A stretch of 63,195 nucleotides of DNA, counting the filler, from Rozella allomycis CSF55 (Eukaryota), in NCBI GenBank assembly GCA_000442015.1. It is 11 parts of 11 records of this genome, joined end to end, with 100 filler letters (N's around TTAATTAATTAA, not from the genome) between each part and the next. Parts side by side here need not be neighbours in the genome. Positions count along the whole stretch, not along the records: positions 25,667 to 28,133 come from KE560763.1; 10 more parts are not named here. One strand, given 5' to 3'. How positions within the stretch are numbered: position 1 is the stretch's first letter; every line of letters starts with the position of its first letter. Of the stretch, positions 1-63,195 are shown piece by piece. The notes under the pieces were generated by a model, which ran no database searches, was not told where the DNA came from, and was given only the letters and a program-made list of their open reading frames with translations. The position numbers were made by a program, and so were the translations under genes.

Positions 1-2472
1 AGAAGAAGAAGAAAGATTGGTTACAGATGTGGAGGTTGTTAAATATCCCGAAGAGATTGAAAGACCAAAGATGAAGAGTGGAAAGATTGAATATACGAAA
101 AGATTTTTGATGAGTTTTAGAGAACTTTGTTTGGATGTTCCAGTAGAAGTTTTTGATAAAATAGATTTAATATTTACAGAACAAGAAAAGAAGAAGGACA
201 TTGTAGAGTTCCAAAGAAGAAAAGAGAGAGCGCAAAACAAAGCAAATCATAGAAATAGAAGAAAGGCTCCAGTTGTAGTGAATTTGCACAAGTCAGAGAA
301 AGCATGGAAGAGGCCAAGGGATGAAGATGAGAAACAGAAATTGTATAGAGATGTTACAATAGCATTGAATAAGATTACCAGGGATAATTTTGATAAAGTT
401 TGTTCAGAAATTTTGAATATGAAAATAGATGATGATATTATTTTAGCAGGGGTTATTGACATTATTTTTGCTAAAGCTATAGATGAACCGAACTTTGGGG
501 CGATCTATGCACAACTATGCCACAAATTATCTATAGATCTAAAGATTGAAACAATTTATGATGAAGAAGCATTGAAAGCAATTAACAGTGGAAGAACAAC
601 GATATTTAGAAGAATATTATTGAATAAATGTCAACAAGAATATTCAAAGAAGCAACAATGGAAGTTGGAGGCTGATAAGGTTGTAGTAGCAGAAGATGAT
701 GAAGAAGTTGAGAGATTGAAGATTAAAAGAAGAGCTTTGGGAAATATAATATTTATTGGAGAATTGTTTAAATTGAATTTGTTGACAGAAAAGATTATTC
801 ATTTTTGTATTAATGANTTTTATTGGAGAATTATTTAAATTGAATTTGTTGACAGAAAAGATTATTCATTTTTGTATTAATGATTTATTGAAGAATCCAG
901 AAGAAGAAGAGATTGAATCTTTGTGTAAATTGTTAATAACAGTTGGATCTAAATTGGATTCAAGTCAATCTAAAAAATATGTAGATGAATATTTCCAAAG
1001 AATCAAAATTATTATTGAAATTCCTGAATTGAATAATAGATTAAGATTTAGTTTAATGGNGATAACAGTTGGATCTAAATTGGATTCAAGTCAATCAAGA
1101 AAATATGTAGATGAATATTTCCAAAGAATCAAAAATATTATTGAAATTCCTGAATTGAATAATAGATTAAGATTTAGTTTAATGGATGTTGTAGATTTAA
1201 GAAAGAATAATTGGCAATCTAAGAAGAAGGTTAAATCTGAGCCAGTTAAACAAGAAGTGAAAGAAAGAGAGACTAGAGAAAGAGGGTTTGACAAAGAGAG
1301 AGACAATAGAGAGATTAGAGACAGAGATAATAGGGAGAGAGGGTTTGAAGGTAGTAATAGGGATAGAGGGTTTGAAGGTAGAAAAAGTCACAGAGAAAGT
1401 TATTCAATAGATTCCCACAAGTTTGAAAGTAAATTTTCTAAAAAGAAGATTTTAAAGAATGAAAATCCACAAAACCCTCCAACTGTTAGATGGGGACCTC
1501 CAAAGAAGGAAAAGGAAGAAAAGAAGAATTTCTATTCAGCCCTTGAAATTGAAGAAGAAGAAAAGATAGATGAAGAAAAGGTAGAAGAAAAGGTAGAAGA
1601 CAAAGTAAATGAAGAAGAGTCACAGAAAGATGAAGAATCTTCATTGTTGAATTCATCTTTTATTAAAGAAAAGTTGGATATATTTTTAGCATCTAAAAAC
1701 TTTATGGAGATTATTGAATATGTTTCAAACTTGAATGATAAAAACAAAACATTTTTTCTTTCTGAAATTTTACTTCCAATTTTTGATAAAAGAGATAAAG
1801 AAATTGATTTAGCTTGTGAATTATTTAATAAAATTAATTCTTTATTCAACAAGGATCAAATTGAAAAAGCTTTTGAAAATGTTTGGGATATTGTGGCTGA
1901 CATTGCTATTGATGTTCCTAAAATCTATTTTTATCTCTCTAAATTATTACTACAATTAGAACCAACTATCAATGTTGATGAATTCATTCAAAATGTTTAT
2001 TTCAAAAATCAATTAATTAAAGAATTATCAAAACTTAGATCTGAAAAAATTAAAGAAAAAAATGAAAAAATAGATCAGGAAAAATCTGAAATAGATCTAG
2101 AGTCTAGACCAAAAGATATAACTAGTTTACCTTTTGAGTTTATTTCCAACAATGATAAATTATTAATTCAAAATATTCTGGAAAAGGGTCTCGTCACTTC
2201 AGAAAAAGGTCTTTCAATCAGTCCCTCACTCATTCCTCATCTCACAAAGCATTTACAATCACATTCAAATATTCATTCATTCCTTGAATTAATTCTTTCC
2301 TTTAAGAATGGTAATTTATTCATCTTTCACTCATTTAGACTCTGCTGATTCACTTTTCACCAGCTTATATGATTGCGACATTCTTTCTGAAGATGTTTAT
2401 TCTTCCTTTATGGCTAATCATTCTATTTCGGAAAAGTTAAGAAGATGGATTTTATGGTTGCAAAATAATTAA
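1..2472 (+). CDS. eIF4G: Translation initiation factor eIF4G (5' end outside window)
   Basis: eIF4E-binding YxxxxLM motif (YTKRFLM); MIF4G domain (LNKITRDNF, IFAKAIDEPNF, RRALGNIIFIGELFK); MA3-like DIAIDVPK; intron 2311-2338, then W2-like LYDCDILSED...W to TAA 2470-2472. Frame breaks at N816/N1060 are duplicated assembly joints. Confidence 0.9.
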
Positions 2473-2890
2473 TAAATTCATTTTTATTAAAGAGACTAAA
2501 ATTTGAATAATAGTTGTTCAAATAATTTAAATAGTTCAACTTGTACTTTGTAGTATAAGAATATATATATTTCTAGACTCTAGTTGACTATATCCTTTGA
2601 CCACTATATTTGAAATTCTTATTTTTAGACTTTGGTGGCTGGTTCATGAACANCCTTTATGGCTAATCATTCTATTTCGGAAAAGTTAAGAAGATGGATT
2701 TTATGGTTGCAAAATAATTAATAAATTCATTTTTATGAAAGAGAATAAAATTTGAATAATAATTGTTCAAATAGTTTAAAATTTAAATAGTTTAAGAATA
2801 TATATTTCTAGACTCTAGTTGACTATATCCTTTAACCCTTCTAGTTGACTATATTTGAAATTCTTATTTTTAGACTTTGGTGGCTGGTTC

Positions 2891-4194
2891 ATGAACAAGT
2901 TTTTCAAAGGAATTATGGAATCCACAGCACCCAGATCATTCTACAGACGCCCTTTGCCCAACCATCTAATTGCATTCTCATCCGAAAAAGGAAAGGAACT
3001 TTTCAAACAATCATTAAAACAAGGCTACACTGAAAATTATTTCAAGCTGGTCGGTAATTTCTCGTCCCAAAGCGAGCCAGCATGTAACCACATTCTTTAA
3101 AATTTATTTAGACTGCGGATTAGCTTCACTGGTTACTGTTCTCAACTCTTTCGAAATAGATCCGGGCAAGACGTGGAAGGGAATTTGGCGGTGGTATTCC
3201 GAAGAGATGCTGGACTGCTGTTCGCCGCTCTCGTATATCAAGCAAAATGGGATCACGTTCCAGGAATTCAAGTGTCTGGCGCACTGCAACGGGCTGCAAG
3301 TGTCGTCGTTCCATCCGTCCGAGTCGTCGCTGGAGCAGTTCCGGGCAGCGATTGCGGCAACGTGCCAGTCGTCTGAGCAGCATCTCGTTGTTTCTTTCGG
3401 GCGCAAGTCGCTGGGGCAGACGGGTGACGGGCATTTCTCGCCGATTGCGGCGTATAGTCGCGAGCATGATAGCGTGCTGGTGCTTGAGGTTGCTAGATTC
3501 AAGTATCCGTGCTACTGGGTGGATGTGGAGATGCTGTGGAGGGCGATGCATGATACGGATAGTGTTACTGGGAGGCAGAGAGGGTATTTCGTGCTGAAGA
3601 GGGATTGTGCGTGGGATGCTGGGCTGGTGAGAGTGGGCGTGCAGGGGCAGGTGAAGGAGTTGGGGATGGTTTTTGAGGATGTTTTGGGAAGGAATTTGGA
3701 GGGGGTTGGGAGTGGTGATGCGCAGAAGATGAAGGATGTGTTTAGGGGTGTGTTGGAGGAACTGGATAGGAGCAAGAGTTTTAGATTGGAGTTTGTGCCG
3801 CCGGGAATTGATTTGGTGGGGCAGGGTGAGATGGCGACGCAGCATGAGAAGAATGTTTATCAGTTAATTTGTGTAAGTATAGATTATTTGGATTATATAG
3901 GATATTCAGAGACATCCGGTTTATCAAATAGCATGTGATATTCTTCAGGAGAGGCGATTGGAGTTTCTTGGATTGCAAAGCGGCAACTCACTTAACGCAC
4001 AAGCTGCACTTGCGACTCTATTGTTTTTGGCTTTACCCGAGCATTGCTTTGACAAGTTGAATCACAATTTTAAAACAGAGCTACACAATTTCAGAAACAT
4101 AAAAGAAGATTTTGTCGTTTTGAGGCGCGAAGTTGAGAGGCTTACGAAACAAATTGGCGGGTCGATGAAAATTTGTTCATGCAAGAAAAATTAA
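2891..4194 (+). CDS. PCS1: Phytochelatin synthase (glutathione gamma-glutamylcysteinyltransferase)
   Basis: SFYRRPLP...QSEPA|YCGLASL across a 28-nt intron (3084-3111), WKGIWRWYSEEMLDCC, GQTGDGHFSPIAAY, EVARFKYP; Cys-containing C-terminus CSCKKN. Start could also be the ATG at 2915. Confidence 0.93.
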
Positions 4195-4235
4195 TGATTT
4201 AAAACATAAAATACAAATTTAATAAATTTTTTAGA

Positions 4236-5510
4236 CTATAAAAGACCGTTGCTCTCTTCTTTCTTATCTTCACCGGCTACAGCCAGTGATTTCGCTACTC
4301 TGATAATCTTAATGGCTTTTAAATATTCAAATTACTTCATTGTCGAGAAAAGAAATCGTGCTGCTGTTTTTGATGGCTTCTAATGCCTCTGAATCTCTCT
4401 TTTCAAAAGCGTCCAACAATTCGTTTGCTTTGCATCCCTCATCTGAAGTAAAAAATGAATCACTTTGTCTGCTACAAATCTTTTCAATTTCTTACCCTTG
4501 AAATTCTGTAAACTTTTTAGACGCGTGTACTGGATCAATCTTTAGCAAAATTATAATCAAAGAAAGCATTTGCTTGTGTGCTAATTTGTAGTCGTTTCCC
4601 GAAATGCAGACTGGAATGTGTCGTTCAAGAATCTGTATAGCCTTTTCAATCCTTTTAAGCATATCTATATCTCTTTTACATGTCGTTCTTTAATGCTAGT
4701 TGGATACTTCGACGATACGTTTCAGNTTATAGCCTTTTCAATCCTTTTAAGCATATCGATGTCCCTGTTACATGTCGTTCTTTAATGCTAGTTGGATACT
4801 TCGACGATACGTTTCAGTTGCAAATTTGCCTCTGTCGTTGCTTTCATGGATATCTAATGCTCCTTCATAAGCTTCAATCGCTTTTAGTTTGTCTTCTTCA
4901 AATATAGCCCTATTTTTCAATTCATTATAAACTACTTTGCGGCCTTTTCCAAACACTCCGCAGCCCGATCATGTAGACCAGTTTTGATATATTCTTTTGA
5001 CGCTTTATTGTAATCGTCAAATGCAGAGTTCACATCCTTCATCTGCGTGGCAGATTGCCCAGCGGATTCATAGCATTTGGCTGCCTCTGATGGTCTTTAC
5101 ACAAATTAATTTTAGTTTTACAAATTAGCGTGAGAAAATGCATCGGCGGCATTGATACTACAGGTCCTTGACAAGTCATAGGAGCGCATCGCTTTATANT
5201 TTCATCTGCGTGGCAGATTGTCCAGCGGATTCATAGCATTTGGCTGCCTCTGATGGCCTTGACACAAATTAAATTCAGTTTTACAAATTAGCGTGAGAAA
5301 ATGCATCGGCTGCATTGATACTACAGGTCCTTGACAAGTCATAGGAGCGCATCGCTTTATAACTTGACGCCGCTTTTTCAAATTCCATAGCGGCAACTTC
5401 ATAATCTGGTTTCCACTTAAAAAGACCGGTTTGAAGGCTTTTATTTACCGAAAGAATAATTACGCTTTTTTGGCTCTATTTGAAGATTCGACGGCGTCTT
5501 CCAAAGACAT
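4236..5510 (-). CDS. NAPG: Gamma-soluble NSF attachment protein (gamma-SNAP)
   Basis: Manual spliced translation gives MSLEDAVESSNRAKK...LQTGLFKWKPDYEVAAMEFEKAASSYK (gamma-SNAP signature FxKWKPDY) and acidic C-terminus EESNGLL*; contains duplicated joints at N4726 and N5199. Confidence 0.8.
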
Positions 5511-5690
5511 TTTGCAGAGTGAAATTTCAGAAATAATGTCCCTCTTTTTGAAGTAAAATGATGCTATTAAATTGAGTTTGATGAAATCATGAAAACATGA
5601 TTTATAATTGGGACTAAAGCCAACTCAATGGCTTGTTTCAGTTTGATTGGAAGAAATTTCCTAAGCCACATGAATCTTGTCGGATATTCA

Positions 5691-5790
5691 NNNNNNNNNN
5701 NNNNNNNNNNNNNNNNNNNNNNNNNNNNNNNNNNTTAATTAATTAANNNNNNNNNNNNNNNNNNNNNNNNNNNNNNNNNNNNNNNNNNNN
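5691..5790. other. Artificial contig linker N44-TTAATTAATTAA-N44 (six-frame stop spacer); identical linkers at 15151-15250, 25567-25666, 28134-28233, 41010-41109, 42929-43028, 44302-44401, 45517-45616, 55764-55863, 56912-57011
   Basis: Identical 100-nt cassette repeated ten times, with genes truncated at its edges. Confidence 0.97.
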
Positions 5791-6043
5791 TGAAAATAGA
5801 TATCGATTTTATTTTAGACGAAATCACATTAATGTCAAAACATGATAAAGATGGAAAACACTGGTTTGTGGGAAGAAATTTATTTTAACTATAAGCTCCC
5901 CGTCCGATTTTACGAGCACTGCGAGACTTGTTTTTTATTTAATTGTTCTTGATCGTTTTCTTTTCTAAAAAATAAATATTGTATATTATAAGCAAAATTA
6001 TATCATAATCATATAATAAATTGATAACCTTTATTGCAAATGT

Positions 6044-6484
6044 TTAAGGATTAACTTTTCTGTACTTTATACGCTGTTGGTGCAAACGTGGTGCTAAAAA
6101 ATCCCAATCAAGTAAAAAAGATGCATGTAGTAAACCAGCATTGTATAACATATTATTGTAACGAAATAATACAGCATCATCTATGCTATTAATTTGTTCA
6201 AGATTTAAAGATTTCAAGTAACCTTTGGAAAAGTAAAATAAATTGTGGTGATCGATCAAAGGCAATATTTTTTCTTCATCTTTACTACTAGCTAAAGCTT
6301 CACAAATATCAACAATATCAAAGACTGAAGCTCCAGGTATAATATATCCTTCTTTTGTCATACTTAAATGATGTCTTTTTTCGCCAAATGTAAAATTGAA
6401 TATCTTCTCCTTTTTATCGTACGTCATGGTAGAATTTTCATATTTTCTAGTTAAGTACAGTATCAACTTGTAATGAGGATCCAT
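6044..6484 (-). CDS. Hypothetical protein (146 aa from MDPHYK)
   Basis: Uninterrupted ATG-started ORF in AT-rich DNA, divergent from NSF; no recognised domain. Confidence 0.5.
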   Translation of the reverse strand: MDPHYKLILYLTRKYENSTMTYDKKEKIFNFTFGEKRHHLSMTKEGYIIPGASVFDIVDICEALASSKDEEKILPLIDHHNLFYFSKGYLKSLNLEQINSIDDAVLFRYNNMLYNAGLLHASFLLDWDFLAPRLHQQRIKYRKVNP

Positions 6485-6509
6485 CTTAATAAACAAGGAA
6501 ATTTCACCA

Positions 6510-8966
<2,457 letters not shown>

Positions 8967-9021
8967 ATATCTCTGTCGTTCTTTGTTTATTTAAATTACA
9001 TTTCACATTTTTCTGAATTCC

Positions 9022-10946
<1,925 letters not shown>

Positions 10947-11080
10947 ATAAAACAAATTCAATTGCAAAAATTTAAAGATTTTATCGATAATGTAAGCAAA
11001 ATAGAAGAAAGTTAGTGAATATCAATTAGATAGTATTCCAGACTACAGACTTGTTAATGTGACGTGATAATTCTTTATTT

Positions 11081-11497
11081 CTAACGAAATGATTTAAACA
11101 CACTCTTTCTCATTCTCATTCGTCGATGAATAACTACAGAAAGAACAATAATCAATAGAGTAACAATCCAACATGCAGTCAAGAGTATTAGCACCTGGTC
11201 TGTGTTTAATATCAGAGGAGGTATCAGCGGCTTCTTTTCTTTCTCTGTGTCAGATGCTAGTTGCTTGAAATCTATTCGTTTATGCATCTCAAATGAATAT
11301 TTCATCAAGTTATTGTCTTTCGAATGCTCTATTGACTGTATTTCCTGCGCCGACTTCTGATTCACCGGTCCAGGCGGGTTGGTAATTCCACCTGTTTTCA
11401 CTTTCAATGCACGTGGCTTCTCTATATTTTCGTTTACTTTTTGTATGCTAGCTACACTCCCAATCATGCAAATCATCCAAATGAAGTGCCATTCCAT
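11081..11497 (-). CDS. Hypothetical type I membrane protein
   Basis: 138-aa ORF with N-terminal hydrophobic signal-like segment, a C-terminal TM helix and a basic cytosolic tail. Confidence 0.55.
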   Translation of the reverse strand: MEWHFIWMICMIGSVASIQKVNENIEKPRALKVKTGGITNPPGPVNQKSAQEIQSIEHSKDNNLMKYSFEMHKRIDFKQLASDTEKEKKPLIPPLILNTDQVLILLTACWIVTLLIIVLSVVIHRRMRMRKSVFKSFR

Positions 11498-11795
11498 CTG
11501 TGTGGCTTTAGTTGATTATTCATCACGCCCAAATTAGATCGTTTATAGATATTGTTTAATAATTAATGAAAACTAGGGAACAAAAATGCATATTTAATTA
11601 TGCTTACTCTACCTCAAGACTAAGAGTTTGATTTTGGCGAGCAATTGTAAAGAAAATTGAAATTACGCTTATGAAGATCAAAATATAGGAGATTTCAAAT
11701 CTCAAATTCCCGATTAACCATTTGATTACAAATTATACTCGCCTTTAAATCAGAAGTAAGATGCGTGGCTTGAGTCTTGACCGATACAGCAAAAG

Positions 11796-12110
11796 ATGAA
11801 CTTGCTTCAGCGATTTCGCAACCTAAGTTTACCCAGCTTTCTCAATCGGCTACAAAGAAATAATTCAATTTTTCCAAAAATCCCACGGCCGGAACCACTG
11901 GGTGACAAAAAGGAACAGATTGAATACGAAGAAAGTCTAAAAAGGGCTAATCAAGACGAATCAATTGACGATGGATCTTCCTCGGGTCAAAAATATATTT
12001 CTTTTAAAGGCGATACCAACCCAGATACCGGCGAAATCGGAGGACCTCGTGGATTGGAGCCTACTCGTTATGGAGATTGGGAAGGTAACGGGCGCTGTAC
12101 AGACTTTTAG
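11796..12110 (+). CDS. SDHAF4: Succinate dehydrogenase assembly factor 4 (Sdh8, DUF1674)
   Basis: C-terminal signature [30 protein letters not shown]; presequence-like N-terminus. Confidence 0.93.
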
Positions 12111-12180
12111 CCATTCCATAAATTATTCGATTTATTTATTCATTCAGAGGTTCATTAGTATGTATTTTATGTCAAAAAAA

Positions 12181-12708
12181 TTACAAAATCACACAAAAAG
12201 TATCACGTTTTCTAAGCTTCAAAATGATTTGACCGCTATTCCTTGAGTCTACTTCGTAGAATTCGATGTATTCGTTATTTCTCTCAGCCCAATCAAGAAC
12301 AGCGGGCCTTAATTTAACAATTCCGTTAGCAGAGTTGTTTCCTTTACCAGTAATGACATAAAGATACAAATCATCCACTTTTGCTTTGCTACAAAGTTTC
12401 GATACCCGTTTTTCTAGAGTTTCGATGGCCTCATGAACATGAAGTCCATGTAAATCCAGAACCGTTTTAGAATTATCTTGATTATTTGTTTCTATATACT
12501 TTTTCATAGCTTTGCTGTTCATATCATTTGCTTTCTTGTATAATTCCTTTTTCTGGACAGATAATGAGTGGGCAGTAGATTTATCACCTCTTAAGTAAGC
12601 TACTTGGCTTTCTCTACCATATTCCATTGCTTGTTCTTTTAAAAGTCTTGCTTTTAAACGTAACTCATCTGGATCGCCTTCTGTTTCCCTGCTAAATATA
12701 CTTCCCAT
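12181..12708 (-). CDS. DUF1771 + Smr-domain protein (putative nuclease)
   Basis: SQVAYLRGDKSTAHSLS (DUF1771), LDLHGLHVHEA and VITGKGNNS...KLRPAV (Smr); starts MGSIFS (possible N-myristoylation). Confidence 0.88.
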   Translation of the reverse strand: MGSIFSRETEGDPDELRLKARLLKEQAMEYGRESQVAYLRGDKSTAHSLSVQKKELYKKANDMNSKAMKKYIETNNQDNSKTVLDLHGLHVHEAIETLEKRVSKLCSKAKVDDLYLYVITGKGNNSANGIVKLRPAVLDWAERNNEYIEFYEVDSRNSGQIILKLRKRDTFCVIL

Positions 12709-12814
12709 GTAAAGCGCTTTGCCACAATCAATTTGTATATAAATAAAGCATCCACAAATCAAAATTTATTAAATTTATTGATGACCATCATTGATTCGTT
12801 GTTAGGATCTATAA

Positions 12815-14083
12815 TTAAGCTGTTGCATTAGAAGGGCGTGAATATGATATTCTAGGGCTACCCATGAATTCGTGTCGTACAGCATCTGGTCCGACTATCG
12901 TTGCTCTTCTTTGACCACCGCCATGGAGATTTGTTTTTACTCTTTCAATTTCATCCAGACTTTCGATAATTGATATTGCCTTAGATGCCAAGTCATCAAT
13001 TAAAAGTGCTTGAGGGGTTATTAATGTGATATATGACGGTTTATCTTCGGGTCCGTATTCAAGATCTAACCTGTCAGCAGAAACATCCCATGCTAAATTG
13101 TCAAAAGACTCGCTCATTAGAACACTCTAATTTCGTTCGAATTTGTAAAATATACCTTTTTGTCTAAATCTACCACATGAATCCCGTCAGCATTAACCCC
13201 AACTAAAATATGTTCTTTTCTGCGCTCAAAAAAGCCATCCTGTGGCACAGTTAGACACGCTTGCAGCCACGTGGACCCATAGATGCTCCATTGACGAACA
13301 TAGTTCAAATAGAGATTATAACATTGTTTTGAGTCAAGTCCTATAAGCTTTTCATACTCAAGAACTATCCTATTTTCCCATTCTTTTGGATTATAGACAC
13401 GGGATAAATATTGAGGTACAATGTTCCAAAGACCATCCCTTTTTAAAAATCAAGATAAAATTTTACAGGTATTGACCAGGACGATATGAATCATGATCGA
13501 AATTACCTTTTACTGCTTGTAATATATAAGAGGCCAATATTATAGCATCTTGCGGTGAACATGGGTATCGACCTCTCATGATGTTAACTCGTGCCTTTGA
13601 TAATTTACAACTATATGTACCTCTCCGAACATTAATTTCATCGTGGTCTCATCTTTAATAGACTTCGCTTCTATGTCCCGATCTATTAGTGCTTCGCGGC
13701 GAAAAACAAATCGAAAATCAAGATCTGTAGTATTATGCGCGTATTTTTCACACCAGCGTTTCCATTTATTGAAAACACGTATTAGATTCATTCTTGGTCG
13801 TAATCGTAGTTCTAATTTAGCAAATGATATGTTGATACCAAGATCTTTTCCAACCATCCAAAGTGCAAACAGCTTTGATACTTTGGGATCAATCATTTCT
13901 TTTTCACATATAACTTTTTTCAAAAGATCCGCTGTTGGATGCCGATCCTTTACGTTAACGATCCTCTCTCGATCATCAAAAAAGAATATACGAAATAGAT
14001 ATCCTACATAAAATAATTAAATTAAGCTTACCTTTAAAAGTATTATTTGTCTCAACTGGCTTTACTTGCAGATTTCTTTCCAT
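12815..14083 (-). CDS. FERM-domain protein, FRMD8/iTAP-like (multi-exon)
   Basis: F1 lobe LFALWMVGKDL..LRLRP, F2 region ending WSIYGSTW, F3 ILVGVNADGIHVVD and LITPQALLI; start MERNLQVKP at 14083. Confidence 0.7.
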
Positions 14084-14562
14084 TTAGACAAGGCAAGCCA
14101 CATAATCATTTCTTATCCAAAATAGCTCAACTATAATTAGGACTTGTTCGTTGTGTGAAAGTTAATTTTCATAAATCTTTTATAATCAAAGTAGTTTATT
14201 TAAAAATTGGAATAGAATCATTAAATATGCCTCGGTTACCACAGAAACGTCTTCCCGGGCAAAATTTTGGAACATAACTACTAACTAGTAATTAATTATC
14301 ATTTAAATGAATTCATTTAAAAATTGAGAAATTGAGAATGAAGAAGAGGCTCTCAATTCTGAAAGATTGAAATTTAAACCTGATAGTTGACAACATCTTT
14401 ATTCAATCAAAGTAGCATATTAAAATTAAAATATTGGAGCTATTAATGTTTCTATAACAAGTTTTATTTTAGCCTAAAGAAGGCAGAACAAGAAGGGCCT
14501 AAGAGTCTAATTGCGATTTAATGTTCATCTTTTTGGAGAGTGATATGTTGCAAATTTAATTC

Positions 14563-15150
14563 TTAAGCTCGAGTTTTACTTACAGAAACGATAAACGGAG
14601 GTGCTGTCGCATTTGCAAAAGGTGGAGGCGACTCGCAATTGTATGTTTCCTTTTTTCTTTTAAAATGTGTCACTAGAAGAAAGAGTACACATAATGTTAG
14701 AGTGCTTGCCCATATAAGCTCTAAGAGTGAATACTTTCGCGCATTCATGATAGAATCGGTTTCATTATTATTTTCAACTATCAATTCTTTGCCGCGAATA
14801 AATCCTGGCTTTGGTATGTTTGGCTCTTGTTTCTCGTCATCAATTGGATTCTTCCTTATTATTCTTTTATCCTTCAACGAAAAAACTTGTATAATGTCTT
14901 TCACAACTTTTTGAATATCTGCATCCTCCATCGGCGTGTCTTTCCATTTTCTTGTCGCATTTTCAAAATCCTCAACAGAGATCGGTGAACCGGGCAGGCA
15001 TTTGTCTATAATGTCTTTTGCAGTGTCTCTAAGAAATTTTTCATGTTTTTCAACGTCAAAATGTGGATCATGGGTGTGATCACGTACCAAGGGGTCCAAA
15101 TACTTTGGGGAATGTTCTTGCAGACATTGTAAAAGCCGCGTAGTAAAGTC
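14563..15150 (-). CDS. Hypothetical membrane protein, 5' truncated by linker
   Basis: ORF running toward the contig edge; single TM (LIWASTLTLCVLFLLV) followed by KRKK. Confidence 0.5.
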   Translation of the reverse strand, partial: DFTTRLLQCLQEHSPKYLDPLVRDHTHDPHFDVEKHEKFLRDTAKDIIDKCLPGSPISVEDFENATRKWKDTPMEDADIQKVVKDIIQVFSLKDKRIIRKNPIDDEKQEPNIPKPGFIRGKELIVENNNETDSIMNARKYSLLELIWASTLTLCVLFLLVTHFKRKKETYNCESPPPFANATAPPFIVSVSKTRA

Positions 15151-15250
15151 NNNNNNNNNNNNNNNNNNNNNNNNNNNNNNNNNNNNNNNNNNNNTTAATT
15201 AATTAANNNNNNNNNNNNNNNNNNNNNNNNNNNNNNNNNNNNNNNNNNNN

Positions 15251-16190
15251 AATCACGGACATCCGATTCTATATTTGAGCAGTATTTGTCTAATGGCAGA
15301 TCATTGTATTGATAACCAAATGGATTTTCAATTTCTTCTCCGATTCTATCAATTCCCAAGAGGACAAAGTAGACAACAAAGGCACAGGGAAGAGATGCAT
15401 ATCCAAGTGATCCGACAATAGAAAATGGAAATACAATTAGATACATATATAGAATTTGCTCTAAATGAATTAAATACACAGGAGGAATTGGAGTCCTAGC
15501 GATTCTTTGACAATTCAAATGAGCGTTTGATATTTCGGACAGCATTAACTCTAGAACACCGGCTGATCCGTTATCTATTGTACTTTTTGATTTTTGTCGT
15601 TGTATATAGACGCCTAATTGTATAATGCCATCCATCACTTCGGTATTTGTAGATTTAGACGTTTTCTGAACCAAAGCATTAGATTTTACAATTTTATCAA
15701 CTTTCGCTTTCAACTCATCGTTGACGGGTTCGTTTTCAGGTCTGGTTTCCTTAGTTTCTTTAACCCATCGACCCAGGGAATTTTCAACTGTATATTTTGA
15801 TTCGCATCTCAAATCATTCTTAATTCTTTGACAGAGGGTAAGCAGTAAGTCAATTGCTTGACCTTTGTCTTTTTCTACTTCGGCGCTCGTTTCATTGAGA
15901 TTAACTGTAAGAACTCTAGCAAATGTTCTTGCTGCTGTTTGAATCTGAGCCCATAGTTTTCTGCCTTCCCAGTATCTGTCATATGAAGTATTGTTTCTAA
16001 ATACTAACAATAAGCCTATTGTTAGAGACAACGCCGAAACAAATGGTAAATTTGACGATGTAACCTTAATTTTGTTGCTCTCCAATATGCATAATACCAG
16101 TGTCAGCAGAAGCAAGCAAAATAATTTGGGCATTATGTCTGTAACAATTGAAGCTTTAATGTAATGTCGAAATGAGCGAAGTGGATTCAT
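15251..16190 (-). CDS. Bestrophin-family anion channel (UPF0187/YneE type), 3' truncated
   Basis: GLLLVFRNNTSYDRYWEGRKLW, CQRIARTPIP, IGEEIENPFG..NDLPL. Confidence 0.92.
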
Positions 16191-16284
16191 GGTCGGAAAA
16201 TAACTAAAAATAACATTGTCTTTTACATCTTACGTGAATACCATTTAAAAATAACATCACTTTACAATCAAGACTTATTTGATT

Positions 16285-16905
16285 TTATTCCTTATAATAT
16301 GCCATTTGTACACCTTTCACTTTAAACCCGCATTTCTCATAAAAGCCCACGGTCTTTTCATGACAATCTAATATGACTTTATAACAATTCAATTGAATAG
16401 CAGTCAGTCTTAGCTGCTCAATGAGTCTTTTCGTCAAATAAGATCACCCTTACTTTTTCCCGAGACTGTTTCCTCGTTCTTTTTCATCTACCACAATATC
16501 TTCAATATGACCAGCCTTTCCATACCAAATCAGCAACTTACCAAACCATTGCCATGAATAAATTTCTTTTCTAGAATCAGCGATCCGGACGCGACTAGTT
16601 TCTGGGTGGTCGTATTTTCAATAACAATGATATAATATGTACCCGGCATAGCAAGCATCTCATGGAATCTATCTACGTTTCTGTGAATGGAATAATCAAC
16701 CTTGAAAATTTTGGGCAGACAGATCACCAATGTCAGTCAATTGGGATAACAACTGGCTGAAGCCTTATTTGCAATGATCAATAGAATTACCTTTATCGAA
16801 ATCATTTGATCTTAATGGGCGAATGATATAGTTGGGCGGTAGGGTTTGTTGAACTGTGGAAAAATTTATTTGGTCGGGGAAAACATTTGTTTCGATATGG
16901 GGCAT
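16285..16905 (-). CDS. GNA1: Glucosamine-6-phosphate N-acetyltransferase (multi-exon)
   Basis: IRPLRSNDFDKG, LVASGSLILEKKFIHGNG|LAGHIEDIVVD, GFYEKCGF. Confidence 0.9.
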
Positions 16906-17246
16906 TTGGGAAATTTCTTGTTTTCACTTTTCTGTGATACATACTAATTCATTATCATCGCAACTGTTGAGCAATTTGATTATTTTGATTGTATTTATCA
17001 CAACGTTTAATAATGATCAAACTCTATTCCAATGTTTTATAGAAGAGTTCTTTTCATTGAAAACCAAATCTCATAGAATATCATAGAAAATATCGGACGA
17101 CTTAATTTACCTTATCACTCCACAGACTTCAATCAATTGAGCAGTATATACCAAAATTTCTAAATCGCCAATCGCAATCGAATAAATGATATTACCAAAA
17201 GCGTATAAATCTGATAAGGTTTACCCTTAACCCTTGTCATTCATTG

Positions 17247-19889
17247 ATGTCTAAGATAATTGTAGTTTCTCATTACCTGCCGTATCAGTACACCATCGAG
17301 GGTTTATCAACGGTCCTCAAGCGGTATGAACGCCGCTACAGCGAATCACAAGCGTCGTCCCCGCTGTCGTCGAACCATCCGTCTGTTGATGAAAGCGAGG
17401 AAAAGGGCCACAGCCGCACACTCTCTGACGCTTCTATGACCCGTGATTGCGAGAGTATTTGGATATCATGGAACTTTGCGGAAGAGTGCAGAAATGTGAG
17501 TGGCAATTTCGTGTTGCACAAGCGGAATGGCCATTCGGCAATGTTTTCTGGGATCAAGAGTTTGAAAAAGAGTGACAATGTGGTGCATATTGGGTGGCCT
17601 GGTCCGTGTTTGGATGTGAATGGCAATGCGCTGGAGGGGTTTGAATTGTCGCTGAATCAAAAGGAGAGGTTGAGGGATAAGCTTTTGGAGCATGATTGTG
17701 TGCCTGTGTTTTTGACTGAGAATATTGGCAAGGGCCATTATGATGGGTATGGGAAGGGACAGTTGTGGCCGCTTTTTCATTATTTGCTGTGGGAGAATGT
17801 GGAGGAGACTATGAAGAATGAAAAGGATTCGTGGGATGCGTATGTGTTGGCTAATGAGTTGTATGTTGATGCGATAATGTCTGTGTATGAAGAAGGGGAT
17901 ATAGGTAATGGGTTAGATGTGGGTTAGATAGTTTGGATTCATGATTATCATTTATTGCTTGTGCCGCAGATGTTGAGGAAGAAGATACCAGAGGCATTGA
18001 TTGGATTTTTTCTTCATTCTCCATTTCCAACGTCAGAAATATTTAGATGTTTGCCAAGGAGAAAGGAAGTAAAGATTTTGAGATGAATTGATGAAGGTGT
18101 TGATGGGAGTGTTGGGATCCAATTTGATTGGATTTCAGACCTATTCGTATGCTAGACATTTTATATCTAGTTGTACGCGAGTGCTTGGATTGGAGAGTAC
18201 GCCCAAAGGGGTGGATTACAAGGGATTTTTGGTGATGATTGGGATATTTCCCATTGGAGTTGATGTTGAAAGGATAGAGAAGAGAAGAAAATCTGAGAAA
18301 GTGAAGAAGAAGATTGATGTGATCAAGGAGATGTTTGGGAATAAGAAGTTGATTGTTGGAAGAGACAAATTGGATGAGATTAAGGGGGTTCAGCATAAAT
18401 TGAATTCATTTGAAAAGTTTCTGAGTGAATATCCAGAATTTAGAAATCAAGTAAAGGACGAGATATCTTTAAAGTAACTAGAGGTAGTCTTAGTGCAAGT
18501 GACCACGCCTGGGAGAGAGGTTGGTCACAAGAATAAAAAGAAGATTGAAACCAGGGTTAGTGAAATAATATCAAGAATAAATGGAAAGTATGGATCATTG
18601 GAGTTTGTGCCAGTTCATCATTTTCATCATCAATTGGAAAGAGATGAATATTATGCGTTATTAAGTTTAGCCGATGTAGCATTGGTGACTTCAATAAGAG
18701 ATGGAATGAATACTTATGCGCATGAAATGATAGTATGTCAACAAGAGAATTACGCGCCTTTAATTTTAAGTGAATTTACAGGAACAGCGCATTCTTTGAG
18801 TTCAGCATTGTTGGTTAATCCGTGGGATCATAAGGGGGTTTCCAATACAATTTATGATGCATTGGTGATGACAAAGAATGAGAAGATGGTTAGACATCAA
18901 CAAATGATGAATCATGTCACTTCAAACACATCTGAATTTTGGGCTTTTAAATTTATTGAAGAATTGAGAAAATCTAATAAAATTCAAGATCATGCAAATC
19001 CAACACCCTTGTTAGATCTAATCTATCTTAAAAATCAATTCATAAATTCAAATAAAAAATTATTGTTATTAGATTATGATGTAAAAAATATGAAATGGAA
19101 TAATCAAGGGAACTTTAACTTCAATTAGAAAGATTCCAAGTGCTGCAATTCCATCAAAAGAACTTTTGGATTCTCTTTCAATTTTATGTTCAAATGAATC
19201 AATTATTGTTTTTATTATTTCTGGAAGAGATGAAACTTTTCTAGAAAAACATCTTGGCCACATTCCAAATCTAGGTTTAAGGTAAAATAGATTCAAATAG
19301 ATTAATAAAGTGCTGAACATGGGTGTTTTATTAGATTTCCAAATAAATCTGAATGGATAAATTTAATTGATGAAATTGATTTGAGTTGGAAGAATGACGT
19401 TCTTCCAATCTTTGAATATTACACTGAAAGAACAATCGGCTCTTTCATCGAACACAAAAGAGCAAGTCTCACTTGGCATTATCGTTTAGCTGATCCAAAT
19501 TTTGGGTAATTTTATCTCTAAGTTTCAATTGTAGATCTTGGCAAGCAAAAGAATGTCAAAATCATTTAGAAAATGCAATTCTTTCTAAACTACCAGTGGA
19601 AATTTTACTTGGGAAAAAGAACTTGGAAGTTCGTCCAATCTCTATCAACAAGGGTGAAATTGTCAAACGTTTGTTAGCGGAATATTCTGATATTGATTTC
19701 ATCTTCTGTGCTGGAGATGATAAAACTGATGAAGATATGTTTAAAATGTTAAAGAAAGTTGAAAATATTCCTCATCCTATATCATGCACTATTGGAAGTG
19801 CAAAGAAAATGACTCAAGCTGCCTACCATGTACTTGATTCTAGTGATATTATCAATCTGTTGACTGATTTAGCCAATTTATCAAAATAA
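17247..19889 (+). CDS. TPS2: Trehalose-6-phosphate synthase/phosphatase (TPS2-like, multi-exon)
   Basis: GT20 motifs LWPLFHY, WIHDYHLLL, GRDKLD..KG, SIRDGMN, SEFTG; HAD phosphatase LLDYD|GTL, AEHG, CAGDDKTDEDMF. Confidence 0.92.
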
Positions 19890-19960
19890 ATTAAAGTTGA
19901 TTTTTTAAAAATAACTTTTTGTTTTTTTTAATCGATAACGATTAGGATCATGAAATTTAC

Positions 19961-21203
19961 ATGGAACCACTCGCCCCTTTACCAAACTTTAAAATTATCT
20001 CTCCTCTAGTTGCCCGCTTATTAGCTGGCAATCCAGGACCATTTACAATGCAAGGTACAAATATCTACCTCATAGGTTGCAACGATTCTCGCATCATGAT
20101 TGATGTAGGCGAAGGGTTAGACTGCTTTAAAGACACTTTCAACACTTTTATCAAACAGAACAATATTAAACACATCTCTCACATCATTCTCACGCACAGT
20201 CATCACGACCACGTTGCGGGATTGCAATCCCTACTATCTGATCCAAATCTAGCAAACATTTTTCACAACACAATTGTATACAAGATCCCTACTGATACCA
20301 AACATATTAATAATTTGACAGAAGCGCAAAAGTATGCTGAAAGTGTCTCTATTCCGCCACCAGAGTTGGTCAAGGCACAGAACGTTACATTGCAAATTTT
20401 ACCCAGTCCAGGTAACCATCCAAATCAAAACAACAGTAGGACACACAAAAGACCATCTATGTCTCTATCTCCACGAAGAGAATGCGTTCTTTTCAGGCGA
20501 CAGTGTGCTCGGCCAGAACTATTCGCCGGTATTCGAGAATCTTAGAATATTCATCAATTCATTAACTTCTAATTTAAATTTTCTTGCTGACAAAAGATCC
20601 GCGGTATTGTATCCCAGTAATTGATTGTGATTCATATTGAAAGGTCACGGNCAACAGTAGGACACACAAAAGACCATCTATGTCTCTATCTCCACGAAGA
20701 GAATGCGTTCTTTTCNACACATTAGGCCATACAAAAGACCATCTATGTCTCTATCTCCACGAAGAGAATGCGTTCTTTTCAGGCGACAGTGTGCTCGGCC
20801 AGAACTATTCACCGGTATTCGAGAATCTTAGAATATTCATCAATTCATTAACCTCTAATCTAAAGTTTCTTAACGACAAAAGATCTGCGGTATTGTATCC
20901 CAGTAATTGATTGTGATTCATATTGAAAGGTCACGGTCCTGTGGTGGAAAATGCTTATGAGGCTATTTCAAAGTTAATTGAACATAGGAATAAAAGAGAT
21001 TGTCAGATCATCGAATGTTTGAGAAAGGCGGGAGGTTTAGCTGTCCTTGAAATAGTCGATATAATTTACAAGGATTATCCGAGTCTGTGAAACCAGCAGC
21101 GGCCAATTCAATTGTGCAGCATTTAGAAAAGCTAATAGACGAAAACAGAGTAGAGAAAAGCGGAGAAAAGTTTCTTCTTGTAGAAATTAAAGAGAAACTA
21201 TAA
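19961..21203 (+). CDS. LACTB2: LACTB2-like metallo-beta-lactamase-fold endoribonuclease
   Basis: NPGPFTMQGTNIYL, THSHHDHV, GHTKDH, FSGDSVLG, YPS|GHG, C-terminal winged-helix-like QHLEKL. Segments repeated at N20651/N20716; apparent 1-nt frameshift near 21080. Confidence 0.85.
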
Positions 21204-21213
21204 TAAACTTTAT

Positions 21214-22068
21214 TTAGAGGCCTGGTGGTCGTAACGCAGTGTGACTAAAGTTCTGGTAATAGCTATTTGAGTTCTGCAATCCTGGAGGAGCAGGCGGCAA
21301 TGATGGTTGAGCCAAGTTGGGATTATAGTCACCGTAATTGTAGCTGGGACCTGTTGTCGTTGAAGATTGCTGTTTAAAGTACTCGTTTCTTACAGTTGTC
21401 ACCAAATCTTGACACAGTCTTCTCGCTTGCTCAACTGCGTTTTCTCCCGACGCAGTAACAAACAAGTGCAATGCTTCTGCTGCCTCTGTGCCTGTAGCGG
21501 ATTCCAGAAAGCCTGACCCACGTCCTCTGAGCTGCACTTTTGCACCGGTTTGCTGGTTAACAAATTTCAAATTGGCACCACCTGGACCAAGTAGCTTTCC
21601 ACGAAAGTTGAACAAATGCTCTGGATCAACGTGGACAAACACTTTGGCTACAAGCCCACGCAATTCCTTGTCGTTAGGAGGTACATACACTTGCTTCATC
21701 ACAGCGTTAATCATTTCTACGGCACGTTCCATGGCTTCTTTATTGGGTGACGCGATGTGGAGGTACATGGTTGGTTCTCTTTCAGTGGCCATTCGACGGT
21801 CAGGATAGAAACGCCCTCTGCATATAACTATAGCACCTGTGTCATTAAATATCATTTCATGGAACTGCACTCGAGCAAGATTATACCGATGCTTCGAATC
21901 GTTTATATCGATTTTGGTCGAATATGGATATTCACCCCTCATTTTTATAGGAAACTTTTCTTCTTGCAACAAAGAGTCTGTCAAAGATGGACCTTTATCT
22001 GCTGACCTCAGAGACGCTTGTATTCTCACTGCTGCTTCTTTGGCAGCTTTGTACGCTTCACGCTGCAT
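21214..22068 (-). CDS. KH-domain RNA-binding protein (KHDC4/BLOM7/RIK-like)
   Basis: IDINDSKHRYNL..GAIVICRGRFYP..PTMYLHI, and FNFRGKLLGPGGANLKFV..TGAKVQLRGRGSGFLE..EALHL. Confidence 0.85.
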   Translation of the reverse strand: MQREAYKAAKEAAVRIQASLRSADKGPSLTDSLLQEEKFPIKMRGEYPYSTKIDINDSKHRYNLARVQFHEMIFNDTGAIVICRGRFYPDRRMATEREPTMYLHIASPNKEAMERAVEMINAVMKQVYVPPNDKELRGLVAKVFVHVDPEHLFNFRGKLLGPGGANLKFVNQQTGAKVQLRGRGSGFLESATGTEAAEALHLFVTASGENAVEQARRLCQDLVTTVRNEYFKQQSSTTTGPSYNYGDYNPNLAQPSLPPAPPGLQNSNSYYQNFSHTALRPPGL

Positions 22069-22100
22069 TTGTGAAAATTCTGGAAAGTTGGAGAATTTTA

Positions 22101-23067
22101 ATGGCGAGAGATCAAGCTGTAATATGCAAAGACTTGAAAAAGTCATTGTCTGATATAAATAATTTGTATCAAGAGTCAAATTCAGAAAGTATTGTGAAAG
22201 TTTACGACAGTATTAATGAGATTATCTCTCGGAAAGGTTGTCTTGCAAAATATAGATAATTTAGAACTCAAGACTGTAGAGGAAATGATTCAATTATATA
22301 AACTTTATAAAGAAGCTGTTGCTCTTGTCGGAGTCGAAAAACTATTATTTTCTAAAGCGGTTTCGTTAGCCGAAGAACTTGTTCCAAAGAAAGAAGTTAT
22401 AACTAAAGATTTAAATTTGGATAACCTTAAATTTAAGAAGAGAAAGCCCCCAGCAGATGCATCTAGTACTCCCAAAGTCGCGAAAACCAAGTAACATTCT
22501 ATTCATGTATTGAATTAAGAGCAACTCCCAGCAACAAGAAAGATACACAACATGCTCCTGTTGGCTCTCTAATAGCGGCAAAAACATTTGATGCCGATCA
22601 AGGTCAAGATCTCTGGATTTTAGCAACTGTACTATCGTATAACCTCAAGTCCAAAGAGTAATTTTTTCACCGTATTTTTCCTAGATATGAAATAGAAGAT
22701 GCAGAAGAACTTGATGATGACAGTTCGGAAAAACTAGAAAAGAAAAAGTATACATGTTCTTTATTTTTCTAAAAGATATTTTGTACAACATAAAAACGTG
22801 ATCAGAATACCATTATCAGATCAAGATGCTTTGGTGAACGAGTTTCATCAAAACGACACTGTATTAGCCCTCTTCCCTCAGACTACGTGCTTTTATGAAG
22901 CGTCAGTTGTAACTCCTCCCAGCAAGGTATTCAATTAAATAGTGAATGTAAATCAGAGAAAAAAGTCTCATGACTATGTATTAATCTTCGATGATGACGA
23001 AGGCGAAAACGGTGGTTTAGTAAAGAGGAATGTATCGGCTAAATACGTCTTGAAAAAACCAACATAA
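22101..23067 (+). CDS. SGF29: SAGA-associated factor 29 (tandem Tudor, multi-exon)
   Basis: N-terminal coiled coil; spliced exons give WILATV..YEIEDAE and VLALFPQTTCFYEASV..PP..YVLIFDDDE; stop 23065-23067. Confidence 0.85.
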
Positions 23068-23273
23068 ATAAATATTTTTTAAATAAGACAAGATAAATAG
23101 TTGAATTGAAATAAATATTTCTCGTAGCTGTCTTAAAAGTAAAATTGGTAACAGGTAAACTGTAAAGTCAATGAAGGACGTTGCAAAAAGTCTTCTGTCG
23201 AATGGTTTTGTAAAAACGTGAGTTAATTGTATATTCTGATGTAAAAATGAATGAAATGAAGAATTGCAGGTGT

Positions 23274-25194
23274 TTATTCATGGCAATAATACAAATCATG
23301 TTCCTTTTCAATCAAACCCCCTGGCATGACACCCGAGTGCCACATATTGTCATCAGTATTAATAGTTATAGGGTAACGTGCCTGTCCCATTTTACCGGCC
23401 CAATCAAAATCCAAGATACAAATACTTTGATCCTTGTTAACCAAGATGTTGCTATTTCTACGGTATAAACTTAAAAACATTTTACCTTAAATCGCCATGC
23501 ACATAATTTTTCGCATGAAGGACTGTTTCAACAGCCCTACGCAAATTTTTCTTTGCCAAATCGCTTAGCTCAAGAACATGATCATAATNTAAAAAAATTT
23601 ACCTTATATCGCCATGCACATAATTTTTCGCATGAAGGACTGTTTCGATAGCCAGACGCAATTTTTTCTTTGCCAAATCGCTTAGCTCAAGAACATGATC
23701 ATAATAATCGGAAACATCTTCCATGATTATCACTTTCCATCCAGCGAGCATTTCTTCATAATGGATAATCTTTGGGGCGAATCCGGCTTCAGCAAGTACG
23801 CGATGAGATTCTAAATGGTATTTCTTTGTAAACTTAATTATCGCATTTGATTTGTCATCTAATTCAATTCGAAAAAGTAACTTTTCGTGGTGAATCTGAT
23901 TCCTATACGTGAAATCCCTCTGTAAAAACGACCGGTAATAAGGGAATATATCACCAGGAATATCTTTGTCAAACTTTGAATAAATAAACTGCTCTGTTAA
24001 TGATAAAACTTTGGCAACGTGAATCAAACCAGTGTAGTCAATGGTGGTAAATGAAAAATGCCTCCATGGGACCAAAAGTTCACATAACACATTACCGCTA
24101 CAAGTTGATAATCCATATATTGCCCCCAGAGAGCCCATTGATGCGAATAATAAACAACCGGCGGTGGTTTTCGATCGGTTAATTGCATGGCGGTAAAAAG
24201 CCATCGCTTCAACAATCATACATCCTTCACCTTATTAATGCACAATTTTCTCAAATACCCGTACTTATTTCATTCTTTATTTTTACTAAGAGAACCGGCA
24301 TTCCATCAGAGTTTGCTACAGAATTTTCTATTCTATACCCACTGTCCTCTAATACCAGCTCCTGATTCATTGAAGGAAAAGCCTTCTTTAGGACTTCAAA
24401 TACTATCTTATGGAAATGCTTAAAAATTACAAGCCCAGCGACGATCTGTCTCGTTTTTGTACATGTTGGACATGGTGATACATAAATTCACTGCAGAGGG
24501 GAAGAACTTATTCAAATTTTCATATTCGTCTTTCTCATAGAGATTAACAAAATATGCGATATTTTTTGATTTAAGGGTTATAGGGATTCCAAAATTGTCC
24601 ATTGGCCTACAAAAGTGAAAGCCGAGCTCACCATTGTGCCATCGATTTTTTACGTCAGACGGACTATACATTAATAATGGATCAATGTGAGATTCTAAAT
24701 ATGTATTTACTTTCTACACCAAGCGCGCTTACATTGATTCCTTCAGCGCCCAACCCTGCATTCTTTAATACTTCTTTCAGTACGGAATATTTGTAATGCT
24801 CGTTGGGTTTATTAAGCACCAAGCAATCAAATTGAGGCCGGGGAAGTTTTGAAAGCTCCGTAATGAGACAATTTTGTACATCTTCTGACACATGTAAATT
24901 CTCAATGAAATCGTATATGTGGATCTTCTTCTCCTTATTTTTGATCCTTAGATCTTTTATCTTGTTTTTTTCCTGGATATCCAAAATACTCTCCCTGATA
25001 TCTTTTATACGTTCCTCTTGTAACAATTTTTGCTTGAACAAATCCAACACCTGTTGTTGGTAAGGTAGTAGTTCGACTGGAATGTTTGTGACTTTTGCAT
25101 CATCCTGCTTAATCCAATCTCTTATCTTTGCGTCGATTGACGCTTCCTCTGATTCCTGTTCTCCTTCTCTTGGTCTCTTGGGATGAGGGCTCAT
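23274..25194 (-). CDS. Crinkler/CR-effector-like protein: degenerate REase-like region + atypical (APH/RIO-like) kinase
   Basis: C-terminal IIKFTKKY..ESHRVLAEAGFAPKI..VIIMEDV..HGDIR|NILV..ILDFDWAG..RYP; middle region LLVKIKNEISTG..AMAFY; NLS-like N-terminus MSPHPKRPRE; duplicated joint at N23589. Exon structure only partly resolved. Confidence 0.65.
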
Positions 25195-25666
25195 GAAAAA
25201 TGAAAACTTGAAAACGAAATTTCGATACTAAGAAGAAGACGGTTTGTGTGTATACCAGAGTATTCCATAGCAATTTAATATTTAATTCGTATTTTCAAGC
25301 TACTATTGTAGCGGTTTTCAATTGGAAGTACATCAAGAAATTTTCCAAATATGTAATGTAAAAAATCTTCGCTTGCTTTTGTAGCTTTTTAGAAAAGCCT
25401 TATTTACTTTAGCTAGAAGATTTTTACTATAAGAAATTATGTTTCTTTGATTGACTTTACGACTAAAGCTACGCGTAAAGACAGATACGAGAAATACATA
25501 GTTAATCTAGACTTATTTTGGGTGATGTAACAAGTCTCGCAGTGCTCGTTAAATCGGACGGGGAGTNNNNNNNNNNNNNNNNNNNNNNNNNNNNNNNNNN
25601 NNNNNNNNNNTTAATTAATTAANNNNNNNNNNNNNNNNNNNNNNNNNNNNNNNNNNNNNNNNNNNN

Positions 25667-26396
25667 GTGGTGGCAGGAACCCGGGTTGCATCCGGGGGTC
25701 AAAGTTTGCAACTCATGCAACTATGTTGCCAACAGGGGTTCCTACTGGTTGCCAACTTTTGTGTCACTAAACAGGTTTATTTATTATTCATTGCCTTTCC
25801 TCATAGTCGGAGTCGAATGCAGCGTCCATACCTTCTTTAAAATCTTGATCTTCGTCTTCCCATCCTTCGGGCAGCTCGTTGCTTTCATCCATAAGTGTCA
25901 GTTTCTCAACAGCAGCGTCCACATCGAACATTGTTTTCCAGATGGAGATTACGGGAGAATATTGATCGCTAGCGGTGAGGGTTGTAATGACCTGTGGGCC
26001 AGACTTACTTTGCTTGCCTCCTCTCTTTTTCGTTTCACCGTCTCGCGTGATGTGTCAATAGTGATTTGTAACCTCTTTAATTCCTCTACTGGAATTGGTT
26101 TTCCATCGTCGTCCACGCACTGCAACAAGTGTTTGACTTGCTTTGATGGAAGTTCCAACCCTTTTTTAATAAAGTGTCTATACATGTACCCCCGGCAGGG
26201 TGACCACATCTTAAGCACTTCGCATGTCCTTTTGTTTCCAATTTTTGGAAGTATTTCCATGTCCAACTCTTCTCTTTTCCAGTCATGTAGCTTAGCTCTG
26301 GAGGTTGCAATTCGGGTTGCAAATTTATTGAGAGTTGGCAACCATGGTTGCCAATATAGTTTTGCCAGCTATGGGTTGCCAACTCTGCCACCACTG
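25667..26396 (-). mobile_element. Internally deleted hAT-like DNA transposon (non-autonomous)
   Basis: Terminal inverted repeat (CA)GTGGTGGCAG at 25667 (clipped by the contig edge) and CTGCCACCACTG at 26385-26396; clustered subterminal GTTGC(C)A repeats; internal BED-finger coding remnant. Confidence 0.7.
25788..26286 (-). pseudogene. Transposase remnant: N-terminal BED zinc finger plus acidic C-terminal tail, catalytic core missing
   Basis: MTGKEKSWTWKYFQKLETKGHAKCLRCG|..KQVKHLLQC; downstream frame ...FDVDAAVEKLTLMDESNELPEGWEDEDQDF..EERQ*. Confidence 0.6.
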
Positions 26397-26482
26397 GTTA
26401 GTACTATGGTGGGAGACATGGGATTATTGCGTGTTGTAGTTTTTGACATTTTTTTGTTAATTTGAACTGTTTTATATTTATN

Positions 26483-26916
26483 TCAATGTTGGCTGGGGCG
26501 GCAGGTAAAGCTTCGTTTTACCTCCTTTATGGGGCGGCTATGCGGTATCAAGCCATACTTAACCCGGATTTCACTTAACTGTGAGTTGACGGGAGAGGTG
26601 TTAGAATTGGCGGGCTCGACTGGATGGCGGGATGCCTGGTAGGTCGGTTCAAGCCCGCAAGGGGTATCATACTAGGCGAGTGGTCTCTGCAGCCTTATCA
26701 TCATTTCTCGGCGATCGGCTCTGGTATTCACTGAAGTAAAGCTCTGCTGACGATCTCAGTATCCTTACACTCTCAGAAACACCAGGCGAGCACTGGAGTT
26801 CTTAGGCCTAGTGTGACCTCGAATACTTGTTTGTGTAACCGGAAAGCCACGTGCCTTGGGGTTTGATTCCCCCTGTCTTCGGTCTGGTTGACAGGACCGT
26901 GTAAAACAATTAATAC
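26483..26916 (+). other. Putative rDNA 5' external transcribed spacer (structured, GC-rich)
   Basis: GC-rich, hairpin-rich sequence (UUCG and GCAA loops) directly upstream of 18S sequence, ending in ACTCAAAGA as typical ETS/18S junctions do; shares a module with ITS1. Confidence 0.55.
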
Positions 26917-27021
26917 TCAAAGACGATTAGATACCGTCGTAGTCTTAACCATAAACGATGCCGACTAGGGATCGGTGGGCTTCATTTTGAACCCATCGGC
27001 ACCTTATGAGAAATCAAAGTG

Positions 27022-27100
<79 letters not shown>

Positions 27101-27132
27101 GCGGCTTAATTTGACTCAACACGGGGAAACTC

Positions 27133-27163
<31 letters not shown>

Positions 27164-27485
27164 TTGAGAGCTCTTTCTTGATTCTATGGGTGGTGGTGCA
27201 TGGCCGTTCTTAGTTGGTGGAGTGATTTGTCTGGTTAATTCCGATAACGAACGAGACCTTAACCTGCTAAATAGTTTCATGAACTTTGGTTCATTGTAAC
27301 TTCTTAGAGGGACTATCTGTGTTTAACAGATGGAAGTTTGAGGCAATAACAGGTCTGTGATGCCCTTAGATGTTCTGGGCTGCACGAGCACTACACTGAT
27401 GAAACCAGCGGGTTTATAACCTTGCCGAAAGGTCTGGGTAATCTTGTGAAATTTCATCGTGCTGGGGATAGACCATTGTAATTAT

Positions 27486-27536
<51 letters not shown>

Positions 27537-27537
27537 T

Positions 27538-27583
<46 letters not shown>

Positions 27584-27665
27584 AATGGCTTAGTGAGGCC
27601 TTCGAATTGGTGTTCACCGGCCGCAAGGTTGGATGACGCTGAGAAGTTGGTCAAACTTGGTCATT

Positions 27666-27697
<32 letters not shown>

Positions 27698-27724
27698 GAG
27701 GTGAACCTGCCGGAGGGATCATTT
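26917..27724 (+). rRNA. 18S: 18S rRNA, 3' half only
   Basis: GATTAGATACCGTCGTAGTC, AAACTTAAAGGAATTGACGG, GGTGGTGCATGGCCG, TTGTACACACCGCCCGTCG, CTTGGTCATTTAGAGGAAGTAA, GTCGTAACAAGG, GGATCATT. Confidence 0.97.
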
Positions 27725-28072
27725 TTGGGGTGTTAATTCAAGGCTTGTCATGGTTAACTTTTAAATTGTGAACTTTAACTAACGGTGGTCTCTGCTTGCT
27801 GCGACAAAAGCTCTGCCGACGATCTCGGTATCCTTTCAGTCAAAGCGCCGGTAGTTGGAACAACAAGCGCTGCGGACGATCTCCGTATTCTTACGTTCCA
27901 GCTATCACCGCGAGCACCTGGGGCTTTATAAACATAAATAATTTTTACGTTAAAGGAGTGATTGGCCTAANAGTATTCTTACGTTCCAGCTATCACCGCG
28001 AGCACCTAGGGCTTTATAAACATAAATACTATTTACGTTAAAGGAGTGATCGGCCTAACCAATCAAATTTAT
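27725..28072 (+). other. ITS1 (with a duplicated assembly joint at N27971)
   Basis: Lies between the 18S 3' end and the 5.8S start. Confidence 0.9.
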
Positions 28073-28133
28073 AGCCTTTAGCAATAGATCTCCTGGCTCC
28101 CGCATCGATGACGAACGCAGCGAAATGCGATAT
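28073..28133 (+). rRNA. 5.8S: 5.8S rRNA, 5' fragment (truncated by linker)
   Basis: GATCTCCTGGCTCCCGCATCGATGACGAACGCAGCGAAATGCGATA resembles the conserved 5.8S 5' region. Confidence 0.9.
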
Positions 28134-28242
28134 NNNNNNNNNNNNNNNNNNNNNNNNNNNNNNNNNNNNNNNNNNNNTTAATTAATTAANNNNNNNNNNN
28201 NNNNNNNNNNNNNNNNNNNNNNNNNNNNNNNNNCCCAATCCA

Positions 28243-30345
28243 ATGGAAGACATGAAAGCAGCACGCTCCCGTGTATCGTTTGATGTCACCCAATTGACTG
28301 AATACATCTATGAAGGACGCAGCAATGTGGAAATGCGGCGCAAAATGGCACGGGTAGCAGAGAGCGACCCAGCGTTTTCCAAGGACACTAAATACTTTCT
28401 CGGCCGCACGCAGGTAATGGATGAATAGTTCTTATATGAGAATATGGAGCGTGTGTTGAATATTGGCAAGCGGTTTGTTGAGATTCTGCGGGAGGGCCAG
28501 TACAGCAAGGAGGAGATGGAGCTGCTTCGTTTCTTTATTGACGAGTATATGCCTGTAAGTGTATGTGTGGGTAATTGTAGACTACGTTGCATGAGGCGAT
28601 GTTTATGCCTGTGATACAAGCGCAGGGGACTGATGAGCAGATTAGGGAGTGGATACCGCAAAGTGAGAGATTTGAGATTATTGGGTGCTATGCGCAGACG
28701 GAAATAGCGCATGGCTCTAATTTGGGTGGACTGGAAACTGTTGCGGTGTTTGATCGGGAGACGGATGAGTTTGTGATGCATTCGCCTAGTTTGACGGCAA
28801 CCAAGTGGTGGATTGGCGGGTTGGGGATAATAGCGACACATGCGCTGGTGCAGGCCATGTTGATTATTGAGGGAAAGAATTATGGGCCGCATTTGTTTGT
28901 TGTTCCTATTAGATCGTTGGAGAGTCATAAACCGCTTGAGGGAGTGACTGTTGGAGATATTGGACCAAAGTTTGGATTCCAGGGGGTTGATAATGGATTT
29001 GTTAGGTTTAATAAAGTGAGAGTGCCAAGAAGAAATATGCTAATGAGATTCGCGAGTGTGGATAGACAGGGGAACTATTCAAAGCCGCCACATGCAAAGT
29101 AAGTTGAATGTAATTAGATGAATAGAATTGCGTATGGAGGGATGGTTTTGTTGAGGGCTCAATTGGCTGATGCAGCGTGGTATAACATTGCAAGGGCAGT
29201 GACTATTTCAACGAGGTAAATGGAATTAGTAGAGAGAATGAAAGATACTGTATAGTGAGAAGACAATTTAGTCTTGGGGATTCAAAAGAAGAGACTTCTG
29301 TTTCTAATTATAGAATGGTGCAGTTCAGATTGTTTCCATTGATTGCTAATGCTTATGCTGCAATGTTTACAGGAAGATTTATAATGAAGAAATACAAAGA
29401 AATGGAAAACCAATTGAGAAATGGAATTGTAGATTTGTTGCCACAAGTTCATGCCATTTCATCTGGCTTAAAAAGTTATGCGACAACGCTTGCTGGTGAA
29501 TCTATTGAAGAAGCTAGAAAAGTCATGGGAGGTCATGGATTTTCAATGTTCAGTGGAATTCCCTTGTTCTTTCTAAACTACATTGGAACAAACACTTACG
29601 AAGGTTTTTATTTAATTTGATTTTAAAAGGTGAAAATTTCATTTTAACGCAACAATTGAGCAGATTCTTATTAAAAGAATTCAAAAGGGCCCTCCAATCA
29701 AAATCATCGTCAAAGTTGACCCAAAAATACCTTGCAGTGGCTGCTTTGGATCCTTCAAGATTCAAAAATGAAAAATTAATTTTAAATTCTGATCTAGATC
29801 TTTTCAATTCTAATCTTCAAATAAAATCTTTTGAACATCGCGTGGCTAGATTAGTGGCTTATGCATCAGATCTATTGGAAAAGAAAAAAGAAAATTGGAA
29901 TGACGTCAATGTTGAATGTGCTAATATTACACGTGCACATGGGCAATACCTTTACGTTCTAAACTTTATTGAAGCATTAGAGGAAATTAAACAATCGAAT
30001 CCACAATTGTTTGCCATTCTTTCCAAAGTCAAAGATCTCTATGTTCTTTACACTATTGAAAAGGAATCTGGTGACTTTCTCTGTGATGGATTCATGACTT
30101 GTGCTCAACTGGAACTAGTCCGCAACAAGGTTCGTTTTCTATTGAAAGAACTTCAATCTGACGTCATTGGACTAGTTGATGCATTCGATTTCCCTGATTA
30201 CTTGCTACACTCTGCACTTGGCAAGTATGATGGAAATGTCTATGAAACAATGTTTAAATGGGCGCAACAAGAACCCCTAAATTTACTCTCAAAACCTCCT
30301 GGCTATGAAAATAACATCAAGAAAATTATTCGTTCAAAACTTTAA
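28243..30345 (+). CDS. ACOX1: Peroxisomal acyl-CoA oxidase (multi-exon; 5' may be clipped)
   Basis: LHEAMFMP, IIGCYAQTEIAHGSN, ATKWWIGGLG, GDIGPKFG..VDNG, RRQF, GGHGF, TYEG|EN, LVDAFDF..SALG.YDG; PTS1 SKL*. Confidence 0.95.
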
Positions 30346-30407
30346 TAAACTTTTAAATTCAATCTATCACTTTTATCGGACGGGGTTTACGATCCGGACT
30401 TCAGAAA

Positions 30408-30790
30408 NNNNNNNNNNNNNNNNNNNNNNNNNNNNNNNNNNNNNNNNNNNNNNNNNNNNNNNNNNNNNNNNNNNNNNNNNNNNNNNNNNNNNNNNNNNNN
30501 NNNNNNNNNNNNNNNNNNNNNNNNNNNNNNNNNNNNNNNNNNNNNNNNNNNNNNNNNNNNNNNNNNNNNNNNNNNNNNNNNNNNNNNNNNNNNNNNNNNN
30601 NNNNNNNNNNNNNNNNNNNNNNNNNNNNNNNNNNNNNNNNNNNNNNNNNNNNNNNNNNNNNNNNNNNNNNNNNNNNNNNNNNNNNNNNNNNNNNNNNNNN
30701 NNNNNNNNNNNNNNNNNNNNNNNNNNNNNNNNNNNNNNNNNNNNNNNNNNNNNNNNNNNNNNNNNNNNNNNNNNNNNNNNNNNNNNNNNN
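30408..30790. other. Scaffold gap (N run)
   Basis: Continuous N run without the linker core. Confidence 0.98.
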
Positions 30791-31395
30791 ATTATCTCAA
30801 AATTGGGTAGCAAATTTTGCCTTCACACTTTGATCTAACCTGGAATCTGCAAGTAAAAGTTTAACAGCTTCTGTGTGACCGTGCTTGGAAGCGCTATGAA
30901 TAGCTTCATTGAAGAAGGAACTTGGAAGANATAGCAGAATCGAAGGCGTATATATTTACCCTGGAATCTGCAAGTAAGACTTTAACAACTTCAATATGAA
31001 CGTGCTTGGAAGCGCTACGAATAGCATCATTGAAGAAGGCACTAGGATCTACCCTTGATTCAGCAATTAAAAGCTGGACAACTTCTATGTGACCGTGCTT
31101 GGAAGCGCTACGAATAGCATCATTGAAGAAGGCACTAGGATCTACCCTCGAATCGGCAAGTAAAAGCTGAACAACTTCTGTGTGACCGTGCTTGGAAGCG
31201 CTACAAATAGCTTTATTGAAGAAGGCACTAGGATCTACCCTTGATTCAGCAATTAAAAGCTGGACAACTTCTATGTGACCGTGCTTGGAAGCGCTACGAA
31301 TAGCATCATTGAAGAAGGCACTAAGATCTACCCTCGAATCGGCAAGTAAAAGCTGAACAACTTCTGTGTGACCGTGCTTGGAAGCGCTACAAATA
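30791..31395 (-). CDS. Ankyrin-repeat protein fragment (DPSA..N.AI..AS..GH.EVV.LLL.D.RV type)
   Basis: Near-identical 93-bp (31-aa) tandem units alternating in a 186-bp higher-order pattern; bounded by N joints. Confidence 0.85.
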
Positions 31396-31943
31396 NCTGA
31401 GAACCTCAAAGTTGATACAACAGGGAACTAGTGAGAATTATTTAATATGAAGGTATGATTTGGTGCATGAATCTCTTAATTTGATATCATTACTTTGAAC
31501 ACTTCACTACGTTGTCAATTTATGCCTTTGCTAATTTGCTTGCAGATCCTCTGGGTCAATTCAGCGTGCCTCGAAGAATGGACATGTTGACGTTGTACTT
31601 GCTATAGGGTTGACCCAACTGCAAATGACATTCATGCCATTCGGATTCCGCCTTGCTTCAAAGTTCAAGGAGCGATCGTGGGGATGCCGGGATGGTGTCA
31701 AACGTTTTCTTGAAGATTCCAGGAAAGGACAATTTTGCCATGTTTTGTGAAATCCGTGTTTATTATCCTGATACATTTATAAATTTAACAACGGATCACA
31801 CCTTTTTAGTAATTTTAAATATTAATATATGTTAATACATGATTTTTACACTCTTTATTCGGCGACAAGTAATATAAGCTATCTTAGAATTTCAGAGCAA
31901 TTCTCCTTTCTGCTATTCAATTAATAATCACTCTAAAAATATG

Positions 31944-32003
31944 TCAGGCCTCAACATCTTGGCTTTGCCTTAATCAGGCCTCAACATCTTGGCCTTGCCA
32001 TAA
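31944..32003. repeat. 30-bp direct tandem repeat (2 copies)
   Basis: TCAGGCCTCAACATCTTGGCTTTGCCTTAA / TCAGGCCTCAACATCTTGGCCTTGCCATAA. Confidence 0.85.
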
Positions 32004-32247
32004 TTAAATGTTCGATTCATTTTTCTAATACATCAATGGATTTTAAGAAACAATGTCTAAGACTCTAAGTCATCACTTTCAAAAAGCAACTATGAACTTT
32101 GTGTATGATAAATCAAATTTTAAATTTCGAATCGCGCGAGTTCCTTTTTAATGTTGTATTCGAAGACAAAACTTTTACTTGTTCGATCATACTTATCAAA
32201 CTCAAGAACTCAACAGTCTGCGCCACTTTATCAAATATTTTTTCTTA

Positions 32248-33509
32248 ATGTCACCAACCGTCCAAGTCAAGTTTTTTACATCTTTTGAAGAATACCAGAT
32301 CCCAGATACAATTTTGGTTCTTCCAACAAATCTGAAGCGCCTAGGACTGTCAGAGGTTGTCCATCACTTTCTGAATCTGGAGCAGCGCATTCCATTCCAG
32401 TTTCTGATAAACAAAGAAATTCTATCAACCAGTATTCAAGAATACGTTGAAGAAAATAATTTATCGACGGAAAATGTACTGTTGATCGAGTATATGCCAG
32501 CTGACACGCCTCCAGAAGAAAAAGATTGTATTTTGCACGATGACTGGATCAGCGCTTTGAAGGTTACTGAAAAATATTATATTACTGGATGTTATGATGG
32601 CCAGATTTATGTTTGGGATAAAAATAATTCGCTAGTTGCTAAAGAGATTGTTCACAAGAAGCCTATAAAATGTATTGATGTTTTTGATGATGGAGGTTCA
32701 ATTTTGATTGTTTCTGGATCGCTTGATAGAACTATTTCTGTTAATAGATTTTCACATGGTAAGATTGAAAGAGTGTTTGTCGGGATTGGTCATAAGAATT
32801 CTATCTACTCTGTAAAGTTTAACGCCAGTGGAGATACTGTAAGTTTATTGTAAGATTTTTATAGATTGCTTCCGGGTGTTTTGATTCTACAATTGGAATT
32901 TGGTCTGTTTATGATGATTCTTACAATAAAGATGTTATCACTGTAGAAAAGAAAAAAGTTCAGGCCAAAAGTTGCGTTACTTTCATGGAAGGACACAAAG
33001 ATGCTGTTACACAAGTAATTTTCGATGTTAACGATCCTGACCGTCTCTTTTCATGTGGATTGGATAAAAGTTTAATGATTTGGGATTTACAGAATTTCGT
33101 TCATACAAACGTCATTGTAATTTATTTCTGTTTAGTTTAATAGGCATGTGATGTGGCTTTTCTAAATATCGTTCAAAGTCCTTTTGAACCACATTGGTTG
33201 GCTTCTGGCCACGCAGATGGAATTATTAGAATCTGGAATCCTTTAGATAAAGAGTCTGTATTGTATAAAAAACTTCCATCGAATAGTCCAATGAATTTTG
33301 CACTCGCATGGAAGCCAGACAATCAATTCGTGCTTTGTGCTGGTTCTTATGATGGATCTGTCCGTACTTTTGATTTAAGGCATCCTAAAGAGTGTTTATT
33401 TATCGTTAAATCTGCAGCTGAAGACGATAAAGTGTTTGTCTGTGAGTTTGATGGAAATGATTTACTATTTGGTGGTGAGGCCAAAAAACTAAACATTTTT
33501 AGCAATTAA
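32248..33509 (+). CDS. YTM1: Ribosome biogenesis protein Ytm1/WDR12
   Basis: NLE domain (VQVKFFT..L.RLGLSEVV..F.FLIN..L.TS..STENVL.IEY), HDDWISA, TGCYDG, WD40 repeats, terminal GGEAKKL. Confidence 0.9.
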
Positions 33510-33571
33510 AGAATAAAACTAGACAATTACAAATTTATACTTTTATTTCATGAAATATGCTAAAGTTTATG

Positions 33572-34730
33572 TCACCTTGCCTGTTTTAGTAAACCTTCTA
33601 TGTCTCGAATGAATAGCTCTATTTTTTTGTCGAATTCAATGTTATCTAGGGAGATATATATTATTTGGTTATTCAAACATTCTGATTTGTATAAATTAAA
33701 TATAGTCTTTTCTTTAGATTCATCAAAGAAGTAAGGAATCAATGCAAGGAGTTCAACCAAGCATGTCCGCAGGTCATCAACATTCGTGACTAGCTTTGGC
33801 AGCTGAGAGAATAAGTTTGGCTGGTATTGTTTAATAGAATAATTTACCGGTACTGAAACACCCAACATTAAGCAGCAAACGATTAAACATGAAGCAGCCT
33901 TGACTGACATTGAATAAGATGACATTTGATAGTTTAATATACAATACCTCATCAAATACTACTTCAAGCTTTATAATATACATACTTTTAAAAGAATGGA
34001 TATCTCTTTTTCATTATCAAAACTACAAATTGCCATCAAATATTCTTTGTAAAAGTTCATTGTTGGAGGATTCAAATTAAATCTTAGTGTCAACAAAACT
34101 ATCATTTCCATAATTATTAATTCGTTTGAAGTAAAAGCGCCCATAGACAAGAACGAAAGGTCATTAATAGAAATGGCATCGTCTGCAAGTAAGTTTTTCC
34201 TATGTTGGCAAATTTATCAAATTACGCAGATATCCATAAACAAGTTGCGCCCACAAGCTGGATGTTACATCTTTCAACAGCCTTCTGCGTAATGTACTTG
34301 TCAAAAATTATTGCAGTGATTTCTAGCAATTCTTCTGGATAATGGAAACAATCCGTTATTTCGCTAATCCATTCCAATAATGTTCTTCTATGTTCCGTCT
34401 TCATTTCCTTTTGAATTTCAAAAAAGGCATCAAAGCACACACTGTAACGTTTCTGTGTGAATTGCAAAAACACCTTACTTCTAAATCAAGCATGTGCATA
34501 AAGAAATCTCTGTAATAAATTTGGTCTGATGTGCATTTGTATTGACATTTTTCTATAACGAGGTTTTCAAAGTTGATGTCGGTTGACGGGAGGACAGAAA
34601 TTGTCTCCCTTGTCTTTGTCGATTTTTTGCTTGTTTTTAGAGAAGAGATACGTTTATTATTATTCGTTAGGTTGGTTATATCTCCTAACGCTTTTCTCTT
34701 TCGTTTCTGATTGTCAATATTTGTGGACAT
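33572..34730 (-). CDS. Mitotic (A/B-type) cyclin (multi-exon)
   Basis: Destruction box RKALGDITN; cyclin box HRRTLLEWI..IQLVGATCLWISA; ME..VLLTLRFNLNPP. Confidence 0.85.
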
Positions 34731-35008
34731 TTCAAATTTCAATCTGCCCGCCACTTTTTTCCTTGCAACCAAATGAAAATAATGGTAGCCGCGAATATTT
34801 ATTTCCAATTTCAATTTTTAATAGCTTATTATATTTTGATTCATATTCTAGGATCAATAAACATTAAAGATGCTACAAACTTACAAAATATTCCAATTCA
34901 ACTTAAATGAACTCTCTTTAGCTCCATGAACTCAAAATCATCATGTATTGACTAATTTAACTTTTCAATTCGTTCAATCCCACCGTCAATTCACATTTAT
35001 GCATGTGA

Positions 35009-35826
<818 letters not shown>

Positions 35827-35904
35827 ATAAACCTCATTAATTGCCTATTGATTAAACAAGAAAGGATATGTTTATTAAAATAAATGTAGCTTATCTTGTC
35901 GACA

Positions 35905-36367
35905 CTACAATCTTCTTGGAACTGGTGCCCCACCCAAAGGTCTTGCTCTTGATCGCGCTAAAATAAAATCCAAGTGAATGAATTACCCATAGCTCTTCCA
36001 ATAACACCACGGCCTCTCGTGATTCCAAGACCAGGTCCTATAATCTACTATAAAGTATCATTACCTTTCTTGGCATTTGGCCCGAATCGCGAAAAGAACG
36101 GCGCGTGTCTGAGATTATCAGGAACCGCAATAAATCTTAAATGCGAGCCGCGAATAAAGCACTGATCCATTTGCGAAATATGGCCATCGCGAGCCGTGAC
36201 ACTATGTGGAAACAAAGCAAAATTTACGTAACGTCTCTGAGTTGCAGGTTCATTGTGTCTTCAACTTCGTGTAATTTCCCGCGATATGTATATCCATTTT
36301 TTAGTTCGACTGTGACGACCAGGCCAAGAGTTTCGTGCAAAAGTTTTAGTGGAACGCCTACTGTCAT
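35905..36367 (-). CDS. SMD3: snRNP core protein Sm D3 (multi-exon)
   Basis: Manual translation MTVGVPLKLLHETLGLVVTVELKNGYTYRGKL..EDTMN..RDG...FIRGSHLRF..VPDNLRHAPFF, with a G/R-rich tail. Confidence 0.92.
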
Positions 36368-36559
36368 GTACAAGGGTAAGTTGAAAATGAAACAGTTTCT
36401 AAAGAAGGAGTTAATGTTAACTTAATGTATTTAAATTTTAATAGAAGGTTAATACTTGATAGAACATGTAGCAGTTCTGGCGCAAAACCATGTGAAACTG
36501 GGGCTAATATGCTACACTGTGCAACTCCAGTCCAAAATCAATTTATTACTATTTATGTA

Positions 36560-37193
36560 TTATTTTCTATTCGAGACTTGACTCTCTAATTGCAAATACC
36601 GCGAATTTTCCTTTTTCAATTCCAAGCGCTGTTCTTCTAAATCCTATTAAAGTCAATGCAAATAGTTACCAGTTCTTTCATTCTCTCTGCGTAATCAATG
36701 TATGTCTGATACTTTGAGCTGGTGATTCCAATAGCACTAGCGACCTTTTCTCCGATAAAATCAATGCCGCCCAGCAGAGATTTAGAGGCATCGACAGCCC
36801 AGTTCCAGATAGTTTTCTGGGCATCTTTTTCTGTGTTATTATTTGCTTGTTGTGGTTGCATGTTAATCTAACATTTGAAAGAAGTGGATGATTTACTTGA
36901 ACTTCAGGGGTGGCTTGTGGTGGCACAGTGTGAAGTGGATTATTATGGATTGATGGCTGGATGTTTAGATTTGCATAAGGATACATTTGCTGTTGTGAAT
37001 AGTAATCAGAATATGTTTGATATTGGATGTCGTTTTCATTTTGGATTATTGGGGAGTATATCGTATTGTGTTCATGTTGGATGCTTGGTTCAACATAGTA
37101 AGGGTTAGCGTAAGAGTAATTTTGATCATTTTGAACATTCCCATCGTTTTCTATTTCCGATTGCAATTCCAATTTTGGTTCAGCTGATAGCAT
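36560..37193 (-). CDS. Q/Y/P-rich protein with a FAM177-like C-terminal motif (3' end approximate)
   Basis: GIDFIGEKVASAIGITSSKYQTYID resembles the FAM177 motif DFLGEKIASxLGIxxPKYQYAID. Confidence 0.55.
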
Positions 37194-37264
37194 TAAATTT
37201 GAAGTGTAAACAAACAAAAGATGAAAAAGATTAAAACAATTGATGAGTAACGAATTTATTCGAT

Positions 37265-39233
37265 TCAAGTGTTTATGTATTTTGGACCACCGCCGCCTTC
37301 AGGAACAACCCAGTTTATGTTTTGAGAAGGATCTTTAATGTCACAAGTTTTGCAATGCAGACAATTTTGAGCGTTTATTTGCAATCTCTTTTTATTCTTT
37401 CCTTCAGTTTCATCATCCACATATTCATAAACGTTTGCTTAATTTGATTGCGATAGATACATTACCGGGACAAAACCTATTCTCTGGGCCATCAAATATT
37501 TTTAGATTTCTTTCAACAGGAATGTTTGAATCTTTTAAAGTTAAATGAATTGGTTGATCTTCAACATGATTTGTTCCACTTCTAGCCAAATTTTCTAAAA
37601 TGTCAAAAGAAAGAATTCCATCTGGTTTTGGATATTCAATCATTTTGCATTCCTTTGAAGCTTTAGTAGCTAAATAGTCTGGCTTATTGTGTTTGAATGT
37701 CCAAGGAACTTTCCCCTTGAGAAACAATGTATCCAATCCAGCATACACAATTCCCCCAAACAGACCAAAAGGATTGTGAAATGAAGGTCTGATATTTCTA
37801 ACTTGATAAAGTTCATCCCAAACCCATGATTTCTTCAAACTTTCTTCATATTCTTTTAATTCAACAACACCCTTGTCTTTCATCAATGCTTTATATCCTT
37901 CTTCTGCTGCAATCATCCCTTTCTCTTTTCATTAATTTAAATACCACTTTTCATTGCCGTGTGAGTCCCTTTGATCTTTGGAACATTCATAAACCCCGCG
38001 CTACATCCAATCAACGCACCCCCTGGAAAATATAGCTTTGGAAGCGACTATTCAAACACACTAGTTTATATCTTACCTGAATCCCACCTTCATTCAACGC
38101 TCTTGCCCCATACGATATGCATTTCCCTCCATTCAAAACATTTCTAAAAAATGGATGATGCTTCATTCTCTACAAAGATTTCATTAACAAGAAATGTACT
38201 TGAAATTCTTTATAAGGACTCAGATACGTATTTTCATAATCCAAAGCTACAACCAACCCAACACTCACAAGCCCTTCTCCAAAATGATACATGAATGACC
38301 CTCCATACGTCGAATAATCCAATGGCCATCCAACCGAATGGGCTACCAGCCCCTTTTGAAACTTACTGCCATCAACTTGCCAAACTTCCTTCAATCCAAT
38401 TGCATATGTTTGGTGTTGTGCATTCTCTCGCAACTTGAACCTTTCAATTATTCCTTTAGACAACGACCCATGACACCCTTCCGCAAACAATGTCAGTCTC
38501 GAATGTATTTCCATTCCTTGCTCATAATTATCCTATCTCACTTCAAAACATCATCTACTTTCTTTTGCCCACGTTTGTCTAGTCCAACATCATTAGACAC
38601 AACCCCCTTCACACTTCCATCTTCATTATACAAAACCTCTAGCATCATAAAAGTAAATCTACCTTGGCGCCCGCAATTCCCGGATATATTTCAACTCCTG
38701 CTTCTTCCGCCACCGTCGCTAGCCATTTCACAAAGTTGCTCAATGATATTATATAATTTCCTCGATTGTTCATCTGGGGAGGATGTGGTAACGGAATTGA
38801 GGTTTTCGGTGTCAAGAATACCATTTGGTCCCTCGTTGCAGGCGTGTCAATTGGCGCCTTTTGAAGAAAATCAATACCAGTACATTCTTTTCTTTCCAAT
38901 CTGGAATAAGTTCATTCAACGCACGGGGCTCTAAAACGGCACCCGATAGAGTATGGGCCCCTAAATCACCTACATGTAACAATTTTACCTAAAGTATTCC
39001 ATTCTTAAAACAATACCTATTTCTGATCCCTTTTCTATAAGAATAACTCTTATATCCTGGTTCAGCTGCTTCAATCGGATTGCTGCTGATAATCCTGCTG
39101 GCCCTCCGCCAATTATTAAAACATCAGTGGTATCTGAAGGAGCAGTAGAATAGAGATGCTTGGAATTATACAAATTCAATAAATTCCGATGTTTGATTGA
39201 TCTTGATGAAATTATACCTCGGATCATAGGCAT
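37265..39233 (-). CDS. ETFDH: Electron transfer flavoprotein-ubiquinone oxidoreductase (multi-exon)
   Basis: [96 protein letters not shown]. Confidence 0.96.
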
Positions 39234-39413
39234 CAGGCAAATCTGAAAATTTACAAATAGGTGCAATCAAGGCTATTAACGCAGAAATAAAGATTTTTGA
39301 CTTTACGTTCATCTGAATTTTTAATGCTTTAAATACTCTTGATCATCAAAATACTGGCATCGGTATACTTATTGAATAACATCATTTTTCTTAATAATTG
39401 TCTTTATACTCAT

Positions 39414-39495
39414 GACACAGTCGCATAGTGGCTATTGCGTTGGCCTGCTAAGCCAATTCCCTCTGGGAGCGAGAGTTCGAATCTCTCCTGTGTCG
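39414..39495 (+). tRNA. tRNA-Ser (GCT anticodon)
   Basis: Acceptor stem GACACAG/CTGTGTC, anticodon arm TTGGC-CTGCTAA-GCCAA, long variable arm, GTTCGAATC T-loop, G discriminator, followed by TTTT. Confidence 0.93.
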
Positions 39496-39573
39496 TTTTG
39501 CTTTTTAGTTTTATCGATCATCCATTAAATAAGTTTCATGAATATGATATTTTAACTTTTGTTTTACAATGAA

Positions 39574-40586
39574 TTATTTATTTGGTAACATTGAATTCCT
39601 TCTTTCCAGAATGTGCAAGATTTGTGTCACCTTATCTTTCTCTTCTGAATCCTTTTGAATAGTTTTAAGCATTTGGATTGCTTCTGCTTTTTGTGCCGAC
39701 CCTTTTAATTAAATCAAAAGATGTTTACCTAATTGATGGTCTGATTTAAGATACGCCTCCCACATATCCACGATTAAACTAAACAAACGCATTGCTTTGA
39801 CTTTTTTGCTCATAGAAAGCATTACTAGGCCCAGCTGATAATATCCGGTGCATATCAATATATTGTCGGGACCATGTATCAAACTGGAGTAGTACACTTC
39901 CTTTGTCGCATGGATCAGAGCGTCATCAAACTTTTTATTAGCACCATAAAGCAAGGAGAAATTGTGGTGAATTTGCGCCTTGATTTCATAGTTATCATGG
40001 GCTTTGGATTTAATGACGGCCCATTGTGCTAATGAAAGATATTGCTCTGCCTGATCAAAATCACGTCGTCCTTATTCACGGCTACAAGTATGCATACCAA
40101 CAGATGCTTGCCCCAGTAAAAGATAGGAAGACACTAACTCTATTGAATCGTTGCCATAAAGTAGCATCGAACACCTTAATGCTTGAAGTGCGGCGGGGAG
40201 AGCTTCTTGAAACATCTCTTTGTACAACATAATTTGACATTCAGTGACACAGATATCTAAAATAGTTTTCTTTGTAAAATTTTCGATTGGTTTACGAGTA
40301 ACGTTTTTCTCGATTCTTGTTGTGCTATTTTATCTTCAGCATTGATGTAGACTTGTCCGATTCCGACATCATTATTTCCTCGTATATCATTAAAATAATG
40401 GCATATGTGTTCATGAATTGATTTCTGGTCAAGATTATAATGTCCTAAATCACAAGTAATTTTTACAATCACATTTTACCAATAGAATGCTAACTTGCAG
40501 TTTGGACATTGATAGAATGCCGACTTTCCACATAGTTCACAACATTTGTTGACTCCCTTGGGGTTGGATAAGGGAAAAAGCTCCAT
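39574..40586 (-). CDS. ZMYND12: Zinc finger MYND domain-containing protein 12 (axonemal; multi-exon)
   Basis: N-terminal CELCGKSA..QCPNCK..FY..H....SIHEHIC; TPR-like C-terminus with EVYYSSL.HGP....TGYYQLG. Confidence 0.8.
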
Positions 40587-41109
40587 GGGACTTTGTTTAC
40601 AATTTTGAATTTGTAATCTAAGACAATAAGACTATTTTTCGCCGACTGTTAATTTAATTTGCATTCCAATTGGGCAAATAACAATATTTTTATAGTATGA
40701 TAATGCAAAGGGACATATATGATTATATCAACCTTGATGTGGATCAGAAAGATATACCACAAATACAAGTTTATTTTAGATACCCAAATCATTTCGCGTC
40801 CTAATTTTTCGTTTTCGATAGGGAAATGCTATAATGCCACCACCCAAACGTACTGGAACCGCAACATCTGCCATCCCAAATATATCACCTTTAGATTGTT
40901 GATCCTCTTCATTTTCGACATTTCAACCTAAATACATCATAACATTAGATTCTACCGATTGAATAACATTGGATTTTTCCGTTTTAAAATCGCAAATAAA
41001 GGCGGGTTGNNNNNNNNNNNNNNNNNNNNNNNNNNNNNNNNNNNNNNNNNNNNTTAATTAATTAANNNNNNNNNNNNNNNNNNNNNNNNNNNNNNNNNNN
41101 NNNNNNNNN

Positions 41110-41745
41110 AATACAGAGCCTCTGACCGAGGTCTAAGTTTCAATAATAGTGGTAAAAACAAAAATGGAAGTCCTAGGCCATCGTTGGCTCCGCTTTCACC
41201 GCCAATTAAATGGCGCACGTGATGGGGAATATGCGTATCTGCAAATCTGCCCTTCATGACAGAACTAGCTAAAACAGGGTCGGTGGGAGTCACACAAGCT
41301 CCGATTATCATGCAATCAAGCTATTTAAGATTAATCCTCAATATTACCAGCTGGTATCTGAAAAAGACCCAAACAAAAAAGGTGCTTGTAACCCACATAT
41401 ATATCATCACAGGGCCTAGCAAGATGAACATTGGCTTCCATTTTCTTTTCATGTACGAATGTGGCAAAGATATACCAGATGCCATGATCTGTATACCCAT
41501 TACAATTCTATCTTTCAAAATATTTGTACCTACCTAGAGATATTTTCAAGAAGGTCAAAAAAGCTTTCTCGTTGTATGGAATGGTTTGGATAATTGAATA
41601 GGTTCAAGACCGTCGGGCCAAAAACTATTCCGATGACCAACGATACTAAAGCTTCAGATAGAAATAGTTTTTGCTTGATCAAAAGCGAAAATAATCCGAA
41701 AATGACGATATATCCTCCTAAAATTGCAAGGTCCAAGTCAAGCAT
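41110..41745 (-). CDS. NHA1: Fungal CPA1 Na+/H+ antiporter (Nha1/Sod2-like), 3' truncated
   Basis: FGLFSLLIKQKLFLSEA, RIVMGIQIMASG..LP, LLGPVM, ACVTPTDPVLASSV..GRFA, ESGANDG. Confidence 0.9.
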
Positions 41746-41851
41746 AAAGTTTATTTACAAAGCTAAATAATTTACAAGCCGTGAGATAATATTTATCGAG
41801 TGTTCGTTATTGTTTCTGACAACATGTTCTGTTTCCAAGTAACTAACCCCA

Positions 41852-42928
41852 ATGTCAGAGTTTGAAGTCGATTCAGATAATAACGAATTAAAAGCAATCA
41901 GTGAAAATGCAGAAACTTCTGAATTGAAAACTCTGGATGCCAATGCACGTAAGAATAAAATCCCAAGCTATACGTAATGTCTTTTGTACCCTCATATTTA
42001 GATCTACTTACCAAGATATTCAGCAAGCTATGAATATAACTCATTTTGAAAAACTAATGAATACTTTCAAAAAGGCAGAGGCTGAAGGTGAAAGTGGTTT
42101 TGAGCTCGACAAGGTAGTTCATTCTTGTTACTATAAAAGTTTCGCCGTGTTTTCGGAGAAATTCTTTCTGGAAACTTAAATTATGAGGCCATGACCATGT
42201 TGTTCATGAAAATTGATGCCAACTCGGATGGCACAATAGACTGGGACGAGTTTTCAACTTACATGATGATGGGACAGATAGAGCTAGGCGACAGGGTAAA
42301 CAGTTTACGTCTTTCAAATTTTAGAAGCAAGTTTTTGTTGAAAAAGACAAAAAGACGCTGCACTGTAAGAGTAAAGACATGATAAAGCGGATTGATTATA
42401 TTCAAAAGGAAAGGAAATATGTGACAGTCAGGTAAACATATACATTAATATTCACCAGTCGAGATGCTATTGCAACTTTGTGGAATCCTGAATTTGTACT
42501 TCAAAAATCTATAAACTTAAAAGACTTGATCAGAACTGATTCATGGGTTACAGATGCTTGTTTTCTACATGAATATAATAAGCTTGCATTGATAAATGAC
42601 GACCGGTTGTAAAACAAAATTTTCTTTGTAATGCCGAGATTGTGTATTTTTGATATCTTGTCCATAAAACCACGTTGCGTTTTGATAGCGGGACCAATCG
42701 AAAATAACCCCCTTTCAATTTGTTTTGCGAGATCACATGATGAAGAGAATGATATGATATTATTTGGAGATGATGGGGGCTATATGAATATTCTAACATT
42801 TCAAAGACGATTCTTTATTGAGAATGCAACAGATGGCGATCCTATTCTTTTCAATTCCAGTTTAATGGCACAAAAGAAGAATAAAATAGGAATGAACTAT
42901 ACAAGAGTAATAACAATAGAAATATTCT
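41852..42928 (+). CDS. EF-hand + WD40 protein (WDR49/EFCAB8/WDY-like, ciliary), 3' truncated
   Basis: LFMKIDANSDGTIDWDEFSTYM EF-hand followed by WD-like segments (WVTDA, LFGDDGG). Confidence 0.7.
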
Positions 42929-43028
42929 NNNNNNNNNNNNNNNNNNNNNNNNNNNNNNNNNNNNNNNNNNNNTTAATTAATTAANNNNNNNNNNNNNNNN
43001 NNNNNNNNNNNNNNNNNNNNNNNNNNNN

Positions 43029-43624
43029 TCTGTAAACGCCTTCCAATTAGCCTTGTCTCTTCAATTGGCGCTAAATGTATGAAATTTAACTATATTAGTG
43101 AGACAGAATAGACTAAAAATGACAACTGAAACAGTTTTAATGATTTCAGGGTCATATCCAAGCGGAGTTAACACGCTATCAATTGTTGGAGATTTACAGG
43201 TTTATCAACGAAATAAAATTCCTGATCAAGGAAGCAAATATTTCTACAATACTAACTATCTAGATACGAATAACTTGGACTGGAACACTCTAATCGGAAT
43301 GCAGTTTGCGCACAATGGTAAATGCTTATATATGAAAGCATAGAATCCGTGATTGTTAATAATTACAGGACCTTTTGGTCTTTAGGAAACAGTAGAATCC
43401 TCACCCTGAATGCACATTTCTTCGTACCACAATCAAAAATTATATATTCTCCCAGTATAAACGAGATCCTGAAGAATGCTTGGTTGCAATTTGTATCAGT
43501 GTATGTGGTAATGGCTCTAATTATTTGGCCCTTTTACAAATTCTTCATTGAAAGATCAAATTTCTACATACGTAGCACTCTTCCCAATTCCAATAATGAA
43601 CACTGGAAACGAATAAAGTTTTAA
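43029..43624 (+). CDS. TMEM231: Transition-zone protein TMEM231, C-terminal fragment
   Basis: LSIVGDLQVYQ..., IIYSPSINEILKNAWLQFVSVY, then a TM helix. Confidence 0.7.
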
Positions 43625-43706
43625 CATAATTATTTCTTCATATTAAGAATCAATGATACTTTTTATTTAGCGAGACATTGCCATAGGTAAAATAAACAGA
43701 CAAATA

Positions 43707-43901
43707 TTATTGGTTAGATTTTTGTTCAGACAAGGCGGTTTGAACTGTTTCAAGGTTTAGACTGGTTTGCTCGTCCAGTGCAGCTTTATGAGATGACAAG
43801 AATTTGGATAATTTTTTAAAAGCTTTTTTGGAACTTAAAGGTTCTTCACTTAAGATTTCAAAATGTTGGAATTCAAAAGAGTTCAGAAAATTTCCGCGCA
43901 T
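43707..43901 (-). CDS. Small hypothetical protein (64 aa)
   Basis: Clean ATG-started ORF filling the space between TMEM231 and ALADIN; weak resemblance to Pol I A14-like helices, unverified. Confidence 0.4.
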   Translation of the reverse strand: MRGNFLNSFEFQHFEILSEEPLSSKKAFKKLSKFLSSHKAALDEQTSLNLETVQTALSEQKSNQ

Positions 43902-43934
43902 TATTTTGACAAGGGTAGAAATGAATTTATTGGA

Positions 43935-44301
43935 TTAAATGTATATGGCCGATGTTTCAGTCTTATATAAAAAAGGATAGAAACTAAGTTTTCCATTAGA
44001 CCATACAATGCAAAGTAAAGAGCCGTAATCACAAAGACTTGCAAACTTAAAGTCTACAGCATCGGGACATCTATCGTTTTTTGATTTACTAATTGGGCCT
44101 TGAATATATCCTAAAAGTAATGTCTTGCTATTTGTATCTGGTCTTGCAATCAATACCGCCAATTGACTGATATTGTTGAAAGACACAACAATCCTTTCCC
44201 CATTATTATCGATAGCAATTTTCTTAATTGATAAGAACCTAAATTATATTACAACAATAAATACCTTCCAAGATCAAACTTTGAATGATCTTTGAATTCA
44301 T
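43935..44301 (-). CDS. AAAS: Nucleoporin ALADIN, C-terminal fragment
   Basis: IAIDNNGERIVVSF..., LLGYIQGP, GSLLCIVWSNGKLSFYPFLY (ALADIN C-terminal pattern). Confidence 0.7.
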
Positions 44302-44401
44302 NNNNNNNNNNNNNNNNNNNNNNNNNNNNNNNNNNNNNNNNNNNNTTAATTAATTAANNNNNNNNNNNNNNNNNNNNNNNNNNNNNNNNNNNNNNNNNNN
44401 N

Positions 44402-45357
44402 ATTCAACGCATGAAAAGTGGAGTTGGAGGTGGAATTAGTGTTGGAGGTGGAATTAGTGTTAGTGTTAGTGTTAGATGTTCTATCAGTATCAGTTAATCC
44501 TTTGTCATTCAATTTCATTCCATTGTTCATGCTTTCACTCAATTCAACCTCTACTCTTTCACCTCTTACTCTTTCACCCCTTACTCTTTCACCCCCCTCT
44601 ACTTCAATCCCCTCAACATCTTCAACTCCTTTCAGTCGCTGCCTGTTAAATCTCACATACCAATTCGTTAATTGATCAATAAATTTAACCAAAGGTGGAA
44701 CTACTTGATACAATTTGTAATTCTTCATTTCTGTTCTCACAGTCTCAATCAACGTCTGCGTAGCTGCCAATATCCATCTATCCATCAAATTGTCTGAATA
44801 AACACTCTCATCACACTGGAATTTAACTCCATTCTCTTGCTCATAAATCTCAACTTGACTCGCAAAAAATTTAAACGCATTAAACCACGGATTCAACACA
44901 TCCTTAACAAAGGAATTTAAACTTTCTTACCTTGGATATTCCCTTTACACCCTCTTCTTTAAATCTCAAACTCTCTGCTCTCACAACAGGTGAATTAATC
45001 AAATAAAGTCTCAATGAATCTGCTCCATACTCATTCAAAATAACATTTGGTTCTGGATAATTCTTCAATCGTTTACTCATCTTCTTTCCATCCTCTGCCA
45101 ACACTAATCCATTCACTATCAAATTCTTAAACGCTGGCTTATCAAACAAATGCGTAGATATAACCATCAACGTATAAAACCATCCCCTAGTTTGATCCAA
45201 CCCCTCCGCTATAAAATCAGCGGGAAACGATTTTTTAAACTTTTCTTCATTCTCAAACGGATAATGCTGCTGTGCATATGGCATACTTTATTCATTCATC
45301 ATTCTCTATTACCTGCCACTCTCAAACCAACAATCAAACACTTCATCAACCCTTCTC
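44402..45357 (-). CDS. IARS1: Cytosolic isoleucyl-tRNA synthetase, internal fragment
   Basis: [70 protein letters not shown]. Confidence 0.95.
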
Positions 45358-45616
45358 NGGTGATCTAACTATCGCACGGAATCGTCAATGCTCATGCAAC
45401 GGCTACGCCTGAATCGCCACTATCTTTTATTTTAAATAATTAAATAAACTTGATATTCTTAGAGTTAGTGTGTATTGGAGGTGAAAATGGTATTAACTCA
45501 ACATGCCAATAATCGTNNNNNNNNNNNNNNNNNNNNNNNNNNNNNNNNNNNNNNNNNNNNTTAATTAATTAANNNNNNNNNNNNNNNNNNNNNNNNNNNN
45601 NNNNNNNNNNNNNNNN

Positions 45617-46513
45617 AACTTTCGTGTATTGAGTATCAGGATTTAATTCTGGAGTATATTTTGGAGGACTGATTATTCCAAAGTTTTCTTCAAAGTGATT
45701 CATTCCCAAGTTGCCAAATTTATCGGCGCTCATGGGTTTCGCGGCACCATTATCTCTAATTAAGTCATGCAAATGGCGGATTTCGCTATTTAGTTTCAGT
45801 CTTTTAAGGTAAATATAATTCATCTTACATTTTTTGATTTAGCAAGTCATTTTCGTCAGCCTTTTGGTACATTATTTCTTGCATTTCGTTACACTTTAAA
45901 AGAACGCGTTCCTTTTCTTCTTTTTCATATTCAATAGATTTCTTTAATTTTTCATTTTCTTTGAAACAAAGATTACCATATATTACCTTCCGTCAGTGAC
46001 TCTATGCGTGTCTTTTTATGGTCGAGGCTATTGATATCCGATTCTAATCTACTAAATGCCTTTTCTATTTGCGAAATCTTTTTTTCATAACGCTGAAAAC
46101 AGATTGAAAATCTTTAAACCTGGAATATTTTCTGCAAGGTTTGGTATAGCTCTGCTTGCTTCCTCTTGATTGATTCCTCAAAGTCCCTCTAATATAATTC
46201 ATTAAGATAGCGTACTTTTGGCTTTTATTAAGTTTTCTAGTAACCGATGAGGCATTTTTGATGGAATCGTCTATTTTCTTAACACGTTGCTTGTATTCAT
46301 CAAAATCTTTAGCCAAGTTGCAAGAGTATGTCTTTTGTATAGTATCATCTGCTTGCTTACTTGCATTACTTTATTGCAATCCTCTATACATTGTTGCAAG
46401 TTCTTCAAAGTCATACCACCGAGGAAGTAAACAATGCCAAGCAGGCAGATTAAAAAACCATATTCTATTAAGGTTTTAAACAGCGGTTTCGGAAAATGGT
46501 TTACAAAATTCAA
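45617..46513 (-). CDS. Hypothetical coiled-coil protein (multi-exon, 3' truncated)
   Basis: Chain of short minus-strand exons with GT-AG micro-introns and charged helical sequence; start uncertain. Confidence 0.4.
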
Positions 46514-46699
46514 GAATTTGGAAGCTGCTAAATTGGCTTGCTCAATAGAAAATAAAGATGCATAGCCTGCATGATGTGCTCAGGGTAATCTTAATAAATT
46601 CAATTTTATTCTTTAAAAAATATATAAGAGCCCACAAAATTATTGTTCCCAGCCCACGCACTGTAGCTTACGTGTGAAAATGTGGCGAAAAATGAAAAT

Positions 46700-46996
46700 T
46701 GATCTTTCTAGCACACTTTTGACAGTCCCCCGGTTGGCACTTTATAAAGTAATTTAAAGAAAACTAATAAATAAACACTTTTAGAGCTTTTACTCAAGGG
46801 TCGCATTTATACCCCGACCCTGGCTTCTCACTTCTTTTCCGAAATTTCCTTCACACTCTTATTTTTTAGGCTTTGCGGCTGTGTTATACCCATAACATTG
46901 ATATTTTTGCTAGATCTCTTGACTACCTCGCTAAATAATAAGCCGGAAGTGAGAGCAGCCGGATTGCTAACTCTTTCACTTCCAACACTCTCCCTC
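46700..46996 (-). repeat. Polypurine tract and start of the copia 3' LTR (distal LTR end uncertain)
   Basis: Minus strand GAGGGAGAG (46996-46988) immediately followed by TGTTGG at 46987; TATAAA box further in. Confidence 0.6.
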
Positions 46997-49900
46997 AAGC
47001 TGGCTGGTCTCCTTACGATTCCCATTGAGTGTCTATGTCTCTCAAATGCTTCTCTCGGCAATCCTTGCGTTAATGCACCCGCTGTCATATCCCTAGTGTT
47101 CAAGTATTGTAAATAAATTCTTCCTTTGTCTATCTTATCTCTTATGAAATGATATCTATTTTCTATATGTTTAGTTTTCTCATTTGATTCGTAAGTGTGA
47201 GCTAATCTTATCGCACTCTGGTTATCCTCATTGATCCTCACTGTTAGAGGTTTCCATCGTCTTGGTATGTCCAATTCTTGAGTAGTTTTATCATCCATAA
47301 TTCTTCCTTGCTTGTATCCGCCAGTGCCATGTACTCCGCTTCTGCCGTGCTCAACGCATTTGTCTTTTGTTTTAGTCTCTTCCAACTTACCAAATTTCCA
47401 TCAATAAATATTAAATATCCTGTTGTACTCTTTCTTGTATCTTTGTCTGTTGCCCAATCGGCATCACTAAACCCTTTCACTTGTATTCGTCCTTTTTCAC
47501 ACTTGCTGCGCCATCGTCACACTTGTATGTGAGACAAAAATCCTTCGTTTCCTTTAAATATCTCATAATCCTCTTGACTAATGTCCAATGTTGCTCCCCT
47601 GGATTTTCCACGAATCTGCTTGCCATATTCACAGCGCTGCTAATGTCCGGTCGTGTTATTGCTTGAATCCATTGAAGATTCTCTATTGCCTCCCGATATG
47701 GTATATCTTTCATTCTAAACTTCTCATCTTCATTTGGCGGGCTTTGCAATGTGCTATAGTCGGCCCCACTTTCCATTGGTGTGGACATTCCTGCGCATTC
47801 TTCCAATCCACACTTCTTCAAGGTATCTTCAATAAATGTTTCTTGTGACAGTCGTATCTCTTTCGTTTCTTCATCTTGTTCAATGTTAATGCCTAAGCAC
47901 CAATTCAATTTCCCAAGTCTTATATTTTGTATTGAGAGTTCAGGTTTGCTTTCGTCTCACTCAGCATTTCTTTGCTATTTGTTGCCAATATGATATCATC
48001 TACGTAAAGTGCCAATATAATCATCTTATTTTTTCTTTTCTTGATGTATACGCAGTAGTCGGACTTGCATCTCTTGAATATCGCCTTTTTCAAATCCTTG
48101 TCAATGCGCATGTTCTATTGTCGTCCAGCTTGTTTCAATCCATATAGTGATTTTCTCAGCTTACATACTTTCGTNATTTTGCTCGTTGGCTTTCCTCTCC
48201 TTCAGTTTCGTATGATTCTTTCAATCTTTCCAGTTTCCTGCTTGAGTCTTCTTCAATTTCCTTTTGCATCATCATTTCTAGGGTCTCTATTGAACCTCCT
48301 TCTTCTCCTTCGCTCAATCTCTCCACAATTCCATCAATCATTCCTTCAAATTCCACTTCTNCGATACGCAGTTTCTACGTCTAATTGATGCAATGTATAA
48401 TTGCGGGACGCGGTCAAGTGCAATAATTGCCTTTATTGATGTATGTTTTGCTACTGGTGCGTATGTTTCGAAATAATCTCTCCCTTTCTACTGAGCGTGA
48501 CCACGAAAAACCAATCGACTCTTGTATTTCAACGATGTTCCATGTCCATCAATTTTCTTCACATTTACCCATCTGCATGTGTGCACTTTCTCACCTTCGG
48601 GCCACTCAACTAGCTCCCATGTTTCCTGATCTTTTAAGGACTTTATTTCCTTTTCCATGGCTTCATGCCATGTCTTTGAATCATCTGTTCAGATTGCTCC
48701 TTTTTGGATAGTTTTTTAATGCCCGCTTCCTTAGGATTTTCAAAGTAATTTTTCCTCGCGATGTGTCTTAGTTCACCATTCTCACGATTGCGCCAGGTTC
48801 CCAAAATAACTTGACAATCTTCCTTACGTATTTCCCTCGCCTTGAATATATCTCNTTTTGTTGACTTTTATCATTTCCTCGCTTTTTTCGTTTGCTCTCC
48901 TCTCCTTTATTTTCGCTAATGATTCTTTCAATCTTTCCAATTTCCTGCTTGATGCTTCTTCAATTTCCTTTTGTATCATCTTTTCGAGGGTCTCTATTGA
49001 ACCTNGTTTTGTTCGTTGGCTTTCCTCTCCTTCATTTTCGCTAATGATTCTTTTAATCTTTCCAATTTCCTGCTTGATTCTTCTTCAATTTCCTTTTGCA
49101 TCATCTTTTCTAGGGTCTCTATTGAACCTCCTTCTTCTCCTCCGCTCAATCTCTCCACAATTCCATCAATCATTCCTTCAAATTCCATTCCTTCATTGTC
49201 ATCCTCATCTTCATCGTGATTTCCATTAATAAATCTAACATGCGTTGTTGTTTTCACTTTATTTGTCTTTCCGACTCTCACTCTGAACATTCTGTGTCCA
49301 TGACCATAACCTACTAAGTAGTGTAATTCCGCCTTCCCGTCTAACTTGGATCTCTTGCTCTTGTCAATATGCACGTAACAAGCACTCCCAATCTCTCTCA
49401 TGTGACTTACGTCTGGTTTCGTACCACTGTAAATTTCCTCTGGCGTTTTCCCGCCCAAAATTTTGGTGGGTGTTCTATTCTGTATATAACAAGCAGTATT
49501 CGCCATTTCACCCCAAAATTCTTTAGGTAGGTCTCCATCTTCCAATAAACATCTCACTTTTTCAATTATTGTCCTATTCATCCTCTCGGCTATATAACCC
49601 CTTTCCCCCCAGTTTGGGTCTCGATCTGCTTGATTGTTTCGATGACTTTTTCTTTAGCATCTGACTTCTTAGCTATCAAGTGAATAAAACATTGTCTCGA
49701 GTGATCATCAATTATTGTCAGGACATACTTTTTTCCACTTATTGTCTACTTCTCCATGGGTCCCATTATGTCCGTATGTNACTGTATATTTCCTCTGGGG
49801 TTTTCCCGCCCAAAATTTTGGTGGGTGTTCTATTCTGTATATAACAAGCAGTATTCGCCATTTCACCCCAAAATTCTTTAGGTAGGTCTCCATCTTCCAA

Positions 49901-52322
49901 TAAACATCTCACTTTTTCTATTCATCCTCTCGGCTATAGCATTCATTTCTGGGGTGTGAGCATCTGTAGTAGTGTGGATGATGCCCCGTTTTTTCAATTC
50001 TTTCTTAAATTCTCTGTCAAGATATTCCCCACCATTATCACTCCTTATCTCCTTTACTTTCTCTCCAATTTGAGTCTCGATCTGGTTGATGGTTTCGATG
50101 ACTTTTTCTTTAGCATCTGACTTCTTAGCTATCAAGTGAATAAAACATTGTCTCGAGTGATCATCAATTATTGTCAGGACATACTTTTTTCCACTTATTG
50201 TCTACTTCTCCATGGGTCCCATTATGTCCGTATGTAGTTTGGCGCCAATTTTCATTTCTCTCACTAGGGTTCCTTTGAATGATAACCTTGTAGCCTTGTG
50301 TTTTGCACATGTGTGACAGAATGATCCTTGAATAATGGTATCCCTTCCACCACTTCATTCTTACTCATCTGTCTCAGGTATGATTCGCACACATGTCCTA
50401 ATCGTCGATGCCATGTGTCCTGTTCATTCTTCTGTTCACTTACATTTAGTGCTCGCGTCTCACGTTTCATTGATTTTATCGTGAAAAGCTGTCTCTCTAG
50501 CTTACCTCTCATGATCTCACACTCACGTCTTCTCACNGTTCTCCTTGAACAATGGTATACCTTCCACCACTTCATTCTCACTCATTTGTCTCAGGTATGA
50601 TTCGCATACATGTTCCAATCGTCGATGCCATGTGTCCATTTCATTCTTCTTTTCGCTTACATTCAGTGCTCGCATCTCACGTNTATTTCTCTCACTAGGG
50701 TCCCCATAAATGATGCCCTTGTAGCCTTATGCTTCGCACATGTGTGCCAAACGATAGTGAGTCATTCTCCTTGAACAGTGGCATACCTTCCACCACTTCA
50801 TTCTTACTCATTTGTCTNACGTCCTATTCATCCTCTCGGCTATAGCATTCATTTCTGGAGTGTGAGCATCTGTAGTAGTGTGGATGATGCCCCGTTTTTT
50901 CAATTCTTTCTTAAATTCTCGGTCAAGATATTCCCCGCCACTATCACTTCTTATCTCCTTTACTTTCTCTCCAGTTTGAGTCTCGATCTGGTTGATGGTT
51001 TCGATGACTTTTTCGTTGGCATCTGACTTCTTAGTTATCAAGTGAATAAAACATTTTCTCGAGTGATCATCAATTATTGTCAGAACATACCTTTTTCCAC
51101 TTATTGTCTCCTTCTCCATGGGTCCCATTATGTCCGTATGTAGTTTGGCGCCAATTTTCATTTCTCTCACTAGGGTTCCCTTGAATGATGCTCTTGTGGC
51201 CTTGTGTTTTGCACATGTGTGACAGAATGATAATGATTCATTCTCCTTGAACAATGGTATCCCTGCCACGACTTCATTCTTATTCATCTGCCTCAGGTAT
51301 GATTCGCATACATGTCCTAATCGTCGATGCCATATGTCCATTTCATTCTTCTTTTCACTTACAGTTAGTGCCCGCGTCTCACGTTTCATTGAATTTATTA
51401 GTGAATAGCTGTCTCTCTAGCTTACCTCTCATGATCTCACACTCACGTCTTCTCACACTACACATTTCCTGTTCCATGATGACGGTGATTTCGGGGTTTT
51501 TCAACAACTTTGGTATGAACATTAAATTTGAATTCATTGAAGGAACATGTAAAACATTGTATAACCTAACCTCTTTTATTTCTCCCTTGCTGTTCCTGAC
51601 TCGAAGTGGTATTTCTCCGGACCCTACAATTTTCATATTTTCGGAACCTGAAGTTGACACACTCCTTGAATTTTTCTTCTCAATGTAATTCTCGAATAGT
51701 TCACGGTGAGGTGACATGTGTGAAGTCGCACCCGAATCCACTATCCACTCAACATATTCGCTTTCACTTTCACTAATCATCATGGTTCTTTCTTCTATTT
51801 CTTCTCGCATAATTAATGCGGTTTCACTTTCGTCGCTTGATGAATCTTCATCGGCCATATTGGCTTGTTCTTTTGGTTTCGCCTCTCGTCTCGCCTTCCC
51901 ATTATCTTTGTTAGTCGATTTCTTCCATAGTGGGCAATCGAACTTTCGATGCCCTGTTTCATCACATACGTAACATCTTCCGGTGTACCACCTCGGTTCT
52001 TCGTCTCTTTGACTTTCCCGCCTAAAATTCATTGTCTTCACCTGTTTCGTAATCNACCCTTTGACTTTCCCGCCTAAAATTCGTTGTCTTCACCTGTTTC
52101 GTAATCATTGCAACATGGTCTTCCTCCTTTGTTTCTAGTTGATTCATTGTTATTTGACCTGCTTTCCAAGCCTTTCTCAGCTCAGTTGTCCTTGCGTGTG
52201 CTTCCTCCCGTTGTGCGTGCGACTTGAGATAAACGGTTCCTCGATTCTTTGGCTTTCCTTAAAAGTATCGCCCATGCTGTGTCCAATGTGCAAAATATCG
52301 AAACTAATGTGGTATACCACAG
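46700..52322 (-). mobile_element. Ty1/copia LTR retrotransposon, collapsed mosaic of several copies
   Basis: Order gag zinc knuckle (CYVCDETGHRKFDC), protease (WIVDSGATSHM), GAG-pre-integrase (WHRRLGH), integrase (IRSDNGGEY, NAIAERMNRT), RT (LYVDD, TRPDI), RNase H (FSDADW, STAEAEY, KHIENRYHF); many N joints and frameshifts. Confidence 0.93.
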
Positions 52323-52519
52323 NTAACACTACTGCATTTGTAATGACATGGTTCAAAAACGATGTCGACGCAGTAGCTGCAAGTAAACTGTCGTTCAAGG
52401 CTAGAAGAACGACTTAATTCTCGTATTATTTAAGGTNGAAGATAAGTTTTAAATTAGCAAAAAGGAATGCATCAATGATTCTGAGTAGACTGGCATAAAT
52501 ACTTAAATAGAATTATAAA

Positions 52520-52690
52520 GTTTTCCTTTCATTTCATTCTTTTTCATATCATTTTTCTCTTTTATTTCATTTCATTTTACCTTATTCTATTTTCTTTTGT
52601 TTTATTTTGTTTTAGTTTTGTCTTATTTTACTTCTATTCTATTCTATTTTTTTCTATTCTATTCTATTCTATTTTCGTTTTTGTTTTTTC
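52520..52690. repeat. T-rich low-complexity tract with (CTATT)n/(TTTCA)n units
   Basis: Directly visible pyrimidine-rich tract upstream of ORF 52709. Confidence 0.75.
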
Positions 52691-52708
52691 ATCAGCCACA
52701 ATTATAAC

Positions 52709-53431
52709 ATGTCATTGCCTTTTTGTAACGTTTGTGCTATCTCATGTTCAAAAAATATAGATTCTTCAGATGCAGAAATTAAAATGGTTATCAAAGAAAA
52801 ATTTGAATCAGATATTTCTATCCTTTTTCTAGACCCTAAGTATGTAGTTTTTTCATTCAAAGACGTTGAAAAATATAAAAAGTTAATAAACTTGGAGTCC
52901 ACTAGTCAGACCACAAAGAGGCACTCGTATTTTGATTTTACTCTGTGGAAAAATAAATACCGGGTGTATTTTAGATTGGATACTAATAATCACAGCCAAT
53001 TTTTAAATGAATGTAGATTGCTTCGTACTGAAGCATTACGGGTAGAGTATCAGGGCCAGGATGAAAATATTATATCTTACTTGGAGAAGATTTGTGAAAA
53101 TGGGGGTTACTTAATTGTCATGGATTCCTACTTTAGGACCAGTGACATAAGAATGAATGCAGACGTGAAAAAAATGTTCATTTATTGTTTTTTTTACAGG
53201 TTCAATTTCCCATCACCTGTATTTGATCCAGATGAGGCCATCACAGCGCAGATTGAGGGACTTGTGTTGGAAGAAATGTTTTACAACAAGTTATCGTTAG
53301 CTGATAAAGAACGGTATCAAATTGCAGATAAAAATTTGATGCACGCTATCGTGGACAGCATCATTGATGTCCCCCTGTCATTAAATGAGGTAAACAGGGG
53401 GGTGGCATTTATTGATGAAGGTAACACTACT
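52709..53431 (+). CDS. Hypothetical protein; a diverged copy of its 3' part lies at about 53600-53782
   Basis: About 240-aa ORF up to N53432; second copy shares DKERYQ..MHAI..DVP.S.NEVNRGVAFIDEG. Confidence 0.5.
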
Positions 53432-54103
53432 NATACTAGTTATCGAAAAGACTCACATATAAAACTCTTAGGAGATATCAATAAATAGAACGGAGGATAA
53501 TCCATGCTCAATCGACATCAGGTTTACTCTTTTATCTTACGATTTACTATCCAATTTATGAGGATTAAGATANAACGCGTTTGACTGATTTAACAACAAT
53601 TGTATTCGTTCCAGATGAGGCCATCACGGCGCAAATTGGGGGACTTGTCATCGTCAAAAGATAAAGAAAGATATCAAAATACGGATAAAGATTTCATGCA
53701 CGCTATCACCAACGGCATTATGGATGTCCCCATGTCAATAAATGAGGTAAACAGGGGGGTGGCATTTATTGATGAAGGTTAACACTACNAGTTAATTAAA
53801 TAATAAAAAAAATTTAAAAAAATTTTCAATTTTGTTTATTAAAAATTTCTTTTAATGTTTCACATAGTTGATTGTTTCCCTTTTGCAATGTACTCTCAAT
53901 TCTCACACTAATTTTGTCAGCCACCCGATTCATAAACCCTTCTTCATCAAAACTATTCTTTGCCACCTCTGCTTGTTTCATCATTGCGTCTGCTATAGAA
54001 CTAATCCCGTTTGAAATGAATCTGCCAAAATTTCTGGAGCGGCCTTTTTTTCTTTTTTTGGAGTGCTCATCAATTCAACGTCAGCTTCAGATTCGACAAT
54101 TTN

Positions 54104-55763
54104 GCTAAAAATAGTTTCTCACTCGATGGCTGAGGGCCCGTCAGAGTCACTAGACAGGGACATCAACGCCCTTCAAGAGGCGATTTTTCAAAGTACGAGA
54201 AGTCTTGAGTTATTGGATGATGTTCAGGCATCAAGAAATAATGAAGGTCCCGTACCTACCCCTACTGTGATTGCTCAGGTTCCGACCTCCGAGCATAAAG
54301 CAAGTTGTATCCTAATATGGATTTAAAGGCTTCCGATTTCAATAACATAGAGGAGTATCTACAGAGGTTTTTTGAAAGAATCTTCAAGGATAATAACTTA
54401 ACTACGGAACAAACCAAGCAACTTCTCCGATTATGTTCTCACAATAACGAATCAGTTGCACAATGGCTAACACGGCACAATGAATTGAACCCTCTCTGCA
54501 CATGGGACATCTTGACGAACGATTTACTGAAAGAATTCCTCTCTCCGTATTGGAGATCAGAAAAATACTCCAAGATATTCAAGATACAGTACTACCATGG
54601 AGAAACAGTTCCGCAATCATCGGAGGATTTCAAGACCTCTTGGCAGAGAACAACACTACCATCCCTGATCAGCAACACAGTCTTATCAAAGAACTACTCT
54701 TCTCTAAGCTTCCTGATTCGGTGAACGAATGCTTAATAACAAACCGGTGAGAGAATGTCCCACCATCGTGAGTCTCAGGCAGGCAGTGAAGGAATTCCCT
54801 GGAGTTCCTTACGATATATCGGTTGCCTATGCTAGCGGATCTCCTACAAAGAGAAGAGTTGAGACCTAAAAGGAAGCTCCCGGTAATCCAGCCAAGACGA
54901 AAGTCACCACTACTGATTCTTGTGAATTTCATAAGAACAATCCTAGAATTAGACACAATACCGATGACTGTAGAGCTCGCCAGAGCAGAGCAGGAAACAA
55001 CTCGGGACAATCGGAGGAAAAGAAAGAGGCCAGAAAGGTTTTCATCAAGAAACTCTGTGATAAGTGTACACAACCTTACGAGAAGGGCCAAAATGAAGTA
55101 TGCGAGAAACGAAAGAAGAATAAAGAATCATCATCTAATGTTCATAACAGGAGAATAGATCTCCGTGAGGAATTCCCTGAAGAACTCCTGGAAGAAGACG
55201 AGATCATCGTACCAGGAACAATCCAATTCAACATGGTTAAGAACTTGAATCCTGTCAAGTTTCTGTACACCGCCCTATCAGTAAATGGGGTTAATGCTCG
55301 TGCGGGGATAGACTCCATAAGTACCCACTCGTTCATCTCTCCGTCCATGGTTCAAGAACTTTTGATTAGGGTGAATCCAGTGAACGGGGTATTACACTTG
55401 GTTGAAGGATCATCGACTACGCCGAGGAAGGGAATCACGGAAGACGTTGATGTGTGCCACGGAGAAAAAAAGATCAAACATCGCTTTGAGGTCCTTGACA
55501 TGGGAGACGATAAGGGCATTCCCATTAAATCGTCTTAGGACTGGATACAATGTCTAAGCTTGGAATTGTTATTGAAGGACTGCGAGTCTATTTCCCAAAT
55601 AAAAAACAGCAGCTTGAAGTAGCTAAGGACGAGATTAAAGAGAAGGGATATACTGGTCCTAAACCAAACCTTCAACAAACNTAACAACTTGCACCCTGTC
55701 AAGTTTTTGTACACAGCCATAAGGGGGTTAATGCCCGAGCGGGAATAGATTCTATGAGTACTT
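54104..55763 (+). mobile_element. Ty3/gypsy-like gag and aspartic protease, degenerate
   Basis: Retrotransposon-gag-like TWDILTNDLLKEFL..IFKIQYYHGETV; C-x2-H..H-x4-C knuckle (CEFH..HNTDDC); protease-like ARAGIDSISTHSFIS..FEVLD; frameshifts; second copy after N55681. Confidence 0.7.
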
Positions 55764-55863
55764 NNNNNNNNNNNNNNNNNNNNNNNNNNNNNNNNNNNNN
55801 NNNNNNNTTAATTAATTAANNNNNNNNNNNNNNNNNNNNNNNNNNNNNNNNNNNNNNNNNNNN

Positions 55864-56400
55864 TCGCTCGTTTTAACCCATTCATTCTCAGTTGAAGGTA
55901 AACTTTCCATTGTAGATAGTATTCATCGTTCTTGGTTTCCTTGTTTTGTCTATGATTGAGAATGCGCTCTATACATGAATTCGCTTTGCATGATTTTTGG
56001 AAAACCTAAGTCACCAAAGAGCATAAACAATTCTTATGTCACCGATTGAAAGCCTGTAATCGAGTCTCTGTATCAACTCTTTATCAGGTATTTCTTGAAG
56101 ACGTGTATAATTAATGAATTTGTTTATATGATTTGGCTGTCTAGCAAACATCAAGGAAAATGGAGTGGAATTGGTGGTTTCGGACACTCTCAAGTTCAAA
56201 ATGTATTGAGTCTGATCAATAATGTTATCCCACTTTGTATCGTTTTCTCTTACATTCTTGTAGATTGTATTCGCCACTGTCCCAATAAACCTTTCCGCTA
56301 TTCCCTCTAGGGTTGTATGGTGGTTTGAACCTCCGGATAATTTCATCATTTCGGAATTGAATCTATTCAGAAATTCTCCACCGTTTTGATTTTATTAATA
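55864..56400 (-). mobile_element. Ty3/gypsy integrase C-terminus + chromodomain remnant (chromovirus-like)
   Basis: EGIAERFIGT, W...I...Q...N.RVSETTNSTPFSLMFARQPN; downstream IERILNHRQ....EYYLQWK and frameshifted PSTENEWV. Confidence 0.7.
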
Positions 56401-57176
56401 TCTTTAACAACATTTATAGTTTTTTTAAAAATGCAGTTCAAAAATTAATGTCTCAATAAATTTCTCCAGTGTAAAATTTTTTATATCTACGAATGATGGA
56501 ATGTCTACACACAGCCACCACAGATGATAGTCTATATTCGAAACAGTTGATTCAACGGTATATTAGTTTTCTTACTTCAATCTATTTGCTTACATCATTG
56601 TTTGTGCAAAATCTTCTTTAAACCACATCTCGATGTGCTTGATCTTAAGAGCGCTTTGTGTCAGCTTTCCTGTGAAGGTTTGTGACACAGTTTACCAGCA
56701 GTTAAAGGATATACTGGAGTTTTCCAGCAGAACGTTTCATTCAATTCTTGCCAAATATCTTCACAATCTTATTGATGGGGGAGAAGTAATCTCTTATTGT
56801 ATTTTGCAGAGTTTGAACGACTCTNATTGTATTTTGCAGAGTTTGAACGACTCTATCTTTGTAGCTGGACTAGAAAGAAAAATCAAGGTCATCTATTTTA
56901 ATGTGCACGCTNNNNNNNNNNNNNNNNNNNNNNNNNNNNNNNNNNNNNNNNNNNNTTAATTAATTAANNNNNNNNNNNNNNNNNNNNNNNNNNNNNNNNN
57001 NNNNNNNNNNNAACTTATTAATTGTTAATAATGCAATGAAATATAACGTCTTTATGTGAGATTAAATTTAGTAACATACTAACTCGAGAAAAGTATTTTT
57101 AGAAATCTATTTTTATCTTGGCAGATGATTGGTGCAATCCTAAAATATATAAATCACTCTGTAACAAATAGTTCAC

Positions 57177-58253
57177 ATGATATTTCAAATATTTATTTTA
57201 CTTATCTCGATATTTCTCGATCCCATCAAATCTGAAAACGATTTCACAGGAAATCTTTCGTCTAATCCCTCGGGATATGAAGTGAGATATGCAGAACGAC
57301 TCAGTAAGAGATATAATGTCCAAAGTGCATTAAAATTTTTCAAGTTTAATAATGAAAATCTTCCAACTAAACAGCAATTATCATTGATAAAGAGGAAATT
57401 GGCTATGAAGTTTCACCCCGATGTGCTTTCCCAAAACAGACAGTTGACAAATGAACAAGTTCAAGTTCGTACAGAATATTTCAAATTGTTGAATGAAGCA
57501 CTATCAAACATTGAATCGTTTATTGAAGAAAAAGAAAAAGAGCGTTTGATAGCACAGGAAAAGAATAGACGTGACACTCGACCACCCAATTTTCATGATC
57601 CGTGGAAGTCTGATGAAAAACCTCAAAGGCGACCTAGCGCCCATTTTGATGATTTAAATATGGAAGATCCCTGGAAAGAAGCAAGAAACCCTGGACGAAG
57701 TGGCCCAAATTACCCTTCTCAAGAAGAATTTGATATGGCAAGTCGAATTAGCAAAATGGAAAACGTTAAAGAGGCATATGAATATTTAAAGCCCATGCTT
57801 GAATCAAGTAATGGGGTTGAAGGGTTAAAAAGAATACTTCATCATAATATGATGCTAAGATCACAGGGACTGAAGACAGTAGAAAAGCTAAATGTGAATG
57901 TGCTATTTATGCAAATGGAAAAGGCCGTCGATAATGTGAATCATTATCTCAAAGAACAGAATCGAAAGAAAATGGAATCTTTGAAAAAGATACCAGTTAG
58001 TNAGTTAAAAAGAAGACTTTATCGTAGTATGATGCTAAGATCACAGGGACTGGATTCAGTAGAAGCGCTAAAAGTGAATGTGCTATTTATGCATATGGAA
58101 AAGGCCGTCGATAATGTGAACCATTATCTCGAAGAACAGAATCGAAAGAAAATGGAATCTTTGAAAAAGATACCAGTTAGTCAATATTACCGATACGGGG
58201 GATTAGGACTGAGAAAACCTTTACCTATGCGCTACAGCGCTTTTCATAGATAA
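57177..58253 (+). CDS. Putative secreted J-domain-like protein
   Basis: Hydrophobic N-terminus MIFQIFILLISIFL; IKRKLAMKFHPD...FKLLNEA (J-domain helix II-HPD-helix III); the 3' repeat after N58002 is an assembly duplicate. Confidence 0.7.
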   Translation: MIFQIFILLISIFLDPIKSENDFTGNLSSNPSGYEVRYAERLSKRYNVQSALKFFKFNNENLPTKQQLSLIKRKLAMKFHPDVLSQNRQLTNEQVQVRTEYFKLLNEALSNIESFIEEKEKERLIAQEKNRRDTRPPNFHDPWKSDEKPQRRPSAHFDDLNMEDPWKEARNPGRSGPNYPSQEEFDMASRISKMENVKEAYEYLKPMLESSNGVEGLKRILHHNMMLRSQGLKTVEKLNVNVLFMQMEKAVDNVNHYLKEQNRKKMESLKKIPVSXLKRRLYRSMMLRSQGLDSVEALKVNVLFMHMEKAVDNVNHYLEEQNRKKMESLKKIPVSQYYRYGGLGLRKPLPMRYSAFHR

Positions 58254-58354
58254 ATAAACATTGGATGATTTATTTTGTCTTTGTGTCATTTTTATGCTTT
58301 TCTATTTTTTGCGGTAGCTATGGTTATTTTACTTTGAAAATTTACGAATTGCAA

Positions 58355-59979
58355 ATGAATCCGGGAACTTCAAAATCTACGGTAAAATCAAAGTAATACT
58401 AATATATAGACCAATATTAACGAATCTTATGAACTTATCGAACGGATAGGCAAAGGATCATTTGGCGAAGTTTTCAAAGGGTAAGTCAATTTGTGTCAGC
58501 GGAGAAAGAAAAGAAAAAAACACAGGAGAAATAGTGGCCATAAAAATTATAGATCTGGAGCATTCAGAAGATGAAATCGATGACATCCAGAAAGAGATTT
58601 TGTTGCTGCAACAATGTGAATCACCCTATGTGATAAAATATATCGGCTCTTTGATTGATCAAACAGATTTATGGATTATAATGGAGTATTTGGCAGTTGG
58701 ATCTGCGATGGATCTGGTAGGAATGGTAAATTTTGATCATTAGATTAAACCTGGACCGATGGACGAGCAGTTTGCAGCAGTCATTCTCAGGGAGGTTTTA
58801 AACGGATTACTTTATTTGCATTCGGAAGGTAAAATACATCGAGATGTTAAAGGTAAAAATAAATTATTATCATCGAAATAGCGGCAAATATATTGATAGG
58901 ATCACAATTTCAAGTGAAGCTAGCAGATTTTGGTGTAGCTGGGCAAATCTGTGAAAGACAACAAAAAAGACAAACATTTGTCGGAACTCCGTAATAATTT
59001 ATTTCTTCCTTTGAATTAAGATTCTGGATGAGTCCTGAAGTGATAACCGCTCAAAATACCGACGGATACGACGAAAAGGCAGATATTTGGTCTTTAGGAA
59101 TAACAGCTATAGAGTTGGTTAAAGGCGAACCACCTCACGCCAACAAACATGCCATGCGAGTCTTACAAATGATTCCTCAGATGGAGGCGCCAATTTTACA
59201 AGATGAAAATGGAATCACTTTTTCAAAATCAATTAAAGAATTTGTGTCTCTCTGTCTAAATAAAAATCCTGTTTCTGTAAATCTCATTGGATAATAGAAA
59301 TTAGAGACATTCCGCCAAGGACTTGTTAAAACATAAGTTTATTAAAGGAGCAAAGAAGAATAGCATTTTAGAAGATTTAATTGAAAGGTATAAAGAATGG
59401 AAGACACAAGCTGGTGACTTATCTAGTGATGATGATGGATGCGTCGAAACGTGTAATCGAATTGATCAATCTATTCATTGGGACTTTGAAACAGTTAAAC
59501 GAAAAACAAACAAAATCACCTTTAATAAAGATTTCAAAGAAAAAATTAACCTGGAAAAGCTAACAATAAAAGAAACTGATAGTGGTTTACCAAGCCATCC
59601 ATCAGATAAAAATTGTACTGTAAATACATTGCCTTGTATTCCTTCTAAAAAAGGCGTTGAAGATCCTTTTTCAACAATCAAAATGGCTCCAAAAGTAAAT
59701 ATCAAATCGCGCGATCGGCCATTTCAGAAACTATTCCAAAAAGTTGCCAGCAATTACGACGACAGCTCAGAACCTTTTAGGAACGAATTGCTTCGACTAG
59801 AAAATACCTTTGATGAATTAGAATCTAGGCATCCAGGGTTTTTTAAACACTTCATAAAGGCAGGAAACCAATTCAAGTAACCTTAATATATTACTTCTTA
59901 TAGCTCATTGGATTCGCCTCGAAAAGAGTCCAAGATCGGCGGGATTTTACTTAATAGATGGTTAGAAAAGCATTCTTAA
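58355..59979 (+). CDS. STE20/GCK-family Ser/Thr kinase (Sid1/STK24-25-like, multi-exon)
   Basis: [72 protein letters not shown]-terminal LLNRW. Confidence 0.92.
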
Positions 59980-60063
59980 TATATAATTTGAAGATTAATA
60001 AAGTAGATTACATCTAAAATTTCCATCGATTTTTGTAGATTTGCCTAGCCACTTTACCCCTGC

Positions 60064-61487
60064 ATGGTAAAAATTCGCACCTTTGTGTTACTTTTTCTAT
60101 TTTGTTCTGTTTTAAATGCTTCGTTGTTTGGAAAATTGAAAGCCAAATGTAAAGACAAAGTAAAAGATGTCGCAGATAAATTTCTTGTCCAGTTTAATCA
60201 ATTGTGTAAATATTTAATCGGGTATTGAAAATAGTGGATACAACTCTTGACGAAGTATTCGATAATATGGAAACAAATGTTGACGTTACGCAATCTGCGC
60301 CATTCGTACATTCTGCTGAGGAAGTGAAAGGTGATAAAAATGTTTATACAGATCCAATGGAAGATGTTGTTGCGCCATTTGCGGAACCAGGAGCTCAAGC
60401 TAATTTTTCAACACAAGTTGAAGACGCCATTATATTTGCAGAGTCAAATGATGAAACTGATTTTTCATTTGCTCCAACAGAGCGTGTCAAAGTAGTTGAC
60501 GAATATGATGAGGAAGTCGTGTGTTCTGAAGATCCCCGGGATAGTAAAAACTCTATTTCTGCTCGCGAAATTCATTTGGATGAAAACGGAAATCAAAATG
60601 AATGCCTAGTGAATGAAGGGTGTCAAACCGATCTTTCTTTACCTCCTAATAAGCGTTTGAGAATGAAAAAATTTGAAAAGGTTGATTACGTTCTTGAGGA
60701 TTGTAAAAGTAAATTGGATTTATTATGTGAGAATCCGTTCAATTTAAAACTGGATAATGAGAACGAAAAAGATAGTGAGATAATTGGCCAAAGCAACAAT
60801 GATTCAGCAGAACCTGGAACTGAAACTGAAACAACTGATGTGACAAAAATTACCCCATCAAGACATATTCTTGATAAAGTTGAACTTTTGTATCAGACTT
60901 CAAAACATGTAGCAATTTGTGTACATCACATCCAAAAATATGTCCATATTGACGAAAAGCTACTCAATATCGAGAATTTTATCCATGATCAACTTTCCAA
61001 ATTGAGTGCTATTGGCAGCGAAGAATTTCAATTGTTTCTTGCTACTTATTACTACAATGAAATCGATTATAAATTGGATTTCGGTCAATTAAAGTTGTTA
61101 TCCAAGAGCGAATTTAATGAAAATTTGAAACTTGCTGTATCCGAAAAGAAGGATTCTTTTATTAAGAAAATGAAACCCTCTCATCAACAAATTGTGCTTT
61201 CCAAATTCCAAGAAATTTATACTGAAGTTTCCACTGCCGTGAATGACTTTGAGTTTTTAAATAATTTCATTGAATTGTATAACAACGTAACAAAGGAATT
61301 CACACAAAGTTATTATGCTATGAGAAAACTATTGGATGATGTGTTCAAGGGCGATGATTCTAGTGTTGTATTGAGAAAGTTGAAAAATGCGCAAAGATTG
61401 GATGAAACAACTTTGGAAATCTTGCAAGAAAAGTTCTCAGACTTTGATTATCTTCGAAAGAGAATTTTCAAAATTGCGCACACATAA
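60064..61487 (+). CDS. Putative secreted hypothetical protein
   Basis: Signal-peptide-like MVKIRTFVLLFLFCSVLNA; an intron at about 60206-60234 joins it to the 420-aa ORF; acidic N-half, helical C-half, NLS-like PPNKRLR. Confidence 0.6.
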
Positions 61488-61637
61488 AATCATTATTCAT
61501 TTCTTTTTAAGTAAAAAATATTCATTCATTTATTTCTATTTCATTTATTTATTCGTGGCTATAAATTCTCGTAAAGTATATAAGCTCATTTTGTCACTAA
61601 CCGCGTGCTTGGCAACATTGTTTAGTCGAATTTTTAG

Positions 61638-62263
61638 ATGCATCTTGGGTTTGAAATCGCTTTCCTTGCCACGTCATTTTTTGGATCATGTCTTTCAAGA
61701 TCCACTGGCTCCCCTTTATGCAACATTACATTGACTCAGATGACTACATTTATGACAGGATCTAATAGATCCCTAAATTTTGGGTAAGATCTCATGCAAT
61801 ATTTTCCAGGCTTGCAAAACAAGAAATCTCAAATGGAATACAGGTCACTGTTGGAAATCCTAATCCAGCTACCTACAAAGGGCTGCTGCTGTGGACAAAC
61901 ATTGGATCTTTTGCTGCTCCTCCAACCGATTCTGGATTTCGATACGTCAATTTTACCAAATGCCCAGCGTCCGTTACACATGCCAATGCAGTCCTAAAGA
62001 CAAATCCCGCAAATTTTGTTTGGATTCCCCCACCAACGACCAGCAACTATACAGTAGAGTTTAGAGCAGTTGTTGTGTACAATAGAACTAATTGGCAGTT
62101 TTTGGACCCGCTTGTCACGAATTTTACGATACCAACAGTAGTCAACCAGCCGCAACCACAACCAACGCCAACTCCGTCTCCATCAGCTGGAATTTCAATC
62201 AGTCCGTCATATGCGAAGATGTTAATGTGCATTTTATTTGTCGTGGCCATTAATGGTATATAA
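61638..62263 (+). CDS. Reeler-domain protein, probably GPI-anchored or TM
   Basis: Manual spliced translation: signal peptide, STGSPLC, YKGLLLW..GSF, C..SVTHANAVLK, FVWIPP, VEFRAVVV, Pro/Thr linker and hydrophobic tail. Confidence 0.75.
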
Positions 62264-62355
62264 ATAAAGCGCAAGTTTCATTGTTGTAAATGCTCATACT
62301 ATGTAAAACTGAAAAATAAGTGAATGTGTGAATATTTATTAAACTCTTTCATTAT

Positions 62356-63195
<840 letters not shown>

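Follow-up and report, generated by a model that had tools for sequence, protein, structure and literature searches.

Does the pre-rRNA of the early-diverging fungal parasite Rozella allomycis CSF55 carry the same folded RNA module on both sides of its 18S rRNA? This question is raised by a short rDNA scaffold for which the original prediction proposed a covarying module with CGATC hairpin loops, present once in a putative 5' ETS and again in ITS1, and interpreted it as a selected RNA element. The window analyzed here is the whole stretch of DNA, 63,195 bases long, and consists of a chain of small scaffolds with linkers of the form N44-TTAATTAATTAA-N44 between them. The scaffold under study and its main divisions, in window coordinates, are the following:

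25667-28133, no strand assigned: studied scaffold of 2467 nt, bounded by two N44-TTAATTAATTAA-N44 linkers
25667-26481, no strand assigned: piece 1 of the scaffold, non-rRNA, possibly intergenic spacer
26483-26907, plus strand: spacer-like segment of 425 nt, fused gap-free to mid-18S
26908-27718, plus strand: 3' half of the 18S rRNA gene (RF01960, model positions ~990-1831)
27719-28072, plus strand: ITS1, between the 18S 3' end and the 5.8S start (Rfam)
28073-28133, plus strand: 5' part of the 5.8S rRNA (RF00002, 51 bits, model positions 1-68 of 154), cut by the scaffold end

The position of the modules relative to the rRNA genes was established with Rfam. The model SSU_rRNA_eukarya (RF01960) matched 26856-27718 on the plus strand with 828 bits. 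Within this alignment, 602 and then 359 model positions were skipped, and a continuous alignment began at approximately position 985-990 of the 1831 model positions, which corresponds to ~26897-26908 in the window. According to Rfam, the 5' half of the 18S gene (approximately 1 kb, the 5' end included) is absent from the scaffold. A eukaryotic 5' ETS lies directly before the 5' end of a complete 18S gene, and no 18S 5' end was found in the scaffold. The 425 nt that contain the upstream copy adjoin the middle of 18S in a scaffold made of three pieces, and what lies between the modules is no more than the 3' half of 18S. The assignment of the upstream copy to the 5' ETS and the placement of the module on both sides of 18S were therefore not sustained. 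The predicted ITS1 location of the other two copies was confirmed, as these hairpin units (27807-27898) lie between the end of the RF01960 match at 27718 and the start of the RF00002 match at 28073, both on the plus strand.

The 3' terminal helix of the 18S fragment (27686-27718) differs from the usual eukaryotic sequence by a U-to-G change in the 5' strand and an extra C in the 3' strand. As these changes would stay paired, the fragment looks divergent but functional, not decayed. At 26878-26915, CTGGTTGA and CTCAAAGA occur 24 nt apart immediately ahead of the 18S homology, and the same 8-mers are found at the same spacing at the canonical 18S 5' end. The 24 nt between them are unrelated to the canonical counterpart, and the match in spacing is probably a coincidence. 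Rfam searches of 25800-28140 at E<=10 returned only 18S and 5.8S, all other matches being far below gathering scores, and the 425-nt segment yielded no family match at E<=10. The prediction had also suggested a comparison of the module with Rfam and considered a ribozyme, and no family, ribozymes included, matched the module, which leaves ribozyme activity unsupported. The Rfam tRNA match in the window is located on another scaffold. A tRNA-like origin was considered for the GGTTCAAGCCCGC stretch of the upstream segment and was rejected, ARAGORN finding no tRNA.

The reliability of the scaffold was assessed from its joints. Single n's at 26482 and 27971 join the three pieces. At 11 of the 31 single-n joints in the window, the last 29-179 nt of the left piece recur immediately behind the n, and these flush repeats are unmerged contig overlaps. 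Several other single-n joints show offset repeats. Any tandem repeat or frameshift beside a single n of this assembly is suspect. One such case is an ORF on another scaffold (813-2345, plus strand) with MIF4G and weak MA3 domains (eIF4G/NOM1-like), which is broken by single-n joints at 817 and 1060. The joint at 27971 belongs to the flush overlap type. The stretches 27885-27970 and 27973-28058 differ by 4 mismatches over 86 nt (95% identity), and the repeat search detected a repeat of 86-88 nt across the n that spans 27885-28058. Since this joint is an unmerged contig overlap, what looks like a tandem repeat in ITS1 is an assembly artefact and the true length of ITS1, with 27973-28058 being the second overlap copy, is approximately 266 nt. 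The four mismatches between the overlap copies indicate that at least two ITS1/rDNA variants were present among the reads. An overlap was also looked for at the joint at 26482 and none was found.

Piece 1, which precedes the upstream segment, provided few landmarks. A Pfam search of its minus-strand ORFs gave no domain match, and a protein search with the minus-strand ORF found no homologue besides its own record (hypothetical protein, Rozella allomycis CSF55), so that this ORF may not be a gene. A BED-finger reading of the minus-strand ORFs was dropped, as neither a Pfam match nor homologues were found. On the plus strand, the stretch ~26388-26440 ends in a T-run and resembles the 3' third of a eukaryotic 5S rRNA gene. 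Its identity as 5S rRNA was rejected, the Rfam 5S model giving no match at E<=10, so that the stretch could be no more than a 5S remnant that is truncated or degenerate. Such a 5S-like fragment, if real, would fit an rDNA intergenic spacer. A strong inverted repeat of GGTTGCCAAC-type motifs is found at 26331-26386 and the same motifs are present again at 25668-25757. This inverted repeat obtained weak scores for several miRNA-precursor models, all far below thresholds.

Within this frame, three hairpin units and two modules were delineated:

26738-26772, plus strand: hairpin unit, upstream copy, with the stem-loop at 26745-26761, the loop CGATC at 26751-26755, an AAG/CTT lower stem and a CTC/TC internal loop
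27807-27841, plus strand: hairpin unit, ITS1 copy 1, with the stem-loop at 27814-27830
27864-27898, plus strand: hairpin unit, ITS1 copy 2, with the stem-loop at 27871-27887
26679-26794, plus strand: upstream module, composed of the outer 5' strand (26679-26690), a decayed unit 1, an intact unit 2 and the outer 3' strand (26786-26794)
27784-27918, plus strand: ITS1 module, composed of the outer 5' strand GGTGGTCTCTGC (27784-27795), two hairpin units and the outer 3' strand GCGAGCACC (27910-27918)

All three stem-loops were recovered with the strings and positions that had been described for them, namely TGCTGA-CGATC-TCAGTA at 26745-26761, TGCCGA-CGATC-TCGGTA at 27814-27830 and TGCGGA-CGATC-TCCGTA at 27871-27887. 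In each unit, a lower stem of 3 bp is followed by a small asymmetric internal loop, an upper stem of 6 bp and a terminal loop of 5 nt, and all three have the internal loop AAG-CNC ... TY-CTT in common. The repeat search defined a single family of three 35-nt copies, with 89% and 80% identity to the first. The pattern CTGCNGACGATCTCNGTAT was found with up to 3 mismatches at exactly three sites in the 63,195 bases, which are the three units (chance expectation 0.09; three matches in 0 of 100 shuffles). In every minimum-energy and centroid fold of the plus strand, the hairpins formed, whether they were folded by themselves, within the modules or within the complete ITS1. The loop CGAUC, which holds the self-complementary GAUC, was unpaired in all folds of all three units, which means that each predicted stable hairpin exposes a self-complementary loop as a kissing-loop element would.

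The compensating stems that had been predicted were verified in a three-row alignment of the units, in which all 27 pair cells hold a standard pair and the column pair 17-27 reads U-A, C-G and G-C in the three copies. A G-U pair in columns 15-29 is kept in each copy. Read on the other strand, this pair would turn into a C-A mismatch, which assigns the structure to the rRNA-sense (plus) transcript. The retention of this pair, which was not corrected, also argues against templating or correction of the palindrome at the DNA level.

A shuffle control of the alignment is without power at three rows (83/500), and a neutral star simulation was run with 0, 4 and 7 random changes in 35 nt (400,000 trials). 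All 27 cells stayed paired in 0.3% of the trials, and all cells stayed paired together with at least one double change in 0.14%. These values bear on a neutral explanation, in which the units are functionless leftovers of spacer duplication and rDNA rearrangement that look conserved because they are young or gene-converted. Such an origin is compatible with the decay of unit 1 in the upstream module and with the internal ITS1 repeats reported for other taxa. The five invariant loop bases fit it as well, not being significant alone because only 8 of 35 columns vary and an unchanged loop is expected about a quarter of the time. What speaks against neutrality is that 11 differences from the consensus break none of the 27 pair cells (P about 0.003), that the single changed stem position was altered twice with its partner changed each time, and that the G-U pair was retained, contrary to templating by a DNA-level palindrome. 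Functionless leftovers are considered a fairly unlikely explanation, and the hairpin unit, judged from its sequence and predicted folds, is probably an RNA-level, plus-strand element under pairing constraint. The proposal that the module is a selected RNA element was accordingly upheld with respect to strand and pairing constraint, to which folds, alignment and simulation all point; the selection claim itself rests on three paralogues of one genome and a single covarying pair, as a neutral origin would also allow.

The organization of the complete modules was compared between the two locations. The plus-strand fold of the ITS1 module (27786-27920) reached -45.1 kcal/mol with a z score of -2.53 (2 of 200 shuffles as good), and the minus-strand fold had a z score of -0.40. 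Both ITS1 hairpins persist in the fold of the whole ITS1. A 12-bp helix of 27850-27861 with 27895-27906 lengthens ITS1 unit 2 and is lacking in the upstream module. For the outer strands, GTGGTCTCTGC has exactly two sites in the window (26680 and 27785), and GCGAGCAC is found at 26786 and 27910. The strands of the predicted common outer helix are thus present in both modules, but whether its A..T versus G..C change is compensatory hinges on the register. For the ITS1 stretch from 27786, in which two 5' G's are left out, RNAfold gave a register where the 3' change would be one from G-C to G-U and the 5' A/G position would be unpaired.

A global alignment revealed that the two modules are collinear over their full length, from an ACTA lead-in through the outer 5' strand, unit 1, unit 2 and the outer 3' strand to CTGG. 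Upstream unit 1 has kept CGATC at 26712-26716 and has lost its stem through indels. Given this collinearity and the missing unit-1 stem and 12-bp extension, the upstream copy is a partly decayed paralogue of the whole ITS1 domain. On the plus strand, the upstream module folded no better than shuffles (z +0.43) and the whole 425-nt segment gave no thermodynamic signal (z -0.67), the minus strand of the segment being slightly better (z -1.89). Conservation between the modules is patchy, with 11/12 and 8/9 positions kept in the outer strands, 28-31/35 in one hairpin and linkers that are unalignable. With its stems and one hairpin preserved, this pattern is more readily explained by an upstream copy that still functions than by a neutral relic, and it is the strongest reason to think that the copy may remain in use.

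The explanation to which we give slightly better than even confidence is that ITS1 holds a duplicated structural domain, of which a paralogue lies in an rDNA spacer that is partial, rearranged or misjoined. The two tandem ITS1 units inside the outer helix constitute one folded domain, located about halfway from the end of 18S to the start of 5.8S. It arose by internal duplication, its pairing is probably maintained at the RNA level, and it may help ITS1 to fold or to be recognized by the factors that cleave it. The third copy is part of the collinear, partly decayed paralogue of the whole domain, carried by the 425-nt segment that is joined to mid-18S. The join itself is not an intact boundary of 5' ETS and 18S. 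It could represent a partial or rearranged rDNA unit (a copy with an internal deletion, an orphan copy or the edge of an array) or, in a fragmentary scaffold built from short reads, a mis-join such as an assembly or library chimera. Its position within a single gap-free piece argues against a simple scaffolding error. The best DNA sequencing runs share 0.67 of the sampled words of 26483-27970, and the share of 18S plus ITS1 is 0.72; a word share of 0.67 would fit an absence of the upstream 425 nt, and neither value was counted as evidence.

The order of the scaffold, with a non-coding piece followed by spacer, 18S, ITS1 and 5.8S, is that of a normal rDNA unit minus approximately 1 kb. The segment could consequently be a genuine 5' ETS, and the order fits a partial or rearranged unit as well as a genuine 5' ETS with the 5' half of 18S lost. 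In the latter case, the 18S 5' half would have been lost by deletion or in assembly, and the modules of the 5' ETS and of ITS1 would form a matched pair of sites for recognition or interaction, through which the cleavages on the two sides of 18S are coordinated. An arrangement of IGS, ETS and 18S is consistent with the observed piece order, and piece 1 may be non-coding spacer, its ORF having no homologue besides its own record. In addition, stems and loops were kept and linkers diverged. The missing 18S 5' end, the direct contact of the segment with model position ~990, and an upstream module with one decayed unit and no fold signal are in conflict with a true 5' ETS.

A possible interaction between the two flanks was evaluated by duplex prediction. 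The best duplex between 26795-26907 and 27719-27783 pairs 26853-26873 with 27726-27744 at -31.7 kcal/mol, a possible but marginal pairing, as 14 of 300 mononucleotide shuffles did as well. Over their full length, the flanks showed no pairing beyond that of shuffled sequences (45 of 200 as good). Pairing between the modules was matched by 4 of 300 shuffles, a signal that is trivial because two homologous hairpin sets are involved. A 4-nt GAUC palindrome in a 5-nt loop would be a poor kissing partner.

Relatives that could lend comparative support to matched 5' ETS and ITS1 sites were not found in the metagenome, prokaryote-genome or viral collections. A metagenome scan with a 19-nt hairpin pattern returned 87 loci, all of them chance matches and none sharing more than 27 nt with the scaffold. 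The two N positions were complementary in 20 of the 87 (approximately 22 expected), and both flanking motifs were present in none and one of them in 2. A longer hairpin pattern had no match among either the prokaryote genomes or the viral contigs. Searches of the open-access literature yielded nothing relevant to Rozella spacers or to modules that ETS and ITS1 share. A true 5' ETS with matched recognition sites is considered unlikely.

The abrupt boundary between the segment and perfectly conserved 18S, inside one gap-free piece, would also be expected if the 425 nt were the 3' part of an insertion in 18S, either an intron or an internal spacer that splits 18S, carrying an ITS1-like processing module. 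In the cmscan alignment, the neighbouring 18S helix can still draw 4 bp of its 5' strand from the final bases of the segment, which would suit such an insertion. This possibility is highly improbable, as no group I intron or other family was detected at E<=10 on either strand of 25800-28140 and nothing in the segment is 18S-like; we also know of no description of a nuclear split SSU rRNA. If the segment were transcribed upstream of SSU rRNA, as a 5' ETS or as the internal spacer of a split 18S, the same module would stand on both sides of the released rRNA piece, and one factor might recognize both flanks through the invariant CGAUC and the internal loop. We regard this scenario as quite unlikely.

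With the duplicated ITS1 domain as the preferred explanation, the finding amounts to an ITS1 hairpin that was duplicated and underwent compensatory change in an early-diverging fungal parasite. It can inform structure models of ITS1 and serves as a caution on rDNA scaffolds in draft assemblies. If the same module were truly present in the 5' ETS, it would provide a testable handle on the coordination of cleavages on both sides of 18S.

Three known systems invite comparison. The Rozella hairpins resemble retroviral dimer initiation sites in that their loop is self-complementary, here through the tetranucleotide GAUC, and the hairpin is present in several copies. Retroviral kissing loops have 6-nt palindromes in 9-nt loops, whereas the Rozella loop has 5 nt with a 4-nt palindrome. 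The processing stems of bacterial and archaeal pre-rRNA (RNase III stems, bulge-helix-bulge) share with the Rozella locus the idea that the two flanks of the SSU rRNA are recognized together, and the flanks of the Rozella 18S fragment carry homologous modules and pair weakly. In bacteria and archaea, the two flanks are complementary and form one helix. In contrast, the Rozella flanks are homologous and each folds on itself, their pairing is equalled by 14 of 300 shuffles, and the 5' flank stands beside a partial 18S. To our knowledge, no eukaryote has been described in which 18S is flanked on either side by homologous recognition modules, and a true case would be a eukaryotic analogue of the prokaryotic marking of 16S ends, with homologous instead of complementary flanks. 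The third comparison is with the helices and internal repeats of eukaryotic ITS1. Rozella departs from these in having a further collinear copy of the domain outside ITS1, beside a truncated 18S, and in having no family model in Rfam. It agrees with them in the location between 18S and 5.8S, in hairpins closed by a long-range helix, in duplication within the spacer and in compensatory change.
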